In this document: positions 1 to 24,000 of the stretch, piece by piece | Layout of the letters: each line of letters starts with the position of its first letter | Position numbering within the stretch: the stretch's first letter is position 1 | From: Fidelibacterota bacterium | GTDB lineage: Bacteria; Fidelibacterota; Fidelibacteria; Fidelibacterales; Fidelibacteraceae | Reading direction: 5' to 3' | DNA length: 24,000 bases | Assembly (NCBI GenBank): GCA_028699915.1 | Contig: JAQVTR010000023.1 | Span: forward strand, 2,456 to 26,455 | The notes under the pieces: model-generated | Seen by the model: only the letters and a program-made list of their open reading frames with translations | What the model was told of the DNA's origin: nothing | The model's database searches: none | Program-made: the position numbers and the translations under genes

Positions 1-403
1 AGAGCCGCAGTTCGGGATCGAGGGTTTTCAGGATCTCCTCGGATTTATCGGAAATGCGCAGGGCGCGCATCAGGACGTCCGTTTCCACCTGTCCAGCGCC
101 GAAGATCTCGGAGAGGCGCCCCTGCGTGCCGCGGCGCATCAGGTCCATCTGCCAGAGCCGGTCCTGCGCCATTACGTAGCCGACCGCCCGGTACAGGTCT
201 TCTTCGGTCTCGGCATAAATATGCGGAACGGCATATTCGTCACGGAAGATTTCCACCCGTGCCGTCATATTCCGCAGGTCGACGTCTTTGTTGTAATCCG
301 GCAGGCTTTTGGACGCGATGCGGTCCACCACAAAAAGTCCCGCCAGCAAAAGAACAACGACGACCAGCAAGGTGATCTGAATAACGCGCAGAACAACTTT
401 CAT
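1..403 (-). CDS. Penicillin acylase/amidase (Ntn-hydrolase, peptidase S45) family protein, N-terminal ~134 codons; the 3' part lies beyond the left edge
   Basis: Absent from the ORF track because it has no stop inside the window. My reverse-complement translation from the ATG (complement of 401-403) gives MKVVLRVIQITLLVVVVLLLAGLFVVDRIASKSLPDYNKDVDLRNMTARVEIFRDEYAVPHIYAETEEDLYRAVGYVMAQDRLWQMDLMRRGTQGRLSEIFGAGQVETD... This is a membrane anchor followed by the D-x-Y-x-VPHI ... GY-x-x-AQDRLWQMD ... RR ... GRLSE block typical of penicillin-amidase-family N-termini. Confidence 0.7.
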   Translation of the reverse strand, partial: MKVVLRVIQITLLVVVVLLLAGLFVVDRIASKSLPDYNKDVDLRNMTARVEIFRDEYAVPHIYAETEEDLYRAVGYVMAQDRLWQMDLMRRGTQGRLSEIFGAGQVETDVLMRALRISDKSEEILKTLDPELRL

Positions 404-441
404 ATTGCGCTCCTATGGCTATTTAAAGAATTCGTCAAAGA

Positions 442-1737
442 TCAGGAGTTCATCGTCCGGAGGAATTCCTTATTGCTCTTGGAATTGGACATGCGGTCGA
501 TCATGAATTCCATGGCTTCCATGGGACTCATTTCGTTCAGGAATTTCCGCAGGATCCAGACGCGTGCCAGCTCTTTTTGCGGCAGCAGCAATTCTTCCTT
601 GCGGGTGCTGGAACGGTTGACATCGATGGACGGGAAGATGCGGCGGTCGCTCAGGCGGCGGTCAAGCACCAGTTCCATGTTGCCCGTTCCTTTGAATTCC
701 TCAAAGATCACGTCATCCATGCGGCTGCCGGTATCGATCAGGGCGGTGGCGATAATGGTCAGGCTGCCGCCGTTCTCGATATTTCGCGCCGAACCGAAAA
801 AGCGCTTGGGCTTGTGCAGGGCGTTGCTGTCGATACCGCCGGAAAGGATCTTGCCCGAGTGCGGTACCACGGCGTTGTGGGCGCGGCCCAGACGGGTGAT
901 GCTGTCCAGCAGGATCACGACGTCATGGCCGTATTCCACCAGGCGCTTGGATTTTTCCAGGACCATTTCCGAGACCTGCACATGCCGTTCCGGGGGCTCG
1001 TCAAAGGTGGAGCTGATCACTTCGGCGTTGACATGGCGTTCCATATCGGTCACTTCCTCGGGACGCTCGTCGATCAGCAGGACCATCAGAATGACCTCGG
1101 GATGATTCGCCAGAATGCAGTTGGCGATCTTCTGCAGCAAAATGGTCTTGCCGGTCTTGGGCTGCGCCGTGATCAGTCCGCGCTGTCCCTTGCCAATGGG
1201 CGCCAGCAGGTCCACAATACGCATGGAAAGATCGTTTTCGTCATAGCGTTCAAGGTGCAGGCGTTCGTCGGGATACAGCGGCGTCAGGTTTTCAAAGGAT
1301 TCCAGGGTCTTGGCATAGGAGGGATCCATATTATTGATGGCCTCGACCTTCAGGAGAGCAAAGAACTTTTCCCCTTCCTTGGGCGGCCGCAGCTGGCCGG
1401 CGACCAAATGGCCGGTCTTCAGCCCGAAACGGCGGATCTGTGTCGGAGCCACATAAATGTCCAGCTCGCTGCCCAGATAGCTGAAGCGCTGGCTGCGCAG
1501 AAATCCGTAGCCGTCCTGCAGGATCTCCACCACCCCCTCTTCAAAGACGTGTCCCTGGCTTTCAGCCTGACAAGCCAAAATCTTGAAGACCAGCTCCTGT
1601 TTTTTTAGGTTTTGTGCACCCGGGACTTCAAAATCCAGCGCGATTTCCTGAAGATTTTTTAAATTGAATTCGAGAAGTTGAGAAATAGTATAATGCGTTT
1701 TCTCTTCCTCGTTTAGCGTCGTAACTGTTTCTGTCAC
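442..1737 (-). CDS. rho: Transcription termination factor Rho
   Basis: 431-aa ORF with a GTG start (complement of 1735-1737) a few nt after a GAGG SD. It carries near-invariant Rho blocks: [16 protein letters not shown](A)[12 protein letters not shown], Walker [40 protein letters not shown] and [27 protein letters not shown]. Confidence 0.97.
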
Positions 1738-1970
1738 AGCAACCTCTATTTATAATCGTTGAGAATATGATAACTACGATGTTGTCACGTATTTTAATTA
1801 AGTTGCATCATCTTGTCAAGCTGAAACTTGAAAAAATCATCGAAAAAAACGAAACCGGCAAAAACGCAATTTTCCGGAAAGCGGGCGAAAATAAAAATTT
1901 TTGCGGTTCATAAGAAATTGTATTTAATGTAATTGTGCCATGCGGCAACAGCCCCGGGAAAAAAATTAAT

Positions 1971-1999
1971 TTGATTTTAATTACTACATGTTGTATAAT
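1971..1999 (+). promoter_or_regulatory. sigma70-type promoter of the nrdJ operon (TTGATT - 17 nt - TATAAT)
   Basis: TTGATT at 1971-1976 and a perfect TATAAT at 1994-1999 with a hand-counted 17-nt spacer, about 70 nt upstream of the nrdJ ATG. Confidence 0.6.
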
Positions 2000-2029
2000 C
2001 TTTCGTGTTGATTATACCATATGTTGTGT
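1981..2029 (+). promoter_or_regulatory. Tandem NrdR-box-like operator pair
   Basis: Box 1 TTACTACATGTTGTAT (1981-1996) matches the published 16-bp NrdR-box consensus acaCwAtATaTwGtgt at 11/16 positions. Box 2 ATACCATATGTTGTGT (2014-2029) matches at 13/16. Box 1 overlaps the spacer and -10 hexamer; box 2 lies just downstream. Centre-to-centre distance is 33 bp (31-32 bp is typical). They sit in front of an RNR gene, the expected location. Confidence 0.6.
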
Positions 2030-2069
2030 AATTGCTTATTAATCAAGTAAATGTCATAATGAGGACCAG

Positions 2070-4574
2070 ATGTCGTTTAAAAACATGTTCAGGTATCGCG
2101 GCAAGTTCACAAAAATGGTCGGAGAAGAAAAGATCAAGACCTATGAACAGTTGTACGAACATCTTCGCGGTGCCGTCGAAAGCGGGGACCTGCCGCAGCA
2201 CGAGAATTATTTGAATGGCAATGAGCTTGCGGAAAACATTTACAGTAAAAAATACTACTTGCGCGATTATGACGGCAATCCCATTGAAGAGCGTCCGGAA
2301 GATGTTTTCATGCGCATTGCCTCTTTCGTGGCGGCGCAGGAAGTTTCCAAGATCAAGCAAAAGGAATGGGCCGAGCATTTTTACCGGGATCTGTACAACG
2401 GATACTGGATCGCGGGCGGCCGCGTGCTGGCGGGAGCGGGGGACCTTTACCGGCTGAAAACGCTGGCAAACTGTTTTGTGACGGGCATTGCCACGGACAA
2501 CATTGAATCCATTTACAAAACGGCGGCGGAGTGCGCCCGGACCTATTCTTACGGCGGCGGTGTCGGCGTGGATATCACGCCGCTGCGTCCCCGGGATTCC
2601 ATTGTGCACAACGCCGCGGACAGTTCCACCGGCGCAGTATCCTTTATGGAGCTTTTTTCCATGACCACGGGACTGATCGGTCAGTCCGGCCGCCGCGGCG
2701 CGCTGATGCTGACCATCGATATCAAGCATCCGGACATTTTTCATTTTATCAGGGTCAAAAAAACGCCCAACTGGGTCACCCGGCAGATCGTGGAACAATG
2801 CAGCTGGAGCGGTAAATTCAGCGAAGAACAGCTGTCCGAGATCAAACGGCAGGTCATGGACAACACCCAGATCCGTTTTGCCAATATTTCAATCAAGGTT
2901 TCCGACGAATTCATGCAGGCGGTCTGGGAAGAGAACGAATACAAGCGCGACAGCATTCTGGTTTACCGCAAACGCCATAAACTGCGCTTGACCGAAGCGC
3001 TCCAGGATAAAGGTTATTACTATTCGCTGGGGATCCCGAGCAAGGACGTTGAGGACTACGAATTGCTCAAGACCTTTGCGGATACCGAAAAAATGAACGC
3101 CTGGCTCGAGGAGCAATTCGGCCGCAATGTCCGGGAAGAGGACCTGCGGGACAAGAACAAGCGGGACGTTTACGGAGATTACCTGCTGGATGTGGGGAAG
3201 GGGGACTGGGAGCTTTCCTTGCGCTACGCCGGTGATTTTCTCCTGTATTTTGCTTCGGAACCTTCCGGGGAGATCCGGGATCTTGTCAAGGCCCGCGATA
3301 TCTGGAACCTTTTCGTGGAATCGAATTATCACTCGGCGGAGCCCGGACTGATCTTCTGGAGCAAGATGAGCAAATATTCGCCGTCCAATTATGTGGACCG
3401 GCCCATTATTTCCACCAATCCCTGCGCCGAGGTTCCGCTGGAAGACGGCGGAGCCTGCAATCTGGGATCCATTAACCTGAGCCGCTTTGTGCGCGACGGA
3501 TTTACGCCGAAGGCAAAGATCGACTGGGAGCAGCTAAAGATATCGACCGGGAACTGTGTGCGTTTTCTGGATAATGTGGTCAGTTGGAACGAACTGCTGA
3601 ACCCGCTGGAAAAACAACGCATTGCCGCGCAGGCCACGCGCCGCCTCGGACTGGGGATCATGGGGATTGCCGACATGCTCTTCCAGCTCGGGCTGGATTA
3701 CGACTCGGAGCAGGGTGTTGAGCTGATGGAAGAGGTAATGAGTTTCATCAACGACATTGCCTATATGACCTCTTCGCAGCTGTCAAAGGAAAAAGGCCAC
3801 TGCGAGAGCTTCGATTATGATAAATACGAAAAAGGGCCTTTTTTCCGGGAATCGCTGTCCGAAGAAACCCGCGAGCATATCCGGAACTTTGGGCTGCGCA
3901 ACATCGCGCTGACCTCGATCGCACCGACAGGTACCATCAGCAATATAATCAAATCCTTCGAGATCGGGAAAACCAATTACATCGGCGTCAGCGGCGGCAT
4001 TGAACCGCTGTTCGCCCTCTTTTACAAGCGTCGCGCGGAATCCTTCGACAACCAGTTTTTCCAGGTCTTCCATTCCACGCTGCAGGCCTATCTGGACCTG
4101 AACAATCTGAACGACAAGATCAAGGACGTCAAAAAGGAATTCGATCTGGAGGAAATTCTGCCCGCGTACTTTTTTAAGACGGCGCATACCATATCCTACG
4201 ACAAACGGCTGCAGATCCAGGCCGTCTGCCAGCGCTATATCGACCATTCCATTTCTTCGACCATCAATCTGCCCGAAGACATCGAGCCCGAAGTGATCTC
4301 GACGATCTATCTGGAAGCCTGGTCCAAAGGGCTGAAAGGCATTACCATCTACCGGGACGGCAGCCGCTATCCTATTCTGAGCCGGGAGGAGAAAAAGTCG
4401 GATTTTCAGGAATACCGTGAAAAGCGCTTTGAAATGGAGATCGGCAAAGACAAGGTGGTTGAATTCACCGGTGACGAGGTTATGGTCCTCGAAGACGGCA
4501 CCCTTTCGACCCCCTTCCATTATTTCCGCAAGACCCTGGGTGTGAGCGATCCCAAAGAGATCGAGGTGGTCTGA
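2070..4574 (+). CDS. nrdJ: Class II (adenosylcobalamin-dependent) ribonucleotide reductase, catalytic core (NrdJa-like)
   Basis: 834-aa ORF with a GAGGA SD about 5 nt upstream. RNR barrel motifs are present: TNPCAEVPLEDGGACNLGSINL (active-site Cys loop), SIAPTGTIS, SSTINLP and GITIYRDGSR. There is no R2 partner and no glycyl-radical motif, which fits class II. Confidence 0.9.
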   Translation: MSFKNMFRYRGKFTKMVGEEKIKTYEQLYEHLRGAVESGDLPQHENYLNGNELAENIYSKKYYLRDYDGNPIEERPEDVFMRIASFVAAQEVSKIKQKEWAEHFYRDLYNGYWIAGGRVLAGAGDLYRLKTLANCFVTGIATDNIESIYKTAAECARTYSYGGGVGVDITPLRPRDSIVHNAADSSTGAVSFMELFSMTTGLIGQSGRRGALMLTIDIKHPDIFHFIRVKKTPNWVTRQIVEQCSWSGKFSEEQLSEIKRQVMDNTQIRFANISIKVSDEFMQAVWEENEYKRDSILVYRKRHKLRLTEALQDKGYYYSLGIPSKDVEDYELLKTFADTEKMNAWLEEQFGRNVREEDLRDKNKRDVYGDYLLDVGKGDWELSLRYAGDFLLYFASEPSGEIRDLVKARDIWNLFVESNYHSAEPGLIFWSKMSKYSPSNYVDRPIISTNPCAEVPLEDGGACNLGSINLSRFVRDGFTPKAKIDWEQLKISTGNCVRFLDNVVSWNELLNPLEKQRIAAQATRRLGLGIMGIADMLFQLGLDYDSEQGVELMEEVMSFINDIAYMTSSQLSKEKGHCESFDYDKYEKGPFFRESLSEETREHIRNFGLRNIALTSIAPTGTISNIIKSFEIGKTNYIGVSGGIEPLFALFYKRRAESFDNQFFQVFHSTLQAYLDLNNLNDKIKDVKKEFDLEEILPAYFFKTAHTISYDKRLQIQAVCQRYIDHSISSTINLPEDIEPEVISTIYLEAWSKGLKGITIYRDGSRYPILSREEKKSDFQEYREKRFEMEIGKDKVVEFTGDEVMVLEDGTLSTPFHYFRKTLGVSDPKEIEVV

Positions 4575-5206
4575 TGTTAAATTACAGCAAAGAATACCGC
4601 ATCCGGGAAAAGAAAACGGAAAAAAAAGACGCCGAACGGCAAGCGCAGCCGCTGGTGCTTAAGCGTCCCGACGTGGTGGATGCCAAAGTCTATAAGATCA
4701 AAAGCCCCTTTGTAAAATTCAACGTGTATGTTACGCTTGGATACATCATGGAATACGGCCATAAACGGCCGATCGAAATTTTCATCAACTCGAAAGACCT
4801 GACCCATTCGGCGCAATATGCGGTGCTGACCCGCCTGATCTCGGCGATATTCCGCCGCGCCGGCGACGCCCAGTTCATTCTGGAGGAGCTGCGCAGCATC
4901 TACGACCCCAACGGCGGATATTTCAAGGACGGCAAATACATCCATTCCTTTTATTCCGAAGTGGCGGACGTGATCGAGCGCTTCTTCCGGGACGAAGGAA
5001 TTTTACAGGCGCCGGAACAGGGCGAACAGATCAGTCTGCCCATTAAGACCCAGCTGAGTTCAGTGCATACCGTTACCGACGAAGAAGACGATCCCACCAT
5101 GAACAATACTTTCAAGATCTGTCCCGAATGCAACAATCGCACCATGAAATACGATAACGGCTGCGAGTTCTGCGTACAGTGCGGATACACGAAATGCGAT
5201 AAGTGA
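4574..5206 (+). CDS. Separately encoded class II RNR C-terminal domain (NrdJb-like; TSCPD-type region lacking its cysteines) plus a Cys-rich zinc-ribbon tail
   Basis: 210 aa. The start overlaps the nrdJ stop by 1 nt (TGATG), with GAGGTG upstream. The segment RPDVVDAKVYKIKSPFVKFNVYVTLGY...RPIEIFINSKDLTHSAQYAVLTRLISAIFRRAG...ILEELRSI corresponds to the block that follows YRDGSR in single-chain NrdJ enzymes (RP..L.G.TYKIKT..G.LY.T.. / P.E.FIN.GK / RLIS.ALR). The C-terminus is CPECNNRTMKYDNGCEFCVQCGYTKCDK. Confidence 0.75.
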   Translation: MLNYSKEYRIREKKTEKKDAERQAQPLVLKRPDVVDAKVYKIKSPFVKFNVYVTLGYIMEYGHKRPIEIFINSKDLTHSAQYAVLTRLISAIFRRAGDAQFILEELRSIYDPNGGYFKDGKYIHSFYSEVADVIERFFRDEGILQAPEQGEQISLPIKTQLSSVHTVTDEEDDPTMNNTFKICPECNNRTMKYDNGCEFCVQCGYTKCDK

Positions 5207-5230
5207 AAAAAGTAAAAAAGCAAGAGACTG

Positions 5231-5254
5231 AAAAGGGATGAGAGTCCCTTTTTT
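5231..5254 (+). terminator. Intrinsic terminator of the nrdJ operon
   Basis: AAAAGGGA (5231-5238), loop TGAGAG, TCCCTTTT (5245-5252) continuing into a T run, 25 nt after the stop codon. Confidence 0.65.
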
Positions 5255-5344
5255 AGGTATTGAGCGGAAAAAGACGGCAAATTCATGTTTAAGATCCGGA
5301 GATCATATTGATCAAAGCCCGTCGCGTCTGAAGGAATGTCGGGG

Positions 5345-5633
5345 TGCCTGTCCGCCGAAGTCCCGACGAAGGCGGGTTGATTTGTTGATATTTGTTTTGA
5401 TTCAACATTTAAGACTCAAAATTCAAGGTAATTCCGCTGACCAGGCTTCCCAGGTTCCCAAGTTCCCAACTTCCGGCTTCTGCCTGCGCGCCGCAGTCCC
5501 GACGAAGGCGGGTTGATTTGTTGATATTCGTTTTGATTTAACATTCAAGATTCAAAATTCAAGGTAATTCCGCTGACCAGGCTTCCCAGCTTCCCAGGTT
5601 CCCAACTTCCGGCTTCTGCCTGCGCGCCGCCGT
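5345..5633. repeat. 136-bp tandem direct repeat, 2.1 copies, with internal 7-8-nt micro-repeats
   Basis: Copy A (5345-5480) and copy B (5481-5616) align without indels and differ by 9 substitutions in my manual alignment. A third partial copy at 5617-5633 matches 16/17. Each unit has a GC-rich head (TGCCTGCGCGCCGCAGTCCCGACGAAGGCGGG), 3x TTGAT(T/A), 3x ATTCAA(G/A), then CTTCCCAG/GTTCCCAA/CTTCCGGC 8-mers. Confidence 0.95.
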
Positions 5634-5709
5634 GCCAGCCATAGCGTTGCTGGGGTTTCTGACCAATTTTCCTTTTGTCTTTTTCTGCTAAACTTTTTAC
5701 TTTTCGTCT

Positions 5710-6327
5710 ATGGAACAGCTGCTTTTTTTATTCAGCGTTTTTGTGATCTCTTTTTCCGGAGCGATGATGCCCGGACCGGTAACGGCGGTCGTGATCGCCA
5801 ATGCCCGGCATTCCCGTTTTGCCGGTTTTGTAGTGGCTGCCGGTCACGCAATGATCGAGATCCCGCTCATCCTTTTTCTGGCTTTTTATGCGGCGAATTT
5901 TATGGAGAACCCGCTTGTTCATGCCCTTATTGCCTTTGCCGGAGCCGCCATGCTGCTTTACGTGGGCGGGGATATGATCAGAAAATCCGGCAGGGAGGAA
6001 GACCTGCAGATAAAAAACTATTCCGCCTTTCTGGGTGGTATTGTCAGCAGCATCAATCCCTATTTTATTGTCTGGTGGGCAACGACCGGCCTGGCCATGA
6101 TCCTGCAGGCAAAAAGTTTCGGTCACGGATTGCTGGTTTTTTTTATCATCGTCCATTTATCGGTGGATTTTTTCTGGGACGGCATCCTGGGCTGGCTGAT
6201 GAACCGCTCGGGTGCGTACAATTACCCCAAAGTCCGCAAGATCGTAACGATCCTCCTGGGCGTCTGCCTGATCCTGGTAGCGCTTTATTTTGTTTTTTCC
6301 GGGATCCGGGTACTTGGCAGCCGCTAA
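5710..6327 (+). CDS. LysE/RhtB-family amino-acid (small-molecule) exporter
   Basis: 205 aa and hydrophobic throughout (about 6 TM segments). The N-terminus ...FSGAMMPGPVTAVV carries the family PGP motif. No obvious SD. Confidence 0.75.
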   Translation: MEQLLFLFSVFVISFSGAMMPGPVTAVVIANARHSRFAGFVVAAGHAMIEIPLILFLAFYAANFMENPLVHALIAFAGAAMLLYVGGDMIRKSGREEDLQIKNYSAFLGGIVSSINPYFIVWWATTGLAMILQAKSFGHGLLVFFIIVHLSVDFFWDGILGWLMNRSGAYNYPKVRKIVTILLGVCLILVALYFVFSGIRVLGSR

Positions 6328-6344
6328 AAAAATCCATTAAATAT

Positions 6345-6373
6345 TTGACATTGCGACAAAAATCAACGATATT
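6345..6373 (+). promoter_or_regulatory. sigma70-like promoter (TTGACA - 17 nt - GATATT) with no ORF behind it
   Basis: A perfect -35 TTGACA at 6345-6350, a hand-counted 17-nt spacer, and GATATT at 6368-6373. Confidence 0.5.
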
Positions 6374-6379
6374 AATTTG

Positions 6380-6494
6380 CTTAATTGGTGTTCATTCATA
6401 AGAGGTATTTCTGAACATTGAGAATCGAACTTTACAAGGTTTCCGTAATGCGGGAGCCGGGAAAATAACGCACATCTGAAGGTGTGCGTTTTTT
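6380..6494 (+). ncRNA. Candidate ~115-nt small RNA or terminator-type leader (unknown family)
   Basis: Bounded by the promoter above and the terminator at 6467-6494. Contains an internal hairpin GGTGTTCA (6387-6394) / TGAACATT (6412-6419, including 2 G.U pairs). The only ORF is a 6-codon MREPGK (6448-6468). Confidence 0.3.
6467..6494 (+). terminator. Intrinsic terminator
   Basis: AACGCACA (6467-6474), 8-nt loop, TGTGCGTT (6483-6490) running into TTTTTT (6489-6494). It lies 16 nt upstream of the ATG at 6510. Confidence 0.7.
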
Positions 6495-6509
6495 ATATGC
6501 AATAAAAAA

Positions 6510-7250
6510 ATGAGCGGAGGGCATGACTTCATGCAAAAAGTACTTCAGCAGCTGATTGAACTTCAGGAACTCGATACACGCCGGGATGTGCTGATCGCAC
6601 GGCTCGGGGATCTGCCGGAAACGGTCAAGACCCTGGAAAAGCAGATCGGGAATGAAAAAGAGCAGAACATTATCCGGCAGACCGGGATTGAAGAAAACGA
6701 GAGTTTGATCCAAAGCAATAAGGCAAAGATCGAAGACCTGAAAGAAAAGATCGTCCGCTACAAGGAGCAACTTTATCTTGTTACGACGAACCGCGAATAC
6801 GATGCATTGACGGCGGAGATCGAGTTCAACGAAGAGGCGGTGCGGACGGCCGAAGGCCAGATCCTGCAGGCGGGGGAAGAAAACGACCGCCTTCGCGAGG
6901 CGCTTGAGCGCAGCGAAAAGAACGTTCAGGACATGGACGCCCACCTGGTTGAAGTCAGGAACTCGCTGGAAGAGACCCAGAAGCAGACGGAAGAGGAAAA
7001 GGCCGTGATCGAAGCAAAGCGCAGTGAGCTGAGCGCCGCCATCCCGCGGAATTTTATCAGCATGTATACGCGTGTCCGCAATGCCCGTAACGGTCTTGCG
7101 GTCGTAGCATTGGTCCGCGACGCCTGCAGCGGCTGCCATAACCGGGTCATTCCCCAGAAACGGGTGAATATTTATAAAAGAAATCAGGTCATTACCTGTG
7201 ATTATTGCGGCCGTTTTTTATACGCGTCGCTTGAAAAAGAGGAAGAATAG
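6510..7250 (+). CDS. COG1579/DUF164-type coiled-coil protein with C-terminal C4 zinc ribbon (putative nucleic-acid binding)
   Basis: 246 aa, or 239 aa from the in-frame ATG at 6531, which has GGAGG about 10 nt upstream. It has a long heptad-rich, E/K/Q-rich coiled coil, and the C-terminus is CSGCHNRV...(x18)...CDYCGRFLY. Confidence 0.75.
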   Translation: MSGGHDFMQKVLQQLIELQELDTRRDVLIARLGDLPETVKTLEKQIGNEKEQNIIRQTGIEENESLIQSNKAKIEDLKEKIVRYKEQLYLVTTNREYDALTAEIEFNEEAVRTAEGQILQAGEENDRLREALERSEKNVQDMDAHLVEVRNSLEETQKQTEEEKAVIEAKRSELSAAIPRNFISMYTRVRNARNGLAVVALVRDACSGCHNRVIPQKRVNIYKRNQVITCDYCGRFLYASLEKEEE

Positions 7251-7253
7251 CTT

Positions 7254-7633
7254 AAAGTCGGCGAGATGACCGCTCCATCCCGACCCCGAATTCCGGGGCG
7301 GGACCGGGGAGGAAAGTCCGAACTCCGCAGAGCAGGATGCCCCGTAACACAGGGAGCCCGTGAGGGCTGGATAGCGCAACAGAAAGCAAACGTCCCCGAT
7401 TCGTCGGGGTCACGGTGAAACGGCGAGGTAAGAGCTCACCAGTTCCGGCGGCAACGCCGGAAGCTCGGCAAGCCCCATCCGGAGCAACACAAATCGGAAA
7501 GTATGCCCTGCTCGGGTTAACGCTTTCCTGGTCGTGGCTGGACCGGCCCGGAAACGGACCGGCAAGATAAATGGTCATCGTCCTTCCGCCATTTGGCGGA
7601 CAGGGCAACAGAATTCGGCTTATGACCGGCTTT
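7254..7633 (+). ncRNA. rnpB: RNase P RNA, bacterial type A
   Basis: P1 pairing AAAGTCGG (7254-7261) with CCGGCTTT (7626-7633). Universal P4 strands GAGGAAAGTCCG (7309-7320) and ACAGAATTCGGCTTAT (7608-7623). Also CAACAGAAAGCAAAC, GGTGAAACGG, GGTAAGAGCTCACCAG and CAAGATAAATG, all collinear with E. coli M1 RNA. Confidence 0.95.
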
Positions 7634-7670
7634 AAGCTTTTTGACCTTTCAATGCGAAATGAGCATAAGT

Positions 7671-9368
7671 ATGAAATGGATCTATCCCGAAACATCCGCG
7701 GAAGATGTGCTTGATTACAGCAGACTATTCCGTCTGCCGCTGCTCTACACCCGCGTTTTACTGAACCGGAACATTCGCTCCCTGCCGGCCCTGGAGCAGT
7801 ATTTTGACAAAAAGAACGCTACGCTCTATGACCCCTTTCTGATGCTGGACATGGATAAAGCGGTTACAATAATGATCGACGCCTGCAAGGAAAAGAAAAA
7901 GATCCTGATCTACGGCGATTACGATGTCGACGGTGTGACCTCCACTTCCATATTATACCTTTTTCTCCGGACCCTGAACGAAAATGTCTATTATTATATT
8001 CCCGAACGGGAAAAAGAAGGTTACGGGGTTTCGATGGAAGGCATCGACCATGCCATCGAGCAGCAGATCAATCTTGTCATAACCTGCGACTGCGGCATTA
8101 CCGCAAATGAAGAGATCGCTTATGCAGTCCGCAACGGAATATCGGTCATCATTACCGACCATCACGAGCAGGGGGAATTCCTTCCCGAGGCCAGTGCCAT
8201 TCTTGATCCGAAGCGCAATGAAGACAACTATCCCTTCCGGGAACTTTGCGGTGCCGGCGTGGTTTTCAAGCTTTTGCAGGGCATTTGTATAAGCTTGTAC
8301 GGCAATGCGGATAAAACAACGCCCTACCTTGATTTGGTTGCTATCGGCACCGCAGCGGATATCGTACCTCTGACCGATGAAAACCGCTGCATGGTACGGG
8401 CGGGACTGGAACGTATTCGCGGGCAGGTATGCCGCCCCGGCATCCTGGAACTTTTTAACGTCTGTAAAATGTCCGCGGAGGACATCTCGGTCGTCAATAT
8501 CGTTTTCGGACTTGCGCCGCGCCTGAATGCCGTCGGCAGAATGGGAAACGCCAGCCGCGCCATTACGCTGCTGACCACCGAGGACCGCAAGATCGCCCGG
8601 GAGTTCAGCATTATCCTGCACCAGGAAAATGCCGAACGTCAGCGTGTTGAGCGGAACGTCACCCGGGAAGCGGTCGCACAAATCCGCGAAAAATACGGGG
8701 ACAAATTACCCAAAGCCCTGATCCTTGCCGGCGAGTGGCACCCCGGGGTGATCGGCATTGTCTCATCCAAGATCAAGGACTGTTTTAACCGGCCGGTCTT
8801 TCTGATCGCACTCAGTGACGGAGCGGGAAAAGGCAGCGGCAGAAGCATCACGGGATTTGATCTTCATGCGGCGCTCACCGCCTGCTCCACCCATTTGAGC
8901 GCCTACGGCGGACATCAGATGGCTGCGGGACTCACCATAGACGCAGAAAACATTCCGGAATTTGAAGCGGAATTCCTAAGTTATGCGGAAAGCAATATCA
9001 GCGAAACCATGCTCGAACCCGCCATAGAAGTGGATGCCCCTGTCACGCTGCCGGAAATTGGCAGCCGCCTCCTGGATTTTCTGCACGACATGGAACCTTT
9101 CGGTCCCGGCAATATGCGGCCAAAATTCAGTCTGCACGGGGTCAGCGTTAAAAATGTGTCGCTGCTGAAAGACAAACATCTCAAATTCACCATTAAAGAA
9201 GACAATATCACGCTGAACTGCATCGGCTGGAATATGCTGACCAAATATGAGATGGTCATGGATAGCAGCCAGCGGGTTGATCTGGCTTTTGTCCCTACGA
9301 TCAATGTCTGGAACGATATCAAACGCATTCAGCTTGTAATTAAGGATATTCGTCCGCATAGGCCGTGA
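7671..9368 (+). CDS. recJ: Single-stranded-DNA-specific exonuclease RecJ
   Basis: DHH-family motifs are present: IYGDYDVDGVTS, VITCDCG, VIITDHH, CGAGVVFKL, GTAADIVPL, and DHHA1 GGHQMAAG. I chose the ATG at 7671 (MKWIYPE...) because the ORF-track TTG at 7641 lies only 8 nt from the rnpB 3' end. The ATG at 7659 is an alternative. Confidence 0.92.
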   Translation: MKWIYPETSAEDVLDYSRLFRLPLLYTRVLLNRNIRSLPALEQYFDKKNATLYDPFLMLDMDKAVTIMIDACKEKKKILIYGDYDVDGVTSTSILYLFLRTLNENVYYYIPEREKEGYGVSMEGIDHAIEQQINLVITCDCGITANEEIAYAVRNGISVIITDHHEQGEFLPEASAILDPKRNEDNYPFRELCGAGVVFKLLQGICISLYGNADKTTPYLDLVAIGTAADIVPLTDENRCMVRAGLERIRGQVCRPGILELFNVCKMSAEDISVVNIVFGLAPRLNAVGRMGNASRAITLLTTEDRKIAREFSIILHQENAERQRVERNVTREAVAQIREKYGDKLPKALILAGEWHPGVIGIVSSKIKDCFNRPVFLIALSDGAGKGSGRSITGFDLHAALTACSTHLSAYGGHQMAAGLTIDAENIPEFEAEFLSYAESNISETMLEPAIEVDAPVTLPEIGSRLLDFLHDMEPFGPGNMRPKFSLHGVSVKNVSLLKDKHLKFTIKEDNITLNCIGWNMLTKYEMVMDSSQRVDLAFVPTINVWNDIKRIQLVIKDIRPHRP

Positions 9369-9374
9369 TTTTCG

Positions 9375-9403
9375 TTGATATAACACCCAAACTGTCTTAT
9401 TTT
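9375..9403 (+). promoter_or_regulatory. Possible sigma70-like promoter (TTGATA - 17 nt - TATTTT)
   Basis: Hexamers at 9375-9380 and 9398-9403 in the 55-bp recJ/7TM-HD intergenic gap. Confidence 0.3.
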
Positions 9404-9423
9404 CAATTTATGTATTTTACAGG

Positions 9424-11799
9424 ATGACATTTATGATTGCAAAAAAAAGAAAATCGATGTTTCGCGACACTTTGAAAATTCCCTTCTGGACCATTTCAGT
9501 TCTGATCATCATGGTCCTCTTTTCCGCCCTAATGGCACCGAAAAAACAAAGTTACCGCTACAATTACCAAATGGGGGAAATTACCCGTACGGACATCATT
9601 GCGCCCTATGATTTTGATATTCTCAAACCGGAGGAACTGATCCGGCGCGAGCAAGCCGAAGCCCTCAAGAAAGTCGCGTATGTCTTTACCCTGGATGAAA
9701 GCGTCCGGGCCGAACAGGCCGAGCGGACCGAATTGTTCTTTCAAATGGCGAAAACGCTGGAGCAACGTTACCATAAATATCAGCAATCCCTGCAGACCCG
9801 GAATCTGGAGCGTTATTCCGCGCCCGACCTTAATAAGCTGAACGAGACCGTGCGAACGGACAGCAATGCCTTTGTCGCTATCAGCAACGCTTTTCGGGAA
9901 CAGTACAACATCAATGTCGCCGAATCTCCCTTTACGGAGTTGTACCGCCCCAATGACGGGAACCCTGTCAATCTGGAAAAGGTGCGCGAAAGCTTTATAA
10001 CGCATCTTTATTCCCTGTATGAAAGCGGCATTTCCGACATTCCCATGGATTCGATTCGTTCAACCCAGATCGCTGTCCGCATTCAGGGAGTGGAAAAGCC
10101 CGGCATGCAGAAGAATATTTATGACATTGCCTCTGCAAACGCACAGCTAACCGAAAATCTGGCAAAGGATTTCGAAGCCCACTCCCAGAAAATCCTTATT
10201 GCGAGGATTGCCGGGATCCTGATCAAACCCAACCTGGTCTATGACAAGGAGCGCACCGTTACACGCCAGACGGACATGATCAACCGCATCCCGCTTGTGG
10301 CCGGCAAGGTATTCAAGGACGAAAAGATCGTCGGTGCCAACACGCTGATCACGGAAGAGATCTTTCAGAAGATCTATTCCCTGAACGTCACCGAAGAAAA
10401 GCGCAATGCCAGCATGGAAGGCTGGAACGCCGTACTGAAAGTTCTGGGCGATATCCTGGTCATGATCGTGATCTACATGATCTTTGTCATTTTCCTTATC
10501 CTTTACGATAAAAGCATTTTTAACGATGTCAACCGCTTTTTACTGCTGATCATTTGTATGCTGCTGAGCCTGGGGCTGGGTTCGGTGATCGCCATGCTTG
10601 CACCCGCGAATATTGCCCTGGTTCCGATGACGATCACGGCCATGCTGCTGATGGTCTTTTTTGACGAGCGCATCGCGATGACCGGCTCGGCCGTGGTTTT
10701 GCTGGTGCTGACCTATGTTATGGGCGGTTCCTTCCGCTTTATTATTCTGCACGTATTCCCCGTCATGATGGCCATCATCTCCCTGCGCGGCAACCGTAAC
10801 CGTGAAAACGTTCTTCGGCCCCTGCTCTTTGTCCTTATCGGCTATGTTGTCGGCATTGCCGCGACCGGGATCTCGTCACTGGAGTCTCCTTCGCAGCTTA
10901 TGAATATGAGCGCGATGGCGCTGGGGAATGCCGTGGTTTCCGTGCTGGTTACCAACGGACTGATGATCATGCTGGAAAAGATCTTTGGTGTAACGACCAG
11001 TCTTTCGCTGCTGGAACTTTCAGACATGAACCGCCCGCTGCTGAAACGCTTGTCCCTGGAAGCGCCCGGAACCTTTAATCATTGTATCGTTGTGGGAAAT
11101 CTTCTGGAAACGGCGGCGGACAAGATCGGCGCCAACAGCCTGCTTGCCCGTGTCGGTGCCTATTATCATGATATCGGCAAACTCAGTAAAGCCGAGTATT
11201 TTGTGGAAAATCAGGCTTCCGGCAACAATAAGCTCGATCAGCTCAAACCCCACATGGCGGCAAAAGTGATCATTTCGCATGTGCGCAACGGCATGGACCT
11301 GGCCGAAGAAGAAAAACTTCCGAACCGCGTTAAGGACTTTATTGCCATGCATCACGGTACGATGCTGGTGGATTATTTTTATCAGAAAGCCAAAGAAGAA
11401 TCCGGCGAAAATGCCGTTCAGGAAAACGAATTCCGCTATCCGGGTCCCAAACCCAACAGTAAAGAGACCGGACTGCTCATGATCGTCGAAGCGGCGGAAG
11501 CGGCGGTGCGATCACTGGTCAAACCCAGTCCGCGGAACATCGAGGCCAAGATCGACGACGTGATCGAAAAACGCCTTTACGGCGGCCAGCTGGATGAATG
11601 TCCTCTGACCATTGCCGATGTACAGAATATAAAAAAAGCCATTTATCCGATGCTGGTAGGACTGTATCACGAACGCCTGCCATACCCGGAAGATAAAAAA
11701 GACGAAGAGAAAAGCGGCGATAAAAAAGAGGAGCATAAGGACGAAAAAAAGGAAGACAAGAGCGAGAGCAGAACGAATCTTCAGGAAGTCAAAGCATGA
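9424..11799 (+). CDS. 7TM-receptor HD-domain phosphohydrolase (PgpH/YqfF-like)
   Basis: 791 aa: an N-terminal anchor, a large extracytoplasmic region, a block of about 7 TM helices (roughly aa 340-520) and a C-terminal HD domain (HCIVVGNL, YYHDIGK, AMHHGT). It is followed by ybeY with an ATGA overlap, the conserved yqfF-ybeY arrangement. Confidence 0.85.
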   Translation: MTFMIAKKRKSMFRDTLKIPFWTISVLIIMVLFSALMAPKKQSYRYNYQMGEITRTDIIAPYDFDILKPEELIRREQAEALKKVAYVFTLDESVRAEQAERTELFFQMAKTLEQRYHKYQQSLQTRNLERYSAPDLNKLNETVRTDSNAFVAISNAFREQYNINVAESPFTELYRPNDGNPVNLEKVRESFITHLYSLYESGISDIPMDSIRSTQIAVRIQGVEKPGMQKNIYDIASANAQLTENLAKDFEAHSQKILIARIAGILIKPNLVYDKERTVTRQTDMINRIPLVAGKVFKDEKIVGANTLITEEIFQKIYSLNVTEEKRNASMEGWNAVLKVLGDILVMIVIYMIFVIFLILYDKSIFNDVNRFLLLIICMLLSLGLGSVIAMLAPANIALVPMTITAMLLMVFFDERIAMTGSAVVLLVLTYVMGGSFRFIILHVFPVMMAIISLRGNRNRENVLRPLLFVLIGYVVGIAATGISSLESPSQLMNMSAMALGNAVVSVLVTNGLMIMLEKIFGVTTSLSLLELSDMNRPLLKRLSLEAPGTFNHCIVVGNLLETAADKIGANSLLARVGAYYHDIGKLSKAEYFVENQASGNNKLDQLKPHMAAKVIISHVRNGMDLAEEEKLPNRVKDFIAMHHGTMLVDYFYQKAKEESGENAVQENEFRYPGPKPNSKETGLLMIVEAAEAAVRSLVKPSPRNIEAKIDDVIEKRLYGGQLDECPLTIADVQNIKKAIYPMLVGLYHERLPYPEDKKDEEKSGDKKEEHKDEKKEDKSESRTNLQEVKA

Positions 11800-12224
11800 G
11801 TTGCAGCATTCGAATCTTTAACGAAAGCAAGGTCAAACTTCCGCTTCCGGATCTGCGCATACGGCAATTGCTGAGAAACGTTCTTCTTGCCCTGGAGCGC
11901 AGGGATTTTCAGATCAGGCTGATCGCCACCGGAGAGGAAGCCCTGCGCGAAATGAAGGTCTCTTATTTTAACGAAGATGTGTATACGGATATTATCAGTT
12001 TCCTGCTGGAAGACGAAATGACGCTTGAAGGGGAATTATACTGCAGTCCGGAGCGGATCCGCAACAATGCGGAAAGCTACGGTGAGCGACCCGAGCGGGA
12101 ATTTGCCCGGGTGCTGATCCACGGAGCCTGCCATCTGTGCGGTTACGAAGACGGCAGCGAAGCGGAGCGCCGCAGTATGACGGAACTGGAAGATCGTTTC
12201 TTAACGCAATTTTTTGACGGATAG
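11796..12224 (+). CDS. ybeY: rRNA maturation endoribonuclease YbeY
   Basis: 142 aa. The metal-site block VLIHGACHLCGYED matches canonical HGxLHLxGYDH, except that the last His position reads D/G here. Conserved operon context. Confidence 0.85.
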   Translation: MSCSIRIFNESKVKLPLPDLRIRQLLRNVLLALERRDFQIRLIATGEEALREMKVSYFNEDVYTDIISFLLEDEMTLEGELYCSPERIRNNAESYGERPEREFARVLIHGACHLCGYEDGSEAERRSMTELEDRFLTQFFDG

Positions 12225-12226
12225 CC

Positions 12227-13510
12227 ATGTCCCCGGGTTTAAGCATTATCATTTTTATCGGCCTTTTGGTACTTTCCGGAATTTTTTCCGGTTCCGAAAC
12301 CGCGCTGTTCGGCGCCAGAAAGGACGTCCTGCGAAATATGAAAAGCAAGGGTGCCAAACGCACCCTGAAACTGCTTGGCAAGCCGCAAAAATTGCTGATC
12401 AGTATTCTGGTCGGTAACACCCTCGTCAATATCGCACTTACCGTGCTCAGCACCGTAATGGTCTACCGGCTTTCCCGGGAGTACGGAATGCATCACCTCG
12501 TGACGGCATTTCTGGAAATTGTGCTTGTCACGCTGCTGGTGCTGGTCTTTGGCGAGATCATTCCCAAGACCATTTCGCTGCACAATGCCGAAAAGACAGG
12601 TGTTCGGATGAGCATGCTGATCGCTATATTTTACACTGTATTTTTCCCGCTGACCATTGTGCTGTACCTGATCAGCCGTATTGCCGAAAAAGCGCTGCGC
12701 ATCAAACAGGACAGCCTGATCCGTAACGAGGATGACATTAAAACCCTGGTACAGATTGGCGAGGAACGCGGAGAATTCCAGGAAAAAGAAATCGAAATGA
12801 TCACTTCACTGCTGGAATCCACCGAAACCTGCGTACGCGAGATCATGATTCCGCGGCCGGACATGGTGGCTGTGGACGCCGATCGCCCGCTGGAAGATAT
12901 TTTTAATTTTGTCAGCAACCAGCGCTTTGCGCGTTTTCCCGTTTACCGGAACGACCTTGACAACATCATTGGATTTATATCCGAAAAGGATATTCTTGGA
13001 TATCTGGACGGAAAGGAGAAGGTTACGATCGAAAAGCTCATTCGTCCGCCCTTATTTCTCCCGGAACAGTGCTCCGTTTCCAGGGCGATCACGGTTTTTC
13101 AGGAAAAAAAGACCAAGATCGCCATTGTGGTTGATGAATACGGAGGCACCAGCGGACTGGTTAGCCTGGAGGATGCCATTGAAGAGATCGTGGGGGACAT
13201 CCGGGACGAAAACGAGGCCGGCAGCAATATGCTCAAATGGCTGACGCGGAACGAGTGCGCCGTAAACGCTTCCATCAATCTGGACGAACTCGAAGAGATC
13301 CTGGATATCCGTTTTCCGGAAGAGCGGGCTTACGACACACTTGGGGGTTTTGTGATGGATCGTCTGGGCCGCATTCCGGGAAGGCATGACGCTTTCCGCT
13401 ATCAAAACCATATTTTTATCGTCGATGAGATGGAGCATAAACGCATACAGCGTCTCCGTATCATCCGTGCCCACCATAAAGCACCGGATTTTAATGAAAA
13501 GTCTCGATGA
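12227..13510 (+). CDS. CNNM/DUF21 - CBS pair - CorC_HlyC domain protein (CorC/TlyC-type, hemolysin-family annotation)
   Basis: 427 aa with four N-terminal TM helices carrying GSETALF and GEIIPK motifs, a CBS pair (IMIPRPDMV..., FPVYRNDLDNIIGF...), and a C-terminal transporter-associated domain (YDTLGGFVMDRLGRIP). Confidence 0.85.
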   Translation: MSPGLSIIIFIGLLVLSGIFSGSETALFGARKDVLRNMKSKGAKRTLKLLGKPQKLLISILVGNTLVNIALTVLSTVMVYRLSREYGMHHLVTAFLEIVLVTLLVLVFGEIIPKTISLHNAEKTGVRMSMLIAIFYTVFFPLTIVLYLISRIAEKALRIKQDSLIRNEDDIKTLVQIGEERGEFQEKEIEMITSLLESTETCVREIMIPRPDMVAVDADRPLEDIFNFVSNQRFARFPVYRNDLDNIIGFISEKDILGYLDGKEKVTIEKLIRPPLFLPEQCSVSRAITVFQEKKTKIAIVVDEYGGTSGLVSLEDAIEEIVGDIRDENEAGSNMLKWLTRNECAVNASINLDELEEILDIRFPEERAYDTLGGFVMDRLGRIPGRHDAFRYQNHIFIVDEMEHKRIQRLRIIRAHHKAPDFNEKSR

Positions 13511-14261
13511 ACTCATCGCCATTGTTCGCATTTTGCGCTCTCCGGAAGGTTGTCCCTGGGACCGGGAGCAGAATTCCCGTTCGCTGTTGCCGTATTTTCT
13601 GGAAGAAGTTCATGAAACCATCGATGCCGTCAACGCGAAAAATTACGAACAATTGAGAAAGGAACTGGGGGATGTGCTCCTGCATGTGGTGTTTCAGATA
13701 CTGATCGCGGAGGAGGAGGGACAGTTTGGTTTTGAAGAGGTGTTTGAGGGAATCAATGCAAAAATGCGCCGCAGGCATCCGCATGTTTTTCAAAAAGACC
13801 GCGAATACAGCAAGGAAGAAGTAAACCGGAACTGGGAGCGGGACAAGCGCAAAGATCCCGGTGAGCACCTGCTGGACGGCATTCCGCGCGCTTTGCCGGA
13901 ATTGCACCGTTCCTTCCGCATGCAGCAAAAAGCCGCGGCCGTGGGTTTTGACTGGGATGATGTCTCGGAGGTCTGGAAGAAGCTGGACGAAGAGCTAGAG
14001 GAATTTCGCGAGGCAAAAACGGCGGGGGACAGAGCGGCCATGGAAAATGAAATGGGGGATATTTTGTTCGCACTGGTCAATCTCAGTCGTTTTTACGGTC
14101 TGCATCCCGAACAGGCGCTTCAGCGGAGCAATGATAAATTTTACCGTCGTTTTACCGCCATAGAGGATCATTATAAGAAAAAGGGCGCTTCCATAAAAGA
14201 TGCAGGTCTTCAGGAGCTGGACCGGCTTTGGGAAGAGATAAAAAAGGAAGAATTCCGATAA
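13494..14261 (+). CDS. mazG: Nucleoside triphosphate pyrophosphohydrolase MazG
   Basis: 256 aa from the internal ATG at 13494 (MKSLDELIAIVRILRSPEGCPWDREQ...). Both MazG half-domains are present (EE.HE...ELGDVLLHVVF and EELEEFREA...EMGDILFALVNLSRF). The ORF-track start at 13386 would add 36 codons that overlap the end of the preceding gene. Confidence 0.9.
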   Translation: MKSLDELIAIVRILRSPEGCPWDREQNSRSLLPYFLEEVHETIDAVNAKNYEQLRKELGDVLLHVVFQILIAEEEGQFGFEEVFEGINAKMRRRHPHVFQKDREYSKEEVNRNWERDKRKDPGEHLLDGIPRALPELHRSFRMQQKAAAVGFDWDDVSEVWKKLDEELEEFREAKTAGDRAAMENEMGDILFALVNLSRFYGLHPEQALQRSNDKFYRRFTAIEDHYKKKGASIKDAGLQELDRLWEEIKKEEFR

Positions 14262-14273
14262 GCCGGGGGCGGT

Positions 14274-14291
14274 CTTCGGGGCTTCCCGAAG
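14274..14291 (+). terminator. Stem-loop after mazG (CTTCGGG-GCTT-CCCGAAG), no U tract
   Basis: A 7-bp perfect stem with a tetraloop, 13 nt after the mazG stop. It lacks a T run, so it may be a stabiliser or a Rho-dependent site rather than an intrinsic terminator. Confidence 0.3.
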
Positions 14292-14312
14292 TCAATCCGA
14301 CCGGAGATTGGA

Positions 14313-14396
14313 TTGACTCAAATAAATTGACTCAAATAAATTGACTCAAAATATTTGACTCAAATAATTTGCCCCAAACAGATTGCCTCATAAAAA
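14313..14396. repeat. 6 x 14-bp tandem array, unit TTGACTCAAAtaaa decaying to TTGCCCCAAAcaga / TTGCCTCATAaaaa
   Basis: Units start at 14313, 14327, 14341, 14355, 14369 and 14383. The core TTGACTCAA is a 9-bp palindrome around its central base. The array is preceded by the hairpin GTCAATCC (14291-14298) / GGATTGAC (14310-14317). Confidence 0.95.
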
Positions 14397-14408
14397 ATAC
14401 GCATTTAT

Positions 14409-14957
14409 TTATTCTTCATAATGATAAGTAAAAGCTTCCACGTATTCCCTGTATTTCTGTGAGTTCGGAAAACAATTCTGACGAATATCAGGTAAAAATA
14501 ATTTACTTTTACGTGCATTGATCCACTCCCGGTAATTTGAGTAAGGCCAGTCTTCCGGTTTTTCAGCCAGGTTTGCGTACACCGGATTCATGTGGATGTA
14601 CTTGCTGAGCTTGATCATATATGTTTTTGTTTCCACGACGGTATGCTGCAGTGGTGACCTGAAAATAGGACCTTTCCGATCGTGTTGTTTGTTGAAATAC
14701 CTCGCATAAGAAATGAAGGTGTAATTAAACAAGCGGTAAATCTTTATGTCACTATCTTGTCTGATCAAAAAATGGTAATGATTGGGCATCAGACAATAGC
14801 TGATAATACCCGCAGGAATTTTATTGATTCGATCCGTGAAAATTTGCAGGAAATAATTGTAATCCTCATCATCGTAAAATAGTTTCAGATCATCAATTGC
14901 ATGATTGAAAACATGGAAAACCCTTCCTGTTGTAAAATCATCCTGTGAACATCGCAT
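14409..14957 (-). CDS. Y1 HUH transposase-fold protein (IS200/IS605 TnpA / REP-associated tyrosine transposase, RAYT-like)
   Basis: 182 aa from the ATG (complement of 14955-14957), which sits 6 nt after AAGGAGG. It has the HUH motif in CLMPNHYHFLI and the catalytic-Tyr helix in KYIHMNPV. Hand GC counts on six 60-nt lines of the gene gave 30-50 %, mostly 30-43 %, against about 55 % in a mazG line. Confidence 0.85.
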   Translation of the reverse strand: MRCSQDDFTTGRVFHVFNHAIDDLKLFYDDEDYNYFLQIFTDRINKIPAGIISYCLMPNHYHFLIRQDSDIKIYRLFNYTFISYARYFNKQHDRKGPIFRSPLQHTVVETKTYMIKLSKYIHMNPVYANLAEKPEDWPYSNYREWINARKSKLFLPDIRQNCFPNSQKYREYVEAFTYHYEE

Positions 14958-15054
14958 CTTCGTCCTCCTTAATTTTATTTTATACGGTAGTAATTTAATA
15001 TAAAAAATCATTCAGCCTGTGCCGGTAAATAAAAAGTGTGATGAAGGTTATAAA

Positions 15055-15110
15055 TTTGAGTCAAAATATTTGACTCAAAACATTTGCCCCAAAACATTTG
15101 CCCCAAAACA
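15055..15110. repeat. 4 x 14-bp array of the same family (TTTGAGTCAAAATA, TTTGACTCAAAACA, 2 x TTTGCCCCAAAACA)
   Basis: Same period, same orientation and same TGACTCA-to-GCCCCAAA gradient as the array at 14313-14396. The first two units form a perfect 11-bp stem with a 3-nt loop (15055-15065 / 15069-15079). Confidence 0.9.
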
Positions 15111-15111
15111 T

Positions 15112-15120
15112 CCCCCCCCC
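15112..15120. repeat. Homopolymeric C9 tract
   Basis: Nine consecutive C, immediately after the repeat array and 9 nt upstream of the -35 hexamer at 15130. Confidence 0.95.
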
Positions 15121-15129
15121 ATTTTTCCC

Positions 15130-15157
15130 TTGACTTCTCACGCGCTTTTCGTATATT
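15130..15157 (+). promoter_or_regulatory. sigma70-like promoter of the DUF134 operon (TTGACT - 16 nt - TATATT)
   Basis: Hexamers at 15130-15135 and 15152-15157 with a hand-counted 16-nt spacer, 33 nt upstream of the ATG at 15190. Confidence 0.55.
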
Positions 15158-15180
15158 ATTATTGGCATATGCCAATAATA
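15157..15180. promoter_or_regulatory. 24-bp perfect palindrome TATTATTGGCATATGCCAATAATA (putative operator)
   Basis: All 12 base pairs of symmetry were checked individually. It spans from the last base of the -10 hexamer to the first base of the AGGAG SD. Confidence 0.6.
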
Positions 15181-15189
15181 GGAGCAAGA

Positions 15190-15609
15190 ATGCCCAGACC
15201 GCCAAAAACACGATGGATATACGGCGACTTCGAAGCGGAGTATTTCAAGCCGCGCGGCCGCAGAATGAGCGAAATAGACGAGATCAGCCTGGAAGCCGAT
15301 GAACTCGAAGCACTGCGGCTTGCGGACCTGGAAGAATTGTATCAGAACGACGCCGCCGAAAAAATGGGTGTTTCCCGGCAGACCTTTGGAAATATCCTGA
15401 AACATGCGCACCAAAAAATTGCCGATGCGCTGATCCATGGGAAAGCCATCCGCATGTTCCCGCCCTCCGGCGGACAACAACACTGCCATCGCTGCGGACA
15501 ACCCTGGTCGGAAACCATCCAGGGACCGGCAGCCGATGAATGTCCCGAATGCGCAAGGGATCGGCACGGGTATGGTCACGGGCACGGGCGGGGCAAACGA
15601 ATAAAATAA
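15190..15609 (+). CDS. DUF134 (UPF0251) family putative DNA-binding protein with C-terminal CxxC...CxxC zinc ribbon and His/Gly tail
   Basis: 139 aa from the ATG at 15190 (AGGAG 5 nt upstream). It has the family-typical N-terminus MPRPPKTRW...FKPRG and a sigma-r4-like HTH (LEALRLADLEELYQNDAAEKMGVSRQTFGNILKHAHQKIADAL). The tail is HCHRCGQPW-x15-CPECARDRHGYGHGHGRGKRIK. Confidence 0.8.
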   Translation: MPRPPKTRWIYGDFEAEYFKPRGRRMSEIDEISLEADELEALRLADLEELYQNDAAEKMGVSRQTFGNILKHAHQKIADALIHGKAIRMFPPSGGQQHCHRCGQPWSETIQGPAADECPECARDRHGYGHGHGRGKRIK

Positions 15610-15634
15610 GAACAAACATAGAAAGGAGAATATT

Positions 15635-15934
15635 ATGCCACGAGGAGACAGAACCGGACCCGACGGAATGGGCCCGATGACGGGAAGGGGATTGGGACTT
15701 TGCAGGAACTATGACAGTCCCGGCTATGTTCGGCGCGGATTTGCCAGCGGTCGCGGAGCGGGATTCGGCAGAGGATTGGGACGCGGCCTTGGCTGGCGCT
15801 CACGCGCTTTTTATGATTCCCGTACTCCGGCAGCCGAAACCGACGATCTGCAGATGCTGAAAGAAGAATCCCGGCGCCTGAACGATGATCTTAAGTCGAT
15901 CAACTCCCGGATCAGGGAAATAGAAAAAACCTGA
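15635..15934 (+). CDS. DUF5320 family protein (Gly/Arg-rich N-terminus, C-terminal coiled coil)
   Basis: 99 aa with an AAGGAG SD. The N-terminus MPRGDRTGPDGMGPMTGRGLGLC matches the family signature MPRxDxTGPxGxGPMTGRG. It is followed by GRG repeats and the helix DDLQMLKEESRRLNDDLKSINSRIREIEK. Confidence 0.7.
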   Translation: MPRGDRTGPDGMGPMTGRGLGLCRNYDSPGYVRRGFASGRGAGFGRGLGRGLGWRSRAFYDSRTPAAETDDLQMLKEESRRLNDDLKSINSRIREIEKT

Positions 15935-16008
15935 AGCCGCTAAACAAATCGGCAGAACACACTGACGAAAACCGCAGTTGATATCGGCCGGCAATGGGAA
16001 ATTTATCT

Positions 16009-16890
16009 ATGAAAATCAGTATTGCGAGCGGAAAAGGCGGAACCGGAAAAACAACACTGGCAAGCAATCTGGCGATGTACCTGTCGGAATTTCAGGATGT
16101 CGTTCTTGCGGATCTGGATGTGGAGGAGCCGAATTCCGGACTCTTTATCCGGGCAGCGGCTTTGCACGAAGAAATATTCAATACCATGATACCGGAATGG
16201 CAGCAAGAGGTCTGTACGCTCTGTGACCGCTGCCGGGAAGTCTGTAATTTTAACGCCATTACCCGCATCGCGGATGAGATCCTGGTATTCCCGCAGCTCT
16301 GCCATTCCTGCTATGCCTGTTCGGAACTATGTCCGGTCAACGCCCTGCCGATGAAACCCAAAAAATGCGGGATCATAAGGCATTTTCGGCGGGAAAAGCT
16401 GGATTTCATCGAAGGCGTTCTGGATATCGGCGAAGAACAGGCCGTGCCGCTGATCGCAGGAACCCTGAGCTATATCAGCGAACATTTCCCGGCCGGGATA
16501 TTGCGTATTGCCGATGCGCCGCCCGGAACCTCCTGCCCCATGATCGCGGCACTTAAAGATGCCGATTATGTAATATTGGTAACCGAACCAACCCCCGTGG
16601 GGCTCTATGACCTGGGCCTGGCGGTCGATACCGTGCGCGCACTCAAAAAGAATTTTGGGGTTGTGCTCAACCGGGACGGGATCGGGAACAGCGATGTGGA
16701 AACCTATTGCAAAAAAGAACATATTCCGCTGATCGCACGTATCCCCCAGCAGCGCCGCATTGCGGAACACTATGCCGAAGGTAAATTGCTCTATAAAAAC
16801 ATCCCGGAGGTCCGCAGCGCACTGGAACAAATCAGCCGGACACTTGGCCTTGTAATCGGAACACGCAATACGGAAAAGGGCCGCCAATGA
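16009..16890 (+). CDS. MinD/ParA-superfamily P-loop ATPase with inserted 2x[4Fe-4S] ferredoxin domain (COG1149-type), paralogue 1
   Basis: Deviant Walker A IASGKGGTGKTT; CTLCDRCREVC and CHSCYACSELCP (CxxCxxCxxxC(P) x2); PPGTSCPMIAAL; VILVTEPTP. The start is taken at MKISIASGKGG (16009); the ATG at 15994 is an alternative. Confidence 0.85.
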   Translation: MKISIASGKGGTGKTTLASNLAMYLSEFQDVVLADLDVEEPNSGLFIRAAALHEEIFNTMIPEWQQEVCTLCDRCREVCNFNAITRIADEILVFPQLCHSCYACSELCPVNALPMKPKKCGIIRHFRREKLDFIEGVLDIGEEQAVPLIAGTLSYISEHFPAGILRIADAPPGTSCPMIAALKDADYVILVTEPTPVGLYDLGLAVDTVRALKKNFGVVLNRDGIGNSDVETYCKKEHIPLIARIPQQRRIAEHYAEGKLLYKNIPEVRSALEQISRTLGLVIGTRNTEKGRQ

Positions 16891-17768
16891 AAGAAATAGT
16901 AGTCATCTCCGGAAAAGGCGGGACCGGGAAAACCTCGGTAACGGCTTCTTTTGCCGTGCTTGGAGAAAAGGATCTGGTGGTTGCGGACTGCGATGTGGAT
17001 GCGGCGGACATGCACGTGTTCCTGGATCCCGATTATCGGGAGAAGCATGATTTTTACAGCGGCGAACTGGCGCAGATCGATCCGGAGACCTGTATCCAGT
17101 GCGGGAAATGCGCGGAGGTTTGCCGCTTTAATGCGATCGATATTGTTAACGGGAGCCATCATGTGAAAGAACTCGATTGCGAAGGTTGCGGCTACTGCGC
17201 CAGGGTTTGTCCCGTTAATGCCATTAAGAATATCCGGAATCATGTGGGCTACTGGTACCGCTCCCGGATCAAGACCGGAGCCGGAATGATCCACGCCAGA
17301 ATGAAGGTAGGTGCCGAGAATTCCGGAAAGCTGGTGGCCAAAGTCAAACAGGAAGCCGCGAAACTCGCGGAAAGCACGAATAAAAAATATGTCCTGGTCG
17401 ACGGTTCTCCGGGCATCGGCTGCCCGGTGATATCCTCGCTTTCCGGAGCCGCCTATGCCGTGCTCGTCACAGAACCCACACTGTCGGGCTTGCATGATCT
17501 GGAACGCGTTTACAGCGTGGTCGAGCGGTTCAGAATTCCGGCGGGATGCATTATCAATAAGGCGGATCTGAATATCCGGAACCGGGATAAAATACGGGAA
17601 TTTTTAAAGGACAAGGCCATCGACTTGCTGGCGGAACTGCCTTACGATCTGCGTATCTCCACCTTGATGGTCGGGGGAAGGACCATGGTGGAAGATCCCG
17701 CGATCGAAAGCGGAGCAATGCTCGGGAAAAGCTGGAATTATATCCTCAATAGATTAAAAATGAATTGA
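16887..17768 (+). CDS. MinD/ParA-superfamily P-loop ATPase with inserted 2x[4Fe-4S] ferredoxin domain (COG1149-type), paralogue 2
   Basis: ATGA overlap with paralogue 1. VISGKGGTGKTS; CIQCGKCAEVC and CEGCGYCARVCP; SPGIGCPVISSL; AVLVTEPTLSG. Confidence 0.85.
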   Translation: MKEIVVISGKGGTGKTSVTASFAVLGEKDLVVADCDVDAADMHVFLDPDYREKHDFYSGELAQIDPETCIQCGKCAEVCRFNAIDIVNGSHHVKELDCEGCGYCARVCPVNAIKNIRNHVGYWYRSRIKTGAGMIHARMKVGAENSGKLVAKVKQEAAKLAESTNKKYVLVDGSPGIGCPVISSLSGAAYAVLVTEPTLSGLHDLERVYSVVERFRIPAGCIINKADLNIRNRDKIREFLKDKAIDLLAELPYDLRISTLMVGGRTMVEDPAIESGAMLGKSWNYILNRLKMN

Positions 17769-17784
17769 AAAGAAAGGAAAGACC

Positions 17785-18123
17785 ATGAAAATAGCTTTCA
17801 GTGCAAGAGGAAAGGAATGGGAGGATGCCATTGATCCGCGTTTCGGACGCAGTGAGTATTTTCTTGTTTATGACGAAGAAAGCCAGGAGCTGTCTGTCAT
17901 TGATAACCGCGACGTTGTGCAGGAAGCGCATGGCGCGGGTCCGAGGACCGCTCAGCGCCTGCTGGATGAAAAGGTTTCCGTACTGGTCACCGGAAACGGA
18001 CCCGGCGGCAATGCGGCCGGTGTGCTGAGCCGCGCCGGTATCAAGGTTTATGCGGGAGCCGGAGCTATGAGCATCCGGGAAGCTTACCAGGCATACAAGG
18101 CCGGAAAGCTGCCTTTGTATTAA
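17785..18123 (+). CDS. NifX/NifB-C-terminal-type (dinitrogenase FeMo-cofactor-biosynthesis domain) small protein, subtype 1
   Basis: 112 aa: MKIAFSA...IDPRFGRSEYFLVYD...VLVTGNGPGGNAAGVLSRAGIKVY, the typical pattern of the Nitro_FeMo-Co (PF02579) domain. Confidence 0.8.
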   Translation: MKIAFSARGKEWEDAIDPRFGRSEYFLVYDEESQELSVIDNRDVVQEAHGAGPRTAQRLLDEKVSVLVTGNGPGGNAAGVLSRAGIKVYAGAGAMSIREAYQAYKAGKLPLY

Positions 18124-18228
18124 ATCCGGCCTTGTTAATAAGGACAGGAACCTGTAAGTTAATTCCGGATCATTCCGTCCGTTGCGGAAATATATAAATG
18201 AAATTAAAAAAAAAAGAGGAGTATCAGA

Positions 18229-18564
18229 ATGATCATTGCAGTACCGGTTAAGGGAGGACTTTTATCGCAGCATTTCGGGCATTGTGAAAGTTTTCGGCTT
18301 TTTCATACGGACAAAGATAAAAACATTCTTCGCAACGAAGACCTGACGCCGCCGCCGCACGAACCCGGGGTTCTGCCGAAATGGCTTGCGGAACAAAAAG
18401 CGAACGTGATCATCACCGGCGGCATGGGAATGCATGCGCAGCAGCTGTTTGCGCAGAACGGGATCGAAGTTGTGCTCGGTGCTCCGGCGGGTGATCCGCT
18501 ATGTATTGCTGAGGAGTGGCTGAAAGGTTCCCTGGAAAGCGGAGCCAATCCCTGCGATCATTAA
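18229..18564 (+). CDS. NifX/NifB-C-terminal-type small protein, subtype 2 (His/Cys-bearing)
   Basis: 111 aa with a GAGGAG SD: MIIAVPV...LSQHFGHCESFRLF...VIITGGMGMHAQQLFAQNGIEVVLG...GANPCDH. Confidence 0.8.
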   Translation: MIIAVPVKGGLLSQHFGHCESFRLFHTDKDKNILRNEDLTPPPHEPGVLPKWLAEQKANVIITGGMGMHAQQLFAQNGIEVVLGAPAGDPLCIAEEWLKGSLESGANPCDH

Positions 18565-18581
18565 AAAACGGGCACCAGGAA

Positions 18582-18606
18582 AACACCCCGCCATCGGCGG
18601 GGTGTT
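18582..18606. terminator. 11-bp GC-rich hairpin shared by the converging NifX-like operon and tRNA-Glu
   Basis: AACACCCCGCC-ATC-GGCGGGGTGTT. On the minus strand it is followed by TTTTCC, which makes a good terminator 1 nt after the tRNA 3' end. On the plus strand it is followed by GTATCCCC, a poor U tract. Confidence 0.6.
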
Positions 18607-18607
18607 G

Positions 18608-18679
18608 TATCCCCTAGGGGATTCGAACCCCTGTTGCAGGAATGAAAATCCTGAGTCCTGACCACTGAACGAAGGGGAC
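18608..18679 (-). tRNA. tRNA-Glu (anticodon UUC)
   Basis: The reverse complement GTCCCCTTCGTTCAGTGGTCAGGACTCAGGATTTTCATTCCTGCAACAGGGGTTCGAATCCCCTAGGGGATA folds as a cloverleaf: a 7-bp acceptor stem (G1.U72 wobble), D stem GTTC/GGAC, anticodon stem CAGGA/TCCTG with loop TTTTCAT (anticodon TTC), and T arm AGGGG-TTCGAAT-CCCCT. It closely resembles E. coli tRNA-Glu. CCA is not encoded. Confidence 0.93.
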
Positions 18680-18696
18680 AGATGTCAGAGCCCGAA

Positions 18697-18725
18697 ATTA
18701 TAAAATGTTTTGCATAGAGAGGCAA
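18697..18725 (-). promoter_or_regulatory. sigma70-like promoter of tRNA-Glu (TTGCCT - 17 nt - TATAAT on the minus strand)
   Basis: The complement of 18720-18725 is TTGCCT and the complement of 18697-18702 is TATAAT, with a 17-nt spacer. The -10 lies 17 nt upstream of the tRNA 5' end. Confidence 0.55.
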
Positions 18726-18755
18726 GTAATATTTCATCTTTTTAAGGAGAACGGC

Positions 18756-19979
18756 ATGAATTTTCCGATAATACGAAGAATAATGCTTTTATTGCTCTTT
18801 TCGGCCTTTTTTGCCGCCGCTGAAAACGCGTTGCGGGAGGATATGGAAAAGGATATTGTTTTTCTGAGTTCGGAAAAATGCCGGGGTCGGAGTTATTCCG
18901 CCGGCGGTATTGTTCATGCGGAGCGCTATATTGTCCGCCGGCTCAAAAACAGCGGTATCCGGGCTTTCCGGCAGACAGTGCCCTACACCCTGAACGTAAC
19001 CCTCGAAACGCCGCTTTGCATTCTTAACGGCGATACGCTGCGGCCGGGTTATGATTTTATCCCGCATCCTTACAGCGCCTCTTTCCGCGGACATTATGGT
19101 CCGGAAAATATCGAGCTATTCGGAGAAGATACGCTGAAAATACTGCAGGACTCCCTGGACCTCTTCAGTATTTCCACCGTGCGGCGCCATATCATGAAGA
19201 CCCGTGACGGCAAAACGGGATCCGCTCTGCTGATCTTCCCCGAAGAAGAGATTCTGCAAAGCAAACAGGACAAACGTTATCATGCTGCCGGTCTGCAGAT
19301 CCGTGCCGCCCTGCTGGAGGACGGTATTGATAACATTTTCCTTTATCACCGCAGCGCTGTTAAAAAACTCCGCGGCAAAAACCTGATTGCCCTGATCCCG
19401 GGCCGCGCGGACAGCGATTCCCTGATCATGCTGACGGCACACTATGATCACATGGGTGCCTTGGGGGATATCTGGTATCCCGGTGCCAACGACAACGCTA
19501 GCGGCGTTGCGGTCCTGCTGGCGCTTGCCCGCCATTATGCCGAAAATCCGCCGCCATTTTCGCTGGTATTCTGTTTTTTGAACGGTGAGGAACAGGGACT
19601 TCTGGGAGCTGCGCATTACGCCGAAAATCCGCTTTATGATCTGTCCCGGGTCATGAGCCTGGTCAATCTGGACATGGTGGGTTCCGGCAGAAAGGGATAC
19701 GGCATGGTGAACGGTGCCGCCTGTCCCAAAGAAGCCGCCATCCTGCAGGACATTTGCCGGAAAAATGAATTCGGGGAACTGCGCATACGGGACAATAGTC
19801 CGAACAGCGACCACTATCCCTTTACCGAACGCGGCGTACCCGCTTTTTTCCTGTATACCTCAGGCGGGGAACAGCCCTACCATCATCCGGATGATCTTGC
19901 CGGAACACTGGACTGGGATGTACTGGAAAAGACCGTTTTACTGGTCCGGGAATTCATCGCGCTGCGCTCGGCAAAATAA
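18756..19979 (+). CDS. Secreted M28-family zinc aminopeptidase
   Basis: 407 aa from the ATG at 18756 (AAGGAG 6 nt upstream) with signal peptide MNFPIIRRIMLLLLFSAFFAAAEN. M28 ligand blocks are present: AHYDHMG, PGANDNASGVAVLLALARH, NGEEQGLLGAAHY, NLDMVG, SDHYPF. The ORF-track start at 18705 overlaps the tRNA promoter. Confidence 0.85.
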   Translation: MNFPIIRRIMLLLLFSAFFAAAENALREDMEKDIVFLSSEKCRGRSYSAGGIVHAERYIVRRLKNSGIRAFRQTVPYTLNVTLETPLCILNGDTLRPGYDFIPHPYSASFRGHYGPENIELFGEDTLKILQDSLDLFSISTVRRHIMKTRDGKTGSALLIFPEEEILQSKQDKRYHAAGLQIRAALLEDGIDNIFLYHRSAVKKLRGKNLIALIPGRADSDSLIMLTAHYDHMGALGDIWYPGANDNASGVAVLLALARHYAENPPPFSLVFCFLNGEEQGLLGAAHYAENPLYDLSRVMSLVNLDMVGSGRKGYGMVNGAACPKEAAILQDICRKNEFGELRIRDNSPNSDHYPFTERGVPAFFLYTSGGEQPYHHPDDLAGTLDWDVLEKTVLLVREFIALRSAK

Positions 19980-19994
19980 GTCCGGCACAGTGCA

Positions 19995-20774
19995 TTAAGG
20001 ACTTTCCAGATAGCCAATACTAAAATACCTGTCCGGTACATCCGGATTGTAATGATATTCCCGCATGATCATTTCCGAGCTGCGCCCGTCCAACGTATTT
20101 TCAATTTGCATATGAGTAACCAGATAGCGTTGTTTTTCCGCATCGATTTGTTCATAATCCTTAATGGTCAGTACCTTATGCAAGTGTCCTTCAAAATCGT
20201 ATATTTCCGAACGAAGGCTGACAAACTCGCTTTTTGTAACCCAGCTGATCTTATACAAAAAACCGTATTCATCCTCTTTGGTTCTGCTGACCGGTGTGGA
20301 TTTGATCTTCCAGCACAATCTGTCACCCAAATATTCTTCTCCCATGATCTCATCGCGAAAATCATCGGGATTCGGAGCGGACATGTCGGCATTGGAAAAT
20401 TCCGAGCCCATAAAAGATTTGCTTTTTTCGCTTGATACAATGCGCCGCGATTTTCGGCTTGCCGGCATGTAAACCCACATATCGTCATCGCGGTCCCCGT
20501 AATCGACGATCAGCATTCCCATACCGCGTACATCGGCGGGTTCCAGAAAGCGGATAAGGCGTTTTTCGACATCTCCGGGATAGCTCTTTGAGGCAAGCAC
20601 GGTGGTGCGTACCCGCTCATTGCCGCGATCATTCCGGATGATCAGCGTCGAAACCGCTTCAAGTCCGCTGAGCGTTGTTCGCAGCCGCAGCGTTTGCATA
20701 ATATCCCGTGCGCTTTCTGCAGACAGGGATACGGACAGGATCAGTGTAAAGAACACAAATAATATTTTCTTCAT
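19995..20774 (-). CDS. LolA-like periplasmic protein (outer-membrane lipoprotein-sorting-protein family)
   Basis: 259 aa from the ATG (complement of 20772-20774) with a GGAG SD and an ATGA overlap with the MMPL stop. It has an SPase-I signal MKKILFVFFTLILSVSLSA/ES. The family block is LIRFLEPADVRGMGMLIVDY...DDMWVYMPASRKSRRI...KSFMGSEFSNADM. Confidence 0.65.
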   Translation of the reverse strand: MKKILFVFFTLILSVSLSAESARDIMQTLRLRTTLSGLEAVSTLIIRNDRGNERVRTTVLASKSYPGDVEKRLIRFLEPADVRGMGMLIVDYGDRDDDMWVYMPASRKSRRIVSSEKSKSFMGSEFSNADMSAPNPDDFRDEIMGEEYLGDRLCWKIKSTPVSRTKEDEYGFLYKISWVTKSEFVSLRSEIYDFEGHLHKVLTIKDYEQIDAEKQRYLVTHMQIENTLDGRSSEMIMREYHYNPDVPDRYFSIGYLESP

Positions 20775-23047
20775 TTTATTCTCCTTTTTTCTAAGAATGC
20801 GGGTTTCCAGACCATGCACATGGCCGGTACAAGCACCAGGGCGGCGATCAGGCACACGCTGATCGAAATAATGACCAGGAATCCGAAATACTGGATCGGG
20901 CGGAAGGCAGAAAAGATCAGAGCTGCAAAGCCCACGATGACCGACCAGGCATTCAGGACGATCCCTTTCCCGGAACCGAGCAGGGTATTGCGGACCGCTT
21001 CTTCCGGCGTTTTTCCGCTGAGTTGTTCGCTGCGGTATCTCCATAAGAAATGAATCGTATAATCCACGCCGATACCGATCATCAGCGATGAGAGCAGTGC
21101 GGTTGCGGCATCCAGACGGACACCGGCGTAGCCCATAATGCCAAAGAGGATGAGCTCAGCCAGCAGAAGGGGAAGCGAAGCAAAAAATCCGGCGCTGAAC
21201 GAGCGGAAAACGATCATAATGATAAGCGCAATTGTAATAAAGGCAAAAACAAGCGATTTGACCTGCCCGTTCACGATGGACAGATTCATATCCGATGTGA
21301 TCAGCGCATGTCCGCCAAGCATTGCAACGGCAGTATCGTTTTGTGTGAGCTCTTCAATAGAGCGAACCACACCCCGGATGATATATCCATCCGCCTTATT
21401 GATACGGACGATCATCTGCGCATGACGGTAATCAAAATCAATGAGCTGTTCAAAATCATCCGGATCGCCATTCATGTAATACAATTCGAGATATTGCGCA
21501 GCCGCATCCCGGCTTGACGGGATCTTGTTATACAAGCTGTCGCCGGGATCGTACAATCCCCGGGATATTTCGCGGATTGCGGAAACGATCGAGGTCACGT
21601 CGCCGACATCGGCATGCTGCAATAATGTTTTTTCGTATTCATGCATACGTCCCAGAATTACCGGATCGAGGATATCACCCTCAAAAAATACGGACAGATT
21701 CTGCGAACCGCCGAAGTGTTCATTGATGATCGCCGAGCTTATCTTCACCGGATGGGTTTTCCGGAAGAAATTCTCCACATTTCCGTCGATCTTCAGCATA
21801 AAAATACCGCTGCCGAGCCCACATGCCAGGATCAGAGAAACAAGAATGATCTTTTTCGGATTGCGGACCAGATGGCCGGCGAGATAATGCAAAAGACGTT
21901 CCAGCAAAGGGATGCGTTCTTTACCGTTACGGTAGCTTTTCTTTTTTGCTTTTACCGGCAGATACGAGAGAATGGCCGGAATAAAAAAGAGGCTCAGCAA
22001 AACCGCCCAGACAATGCCGATCGATGTCAAAATACCAAGCTGCCGGGCATGGACGATAATATGCAGCATCAGGCCGAGGATACCGAAGATCGTAGTAATG
22101 CCGGTGACCAGGATCGGGCGCTTTAAATATTGAAAAGCACCCAGCGCCAGGCCTTTGTTGTTCCAGTCCGGATGCCGGTCGCGGAGCTCATGATATTTTG
22201 CGATCAGGTGAATGCCGTAATCGTTCGCGACGGCGATCAAAATGACCGGCATCAGGATCGTTACGATGGATATTTTCCAGCCGAGCAGGGGCATGAGTCC
22301 GAAAGAAATGATGATGGACATTAAAACGGCAGAGAAAGGAAGGATAACGCCGCGCAATTCCCTGAAAGAAAAATACAGCATCAGGGTCATCAGCAGAAAT
22401 CCGATCGGCAGCAGATAGATCACGTCCCTGGAAATGTCACGGATGATCAGCGCGTTAACCACGGGAAGACCGCCCCTATGAATATGCTCGCTCCCCGGAA
22501 TTTCTTCCAGAATATTGTCGATCGTTTCTATAAGTTCGTTCTCTTCGTTTCCGGGTCGCACCGTCAGCAGGATAGCGGTTTTTCTGAGGTCTTCCGATAA
22601 TACCGTTCCCTTTACAAAAGGATTGTTCAGCAGTTCTTTACGAAGGATATCCAATTCTTCATCGCTGTCGGGTATATGCGGCGGTACCGCCGGATCCACG
22701 ACCATCATTCCCGCTTCGTTCCGGATATGTTTCAAGGTGAACAGCGAGGTAACGCGGTCCAGCTCCGGACGGCGCTCAAAAGCCCGTGTCAGTTCCCTGA
22801 CACGATGCAGGGTCTCCCGACCAAGCTCATCGTCACTTTCCAGAACGATCACGATCAGCTTATTGCTGCCGAATACCTTTTCGATGCGGCTTGTCTGCAC
22901 GCGCGAGGGCATATCCGCGGGGATCAGGTCGTTAATGTCTCCTTCGATCTGCAGCCGGGTCAGTCCGAAAACAAACAACAATGTAAGCAGAGGAAAGATC
23001 AGGATGATCGCCAATCTGTACTTTCGGATAAATTGTTCGCTACGCAT
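20771..23047 (-). CDS. MMPL/RND-superfamily exporter (COG1033-type, 12 TM, two large periplasmic loops)
   Basis: 758 aa with a duplicated architecture: TM1, a ~190-aa loop, then 5 TM (VIYLLPIGFLLMTLMLYFSF...), repeated from about aa 395 (KKIILVSLILACGLGSGIF...). Typical motifs include GGLPVVNALI, ANDYGIHL and GVDYTIHFLWRY. Confidence 0.85.
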   Translation of the reverse strand: MRSEQFIRKYRLAIILIFPLLTLLFVFGLTRLQIEGDINDLIPADMPSRVQTSRIEKVFGSNKLIVIVLESDDELGRETLHRVRELTRAFERRPELDRVTSLFTLKHIRNEAGMMVVDPAVPPHIPDSDEELDILRKELLNNPFVKGTVLSEDLRKTAILLTVRPGNEENELIETIDNILEEIPGSEHIHRGGLPVVNALIIRDISRDVIYLLPIGFLLMTLMLYFSFRELRGVILPFSAVLMSIIISFGLMPLLGWKISIVTILMPVILIAVANDYGIHLIAKYHELRDRHPDWNNKGLALGAFQYLKRPILVTGITTIFGILGLMLHIIVHARQLGILTSIGIVWAVLLSLFFIPAILSYLPVKAKKKSYRNGKERIPLLERLLHYLAGHLVRNPKKIILVSLILACGLGSGIFMLKIDGNVENFFRKTHPVKISSAIINEHFGGSQNLSVFFEGDILDPVILGRMHEYEKTLLQHADVGDVTSIVSAIREISRGLYDPGDSLYNKIPSSRDAAAQYLELYYMNGDPDDFEQLIDFDYRHAQMIVRINKADGYIIRGVVRSIEELTQNDTAVAMLGGHALITSDMNLSIVNGQVKSLVFAFITIALIIMIVFRSFSAGFFASLPLLLAELILFGIMGYAGVRLDAATALLSSLMIGIGVDYTIHFLWRYRSEQLSGKTPEEAVRNTLLGSGKGIVLNAWSVIVGFAALIFSAFRPIQYFGFLVIISISVCLIAALVLVPAMCMVWKPAFLEKRRIK

Positions 23048-23058
23048 GTGAATATCCT

Positions 23059-24000
23059 TTAAAAAACAAGTTTAAGTTCAGCAAAAATACCGTTATATAA
23101 ATGACCGGTGAGATCAAAAAGCGTGTTTTTATCACCCTTATAGAATCCGGCGCCCAGGCGCAGGCTGAGTGCATCGGCCAGTTCCAGACGGATAAGCGGC
23201 TGGAATACATATTCATTTGTCGTTAAATAGTACATAAAGGGAAATTCAATCTCAAAGGTATCATGAAAAAGGGAAAGCGATACACGGAAAAACATTTGAT
23301 GCTGGATCTTTTCACTCTGACGGAACAGGAGCCGGTTATACATTGCCAGCTGATGATTAATGATCTCCCCGGGGTTCTGCGGCGCCTGCGCTTCCCGATA
23401 ATCGGGGACATATTTTCCGTTGTACTCTGCAAGAAAACGTAAAGCACCCAGGGAACGGTCCACACCGAGTGTCCACTGTGCTTCGCTCAGCGGTATATGT
23501 TCTTCCTCCGCTGATGAATCCGGCAGCATCAGGGATGTTTCGAAACGGAAGCTCCAGGGACCCGCATTGAAAGCGGCATCAAAGGCAAAAAGCTGCCGGC
23601 GCCAGGGTAACTGGTAAAACATGTAAAAAGGACCTGTCAGCGGATCGAGGTGTATTTCCGCCGAGAAAGCGGGCTGGAGTCCGAAAGCGTTAAGATAGGA
23701 AAAAGCCGCATCATATTCCCCGGTGTAAAGATCCAGGCGCAGTCCGGCGCCGCTGTTCGCAAAAGTTCTTGCAGGCGCACGCATCCCGTCGTAAAAAATA
23801 TTTTCCGGCAGATCGAACATACTGAGCGGCACTTCGTTTGCGCGATAGACCGGAATCCAAAGTCCCTGCAGATGGACAGGTGCTCCGAAGCGGATCTCTG
23901 TATTCAGCAAAAAATTCGCAAGGCACATATCTTCAGGGTCGATAAAGGCGCGCCGCAGGTCCTTTGCCGTGATCTGGTCCGCAGAGGAAAAGGCATCGGT
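23059..24000 (-). CDS. Putative outer-membrane beta-barrel protein, 5'-truncated by the window edge
   Basis: The frame stays open upstream of the first Met (23928) to position 24000 in my translation: ...PMPFSSADQITAKDLRRAFIDPEDMCLANF. It shows alternating hydrophobic/polar strands rich in Y/F/G and ends ...GIFAELKLVF with a terminal Phe, the usual OMP C-terminal signature. Its stop lies 11 nt upstream of the MMPL start. Confidence 0.5.
   Translation of the reverse strand, partial: TDAFSSADQITAKDLRRAFIDPEDMCLANFLLNTEIRFGAPVHLQGLWIPVYRANEVPLSMFDLPENIFYDGMRAPARTFANSGAGLRLDLYTGEYDAAFSYLNAFGLQPAFSAEIHLDPLTGPFYMFYQLPWRRQLFAFDAAFNAGPWSFRFETSLMLPDSSAEEEHIPLSEAQWTLGVDRSLGALRFLAEYNGKYVPDYREAQAPQNPGEIINHQLAMYNRLLFRQSEKIQHQMFFRVSLSLFHDTFEIEFPFMYYLTTNEYVFQPLIRLELADALSLRLGAGFYKGDKNTLFDLTGHLYNGIFAELKLVF

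Follow-up and report, generated by a model that had tools for sequence, protein, structure and literature searches.

In the present study, we analysed a window of 24 kb (the whole stretch of DNA under study, 24,000 nucleotides), in which a gene for a Y1/HUH tyrosine transposase-like (RAYT-like) protein lies between mazG and DUF134, on the minus strand at 14409-14957. The gene encodes 182 amino acids and has a GC content of 0.37; the GC along it varies from 0.34 to 0.40, against about 0.50-0.58 on both sides. The protein matched the Pfam family Y1_Tnp with 30.5 bits (cutoff 23) and the NCBIfam model REP_Tyr_transpos (NF047646) with 56.6 bits, which is under the equivalog cutoff of 80. No IS200 model of NCBIfam was matched, and no HTH domain was found in the Pfam search. 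REP_Tyr_transpos was the only NCBIfam match in 29/29 aligned family members, and the family length is 180-195 aa. In the alignment of 29 homologues, HYH (H60/H62) and Y120 in YIHMNP are invariant, as are N124 and P125, and by these HUH and tyrosine residues the gene is predicted to be catalytically intact. The first-pass annotation had described a low-GC, 182-aa HUH/Y1 gene with the HYH and YIHMNP motifs, and the gene was found as described. Its 5' region (14958-15054, minus strand) carries the ribosome-binding site AGGAGG and the motif CCTTCATCACACTTTTT, which reads AAAAAGTGTGATGAAGG on the plus strand at 15032-15048; GTCACAC/CACATCACA-like motifs were also found upstream of Y1 in L010, L118, L119, L122, L161 and L104. 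This short Y1 family (about 190 aa) comprises thousands of clusters at 50% identity.

The gene is flanked by tandem arrays of a 14-bp unit with the consensus AATTGACTCAAATA; 13 bp of each unit form a near-perfect palindrome, the centre of which is invariant. The left array, which is downstream of Y1 in gene orientation, has six units on the plus strand at 14313-14396 (four TTGACTCAAA, one TTGCCCCAAA and one degenerate TTGCCTCAT). The right array has four units at 15055-15110, on the same strand (TTGAGTCAAA, TTGACTCAAA and two TTGCCCCAAA). Tandem Repeats Finder reported the left array at 14312-14390 (period 14, 5.6 copies, the sixth unit TTGCCTCAT being degenerate) and the right array at 15054-15111 (period 14, 4.1 copies). 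The six left and four right units of the first-pass annotation, and the gradient from TTGACTCAAA to TTGCCCCAAA units that it had noticed, were thus recovered on both sides. The left array is shorter by one unit in contig L009, and the right array has seven units in eight other assemblies of the same species. The pattern TTGASTCAAA has 9 matches in the 24-kb window, where 0.11 are expected, and all of them are within the two arrays; the 7-mer TGASTCA was not found in the window outside the arrays. A 136-bp tandem repeat at 5345-5630 does not contain the 14-bp unit. Between the right array and the DUF134 promoter there is a C9 homopolymer (15112-15120, plus strand), which is 10 long in one contig.

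The flanking units are mostly in direct orientation, and the sole inverted pair is at 15055-15079, where the centre of the first right-hand unit is flipped. In this region, the first two right units form a perfect 11-bp stem (15055-15065/15069-15079) with a 3-nt loop, which is the minimum-free-energy fold (z = -5.0). On the left, a GC-rich hairpin (CTTCGGG-GCTT-CCCGAAG; 14274-14291, plus strand) was identified just past the mazG stop by DNA folding and an alignment of 16 heads, and it represents a copy, though a diverged one, of the first of the two hairpins in the dispersed head described below (GGGAAGACCTTAGGGGCTTCCC elsewhere). It is followed by the head hairpin AGTCAATCC-loop-GGATTGACT (14290-14318, plus strand) with a stem of 9-10 bp, whose right arm enters the first 14-bp unit and whose feet are GAGTC/GACTC-type half sites. 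The hairpins at 14274-14291 and about 14290-14318 have z of about -3 to -4 against shuffled controls in the DNA fold, and the latter was also found at at least six loci of the window species (W) and at least eight loci of species A. The perfect 11-bp stem, and a further hairpin placed at 14291-14317, had already been proposed from the letters; the former was found with the z value given above and the latter at about 14290-14318. At gathering thresholds, the only Rfam matches of the 24-kb window were RNase P RNA and a single tRNA, and none fell on the repeats.

The affinity of the Y1 protein was determined by profile and structure comparison. Its tyrosine motif is Y---NP (YIHMNP), that of class 2, and not the Y---Q of IS200 (classes according to PMC6006769). 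A single-sequence phmmer search of the PDB reached 4ER8 with only E 0.18, so that the comparison had to rely on a family profile and on a fold search. With the family profile, TnpA_REP (4ER8) was matched at E 3.9e-7, versus E 0.24 for the IS200-type 2F4F. The AF2 model (pLDDT 92.7) had 4ER8 as its top PDB match (E 6.9e-9, TM 0.64/0.70), compared with E of about 1e-5 and TM of about 0.48 for IS608, ISDra2 and IS200 TnpA. By the profile and the predicted model, the closest solved structure to the Y1 protein is E. coli TnpA_REP and not IS200/IS608 TnpA, and the enzyme appears to belong to the RAYT type.

The first-pass annotation had raised the point whether the transposase gene is single-copy, and one genomic context was found in 13/13 contigs. 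These independent contigs encode the identical protein, invariably between mazG and DUF134, and no copy with different flanks was found among them. Species C, with about 72% DNA identity, has a 71%-identical Y1 orthologue at the same mazG/DUF134 junction with the same arrays. Between W and C, the Y1 gene shows an amino acid identity of 0.71, dS of 1.56 and dN/dS of 0.107, and five of its neighbours show 0.59-0.80, 1.2-2.4 and 0.10-0.19, respectively. These findings indicate that the Y1 gene is a single-locus (13 contigs), vertically inherited and host-gene-like gene under purifying selection, which was already at the junction before the W/C species split. Low GC as a sign of recent acquisition was ruled out, as the species C orthologue is equally AT-rich despite dS >1.5. 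No recent transposition event was caught.

In the sister species A (L054), 14 bp stand in place of positions 14350-15113 of the window (764 bp), so that a single array runs through without interruption. The junction in relatives, which was suggested for comparison at the outset, is therefore available both as an uninterrupted array (sister species) and with the gene (species C). The first of these states is what would be expected if an ordinary IS200-like tnpA element of about 0.8 kb had landed by chance in a pre-existing array, the units being its split target, and the GC of Y1 far below its surroundings and an element size similar to that of IS200 are also in favour of such an insertion. However, species C has the gene at the same junction with neighbour-like divergence and dN/dS and an equally low GC, so the insertion would have to predate the W/C split. 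In addition, there is one locus in 13 contigs, homologues at unrelated loci have cognate palindromes on both sides as well, the motif is Y---NP (class 2) instead of the IS200 Y---Q (PMC6006769), and TnpA_REP is the best match by profile and structure. A chance insertion is therefore very unlikely in our judgement. The insertion reading of the first-pass annotation is thus half right, since a relative does have an uninterrupted array, but the insertion does not fit with a gene already present in species C; an array upstream of the DUF134 operon does exist, but such arrays are not specific to that operon. The gene-free junction is best read as a putative deletion between the flanking arrays, and as a loss because the more distant species C has Y1 there with neighbour-like divergence.

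We also examined Y1 loci elsewhere. In 9/9 loci, from five contexts (mazG-DUF134, a Ca/Na-exchanger neighbour, RadA-PFOR, OsmC-MFS and DUF2461), palindromes centred on GA(C/G)TC were present on both sides of the gene, and this motif was absent elsewhere in the 8-24 kb around the Y1 genes. The spacing of the palindromes tracks the protein clade, as it is 14 bp in P0001/2/3 and 24 bp in P0004/7/12/30, and adjacent units in the 24-bp clade alternate in polarity. Two paralogues, apparently of one genome, have different palindromes; the assignment to one genome is based on both clusters listing the same longest contig and co-occurring in one sample. In another phylum, one contig has a long, unrelated Y1 gene that is followed by TTGAGTCAA units with a 14-bp period. 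The repeats are, by this sequence association, probably cognate to the Y1 enzyme. A generic AT-rich minisatellite that arose by slippage, with the Y1 gene merely nearby, might be suspected from TTGACTCAA arrays of 14-bp period that occur, with no Y1 within 8 kb, in cyanobacteria and in further phyla. Against such a coincidence, all nine Y1 loci in the five contexts are bracketed, clade variants are apparently kept apart within one genome, the unrelated long Y1 gene of another phylum also has units of 14-bp period, and the motif is found nowhere else around the Y1 genes; we regard it as extremely improbable.

The 14-bp units are not confined to the Y1 locus. The search for units elsewhere in the genome, which the first-pass annotation had put forward, gave at least 11 intergenic loci in W and at least 16 tiles in the sister genome STD1_137. 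The W loci carry units and a head and were assigned to the window species as follows. Protein P0121 links the array in L129, and only this one, directly to the MAG of the window (GCA_028690915.1); for the other W loci, the assignment is based on co-occurrence in samples, a common head type and the same identity of about 78-80% to species A. The STD1_137 tiles make up 16 of the 100 matches listed in a two-unit pattern scan of genomes, in which the listed matches are largely single ones in other phyla and do not include the window species. A 25-mer of two units was found in at least 24 metagenome stretches, from samples holding the window organism; this count is a lower bound, as the window locus is missing from it though JGI contigs carry the 25-mer. 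All dispersed arrays are intergenic, mostly at gene 3' ends, and the heads lie just 3' of co-oriented genes. No Y1 gene was detected within 8 kb of the dispersed arrays by tblastn and HMM searches on six-frame ORFs, with two unrelated exceptions, namely a canonical GTAG REPtron (L100) and the long Y1 gene of another phylum (L050). By rough extrapolation, the copy number is about tens per genome and not hundreds, the counted abundance being a lower bound. An IS30-type element was found inserted in one array. A CRISPR-like or an iteron/origin reading of the arrays was ruled out, as they have no spacers and are dispersed at gene 3' ends.

The number of units per dispersed array is from 2 to 10, and counts of perfect units from short-read assemblies may be unreliable. 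Counts of 6, 7 and 10 were obtained at the DUF4837 locus, 4 vs 7 between assemblies for the right array of the Y1 locus, and 9 vs 3, 9 vs 2 and 4 vs 5 at orthologous loci of W and A. At 6 of the at least 11 W loci, the orthologous site of species A is also array-bearing, at about 20% DNA divergence, and new insertions would therefore be rare or absent. The dispersed head is about 62 nt long and has two hairpins, the GC hairpin and a GAGTCAATCC...GGATTGACTC hairpin of about 29 nt, the foot of which is GAGTC, or CGTC in the derived W-type head. At five or more orthologous loci, this W-type head (CGTC...GACG) has taken the place of the ancestral GAGTC...GACTC with base pairing kept, and the head type is homogenised within each species. 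The head adjoining the Y1 gene differs from the variant that spread in the window species.

Another explanation is that the units are duplex operators or iterons for a dimeric protein, either a Y1 protein turned regulator or nucleoid protein or some other factor, with a role in transcription or chromosome organisation and with unit numbers that change by replication slippage only. The units resemble a dimer site in their nearly perfect palindrome of 13 bp and their invariant centre, the periodicity of 14 or 24 bp is strict, and species that differ by about 20% have most of the sites in common as orthologues, hence the sites are stable and not mobile. The position of the heads just 3' of co-oriented genes makes a terminator or mRNA-stabilising role plausible, and one array adjoins the DUF134 promoter. 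On the other hand, the family-wide invariance of the HUH and tyrosine catalytic residues suggests that nuclease/ligase chemistry is retained, the compensatory species-wide changes in the head keep the hairpin and point to a single-strand structure, and homogenisation of the head at at least five loci needs copying or conversion and not slippage. In addition, the DUF134 operon has a different conserved palindrome of its own as operator at its promoter (TTGGCATATGCCAA). Taken together, we consider the duplex-site explanation unlikely. The more specific suggestion of the first-pass annotation, that the repeats are recruited DUF134 regulatory sites, was not supported, since the arrays follow Y1 into unrelated loci and are mostly at gene 3' ends. 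The DUF134 -35 hexamer TTGACT (15130-15135) was also considered as a derivative of the repeat, and this was ruled out, as species A has TTGATT and the operon has its own operator; TTGACT is simply near the sigma-70 -35 consensus.

Overall, we consider it probable that the locus is REPtron-like, i.e. a single-copy, domesticated Y1/HUH enzyme of the TnpA_REP type within its own cognate repeat family. The first-pass annotation had offered a REP-RAYT pair with a short tandem REP as one of its readings, and this reading gained support from the single-locus gene, the TnpA_REP-like protein, the dispersed units and the cognate palindromes. Analogy with E. coli TnpA_REP and with IS608 TnpA suggests that the enzyme would bind single-stranded hairpins, either the head hairpin or neighbouring units with opposite centres such as those at 15055-15079. 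Cutting and rejoining nearby could then lead to repeats that are copied, homogenised or resized (same analogy). The gain and loss of 14-nt units may come from HUH chemistry or from plain replication slippage. The Y1 gene would be deletable by recombination because the two flanking arrays are direct repeats, and the sister species appears to be such a case. A further and rather unlikely idea is that the enzyme may actively write and erase 14-nt units through iterative cleavage and ligation at GA(C/G)TC and also move its own cassette between arrays, so that the arrays would be enzyme-edited tracts of variable length tuning their neighbours. The tuned properties could be, for example, the spacing of or readthrough into the DUF134/Fe-S ATPase operon and the 3'-end stability of upstream genes.

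In comparison with known systems, the locus is of a known kind (REP/RAYT-like), and what is new is a tandemly iterated short repeat with no GTAG foot. The E. coli REPtron (Nunvar 2010, PMC2817692; Messing 2012, PMC3479197; Corneloup 2021, PMC8266576) likewise has a single-copy, vertically inherited HUH/Y1 gene with a Y---NP motif, whose 4ER8 is the best match here, and this gene has palindromic repeats on both sides, further copies of which are scattered over intergenic regions. In both systems, clusters or tandem runs of the repeats are common, BIMEs being an example; the repeats are also targets of IS elements, and their sequence co-varies with the protein. The GT[AG]G foot is absent here, and what is conserved instead is GA(C/G)TC, at the centre or as the foot; a unit of 14 bp, 13 of which are palindromic, takes the place of a REP of 20-50 nt, and 2 to at least 10 head-to-tail units, mostly in one orientation, replace alternating REP/iREP pairs. 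The flanks of a classical RAYT are two REPs in inverted orientation, whereas the units here are mostly direct. The dispersed copies here also have a separate two-hairpin head, there are probably tens of copies and not hundreds, and the host phylum is Marinimicrobia (FCB group).

The TIRYT/TIRtron (Di Nocera 2013, PMC3733652) and TnpA_Y1 subclass 2.1, which is Bertels group 1 (Quentin 2018, PMC6006769; Bertels 2017, PMC5581495), were also compared. Subclass 2.1 has NH[YF]H, F-Q-like (not W-Q) and Y[IV]HLNP, and the present family has NHYH, F-R/Q and YIH[LM]NP, the likeness being by motifs only. Low copy number is shared, as are flanking repeats that are not GTAG REPs, can be self-complementary and form moderately abundant families; in group 1, the 16-mers in the flanks reach only a moderate frequency of about 12 per replicon (PMC5581495/PMC6006769). 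In contrast, subclass 2.1 has a median of 238 aa with a C-terminal HTH-like domain, versus 180-195 aa here, and the TIR consensus GGGGWSAS is absent from the present repeats. No REPs or REP-like structures were reported for subclass 2.1 (PMC6006769), whereas periodic palindrome arrays flank every gene examined here. IS200/IS605 elements (IS200, IS608, ISDra2) share the fold (HUH/Y1), the arrangement of a gene of about 0.5 kb between sequences that can form hairpins on one strand, and the lack of classical terminal inverted repeats. The Y1 gene here differs from them in that it is not multi-copy, has Y---NP versus Y---Q and 182 aa versus about 150 aa, matches them in profile and fold more weakly than it matches TnpA_REP, has stayed at one chromosomal junction across speciation, and is flanked by arrays of an independently dispersed repeat. 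As in the Pseudomonas REPIN-RAYT system (Bertels & Rainey 2011, PMC3116915; bioRxiv 10.1101/2021.07.10.451892), a single-copy RAYT and a population of short repeats in intergenic DNA have been inherited together, vertically and over the long term; the repeats are kept at orthologous positions, and their 'master' sequence is specific to the lineage. A REPIN, however, is an inverted REP doublet of about 100 bp, and its counterpart here, if any, is the head with a variable tandem array.

A practical consequence of the arrays is that short-read assemblies of these genomes are interrupted by them at many loci. RAYT/TnpA_REP genes are present in about a quarter of bacterial species. To our knowledge, RAYT substrates are known only in proteobacterial groups with GTAG REPs. 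For the largest subclass of class 2, no cognate repeat had been recognised before (PMC6006769). The bracketing by GA(C/G)TC palindromes with a clade-specific period gives a concrete substrate hypothesis for the short Y1 family of about 190 aa, and the REPtron-like reading would extend REP/RAYT biology to the FCB group. The editing of units, if true, would give domesticated HUH transposases a new activity and provide the first functional handle on the very large group-1-like Y1 family of about 190 aa. With the gene present, the gene deleted and two head variants, these genomes may be useful as a natural system for the question whether RAYTs maintain their repeats.

In the window, the Y1 gene (14409-14957, minus strand; 182 aa) lies between mazG (13494-14261, plus strand) and an operon of DUF134, DUF5320 and a MinD-type Fe-S ATPase, which starts at 15190. 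The first-pass annotation had described it as a low-GC gene between 14-bp arrays. This was confirmed by the Pfam match (Y1_Tnp, 30.5 bits), by the GC profile (0.34-0.40 in the gene vs about 0.5-0.58 on both flanks) and by Tandem Repeats Finder, which placed arrays of 14-bp period at 14312-14390 (5.6 copies) and 15054-15111 (4.1 copies). The motif TTGASTCAAA had nine matches on both strands of the window vs 0.11 expected, all in the two arrays. The claimed hairpins, a perfect 11-bp one at 15055-15079 and another at about 14290-14318, also stood, as both folded significantly better than shuffled sequences; the same was true of a GC-rich hairpin adjoining the latter.

A C9 homopolymer (15112-15120) separates the right array from the DUF134 promoter (-35 TTGACT, 15130-15135; -10 TATATT, 15152-15157). 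In contig L008 it has one more base; a tract prone to slippage, or an error of sequencing, could account for this. The -10 region and the ribosome-binding site are overlapped by a perfect 24-bp palindrome, TATTATTGGCATATGCCAATAATA (15157-15180), whose core TTGGCATATGCCAA is retained in the sister species (species A, Neomarinimicrobiota MAG STD1_137) and reads TTGGCATATGCTAA, with one change, in a more distant species (species C); it is probably the operator of the DUF134 operon itself, with no relation to the 14-bp units. Elsewhere, a 136-bp unit is repeated 2.1 times with 94% identity at 5345-5630, between a TSCPD-domain gene and a LysE gene; it has internal 8-bp sub-repeats (GCTTCCCA, TTCAA-type), and the TTGASTCAA unit is absent from it. 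An ordinary class A bacterial RNase P RNA (7254-7637, plus strand; 246.6 bits) and one ordinary tRNA gene (18608-18679, minus strand) were also detected.

The Y1 gene is a resident, host-like gene and not a hopping IS. If it were one of many IS copies, varied flanks would be expected; the identical protein was found on 13 public contigs from many samples, including the NCBI MAG of Candidatus Neomarinimicrobiota GCA_028690915.1, and mazG and DUF134 stood on either side in 13 of 13. In species C (about 72% DNA identity to the window species), a 71%-identical orthologue stands at this junction too, accompanied by the same arrays and the same hairpin. Its divergence from the window gene (amino acid identity 0.71, dS 1.56, dN/dS 0.107) is indistinguishable from that of five neighbour genes (0.59-0.80, 1.2-2.4 and 0.10-0.19, respectively). 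The GC content of the gene is 0.37 in the window species and 0.35 in species C (L010 6001-6552), about 0.15 under the neighbours in both. As this AT-richness is shared across a dS above 1.5, the low GC of the gene is old, stable and maintained, and is no mark of recent arrival.

The junction in related genomes had been proposed as a place to look for an uninterrupted array without the gene. Such an array was present in species A, in which three units and the head, a two-hairpin segment that precedes the units, abut the DUF134 promoter directly, and window 14350-15113 (764 bp, including the Y1 gene) is replaced by 14 bp; it was not present in species C, which has the gene and its arrays. DNA identity to the window species is about 72-73% for species C and 78-80% for species A. 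Because the more distant species carries the gene at this junction, and because the gene has diverged as its neighbours have, the parsimonious explanation of the empty site is that species A lost the gene by deletion when the two direct arrays recombined, and not that the window species gained it by insertion. In the Neomarinimicrobiota MAG ZodW_Metabat.180 (L104 1150-1300), three units of period 14, without 24-bp-like spacing, adjoin a GTCACACTTTTT motif, which usually separates the Y1 start codon from the upstream array. No Y1 gene was found at this locus despite the units and the motif, and it may be another deletion scar.

Furthermore, the units are not confined to this locus. A scan of a genome collection with two adjacent units gave at least 16 matches on 12 contigs of STD1_137 among the 100 matches listed. 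In a metagenome scan, a 25-mer of two units was found in 24 stretches, all from landfill-type samples in which the window's Y1 gene is also present. These belong to species A (>99% to STD1_137) and to a second species 75-83% (mostly 78-80%) identical to it, which is the distance of the window from species A. One locus of this second species (L129) has a direct link to the window organism, as the protein of its adjacent DUF4837 gene (P0121) is also encoded, identical, on JAQVAI010000140, a contig of the MAG that carries the Y1 locus; it is also present in four of the other assemblies with Y1 contigs. By distinct flanks, at least 11 loci were assigned to the window species. These counts are lower bounds because the metagenome scan missed the window's own locus, although the 25-mer is present in JGI contigs (for example Ga0172377_10000107, L004), so that the collection or the scan is incomplete. 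Every array is intergenic. Many are found where two genes converge, and in most cases the head comes after the 3' end of a gene in its own orientation. Around the seeded matches, further arrays had a density of about one per 40-70 kb, which suggests tens of array loci per genome.

Alignment of 16 copies showed how the dispersed element is built. Its conserved head (about 62 nt), with loosely purine-rich DNA upstream, consists of a GC hairpin (GGGAAGACCTTAGGGGCTTCCC) and a second hairpin (GAGTCAATCC-loop-GGATTGACTC); it is followed by 2 to 10 or more copies of AATTGACTCAAATA, and the array ends after TTGACTCAA(A/T). Window 14274-14396 is one such element, joined to the mazG 3' end, with the Y1 gene embedded in its array. 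The number of units is variable. The right array at the window locus has four units in the window and seven in eight further assemblies of this species (a 42-bp difference), one assembly has one unit fewer on the opposite side, and the DUF4837 locus has 6, 7 and 10 units across assemblies, many contigs stopping within the array; perfect-unit counts from short reads should be used with caution. Orthologous loci of the window species and species A have 9 vs 3, 9 vs 2 and 4 vs 5 units, among others. Slippage alone could change the unit number. The head type is species-specific at orthologous sites, being GAGTC...GACTC in species A and C and CGTC...GACG(AC) in the window species at five loci or more; the change hits both arms and preserves the stem, so that copying, conversion or replacement is needed, and not independent point mutation. 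The head beside the Y1 gene of the window species has retained the ancestral type. One array of the window species is interrupted by an inserted transposase gene of IS30 type (320 aa, HTH_38 and rve) with its inverted ends, so that units stand on both sides (L144 1-1316, Ga0172382_10281950; same locus as L140). REPs of other bacteria are known IS targets.

With seven further loci, the window and species C, the homologue set comprised nine Y1 loci, drawn from five different contexts, and short palindromes centred on GA(C/G)TC flanked the gene on both sides in 9 of 9. Beside a Ca/Na-exchanger gene (protein cluster P0003), ATTG(G/A)GTCAAT units have a 13-14 bp period. A 24-bp period was found for ATTGA(C/G)TCAAT in the DUF2461 (P0004) and RadA-PFOR (P0012) contexts, and for TTCGA(C/G)TCGAA in the OsmC-MFS context (P0007, P0030). 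Two other RadA-PFOR loci carry four isolated 19-bp palindromes, AAAACTTGA(G/C)TCAAGTTTT (P0008), and AACCGA(C/G)TCGGTT (P0041). The repeat period tracks the protein clade (internal identity 70-72% in the 14-bp clade and 62-74% in the 24-bp clade). P0008 and P0030 seem to belong to a single genome, since both clusters have the same 335,311-bp longest contig and both are in sample 3300042281; their palindromes differ from each other. One enzyme with one repeat is the hallmark of the REPtron, a RAYT with its REPs (PMC6006769; PMC2817692). Judged by sequence, the palindromes go with the enzyme, and the pattern matches this hallmark.

On a contig labelled as an Akkermansia MAG (L050 1-1040), a long Y1_Tnp ORF (MANHFHVLIR, YIDLNP) has 2.5 copies of ATGGGGTTGAGTCA at 14-bp period 55 nt downstream, and thus the same core and period adjoin a Y1 gene that is only distantly related and belongs to another phylum. 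Further genomes also have arrays of the TTGACTCAA type with a 14-bp period (L061 700-830, L042 1484-1540, L020, L021, L024 and others). An unclassified MAG has at least nine units of TTGACTCAATCTCG and several cyanobacteria, which are over-represented among the scan matches listed, have 2-5 units at 14-bp period; no Y1 gene was found in 8-kb tiles around these arrays.

Across the 29 aligned homologues, little or no variation was seen in the HUH histidines (NHYH), in the tyrosine of YIHxNP or in a WPYS-type motif, and REP_Tyr_transpos was the sole NCBIfam match for all 29. Among PDB entries, the family profile matched E. coli TnpA_REP (4ER8) at E 3.9e-7 and the IS200-type 2F4F at only E 0.24. 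The AlphaFold model (pLDDT 92.7) also had 4ER8 as its best match (E 6.9e-9, TM 0.64/0.70), vs about 1e-5 and TM about 0.48 for the IS608, ISDra2 and IS200 transposases. By motifs, family profile and predicted structure, the enzyme is of the TnpA_REP (RAYT) type. By the published motif table, its signature seems to resemble TnpA_Y1 subclass 2.1 (Bertels group 1), with NH[YF]H, F-Q-like and Y[IV]HLNP motifs; this subclass was reported as without REPs (PMC6006769), and its proteins are longer than the window protein. The family of about 190 aa comprises 2,747 clusters at 50% identity (E <= 1e-30).

IS608 TnpA acts on subterminal hairpins in a manner similar to E. coli TnpA_REP. The latter binds the folded single-stranded REP, with cutting and rejoining close to it (PMC8266576). 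By analogy, the Y1 enzyme would recognise hairpins of inverted GAGTCAA/TTGACTC half sites, formed by the head hairpin or by pairs of G-centre and C-centre units, and would cleave and ligate at them through its tyrosine. Elements would be copied or homogenised, and the unit number perhaps shifted in 14-nt steps. No transposition event was caught in the material compared, and no paper tying Marinimicrobia to REP/RAYT systems was found in the literature. Its copy number, its motif and the way it is inherited set the system apart from IS200/IS605. It has the defining genetics of a REPtron and would probably work like one, but the GT[AG]G-footed REP of 20-50 nt of classical REPtrons is not found in it, the flanking units are mostly in direct orientation with one inverted pair (15055-15079) where classical REPtrons have inverted flanking REPs, and the REP_Tyr_transpos score of its protein (56.6 bits) is under the curated equivalog cutoff of 80. 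Overall, it most resembles the poorly understood world of TIRYT / subclass 2.1, in which dispersed cognate repeats have been reported rarely (PMC3733652).

Follow-up and report, generated by a model that had tools for sequence, protein, structure and literature searches.

The ORP Cluster and Related Metal-Sulfide Proteins

The closest described system is the orange protein (ORP) cluster of Desulfovibrio (Orp3, Orp4, Orp5, Orp8, and Orp9, the last also called MrpORP), which was called anaerobe-specific in 2011 (Fievet 2011, as cited in PMC6345978, PMC8359166). Orp3, Orp4, and Orp8 co-purify and are all Fe-S proteins; clusters are transferred to them from MrpORP, whose Di-Nase domain is cluster-binding, and an Orp5 homologue binds [2Fe-2S]. 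Expression of the orp genes occurs at low redox potential only (PMC6345978, PMC8359166). The orange protein itself was isolated with a non-covalent Mo-Cu-sulfide cluster (cited in PMC6345978). A second relevant protein is IssA, in which an IPR003731 domain is joined to a cationic, Gly- and aromatic-rich tail carrying its single cysteine (PMC5524996).

The DNA analyzed here is a 24-kb stretch (the window), in which six co-directional genes at 15190–18564 of the + strand encode a DUF134 protein (g1), a DUF5320 protein (g2), two ferredoxin-insert MinD-type ATPases (g3 and g4), and two Nitro_FeMo-Co proteins (g5 and g6). It is rather probable that Candidatus Neomarinimicrobiota possesses here, in the form of one operon, a copy of the anaerobe-specific ORP cluster, with the metal-sulfide mechanism and the g1 autorepression proposed below. 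The cluster has already been described in Desulfovibrio, so this copy is not an unstudied system. A sequence-only reading of the window had ascribed to DUF134, DUF5320, and the ATPase family no experimentally defined function and implied novelty, a view that is not supported, the gene set being the published ORP cluster (PMC6345978, PMC8359166).

Organization and Conservation of the Operon

The six genes form a real operon, a single unit. All six open reading frames are present and agree with the public gene calls for the contig of origin (Ca. Neomarinimicrobiota MAG, GCA_041654295.1), where g3 begins at 16009 and each ATPase is thus 293 residues long (Table 1). The families named from sequence inspection (DUF134, DUF5320, CbiA/ParA with Fer4, and Nitro_FeMo-Co) were all recovered by the Pfam search, from which the names used here are taken. 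The promoter-like site and the 24-bp perfect palindrome ahead of the genes were likewise found, as was the ATGA overlap of g3 and g4 (16887–16890); a 4-nt overlap is the modal spacing of such ATPase pairs (27 loci). An AGGAG-type Shine–Dalgarno (SD) sequence had been attributed to most genes, but strong ones precede only g1, g2, and g6; that of g5 is weaker, and inspection of the six genes revealed no obvious SD upstream of g3 or g4.

Table 1. Features of the operon and its flanks, in window coordinates.
Feature	Position	Strand	Basis
Sigma70-like promoter candidate, TTGACT (15130-15135) / 16-nt spacer / TATATT (15152-15157)	15130..15157	+	Consensus scan, 10/12 matches, predicted
24-bp perfect palindrome TATTATTGGCAT/ATGCCAATAATA	15157..15180	.	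Palindrome scan and motif statistics
g1, DUF134/UPF0251 protein, 139 aa	15190..15609	+	Pfam DUF134, E 1.8e-20
g2, DUF5320 protein, 99 aa, Orp5-like	15635..15934	+	Pfam DUF5320, E 3.3e-26
g3, A3-type MinD-like ATPase (Orp4-like), 293 aa	16009..16890 (alternative ATG 15994)	+	Pfam CbiA/ParA and two Fer4
g4, A4-type MinD-like ATPase (Orp3-like), 293 aa	16887..17768	+	Pfam CbiA/ParA and two Fer4
g5, N5-type Nitro_FeMo-Co protein, 112 aa	17785..18123	+	Pfam, E 1.4e-20
Hairpin over g5 stop codon	18095..18135	+	11-bp perfect arms; dG -21.3 kcal/mol, z -3.4
g6, N6-type Nitro_FeMo-Co protein, 111 aa	18229..18564	+	Pfam, E 1.3e-16
GC-rich hairpin, 11-bp stem, 3-nt loop, operon end / convergent tRNA-Glu	18582..18606	.	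Fold and repeat scans
tRNA-Glu, convergent to operon	18607-18679	minus	

Two hairpins accompany the last genes. The first, between g5 and g6, which are 105 nt apart, spans the g5 stop codon and may be an mRNA stability or attenuation element. The second had been taken to close the operon; its 11-bp stem exists, but no U-run follows on the + strand. Since UUUU follows on the minus strand only and the hairpin directly adjoins the 3′ end of tRNA-Glu, it is at least equally a terminator of the tRNA gene, or bidirectional, and is probably shared. The rest of the window is housekeeping context.

The gene order proved to be conserved. Across 81 loci of bacteria and archaea from many anaerobic phyla, an ATPase of the g3 type (A3) lies directly before one of the g4 type (A4) in 73 loci and is fused to it in three, and the identical six-gene order is found again in locus L003; this arrangement is far beyond chance. 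The partner families recur as well: proteins of the g5 type (N5) in 66 of these loci, of the g6 type (N6) in 60, DUF5320 in 47, and DUF134 in 27. Natural fusions link all six families, those confirmed by Pfam being A4+N, N+A3+A4, N5+DUF5320, N5+DUF5320+N6, and DUF134+N. Among the recurring neighbors are Mrp-like proteins (27 loci), NifU_N/IscU (18), radical SAM proteins (15), and FUR (8), and the hosts include Treponema, Bacteroidales, Cloacimonadota, and Dehalococcoidia. Gene order, fusions, and the conserved operator described below thus support a predicted association of the ATPases with two NifX-fold proteins, a DUF5320 adaptor, and a dedicated DUF134 regulator, the unit that the sequence-only reading had envisaged.

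The Paired ATPases

The g3 protein carries the Walker A motif SGKGGTGKT, two CxxCxxCxxxC motifs, and the switch-II motif PPGTSCP; g4 contains a cysteine in DCDVDAA, two ferredoxin motifs, and the switch-II motif SPGIGCP. SGKGGTGKT, the eight ferredoxin cysteines, and the PGxxCP cysteine, all noticed earlier, are 97–100% conserved in 71 and 78 homologues; for g3, the eight ferredoxin cysteines and Cys181 reach 99–100% in 71 sequences. Homologues of g4 fall into 749 clusters at 50% identity (E ≤ 1e-30). At least 120 natural A3–A4 fusion proteins occur among the matches listed, and the AF2 model of one of them (pLDDT 88, pTM 0.81) shows disorder in the linker only. The fusions and this model support the heterodimeric Fe-S ATPase that had been predicted for g3 and g4.

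In structure comparisons, the ATPase fold matched MinD/FlhG-like proteins first, then ArsA, a fused pseudo-dimer, and then NifH. One conserved cysteine per subunit is located at the putative dimer interface; a bridging [4Fe-4S] cluster of the NifH type is ill fitting, since this number is too small. The C-terminus of DVU2103 (VWNQLLALVAA) is A4-like, and its VWNQLL resembles SWNYIL in g4, a comparison confined to the primer-derived end. We know of no biochemical activity for the ATPase pair, including that of Desulfovibrio.

The NifX-Fold Proteins and the DUF5320 Protein

The g5 sequence has no cysteine, and its motifs DPRFGR, GAG, and TGN-G-NA are those of the orange protein/Orp8/IssA-clade type. 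Its PDB matches are 1RDU (1e-17), 2WFB (D. gigas ORP, 9e-13), and 1EO1 (MTH1175, 2.7e-10). N5 proteins in general are without cysteines and possess conserved polar and basic motifs. The g6 protein, with the motifs HFGHCE and PPPHEPG and a C-terminal CDH, aligns with positions 265–365 of the NCBIfam MrpORP model (123 bits) and shares 50% and 53% identity over its full length with the Di-Nase domains of DVU2109 and Dde_3202, respectively. Residues H15, C19, H44, C109, and H111 are 68–92% conserved. Judged by sequence, g6 is a free-standing version of the C-terminal Di-Nase domain of MrpORP (Orp9).

Residues 1–62 of g2 are cationic and contain 27% Gly, 18% Arg, and 12% aromatic residues, and the C-terminus is a coiled coil. 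Its single cysteine, Cys23, is 79% conserved among homologues. DUF5320 is equated with Orp5/Dde_3197 on three grounds: synteny, how the protein has been described in the literature, and the DUF5320-like N-terminus of DVU2105, of which a published primer encodes six residues (MPYGDG).

The Palindrome and the DUF134 Regulator

The 20-bp core of the palindrome (15159–15178) is situated downstream of the −10 element and ahead of the SD, where it covers the transcription start expected from the predicted promoter; no sigma54-like site was found upstream of the operon. The core motif TTATGnnCAT/ATGnnCATAA occurs once in the whole window. In 83 sequences (82 loci and the window), 22 matches were counted versus 0.26 expected, and an independent DUF134-anchored metagenome set gave 57 versus about 0.3 (0.32). 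In the latter set, 51 of the 77 DUF134 genes carry the motif. For the association of the motif with DUF134, the Fisher p is 2.4e-7. The 20-bp palindrome is therefore a candidate DUF134 operator.

The g1 protein consists of an N-terminal MPRPxKxR arm, a sigma-region-4-like HTH, a Cys4 ribbon (C99, C102, C118, and C121) whose cysteines are conserved in homologues, and a Gly/His/Arg tail. A sequence search of the PDB returned no relative, but in the AF2 model (pLDDT 82) the HTH matches ECF sigma-4 and DeoR at 0.6–0.7 Å. The g1 protein is a putative autoregulator, and the palindrome is probably an autorepressor operator standing in for the sigma54/OrpR control of Desulfovibrio; the repressor role is deduced solely from the operator position relative to the predicted promoter.

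Proposed Mechanism and Alternatives

We infer that the operon serves a nitrogenase-independent, ATP-linked handling of metalloclusters, either Fe-S or other metal-sulfide; the cargo may be Fe-S, thioferrate-like, or a Mo/W/Cu-sulfide. In the proposed mechanism, g3 and g4 would form an ATP-sandwich heterodimer in which each subunit has a pair of [4Fe-4S] clusters and, close to the interface, a single invariant switch-II cysteine. The cysteine-free carrier g5 would dock on this dimer and hold an anionic metal-sulfide species non-covalently, in the way that orange protein holds [S2MoS2CuS2MoS2]3- and IssA holds thioferrate. The cationic Gly/Arg/aromatic region of g2, oligomerized via its coiled coil, may aid the binding of this species. 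Cluster assembly, reduction, mobilization, or hand-over would be driven by the binding and hydrolysis of ATP and by electrons that the ferredoxin inserts supply, with the Cys/His protein g6 as a possible acceptor or relay towards apo-proteins. A g1 dimer on the palindrome over the −10 element and transcription start would repress its own operon; the sensor of redox or metal-sulfide status is probably the Cys4 ribbon or cationic tail of g1, or a NifX-fold protein bound to it.

An unlikely alternative is a dedicated Mo/W(-Cu) thiometallate system that builds, buffers, or detoxifies Mo/W-S(-Cu) clusters or supplies Mo/W enzymes. The orange-protein type of g5 and the cluster found in orange protein agree with it, and the cysteine-free N5 with its polar and basic motifs suits an anionic cluster. 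However, the window has no mod, tup, moa, moe, or copper genes and no Mo/W enzymes, and none of these is among the 25 most recurrent neighbor families (10 Pfam-annotated, the rest judged by sequence). The recurring IscU, Mrp, and FUR point instead to iron, and close IssA-clade relatives bind iron-sulfide (PMC5524996).

It is quite unlikely that g3 and g4 are a low-potential, ATP-dependent reductase comparable to NifH, BchL, or CfbC that activates or reduces a client enzyme encoded elsewhere, the NifX-fold proteins being only accessory. In favor of this reading, the ATPases are of the SIMIBI class with a deviant Walker A, NifH and BchL are among their structural matches, and four [4Fe-4S] sites per heterodimer make a plausible electron path. 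The switch-II cysteine also follows the Walker-B Asp by seven residues, which we take to be the spacing of Asp125 and Cys132 in NifH. Yet the window encodes no candidate catalytic partner resembling NifDK, BchNB, or CfbD, and none is a repeated feature of the loci. The proteins tied closely to the ATPases, with fusions as support, are the small NifX-fold ones, and the single conserved cysteine per subunit at the putative interface also speaks against this role.

Decidedly unlikely is the original proposal for the Desulfovibrio complex, namely that the two MinD-like ATPases work in positioning or cell division, with the small proteins as accessories. Among solved structures, MinD, FlhG, and FleN have the nearest folds (TMt 0.64–0.72), and MinD also gives the best sequence matches in the PDB. 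Moreover, D. vulgaris without orp expression has an abnormal cell morphology, MrpORP is found at a cell pole, and C-terminal amphipathic helices have been proposed for Orp3 and Orp4; the Desulfovibrio authors prefer an indirect link to cell division (PMC6345978, PMC8359166). The morphology defect could, however, be secondary to Fe-S deficiency. Neither the window nor the recurring neighbors in the 81 loci include minC, minE, ftsZ, or flagellar genes; those neighbors are NifX-fold proteins, Mrp, IscU, FUR, and radical SAM. The invariance of the eight ferredoxin cysteines and the switch-II cysteine and the existence of ATPase–Nitro_FeMo-Co fusions also stand against a division role.

Very improbable, and largely refuted, is a nif cofactor maturation regulon with its remaining members outside the window: NifX, NafY, and the NifB C-terminus share the Nitro_FeMo-Co domain and the ATPases have the NifH superfamily fold, but no nifHDK, nifEN, or nifB is present in the 24 kb, no nif-type genes were noticed in the 81 loci, where a specific screen covered the NifH-type P-loop signature GKGGIGKS, present in one ORF only (L028), g5 and g6 group with ORP, IssA, and MrpORP types rather than NifX or NafY, and the cluster occurs in Treponema denticola, Bacteroidales, Cloacimonadota, and Marinimicrobia, lineages that, to our knowledge, are generally without nitrogenase. 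The probable nitrogenase independence proposed in the sequence-only reading is thus supported.

Comparison with Known Systems

As a probable ORP cluster, the operon follows Desulfovibrio in the order of g2-g3-g4, which is that of orp5-orp4-orp3, and in having an Orp8-type (orange-protein) NifX-fold protein in g5. The same DUF5320-A3-A4 order is found in Maridesulfovibrio (L066), and bona fide MrpORP proteins (498–539 bits, cutoff 450 bits) are encoded beside A3–A4 pairs in L023, L046, L074, and L080; split Mrp halves are found in L011 and L021. The locus differs from MrpORP in two respects: g6 has Ser in place of the first Cys of the CxHFGHCE motif, and the Mrp ATPase half is absent from the operon and the window. 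In regulation, g1 would be the functional counterpart of OrpR, the Fe-S-sensing sigma54 activator of Desulfovibrio, and its pairing with a conserved 20-bp palindrome is a new finding, a likely DNA switch. Also new is the likeness to IssA: the DUF5320 protein g2 and the ORP-type protein g5 together recreate the architecture of this thioferrate store.

Operon Organization and Genomic Context

The six plus-strand open reading frames (g1–g6) proposed in the sequence-only reading were all recovered by a Pfam profile check, together with their family assignments, and the promoter-like site and 24-bp palindrome placed ahead of g1 are both present. A 119-kb contig of the Candidatus Neomarinimicrobiota MAG GCA_041654295.1 contains the whole window sequence unchanged, and its public gene calls include the same six genes. 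Because the public call places the g3 start at 16009, both ATPases are 293 aa long; their genes overlap in an ATGA. Two further features stood only in part. An AGGAG-type SD, claimed for most of the genes, is strong for g1, g2, and g6 but not for g3, g4, and g5. The closing hairpin is real, but it has no U-run on the plus strand; since it abuts the tRNA-Glu gene and its UUUU is found only on the tRNA strand, it is the tRNA terminator or a shared one.

Features of the operon and its borders (window positions)
Feature	Position	Strand	Assignment or remark
Promoter-like site	15130-15157		TTGACT-N16-TATATT
Palindrome	15157-15180		perfect, 24 bp
g1	15190-15609	+	DUF134, Pfam E 1.8e-20
g2	15635-15934	+	DUF5320, Pfam E 3.3e-26
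g3	16009-16890	+	CbiA/ParA-type P-loop ATPase, two Fer4 motifs (Pfam); public gene-call start
g4	16887-17768	+	CbiA/ParA-type P-loop ATPase, two Fer4 motifs (Pfam)
g5	17785-18123	+	Nitro_FeMo-Co, Pfam E 1.4e-20
Hairpin	18095-18135		dG -21 kcal/mol, z -3.4; spans g5 stop codon
g6	18229-18564	+	Nitro_FeMo-Co, Pfam E 1.3e-16
Terminal hairpin	18582-18606		adjoins tRNA-Glu 3' end
tRNA-Glu(UUC)	18607-18679	-	convergent with operon

The gap between g5 and g6 is unusually long (105 nt) and holds the hairpin at the g5 stop codon, which may uncouple g6 expression from that of the other operon genes. Flanking genes are of the housekeeping type (Rho, class II RNR, RecJ, YbeY, CorC, MazG, M28 peptidase, LolA-like, and MMPL). 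Neither nif nor other metalloenzyme genes were found beside the operon among the window flanks, and the earlier statement that the window lacks nif genes was borne out by the window gene survey.

Other elements of the window were also recorded. Immediately upstream of the operon promoter lies a low-GC (0.40) element (14262-15128) containing an IS200/Y1-transposase-like (RAYT-like) gene (14409-15011, minus strand). Arrays of an 11-14-bp repeat, (A)TTGACTCAAA(T), lie on either side of this gene, as four copies in tandem (14312-14364) and as an inverted pair (15055-15079), with nine matches versus 0.7 expected; TTTGCCCCAAA(A)C(A) repeats come next on both flanks. The whole looks like a REP/RAYT-type element. 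A class A RNase P RNA (7254-7637, plus strand, 247 bits) lies between a CT398-like coiled-coil/zinc-ribbon gene and recJ. At 2070-5206 (plus strand), the gene for a class II-type RNR large chain (834 aa) overlaps by 1 nt with the gene after it, whose 210-aa TSCPD-domain product looks like a split-off form of a domain often fused to RNR.

Identity as an ORP Cluster

The key lead came from g6, which matched the NCBIfam model "iron-sulfur cluster carrier protein MrpORP" with 123 bits over model positions 265–365, i.e., the C-terminal third of a model whose cutoff for the whole protein is 450 bits. MrpORP (Orp9) combines an Mrp ATPase half with a C-terminal Di-Nase domain and belongs to the orange protein (ORP) cluster. 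The ORP cluster of D. vulgaris Hildenborough and D. alaskensis G20 was reportedly described by Fievet in 2011. In agreement with the lead, the Di-Nase domain of DVU2109 shares 50% identity with g6 (E 1e-36) and that of Dde_3202 shares 53% (E 3e-44), both sequences being taken from a published supplementary alignment; g6 carries the motifs HFGHCE, PPPHEPG, and a C-terminal CDH. The other Nitro_FeMo-Co protein, g5, does not align with g6. It matches the D. gigas ORP structure (2WFB) over residues 2–111 with an E value of 9e-13; its other structure matches are TM1290 (1e-17) and MTH1175 (2.7e-10).

Desulfovibrio has two orp operons, orp5-orp4-orp3 and orp7-orp8-orp9, whose transcription depends on sigma54 and on OrpR, an Fe-S-containing redox sensor. 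Orp3 and Orp4 resemble MinD, and each carries two [4Fe-4S] ferredoxin motifs; in the orange protein, Orp8, a Mo-Cu-sulfide cluster is bound non-covalently. The three co-purify, and MrpORP supplies them with Fe-S clusters; the physiological role of the system is described as unclear, with a possible link to cell division (PMC6345978, PMC8359166). The N-terminus of DVU2105, known from published cloning primers, is MPYGDG, whose six residues fit the DUF5320 start MPxGDxTGP. The C-terminus of DVU2103, also from published primers, is ...GVWNQLLALVAA, which the g4 counterpart, ...KSWNYILNRL, resembles. In a Maridesulfovibrio locus (L066), the gene order is DUF5320, g3-type ATPase, g4-type ATPase. 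These termini and this order suggest that g2-g3-g4 correspond to orp5-orp4-orp3, in the same sequence. Orp5 (Dde_3197) is a small Gly-rich Fe-S protein whose gene precedes those of the ATPases, and g2 likewise lies directly ahead of g3-g4. The L066 DUF5320 homologue has four cysteines versus one in g2.

No Mrp-like ORF is present in the window, so MrpORP is represented there by its Di-Nase half (g6) alone. The window also contains no enhancer-binding-protein (EBP) gene, and no sigma54-like site was found upstream of the operon, window matches being at chance level.

Conservation across Loci

A word-indexed search yielded more than 8000 proteins matching g4 at E ≤ 1e-10, and an exhaustive search of representatives yielded 749 clusters at 50% identity with E ≤ 1e-30. 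The ORP cluster is among the most widespread "anaerobe-only" gene sets. A genome scan for the g4 family, with one genome per species, returned 80 loci. The hosts include Marinimicrobia, Calditrichota, Bacteroidales, Spirochaetes (including Treponema denticola), Campylobacterota, Cloacimonadota, Dehalococcoidia, Planctomycetota, Desulfobacterota, Clostridia, Altiarchaeota, and Methanocellaceae.

Profiles built from the six window proteins were used to class the six-frame ORFs of 81 loci, giving g3- and g4-type ATPases (A3 and A4, Orp4- and Orp3-like) and g5- and g6-type Nitro_FeMo-Co proteins (N5 and N6). A3 lies directly 5' of A4 in 73 of the 81 loci and is fused to it in three more; the modal overlap is 4 nt (27 loci). 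Within 5 kb, N5 occurs in 66/81 loci, N6 in 60/81, DUF5320 in 47/81, and DUF134 in 27/81. The operon order read from the window recurs elsewhere, with the identical six genes in a Neomarinimicrobiota locus (L003). Among the 81 loci, no gene of nif type stood out; the one signature screened specifically, a NifH-type P-loop, gave a single match (L028).

Mrp-like P-loop proteins without ferredoxin inserts are encoded in 23/81 loci, and Mrp-N6 fusions in 4/81. All four fusions stand beside A3-A4 pairs and pass the MrpORP cutoff (498–539 versus 450 bits), and in L011 and L021 the Mrp half stands free and reaches 320–347 bits on the N-terminal part of the same model. Accordingly, the window is an ORP-type cluster with a split MrpORP, whose Di-Nase half alone is encoded locally. 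Collectively, the window operon is an ORP cluster in the common non-Desulfovibrio form: a single operon, under putative DUF134 control, with a split MrpORP. The families and the general idea of the sequence-only reading thus held, but not its view that experimental work on these families was lacking, since the ORP cluster has been published in Desulfovibrio.

Further families recur beside ORP clusters in the 81 loci: Zn_ribbon_8 (21), NifU_N/IscU (18), ARMT1-like/DUF89 (17), TrmO_N+CGGC (15), radical SAM (15), MBL-fold (14), and FUR (8). A protein of ~70 aa that joins the DUF5320 N-terminal motif to a zinc ribbon lies near ORP-type clusters in 21 loci. These recurrent flank families, seen for example in L002, L016, L039, L051, L062, and L066, may be further members of the ORP system. 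In a cultured relative, Fidelibacter multiformis (AP035449.1, 2078603-2093034; L163), the DUF134 gene shares 59% identity with g1, the gene after it encodes a 118-aa protein without a Pfam match, a zf-CDGSH Fe-S protein is encoded nearby, and the A3- and A4-type genes lie apart rather than adjacent. In Methanococcus voltae, Mvol_0689 and Mvol_0693 are four genes apart, a spacing that would suit an ORP-type cluster; both encode IPR003731 proteins whose expression rises when cells grow on pyrite and accumulate thioferrate-like iron (PMC8516115).

DUF134 as a Candidate Regulator and Its Putative Palindromic Operator

The g1 protein scores 73.7 bits against Pfam PF02001 (cutoff 27), and its NCBI annotation is DUF134 domain-containing protein. 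In an AF2 model (pLDDT 82), it has a sigma-region-4/DeoR-like HTH that superimposes at 0.6–0.7 Å over 40–49 residues; no whole-protein relative was found in the PDB. A Cys4 ribbon is conserved in the g1 subfamily, and a Gly/Arg/His tail comes after it. The literature searched contained no report on the function of DUF134/UPF0251/COG1342.

The palindromes located 5' of DUF134 genes in several phyla have one pattern in common. It was searched as the 20-mer TTATGnnCAT-ATGnnCATAA, a match needing 13 or more of the 16 consensus bases and 8 or more of the 10 palindromic pairs; the half-site of the window palindrome is TTATTGGCAT. Across the first set, 1.03 Mb from 82 loci and the window, there were 22 matches, one per locus, versus 0.26 expected from shuffles. 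Seventeen of them are directly 5' of a DUF134 gene, ~10–135 bp before the longest-ORF start. The remaining matches precede the next cluster gene, by no more than 70 bp in L008 and L059 and by ~1 kb in L029 and L048; in L032 and L078 the match is at or inside the called ORF start. The sole window match (15159-15178) falls within the 24-bp palindrome. L003, the closest relative, retains the core AATTGGCATATGCCAGAAAT ~24 bp before the DUF134 ATG (470), the other spacer sequence having diverged. At a slightly relaxed threshold, DUF134 and the motif occurred together in 21 loci, DUF134 alone in 11, the motif alone in 5, and neither in 46 (Fisher p 2.4e-7). The inner bases of the 20-mer vary, and it is therefore not a LexA box.

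Since the consensus had been derived from the first set, an independent one was assembled from 80 metagenome loci anchored on DUF134 homologues (417 kb). It gave 57 matches, one per locus, versus 0.32 expected, and the site was present at 51 of 77 DUF134 genes, mostly 20–55 bp upstream. Cluster families lie within 4 kb in 48 of the 53 DUF134-anchored loci with enough flank, and N5 in 38 of the 53; the N5-type gene is typically the immediate downstream neighbour.

The window site has the predicted -10 element on one side and the SD on the other, the position expected for a repressor operator. We infer that DUF134 binds the palindrome and represses. A Desulfatibacillum MAG encodes DUF134 and Nitro_FeMo-Co in a single chain (L038:6366-7121, Pfam-confirmed), and this fusion suggests that a NifX-fold domain can serve as the sensor of a DUF134 regulator.

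Small Proteins and the Link to IssA

The N5 proteins, including g5, contain no cysteine, a trait that g5 shares with ORP. In the N6 proteins, His15, Cys19, His44, Cys109, and His111 are 68–92% conserved. Residues 1–62 of g2 comprise 27% Gly, 18% Arg, and 12% aromatic residues, and its single cysteine is 79% conserved. Pfam-checked single chains join N5 to DUF5320 in three loci (L037, L049, and L136) and to both DUF5320 and N6 in a fourth (L046).

This composition recalls IssA of Pyrococcus furiosus, in which an IPR003731 domain is followed by a cationic Gly-/aromatic-rich tail with a sole cysteine. IssA stores thioferrate and can rebuild [4Fe-4S] ferredoxin; an IssA-related "IssX" clade is uncharacterised (PMC5524996). 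Like IssA, g5 has the IPR003731/Nitro_FeMo-Co domain with few or no cysteines, and its structural match MTH1175 is a member of the IssA clade; g2 resembles the tail in its cationic, Gly-/aromatic-rich disordered segment with a single cysteine. The two parts form one chain in IssA but are separate genes in the window; the N5-DUF5320 single chains of other loci repeat the layout of IssA. DUF5320 adds a C-terminal coiled coil, and the cluster also has an ATPase pair, for which IssA has no known requirement.

The IssA-like layout of DUF5320 and the orange-protein fold suggests by analogy that the physiological cargo may be iron-sulfide rather than a Mo-Cu cluster, and the IscU, Mrp, and FUR neighbours agree with this iron theme. 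A thiometallate role of the operon, to which the Mo-Cu cluster in isolated orange protein would point, is unlikely in our assessment.

ATPase Pair

All eight ferredoxin cysteines are 99–100% conserved in A3 (n=71) and A4 (n=78), and the switch-II cysteine (PGxxCP; Cys181 in g3, Cys179 in g4) is present in 100% and 97% of these, respectively. A second cysteine (DCDVDAA) occurs in 85% of A4; the A3 position is Cys in 63% and Leu in g3. A3-A4 fusions of ~600 aa make up ~40 of the best 150 representatives, with at least 120 listed. Pfam-checked fusions also join A4 to Nitro_FeMo-Co (P0107) and Nitro_FeMo-Co to A3 and A4 (P0279). Indeed, natural fusions join every one of the six families.

An AlphaFold2 model of the A3-A4 fusion P0278, based on 111 aligned fusions, reached a pLDDT of 88 and a pTM of 0.81. 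Linker residues 268–288 are its only disordered part, and the halves are therefore predicted to pack as one unit. The fusions, N5-DUF5320 included, and this model indirectly support a physical complex with the heterodimeric ATPase pair of the sequence-only reading, and the fusion evidence suggests that the g3-g4 heterodimer touches the NifX-fold proteins directly.

The closest folds identified with Foldseek are MinD, FlhG, and FleN (TMt 0.64–0.72). ArsA, a fused pseudo-dimer, is the sole whole-length match, followed by NifH, BchL, and ATPase-type HypB; among the PDB matches, no solved structure spans a whole ferredoxin-inserted ATPase. With MinD, FlhG, and FleN, g3 and g4 share the deviant Walker A with its signature lysine, and the two halves in the ArsA chain are paralleled by the A3-A4 fusions. 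Unlike all four, g3 and g4 carry a ferredoxin insert of ~60 residues after switch I and an invariant switch-II cysteine. They also share the P-loop class of Mrp/NBP35/ApbC. A Mrp-type gene, N6-fused or split, is found inside the cluster at many loci, and in Desulfovibrio Mrp loads Fe-S clusters onto Orp3/Orp4. Yet g3 and g4 lack the Mrp CxxC motif; as Mrp orthologues, they were rejected at NCBIfam scores of 38–48 bits versus a cutoff of 450.

That g3 and g4 act as a NifH-like reductase for a client enzyme is, despite the NifH and BchL matches, unlikely. NifH/BchL-type proteins hold an inter-subunit [4Fe-4S] cluster by two conserved cysteines per subunit; g3 and g4 show one invariant switch-II cysteine each, and Pfam Fer4_NifH scores 16.6 bits on the window ATPases (cutoff 25). 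A positioning role, in line with the MinD-like fold and the Desulfovibrio morphology phenotype, is also unlikely: g3 and g4 are without MinC/MinE or flagellar partners (minC/minE being absent from the window and not recurrent in the 81 loci). On NCBIfam MinD they score 54–56 bits (cutoff 202).

Proposed Mechanism and Significance

For the ORP-type operon, the following mechanism is moderately likely. The g3-g4 pair would work as an ATP-switched heterodimer, whose four [4Fe-4S] clusters and interface cysteines would act on anionic metal-sulfide species held by the cysteine-free g5 with the help of the cationic region of g2. The Cys/His protein g6 would be the relay through which Mrp-type carriers or apo-proteins are reached. 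The basis in hand comprises the identity of the parts, their conservation, and their fusion linkage, together with the published complex and Fe-S content of the Desulfovibrio homologues.

Taken jointly with the regulatory data, DUF134 proteins would be a hitherto unassigned family of metal-sulfide- or redox-sensing autorepressors that control ORP-type clusters through a near-universal 20-bp operator in more than 10 anaerobic phyla, and the ORP cluster would be a machine driven by ATP and electrons, whose split IssA-like store (N5 plus the cationic DUF5320 tail) deposits and mobilises inorganic, thioferrate-like iron-sulfide for Fe-S protein maturation. We offer this joint reading tentatively, as possible but on balance unlikely in its entirety. 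If true, the ORP cluster would correspond, in anaerobes, to ferritin joined with ISC/SUF delivery.

The window brings no new kind of system. The ORP cluster itself is known; what is new is the candidate regulator-operator pair and the IssA link. DUF134 and its 20-bp palindrome form a testable candidate pair that could offer a route to the signal that the system senses, and they provide, along with the ATPase-NifX-fold fusions and the link between DUF5320/orange protein and IssA, handles on ORP biochemistry.

Comparison with Known Systems

The window operon shares with the ORP cluster of Desulfovibrio the adjacent paralogous MinD-type ATPases with two [4Fe-4S] ferredoxin motifs apiece, a Nitro_FeMo-Co protein of the orange-protein type, a Di-Nase domain with HFGHCE...CDH at 50–53% identity to g6, and an occurrence in anaerobes only; the small Gly-rich protein encoded 5' of the ATPases is a probable further shared part. 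It differs in being one operon rather than two divergent ones and in its Neomarinimicrobiota host. In place of a sigma54 promoter and OrpR, it has a DUF134 HTH protein with its own palindrome. Its Di-Nase domain is free-standing, the Mrp/NBP35 ATPase half being missing at the locus, and a counterpart of orp7 was not identified in the window.

The best mechanistic analogy is NifH with NifX/NafY in FeMo-cofactor maturation, in which a SIMIBI ATPase dimer with Fe-S clusters likewise works with small NifX-fold carriers of complex metal-sulfide clusters. The window, however, has no nif genes, and NifX/NafY and g5/g6 are carriers of different subfamilies. NifH is a homodimer with one bridging cluster and two cysteines per subunit, whereas g3 and g4 are a predicted heterodimer, each with an inserted 2x[4Fe-4S] ferredoxin domain.

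Follow-up and report, generated by a model that had tools for sequence, protein, structure and literature searches.

A perfect 24-bp palindrome on the predicted core promoter of an operon in a Fidelibacterota bacterium is, in our judgment, very probably the operator through which the first protein of that operon, a small helix-turn-helix (HTH) protein of the DUF134 (UPF0251) family, represses its own expression and that of five further genes. The palindrome lies in a stretch of 24,000 nucleotides, hereafter the window, and the prediction draws on sequence comparisons and structural models. The original prediction had read the palindrome as the operator of a dimeric repressor, with the DUF134 protein as the candidate, and this reading is supported by the conservation of the site upstream of orthologous genes, by related palindromes in many phyla, by a covariation between half-site and recognition helix, and by the location of a conserved 14-mer beside DUF134 genes.

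The palindrome, TATTATTGGCATATGCCAATAATA, occupies positions 15157-15180 as 12+12 nucleotides with zero spacer, and rereading it bore out the claim of a perfect 24-bp palindrome between the -10 hexamer and the Shine-Dalgarno sequence. It shares its first base (15157) with TATATT (15152-15157), as the final T of that hexamer, and its last base (15180) with AGGAG (15180-15184), as the initial A, and it cannot be extended because the T at 15156 opposes the G at 15181. The DUF134 gene begins with an ATG at 15190, which leaves 9 nt between the palindrome and the start codon; the HTH gene had been correctly placed downstream, but with a gap of 10 nt and thus an ATG at 15191. The statement that the window contains no comparable palindrome holds for perfect spacer-less palindromes, of which this is the longest, but not for inverted repeats in general, given two perfect repeats with 11-bp arms and 3-nt spacers (15055-15079 and 18582-18606). 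At the scale of the genome (an assembly of 1.95 Mb in 115 contigs, 93% complete), perfect palindromes of at least 24 bp number only four. The conserved core, 15159-15178, reads TTATTGGCAT followed by ATGCCAATAA, with the dyad centre between 15168 and 15169, and its central 14 bp, TTGGCATATGCCAA, occur once in the whole genome. The scan for other sites in the genome, which had been suggested as a check, thus returned a single copy of this 14-bp core, and matches with two mismatches were at the level of the control (7, versus 8 for the reversed pattern). Because palindromes of 24 bp or more are rare in the genome and the core is single, the palindrome is not a chance feature.

Table 1. Features of the predicted autoregulated unit and its flanks (positions in the window)
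Feature	Positions	Strand	Basis or remark
RAYT-like tyrosine transposase gene	14409-15011		upstream, divergent
-35 hexamer TTGACT	15130-15135	+	consensus scan
-10 hexamer TATATT	15152-15157	+	consensus scan; alternative TATTAT at 15154-15159, 18-nt spacer
Predicted DUF134 operator, 24-bp palindrome	15157-15180	.	symmetry, rarity, conservation, covariation
Predicted transcription start	15164	+	inferred from geometry, 7 nt past the -10 box
Shine-Dalgarno AGGAG	15180-15184	+	sequence
DUF134 (UPF0251) gene, 139 aa	15190-15609	+	Pfam, alignments, AF2, Foldseek
DUF5320 gene, Gly/Arg-rich head, C-terminal helix	15635-15934	+	after DUF134 in most genus orthologues
MinD/ParA-type P-loop ATPase with inserted 2x[4Fe-4S] ferredoxin domain, Orp3/Orp4-like	15994-16890	+	CbiA/ParA + Fer4 (Pfam)
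Second MinD/ferredoxin ATPase	16887-17768	+	CbiA/ParA + Fer4; start overlaps the stop of the first ATPase (ATGA)
NifX-like/Nitro_FeMo-Co ("Di-Nase", orange-protein-type) protein 1	17785-18123	+	Pfam
NifX-like/Nitro_FeMo-Co protein 2	18229-18564	+	Pfam
GC-rich 11+3+11 hairpin, operon terminator	18582-18606	.	inverted-repeat search
tRNA-Glu gene	18607-18679	-	convergent, after the terminator hairpin

A consensus promoter scan returned five promoter-like matches in the region, against 1.0 expected, and TTGACT can be paired either with TATATT over 16 nt or with TATTAT over 18 nt, each combination matching 10 of 12 consensus positions. In the best of these predicted promoters, the palindrome extends from about -7 to about +17, and an equivalent overlap is found in relatives, whose promoters were likewise predicted from the consensus. 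Position 15164 is the sole variable position (G/A) of the left half-site, the corresponding column being a purine in every orthologue, and this purine would coincide with the canonical +1. A reading of the TTGGCA arm as part of a sigma-54 promoter was ruled out, as its GG and GC are 5 nt apart and not 10.

The palindrome is also the best-conserved element upstream of every orthologue that we examined. A six-frame search of 60 related genomes identified DUF134 orthologues, 56-79% identical, in 22 genomes, which belong to the same genus and to its sister genus, in the Marinisomatota; the closest named records to these loci are metagenome-assembled genomes of Candidatus Neomarinimicrobiota (Marinisomatota). 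The original prediction had named loss of the palindrome upstream of orthologous operons as the outcome that would count against it, and the alignment gave the opposite: ATT-R-GCATATGC-C-AATAA precedes all 22 orthologous genes and ends 9-17 nt from the start codon, with 20 positions kept. Around it, the flanks are unalignable apart from a TTG..-type -35 box, a -10 box with the consensus TAa.TT, and GGAG (1.33 bits). When 21 distinct upstream regions are compared, information per position averages 1.72 bits in the palindrome core (15159-15178), 1.35 bits in the -10 box, 0.77 bits in the -35 box, 0.39 bits in the spacer, and 0.29 bits further upstream. Among 17 distinct genus-group promoters that were scored, 13 retain TTG at this fixed distance of 39-41 nt to the centre of the palindrome.

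The site follows the gene across genomes. Of 61 related genomes, 16 have the 14-mer TWRGCATATGCYWA in exact form, in one copy each and directly beside the DUF134 start, the other carriers in the two genera having versions with one mismatch at the same place. Across the 28 genomes outside the two genera, none of which has this type of DUF134, the 14-mer was matched twice, a frequency comparable to that of the reversed-pattern control, which matched in 8 genomes. The genome with a second exact match, G016, has it in front of a second, truncated DUF134 start. An extra match to a 16-mer, in genome G020, lies inside a coding region and was dismissed as a chance match for that reason.

Furthermore, the palindrome is not confined to these two genera. 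We scanned one genome per species with a DUF134 alignment, which yielded 80 loci from about 20 phyla, and, with the Marinisomatota loci included, a CATATG-centred palindrome with at least 7 of 10 symmetric pairs was present within 200 nt upstream of 82 of 112 DUF134 loci. The family-wide form of the site, TTAT-x-R-GCATATGC-Y-x-ATAA (TTAT-x-R-GCAT/ATGC-Y-x-ATAA, with the slash at the dyad), lies on the core promoter of most of the DUF134 genes fetched. The promoters of more distant Marinisomatota paralogues, distinguished below by a Thr-Arg recognition helix, bear ATGAACAT/ATGTTCAT or a sequence very similar to it, sometimes as two sites. In the sister genus, DUF134 paralogues of the Thr-Arg type stand directly behind another gene, the end of which looks like that of a YchF GTPase; as these paralogues are without a promoter of their own, they are uninformative on operators.

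The identity of the binding protein is indicated by a covariation between protein and DNA, counted over distinct sites. When the recognition helices are aligned with the SRQTFGNI of the window's protein, the variable residue is the one after the glycine, and its nature is matched by the base at half-site position 5. With a Gly-Asn helix this base is T in 39/39 left and 39/39 right halves, and with a Gly-Leu helix it is also T, within TTTTTGG half-sites (3/3 left, 3/3 right). With a Gly-Arg helix it is G in 26/26 left halves, the right halves showing G in 14 cases, A in 11 and T in 1, where A corresponds to the cases in which that arm doubles as the TATAAT box. With a Thr-Arg helix it is again G, within GAAC half-sites (2/2 left, 2/2 right). 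The pairing of arginine with guanine is a classical contact, and the residue in question is at position 6 of the third helix (residues 63-83 of the AF2 model), which is the expected recognition helix.

Because related sequences share such labels, we built a tree of 78 distinct N-terminal domains of DUF134 (about 90 residues; 31 of 75 branches open). In part, the covariation classes follow clades; on this poorly resolved tree, however, rows with Asn/T and rows with Arg/G are intermingled, the Asn/T label must have switched at least four times on the evidence of well-supported branches alone (eight times in the most parsimonious solution), and protein and DNA agree in all 78 rows. Since the half-site base tracks the recognition-helix residue without exception, the covariation points to DUF134 itself as the binder of the palindrome.

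In every DUF134 class the predicted operator appears, from the consensus promoters, to overlap the core promoter, at a distance that depends on the class. Measured from the start of the -35 box, the site centre is at 39-41 nt in the genus of the window, at 34-37 nt in the Gly-Asn class of other phyla, and at 18-19 nt in the Gly-Arg class, in which the spacer and the -10 box are covered. With its centre at 18-19 nt, the Gly-Arg site fills the optimal 17-nt spacer and itself supplies the -10 box; the ATG is often just 5-6 nt past this box, which implies leaderless mRNAs.

The DUF134 protein of the window is a clear member of its family (Pfam PF02001, matched over residues 3-87 with 73.7 bits, where the cut-off is 27, and E=1.8e-20). 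It contains the family motifs, namely the N-terminal MPRPxKxR, FKPxG and the SRxTF recognition helix, and an alignment of 61 sequences shows invariant columns at M1, R3, R8, P21, E38, E40, A56, M59, S62, R63 and F66. The AF2 model (mean pLDDT 80, with block means of 84-98 for residues 11-90) presents an HTH resembling region 4 of sigma-70, with helices at 36-47, 52-59 and 63-83, followed by a beta-strand at 86-89 that is conserved with the consensus ALxIEGG. A sequence search of the PDB with the protein gave no significant match to any chain. By Foldseek, the PDB structures that matched the model best were ECF sigma factors, in their region 4, and the operator-bound DNA-binding domain of DeoR, the top matches having an rmsd of 0.6-0.8 A over 40-50 columns, up to 32% identity, and E-values of at least 0.09, which are weak because the domain is small. 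Searches for DUF134, UPF0251, PF02001 or COG1342 in the literature found incidental mentions only, and no publication characterising the family.

At its C terminus, the protein has a CxxC-N15-CPxC (Cys4) ribbon with a His/Gly tail, which is invariant in the Marinisomatota set. Such a ribbon is common in the DUF134 family but not universal, being missing in many members; it gave only weak zinc-ribbon or HypA-like Pfam matches and was modelled with a pLDDT of 55-64. We propose it, speculatively, as a candidate metal, Fe-S or redox input of DUF134, the speculative character of this sensor role stemming from the low confidence of the model in this part and from the members that do without the ribbon.

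Among the nearest known systems is DeoR of Bacillus subtilis, a SorC/DeoR-family regulator. In the structures of its DNA-binding domain (PDB 7BHY, 8R7Y), the protein dimerizes on a palindromic half-operator through a beta-strand that follows the HTH, and the operator, which is 39 bp long, asymmetric and bound by a tetramer, overlaps the promoter (PMC11229326). In both proteins a beta-strand (86-89 in the DUF134 model) comes after a small HTH made of three helices and 50-60 residues long, and the two proteins superpose over 40 columns with an rmsd of 0.7 A and 32% identity. The hallmark of SorC/DeoR proteins, however, is a C-terminal effector domain that comprises about 250 residues and binds sugars (IPR007324; PMC11229326), in place of which DUF134 has the Cys4 ribbon; Pfam yields DUF134 plus weak HTH and zinc-ribbon matches. 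Without an effector domain, DUF134 is not a member of SorC/DeoR, and its site is a single dyad of 20-24 bp, unlike the 39-bp asymmetric operator of DeoR.

Region 4 of ECF sigma factors (SigD of Mycobacterium tuberculosis, 3VEP/3VFZ; sigma-E of Escherichia coli on -35 DNA, 2H27) provides the best structural matches (0.6-0.8 A over about 49 columns). The Sigma70_r4 Pfam matches of the DUF134 protein are nevertheless sub-threshold, a TIGR02937 match covers the region-4 end alone (22 bits against a cut-off of 42.9), and Pfam gave no match to Sigma70_r2. Since it has no region 2, DUF134 is not a sigma factor; moreover, its target is palindromic and overlaps the -10/+1 part of a predicted sigma-70-type promoter, in contrast to the single -35 element bound by ECF region 4.

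The operon consists of DUF134 and five more genes on the same strand, all tightly packed, and its content is, by the encoded domains, an iron-sulfur set like that of the orange-protein complex. For the second NifX-like protein, a similarity to MrpORP was found in the C-terminal domain of the latter (E=1.6e-35, short of the full-length cut-off). The orange-protein complex includes Orp3 and Orp4, which are MinD-like proteins with two [4Fe-4S] motifs, Orp8, and the Di-Nase domain of MrpORP (PMC6345978), and in Desulfovibrio vulgaris Hildenborough transcription of the orp cluster depends on sigma-54 and on the activator OrpR (PMC8359166, PMC4641369). The recognition sequence of OrpR, an enhancer-binding protein, is GGGCGYRTTTTGCGCCC, upstream of -24/-12 promoters; OrpR uses an Fe-S cluster as its redox sensor and targets only its own operons (PMC8359166, PMC6345978, PMC4641369). 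The two systems thus share MinD-like ATPases with two [4Fe-4S] motifs together with Di-Nase/orange-protein domains, as well as a dedicated local regulator whose own operons are its sole targets, a property that is predicted for DUF134. They differ in that the operon studied here has a predicted sigma-70-type promoter with the site on the core promoter and a 139-aa HTH regulator encoded by its first gene. Neither an OrpR-type site nor an OrpR-type gene was found beside the operon, and the palindrome does not contain the GG-N10-GC spacing.

Starting from the observed symmetry, uniqueness, overlap with the consensus promoter, conservation, protein-DNA covariation and fold, we infer a mechanism in its binding, its dimerization, its repressive rather than activating sign, and its signal. 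A DUF134 dimer would place one sigma-70-region-4-like HTH on each 10-bp half-site TTATTGGCAT, with Asn68, at position 6 of the recognition helix, reading the T at half-site position 5, which is base 15163 and has its mirror at 15174, and, by analogy with DeoR, the beta-strand may serve as the dimer interface. Given the span of the site, from about -7 to +17 of TTGACT-16-TATATT, the bound dimer could block open-complex formation or promoter escape and so repress its own six-gene operon, that is, DUF134, DUF5320, the two ferredoxin-inserted MinD-type ATPases and the two NifX-like proteins. A metal, Fe-S or redox signal acting at the C-terminal Cys4 ribbon would then release the repressor.

The kinship of the DUF134 fold with region 4 of sigma-70, its closest structural relative, lends itself to another reading, in which DUF134 binds the palindrome but activates transcription or acts dually, for instance by recruiting RNA polymerase through this fold. 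The outer arms of the site, TTATAA/TATTAT, do look like -10 hexamers, and one arm is the -10 box in many relatives. We consider activation unlikely: a centre at +5, as in the window, or an optimal 17-nt spacer filled by the site are typical positions of repressors, and the protein is without sigma region 2. Nor are the spacers the 19-20 nt of MerR-type activation, and these lengths exclude a MerR-type mechanism. As the binding of DUF134 to the palindrome is itself a prediction, the site could also be the operator of another factor encoded elsewhere, its linkage to DUF134 then reflecting the control of the iron-sulfur operon. LexA comes to mind here: the SOS (Cheo) box of the Firmicute LexA/DinR has the consensus GAAC-N4-GTTC, and the Thr-Arg DUF134 clade, a distant relative in the same phylum, has ATGAACATATGTTCAT, a CATATG-centred GAAC variant with a Cheo core, on its promoters, the site of the window being likewise a CATATG-centred dyad. 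The latter, however, is TGGCATATGCCA, with the core GGCATATGCC and not GAAC/GTTC, is found once per genome and covaries with DUF134 rather than with LexA. The half-site base changes with the DUF134 recognition helix every time, and the site follows DUF134 even when the downstream genes differ and precedes the truncated second copy as well. Any other regulator would hardly explain why the site is present in one copy, accompanies the DUF134 gene and varies along with the recognition helix of the encoded protein, and a global regulator does not fit a site that is single-copy both in the genome of the window and in its relatives; control by a factor other than DUF134 is therefore quite improbable.

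The remaining alternatives take the palindrome as an RNA element or as a feature without regulatory function. The original prediction had considered that the transcribed palindrome might form a 5'-UTR hairpin beside the Shine-Dalgarno sequence, controlling translation or mRNA stability, and transcription starting at or before 15157 would indeed give a 10-bp stem (-16.1 kcal/mol, z = -4.1). A transcript that begins at the predicted +1, at about 15164 and inside the left arm, retains only a 3-bp stem (z = -1.5). In addition, the variable pair of the Gly-Asn class (G..C 11, G..T 9, A..C 15, A..T 4) is under no pairing constraint, the non-pairing A..C being the commonest combination, seen 15 times in 39 where independent variation of the two halves would give about 12.7 from the column frequencies, and the Gly-Arg-class site is upstream of the -10 box, between it and the -35 box, in many relatives and hence not in the RNA. 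The untranscribed Gly-Arg-class site and the unconstrained R/Y pair indicate that the element acts as DNA, and they leave the hairpin, which is disfavoured on these grounds, very improbable. A chance or selfish origin, as part of a REP/RAYT system or as a palindrome centred on a restriction site, is suggested by the RAYT-like gene and the palindromic 14-nt repeats located 50-100 nt upstream, and by the core CATATG, which is an NdeI-type hexamer. The inverted repeat at 15055-15079 does belong to a genome-wide REP-like repeat. REP elements are, however, dispersed in many copies: the REP unit TTGASTCAA, which adjoins the operator, has 174 copies in the genome, as opposed to the unique operator. 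The operator is moreover kept in the absence of a RAYT gene, tblastn with the RAYT protein having been matchless in all fetched orthologous loci, and its conservation extends over 20 positions, not 6. We find such an origin hardly credible.

If DUF134 is the autorepressor proposed here, an old and widespread family of "unknown function", present in bacteria and archaea, gains a concrete predicted DNA target, a mode of autorepression at the core promoter and a rule linking one residue to one base. The family is thereby tied to the poorly understood orange-protein-type genes for Fe-S or heterometal clusters of anaerobes, even though an HTH autorepressor with a palindromic operator is an ordinary kind of system. 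For the annotation of the present genome, positions 15130-18606 can be described as a self-contained unit that is predicted to be autoregulated. A broader view, which we put forward tentatively and with less than even confidence, is that DUF134 proteins are widespread Cys4-ribbon (Zn or Fe-S) repressors that replace sigma-54 and OrpR as the orange-protein-type switch in anaerobes of many phyla, with a portable Asn-T/Arg-G code. Were this code truly portable, the protein sequence would suffice to predict operators and, through them, regulons.

The predicted regulon of DUF134 in this lineage is essentially its own operon. A position weight matrix (PWM) built from the operator sites of the genus was scanned over the genome, with two shuffles as control; it scored the window site at 35.8 and one other place at 27.0, against shuffle maxima of 20.9 and 11.6, so that a wider regulon in the genome of the window comes down to this one further site, as a candidate only. 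The second site is on contig C15 (position 5874), where the minus strand reads TTGACT-17-TATTAT-TAGCATATGCCAG, 134 nt upstream of a DUF89/ARMT1-like gene. A site of this type was not conserved before the DUF89 orthologues of 17 genomes of the genus, in which the gene is inside another operon, and the site is plausible as a candidate second target specific to the species. Its imperfect half, CTGGCAT, also occurs in the operators of three DUF134 orthologues.

The Gly-Arg class of DUF134 proteins is defined by the residues of the recognition helix. In DUF134 loci of this class from Nitrospirota and delta-proteobacterial MAGs (L053, L073, L077, L087, L092, and L112), only 5 to 6 nt separate the TATAAT box from the ATG and the SD is absent, and the DUF134 mRNAs of these loci are therefore probably leaderless. 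The -10 hexamer of these Gly-Arg loci is put to double use, as it also constitutes the right arm of the operator.

Sites of the ATGAACATATGTTCAT type go together with DUF134 proteins carrying a Thr-Arg helix and also with some carrying a Pro...Gly-Arg helix (L038, L039, L040, L097, and L099; L027-L033), and some of these loci have two such sites per promoter. The ATGAACATATGTTCAT core matches the Firmicute LexA Cheo box, a resemblance that could mislead automated regulon prediction into mis-assignment. A second DUF134 paralogue, of the Thr-Arg type, is present in four sister-genus genomes (G022, G026, G028, and G032; L035-L037 and L030), where it lies directly 3' of another gene, presumably YchF-GTPase-like from its C-terminal end, and the paralogue lacks its own promoter and palindrome. 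The related genome G016 harbors a second operator copy followed by a DUF134 start that runs into a stop after 22 codons; this short copy represents either a pseudogene, strain variation, or an error of assembly.

Features at and beyond the window (G000, source genome; C, contigs; L, extracted loci)
Feature	Location	Strand	Remark
Operator-like site TTATTAGCATATGCCAGATA	G000 contig C15:5874-5893 = L002:1498-1517	minus	
Second operator copy and DUF134 start	L147:1400-1560, G016 contig C121		
20-bp perfect palindrome TTTGTAACATATGTTACAAA	G000 contigs C80:24558 and C106:9 (L145, L146)		
REP-like repeat region	window 14291-15120		includes arrays and gene
Repeat arrays	window ~14313-14360 and ~15055-15110		on both sides of RAYT-like gene
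RAYT-like tyrosine transposase gene	window 14409-15011	minus	NCBIfam REP_Tyr_transpos

Within the source genome, the operator-like site TTATTAGCATATGCCAGATA is a candidate second operator, preceded by TTGACT-17-TATTAT and located 134 nt upstream of a gene for a DUF89/ARMT1-like "damage-control phosphatase." The site is not conserved upstream of the DUF89/ARMT1-like orthologues in 17 genomes of the genus. The two occurrences of TTTGTAACATATGTTACAAA represent a single locus, since the ends of C80 and C106 overlap. The gene beginning ~25 nt downstream would encode a Crp/Fnr-like product, judging from its N-terminal sequence, and the locus probably encodes a further factor that regulates its own expression, with a site centred on CATATG.

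The palindrome at 15055-15079 of the window is part of a repeat dispersed through the genome, where TTGASTCAA is found 174 times. Most of these copies lie in tandem arrays, built from a 14-nt unit and frequently located at the ends of contigs, or form inverted pairs 24 nt apart. The RAYT-like gene of the window matches REP_Tyr_transpos with 56 bits, below the cut-off of 80, and contig C44 carries a paralogue, 60% identical, with an adjoining inverted repeat pair.
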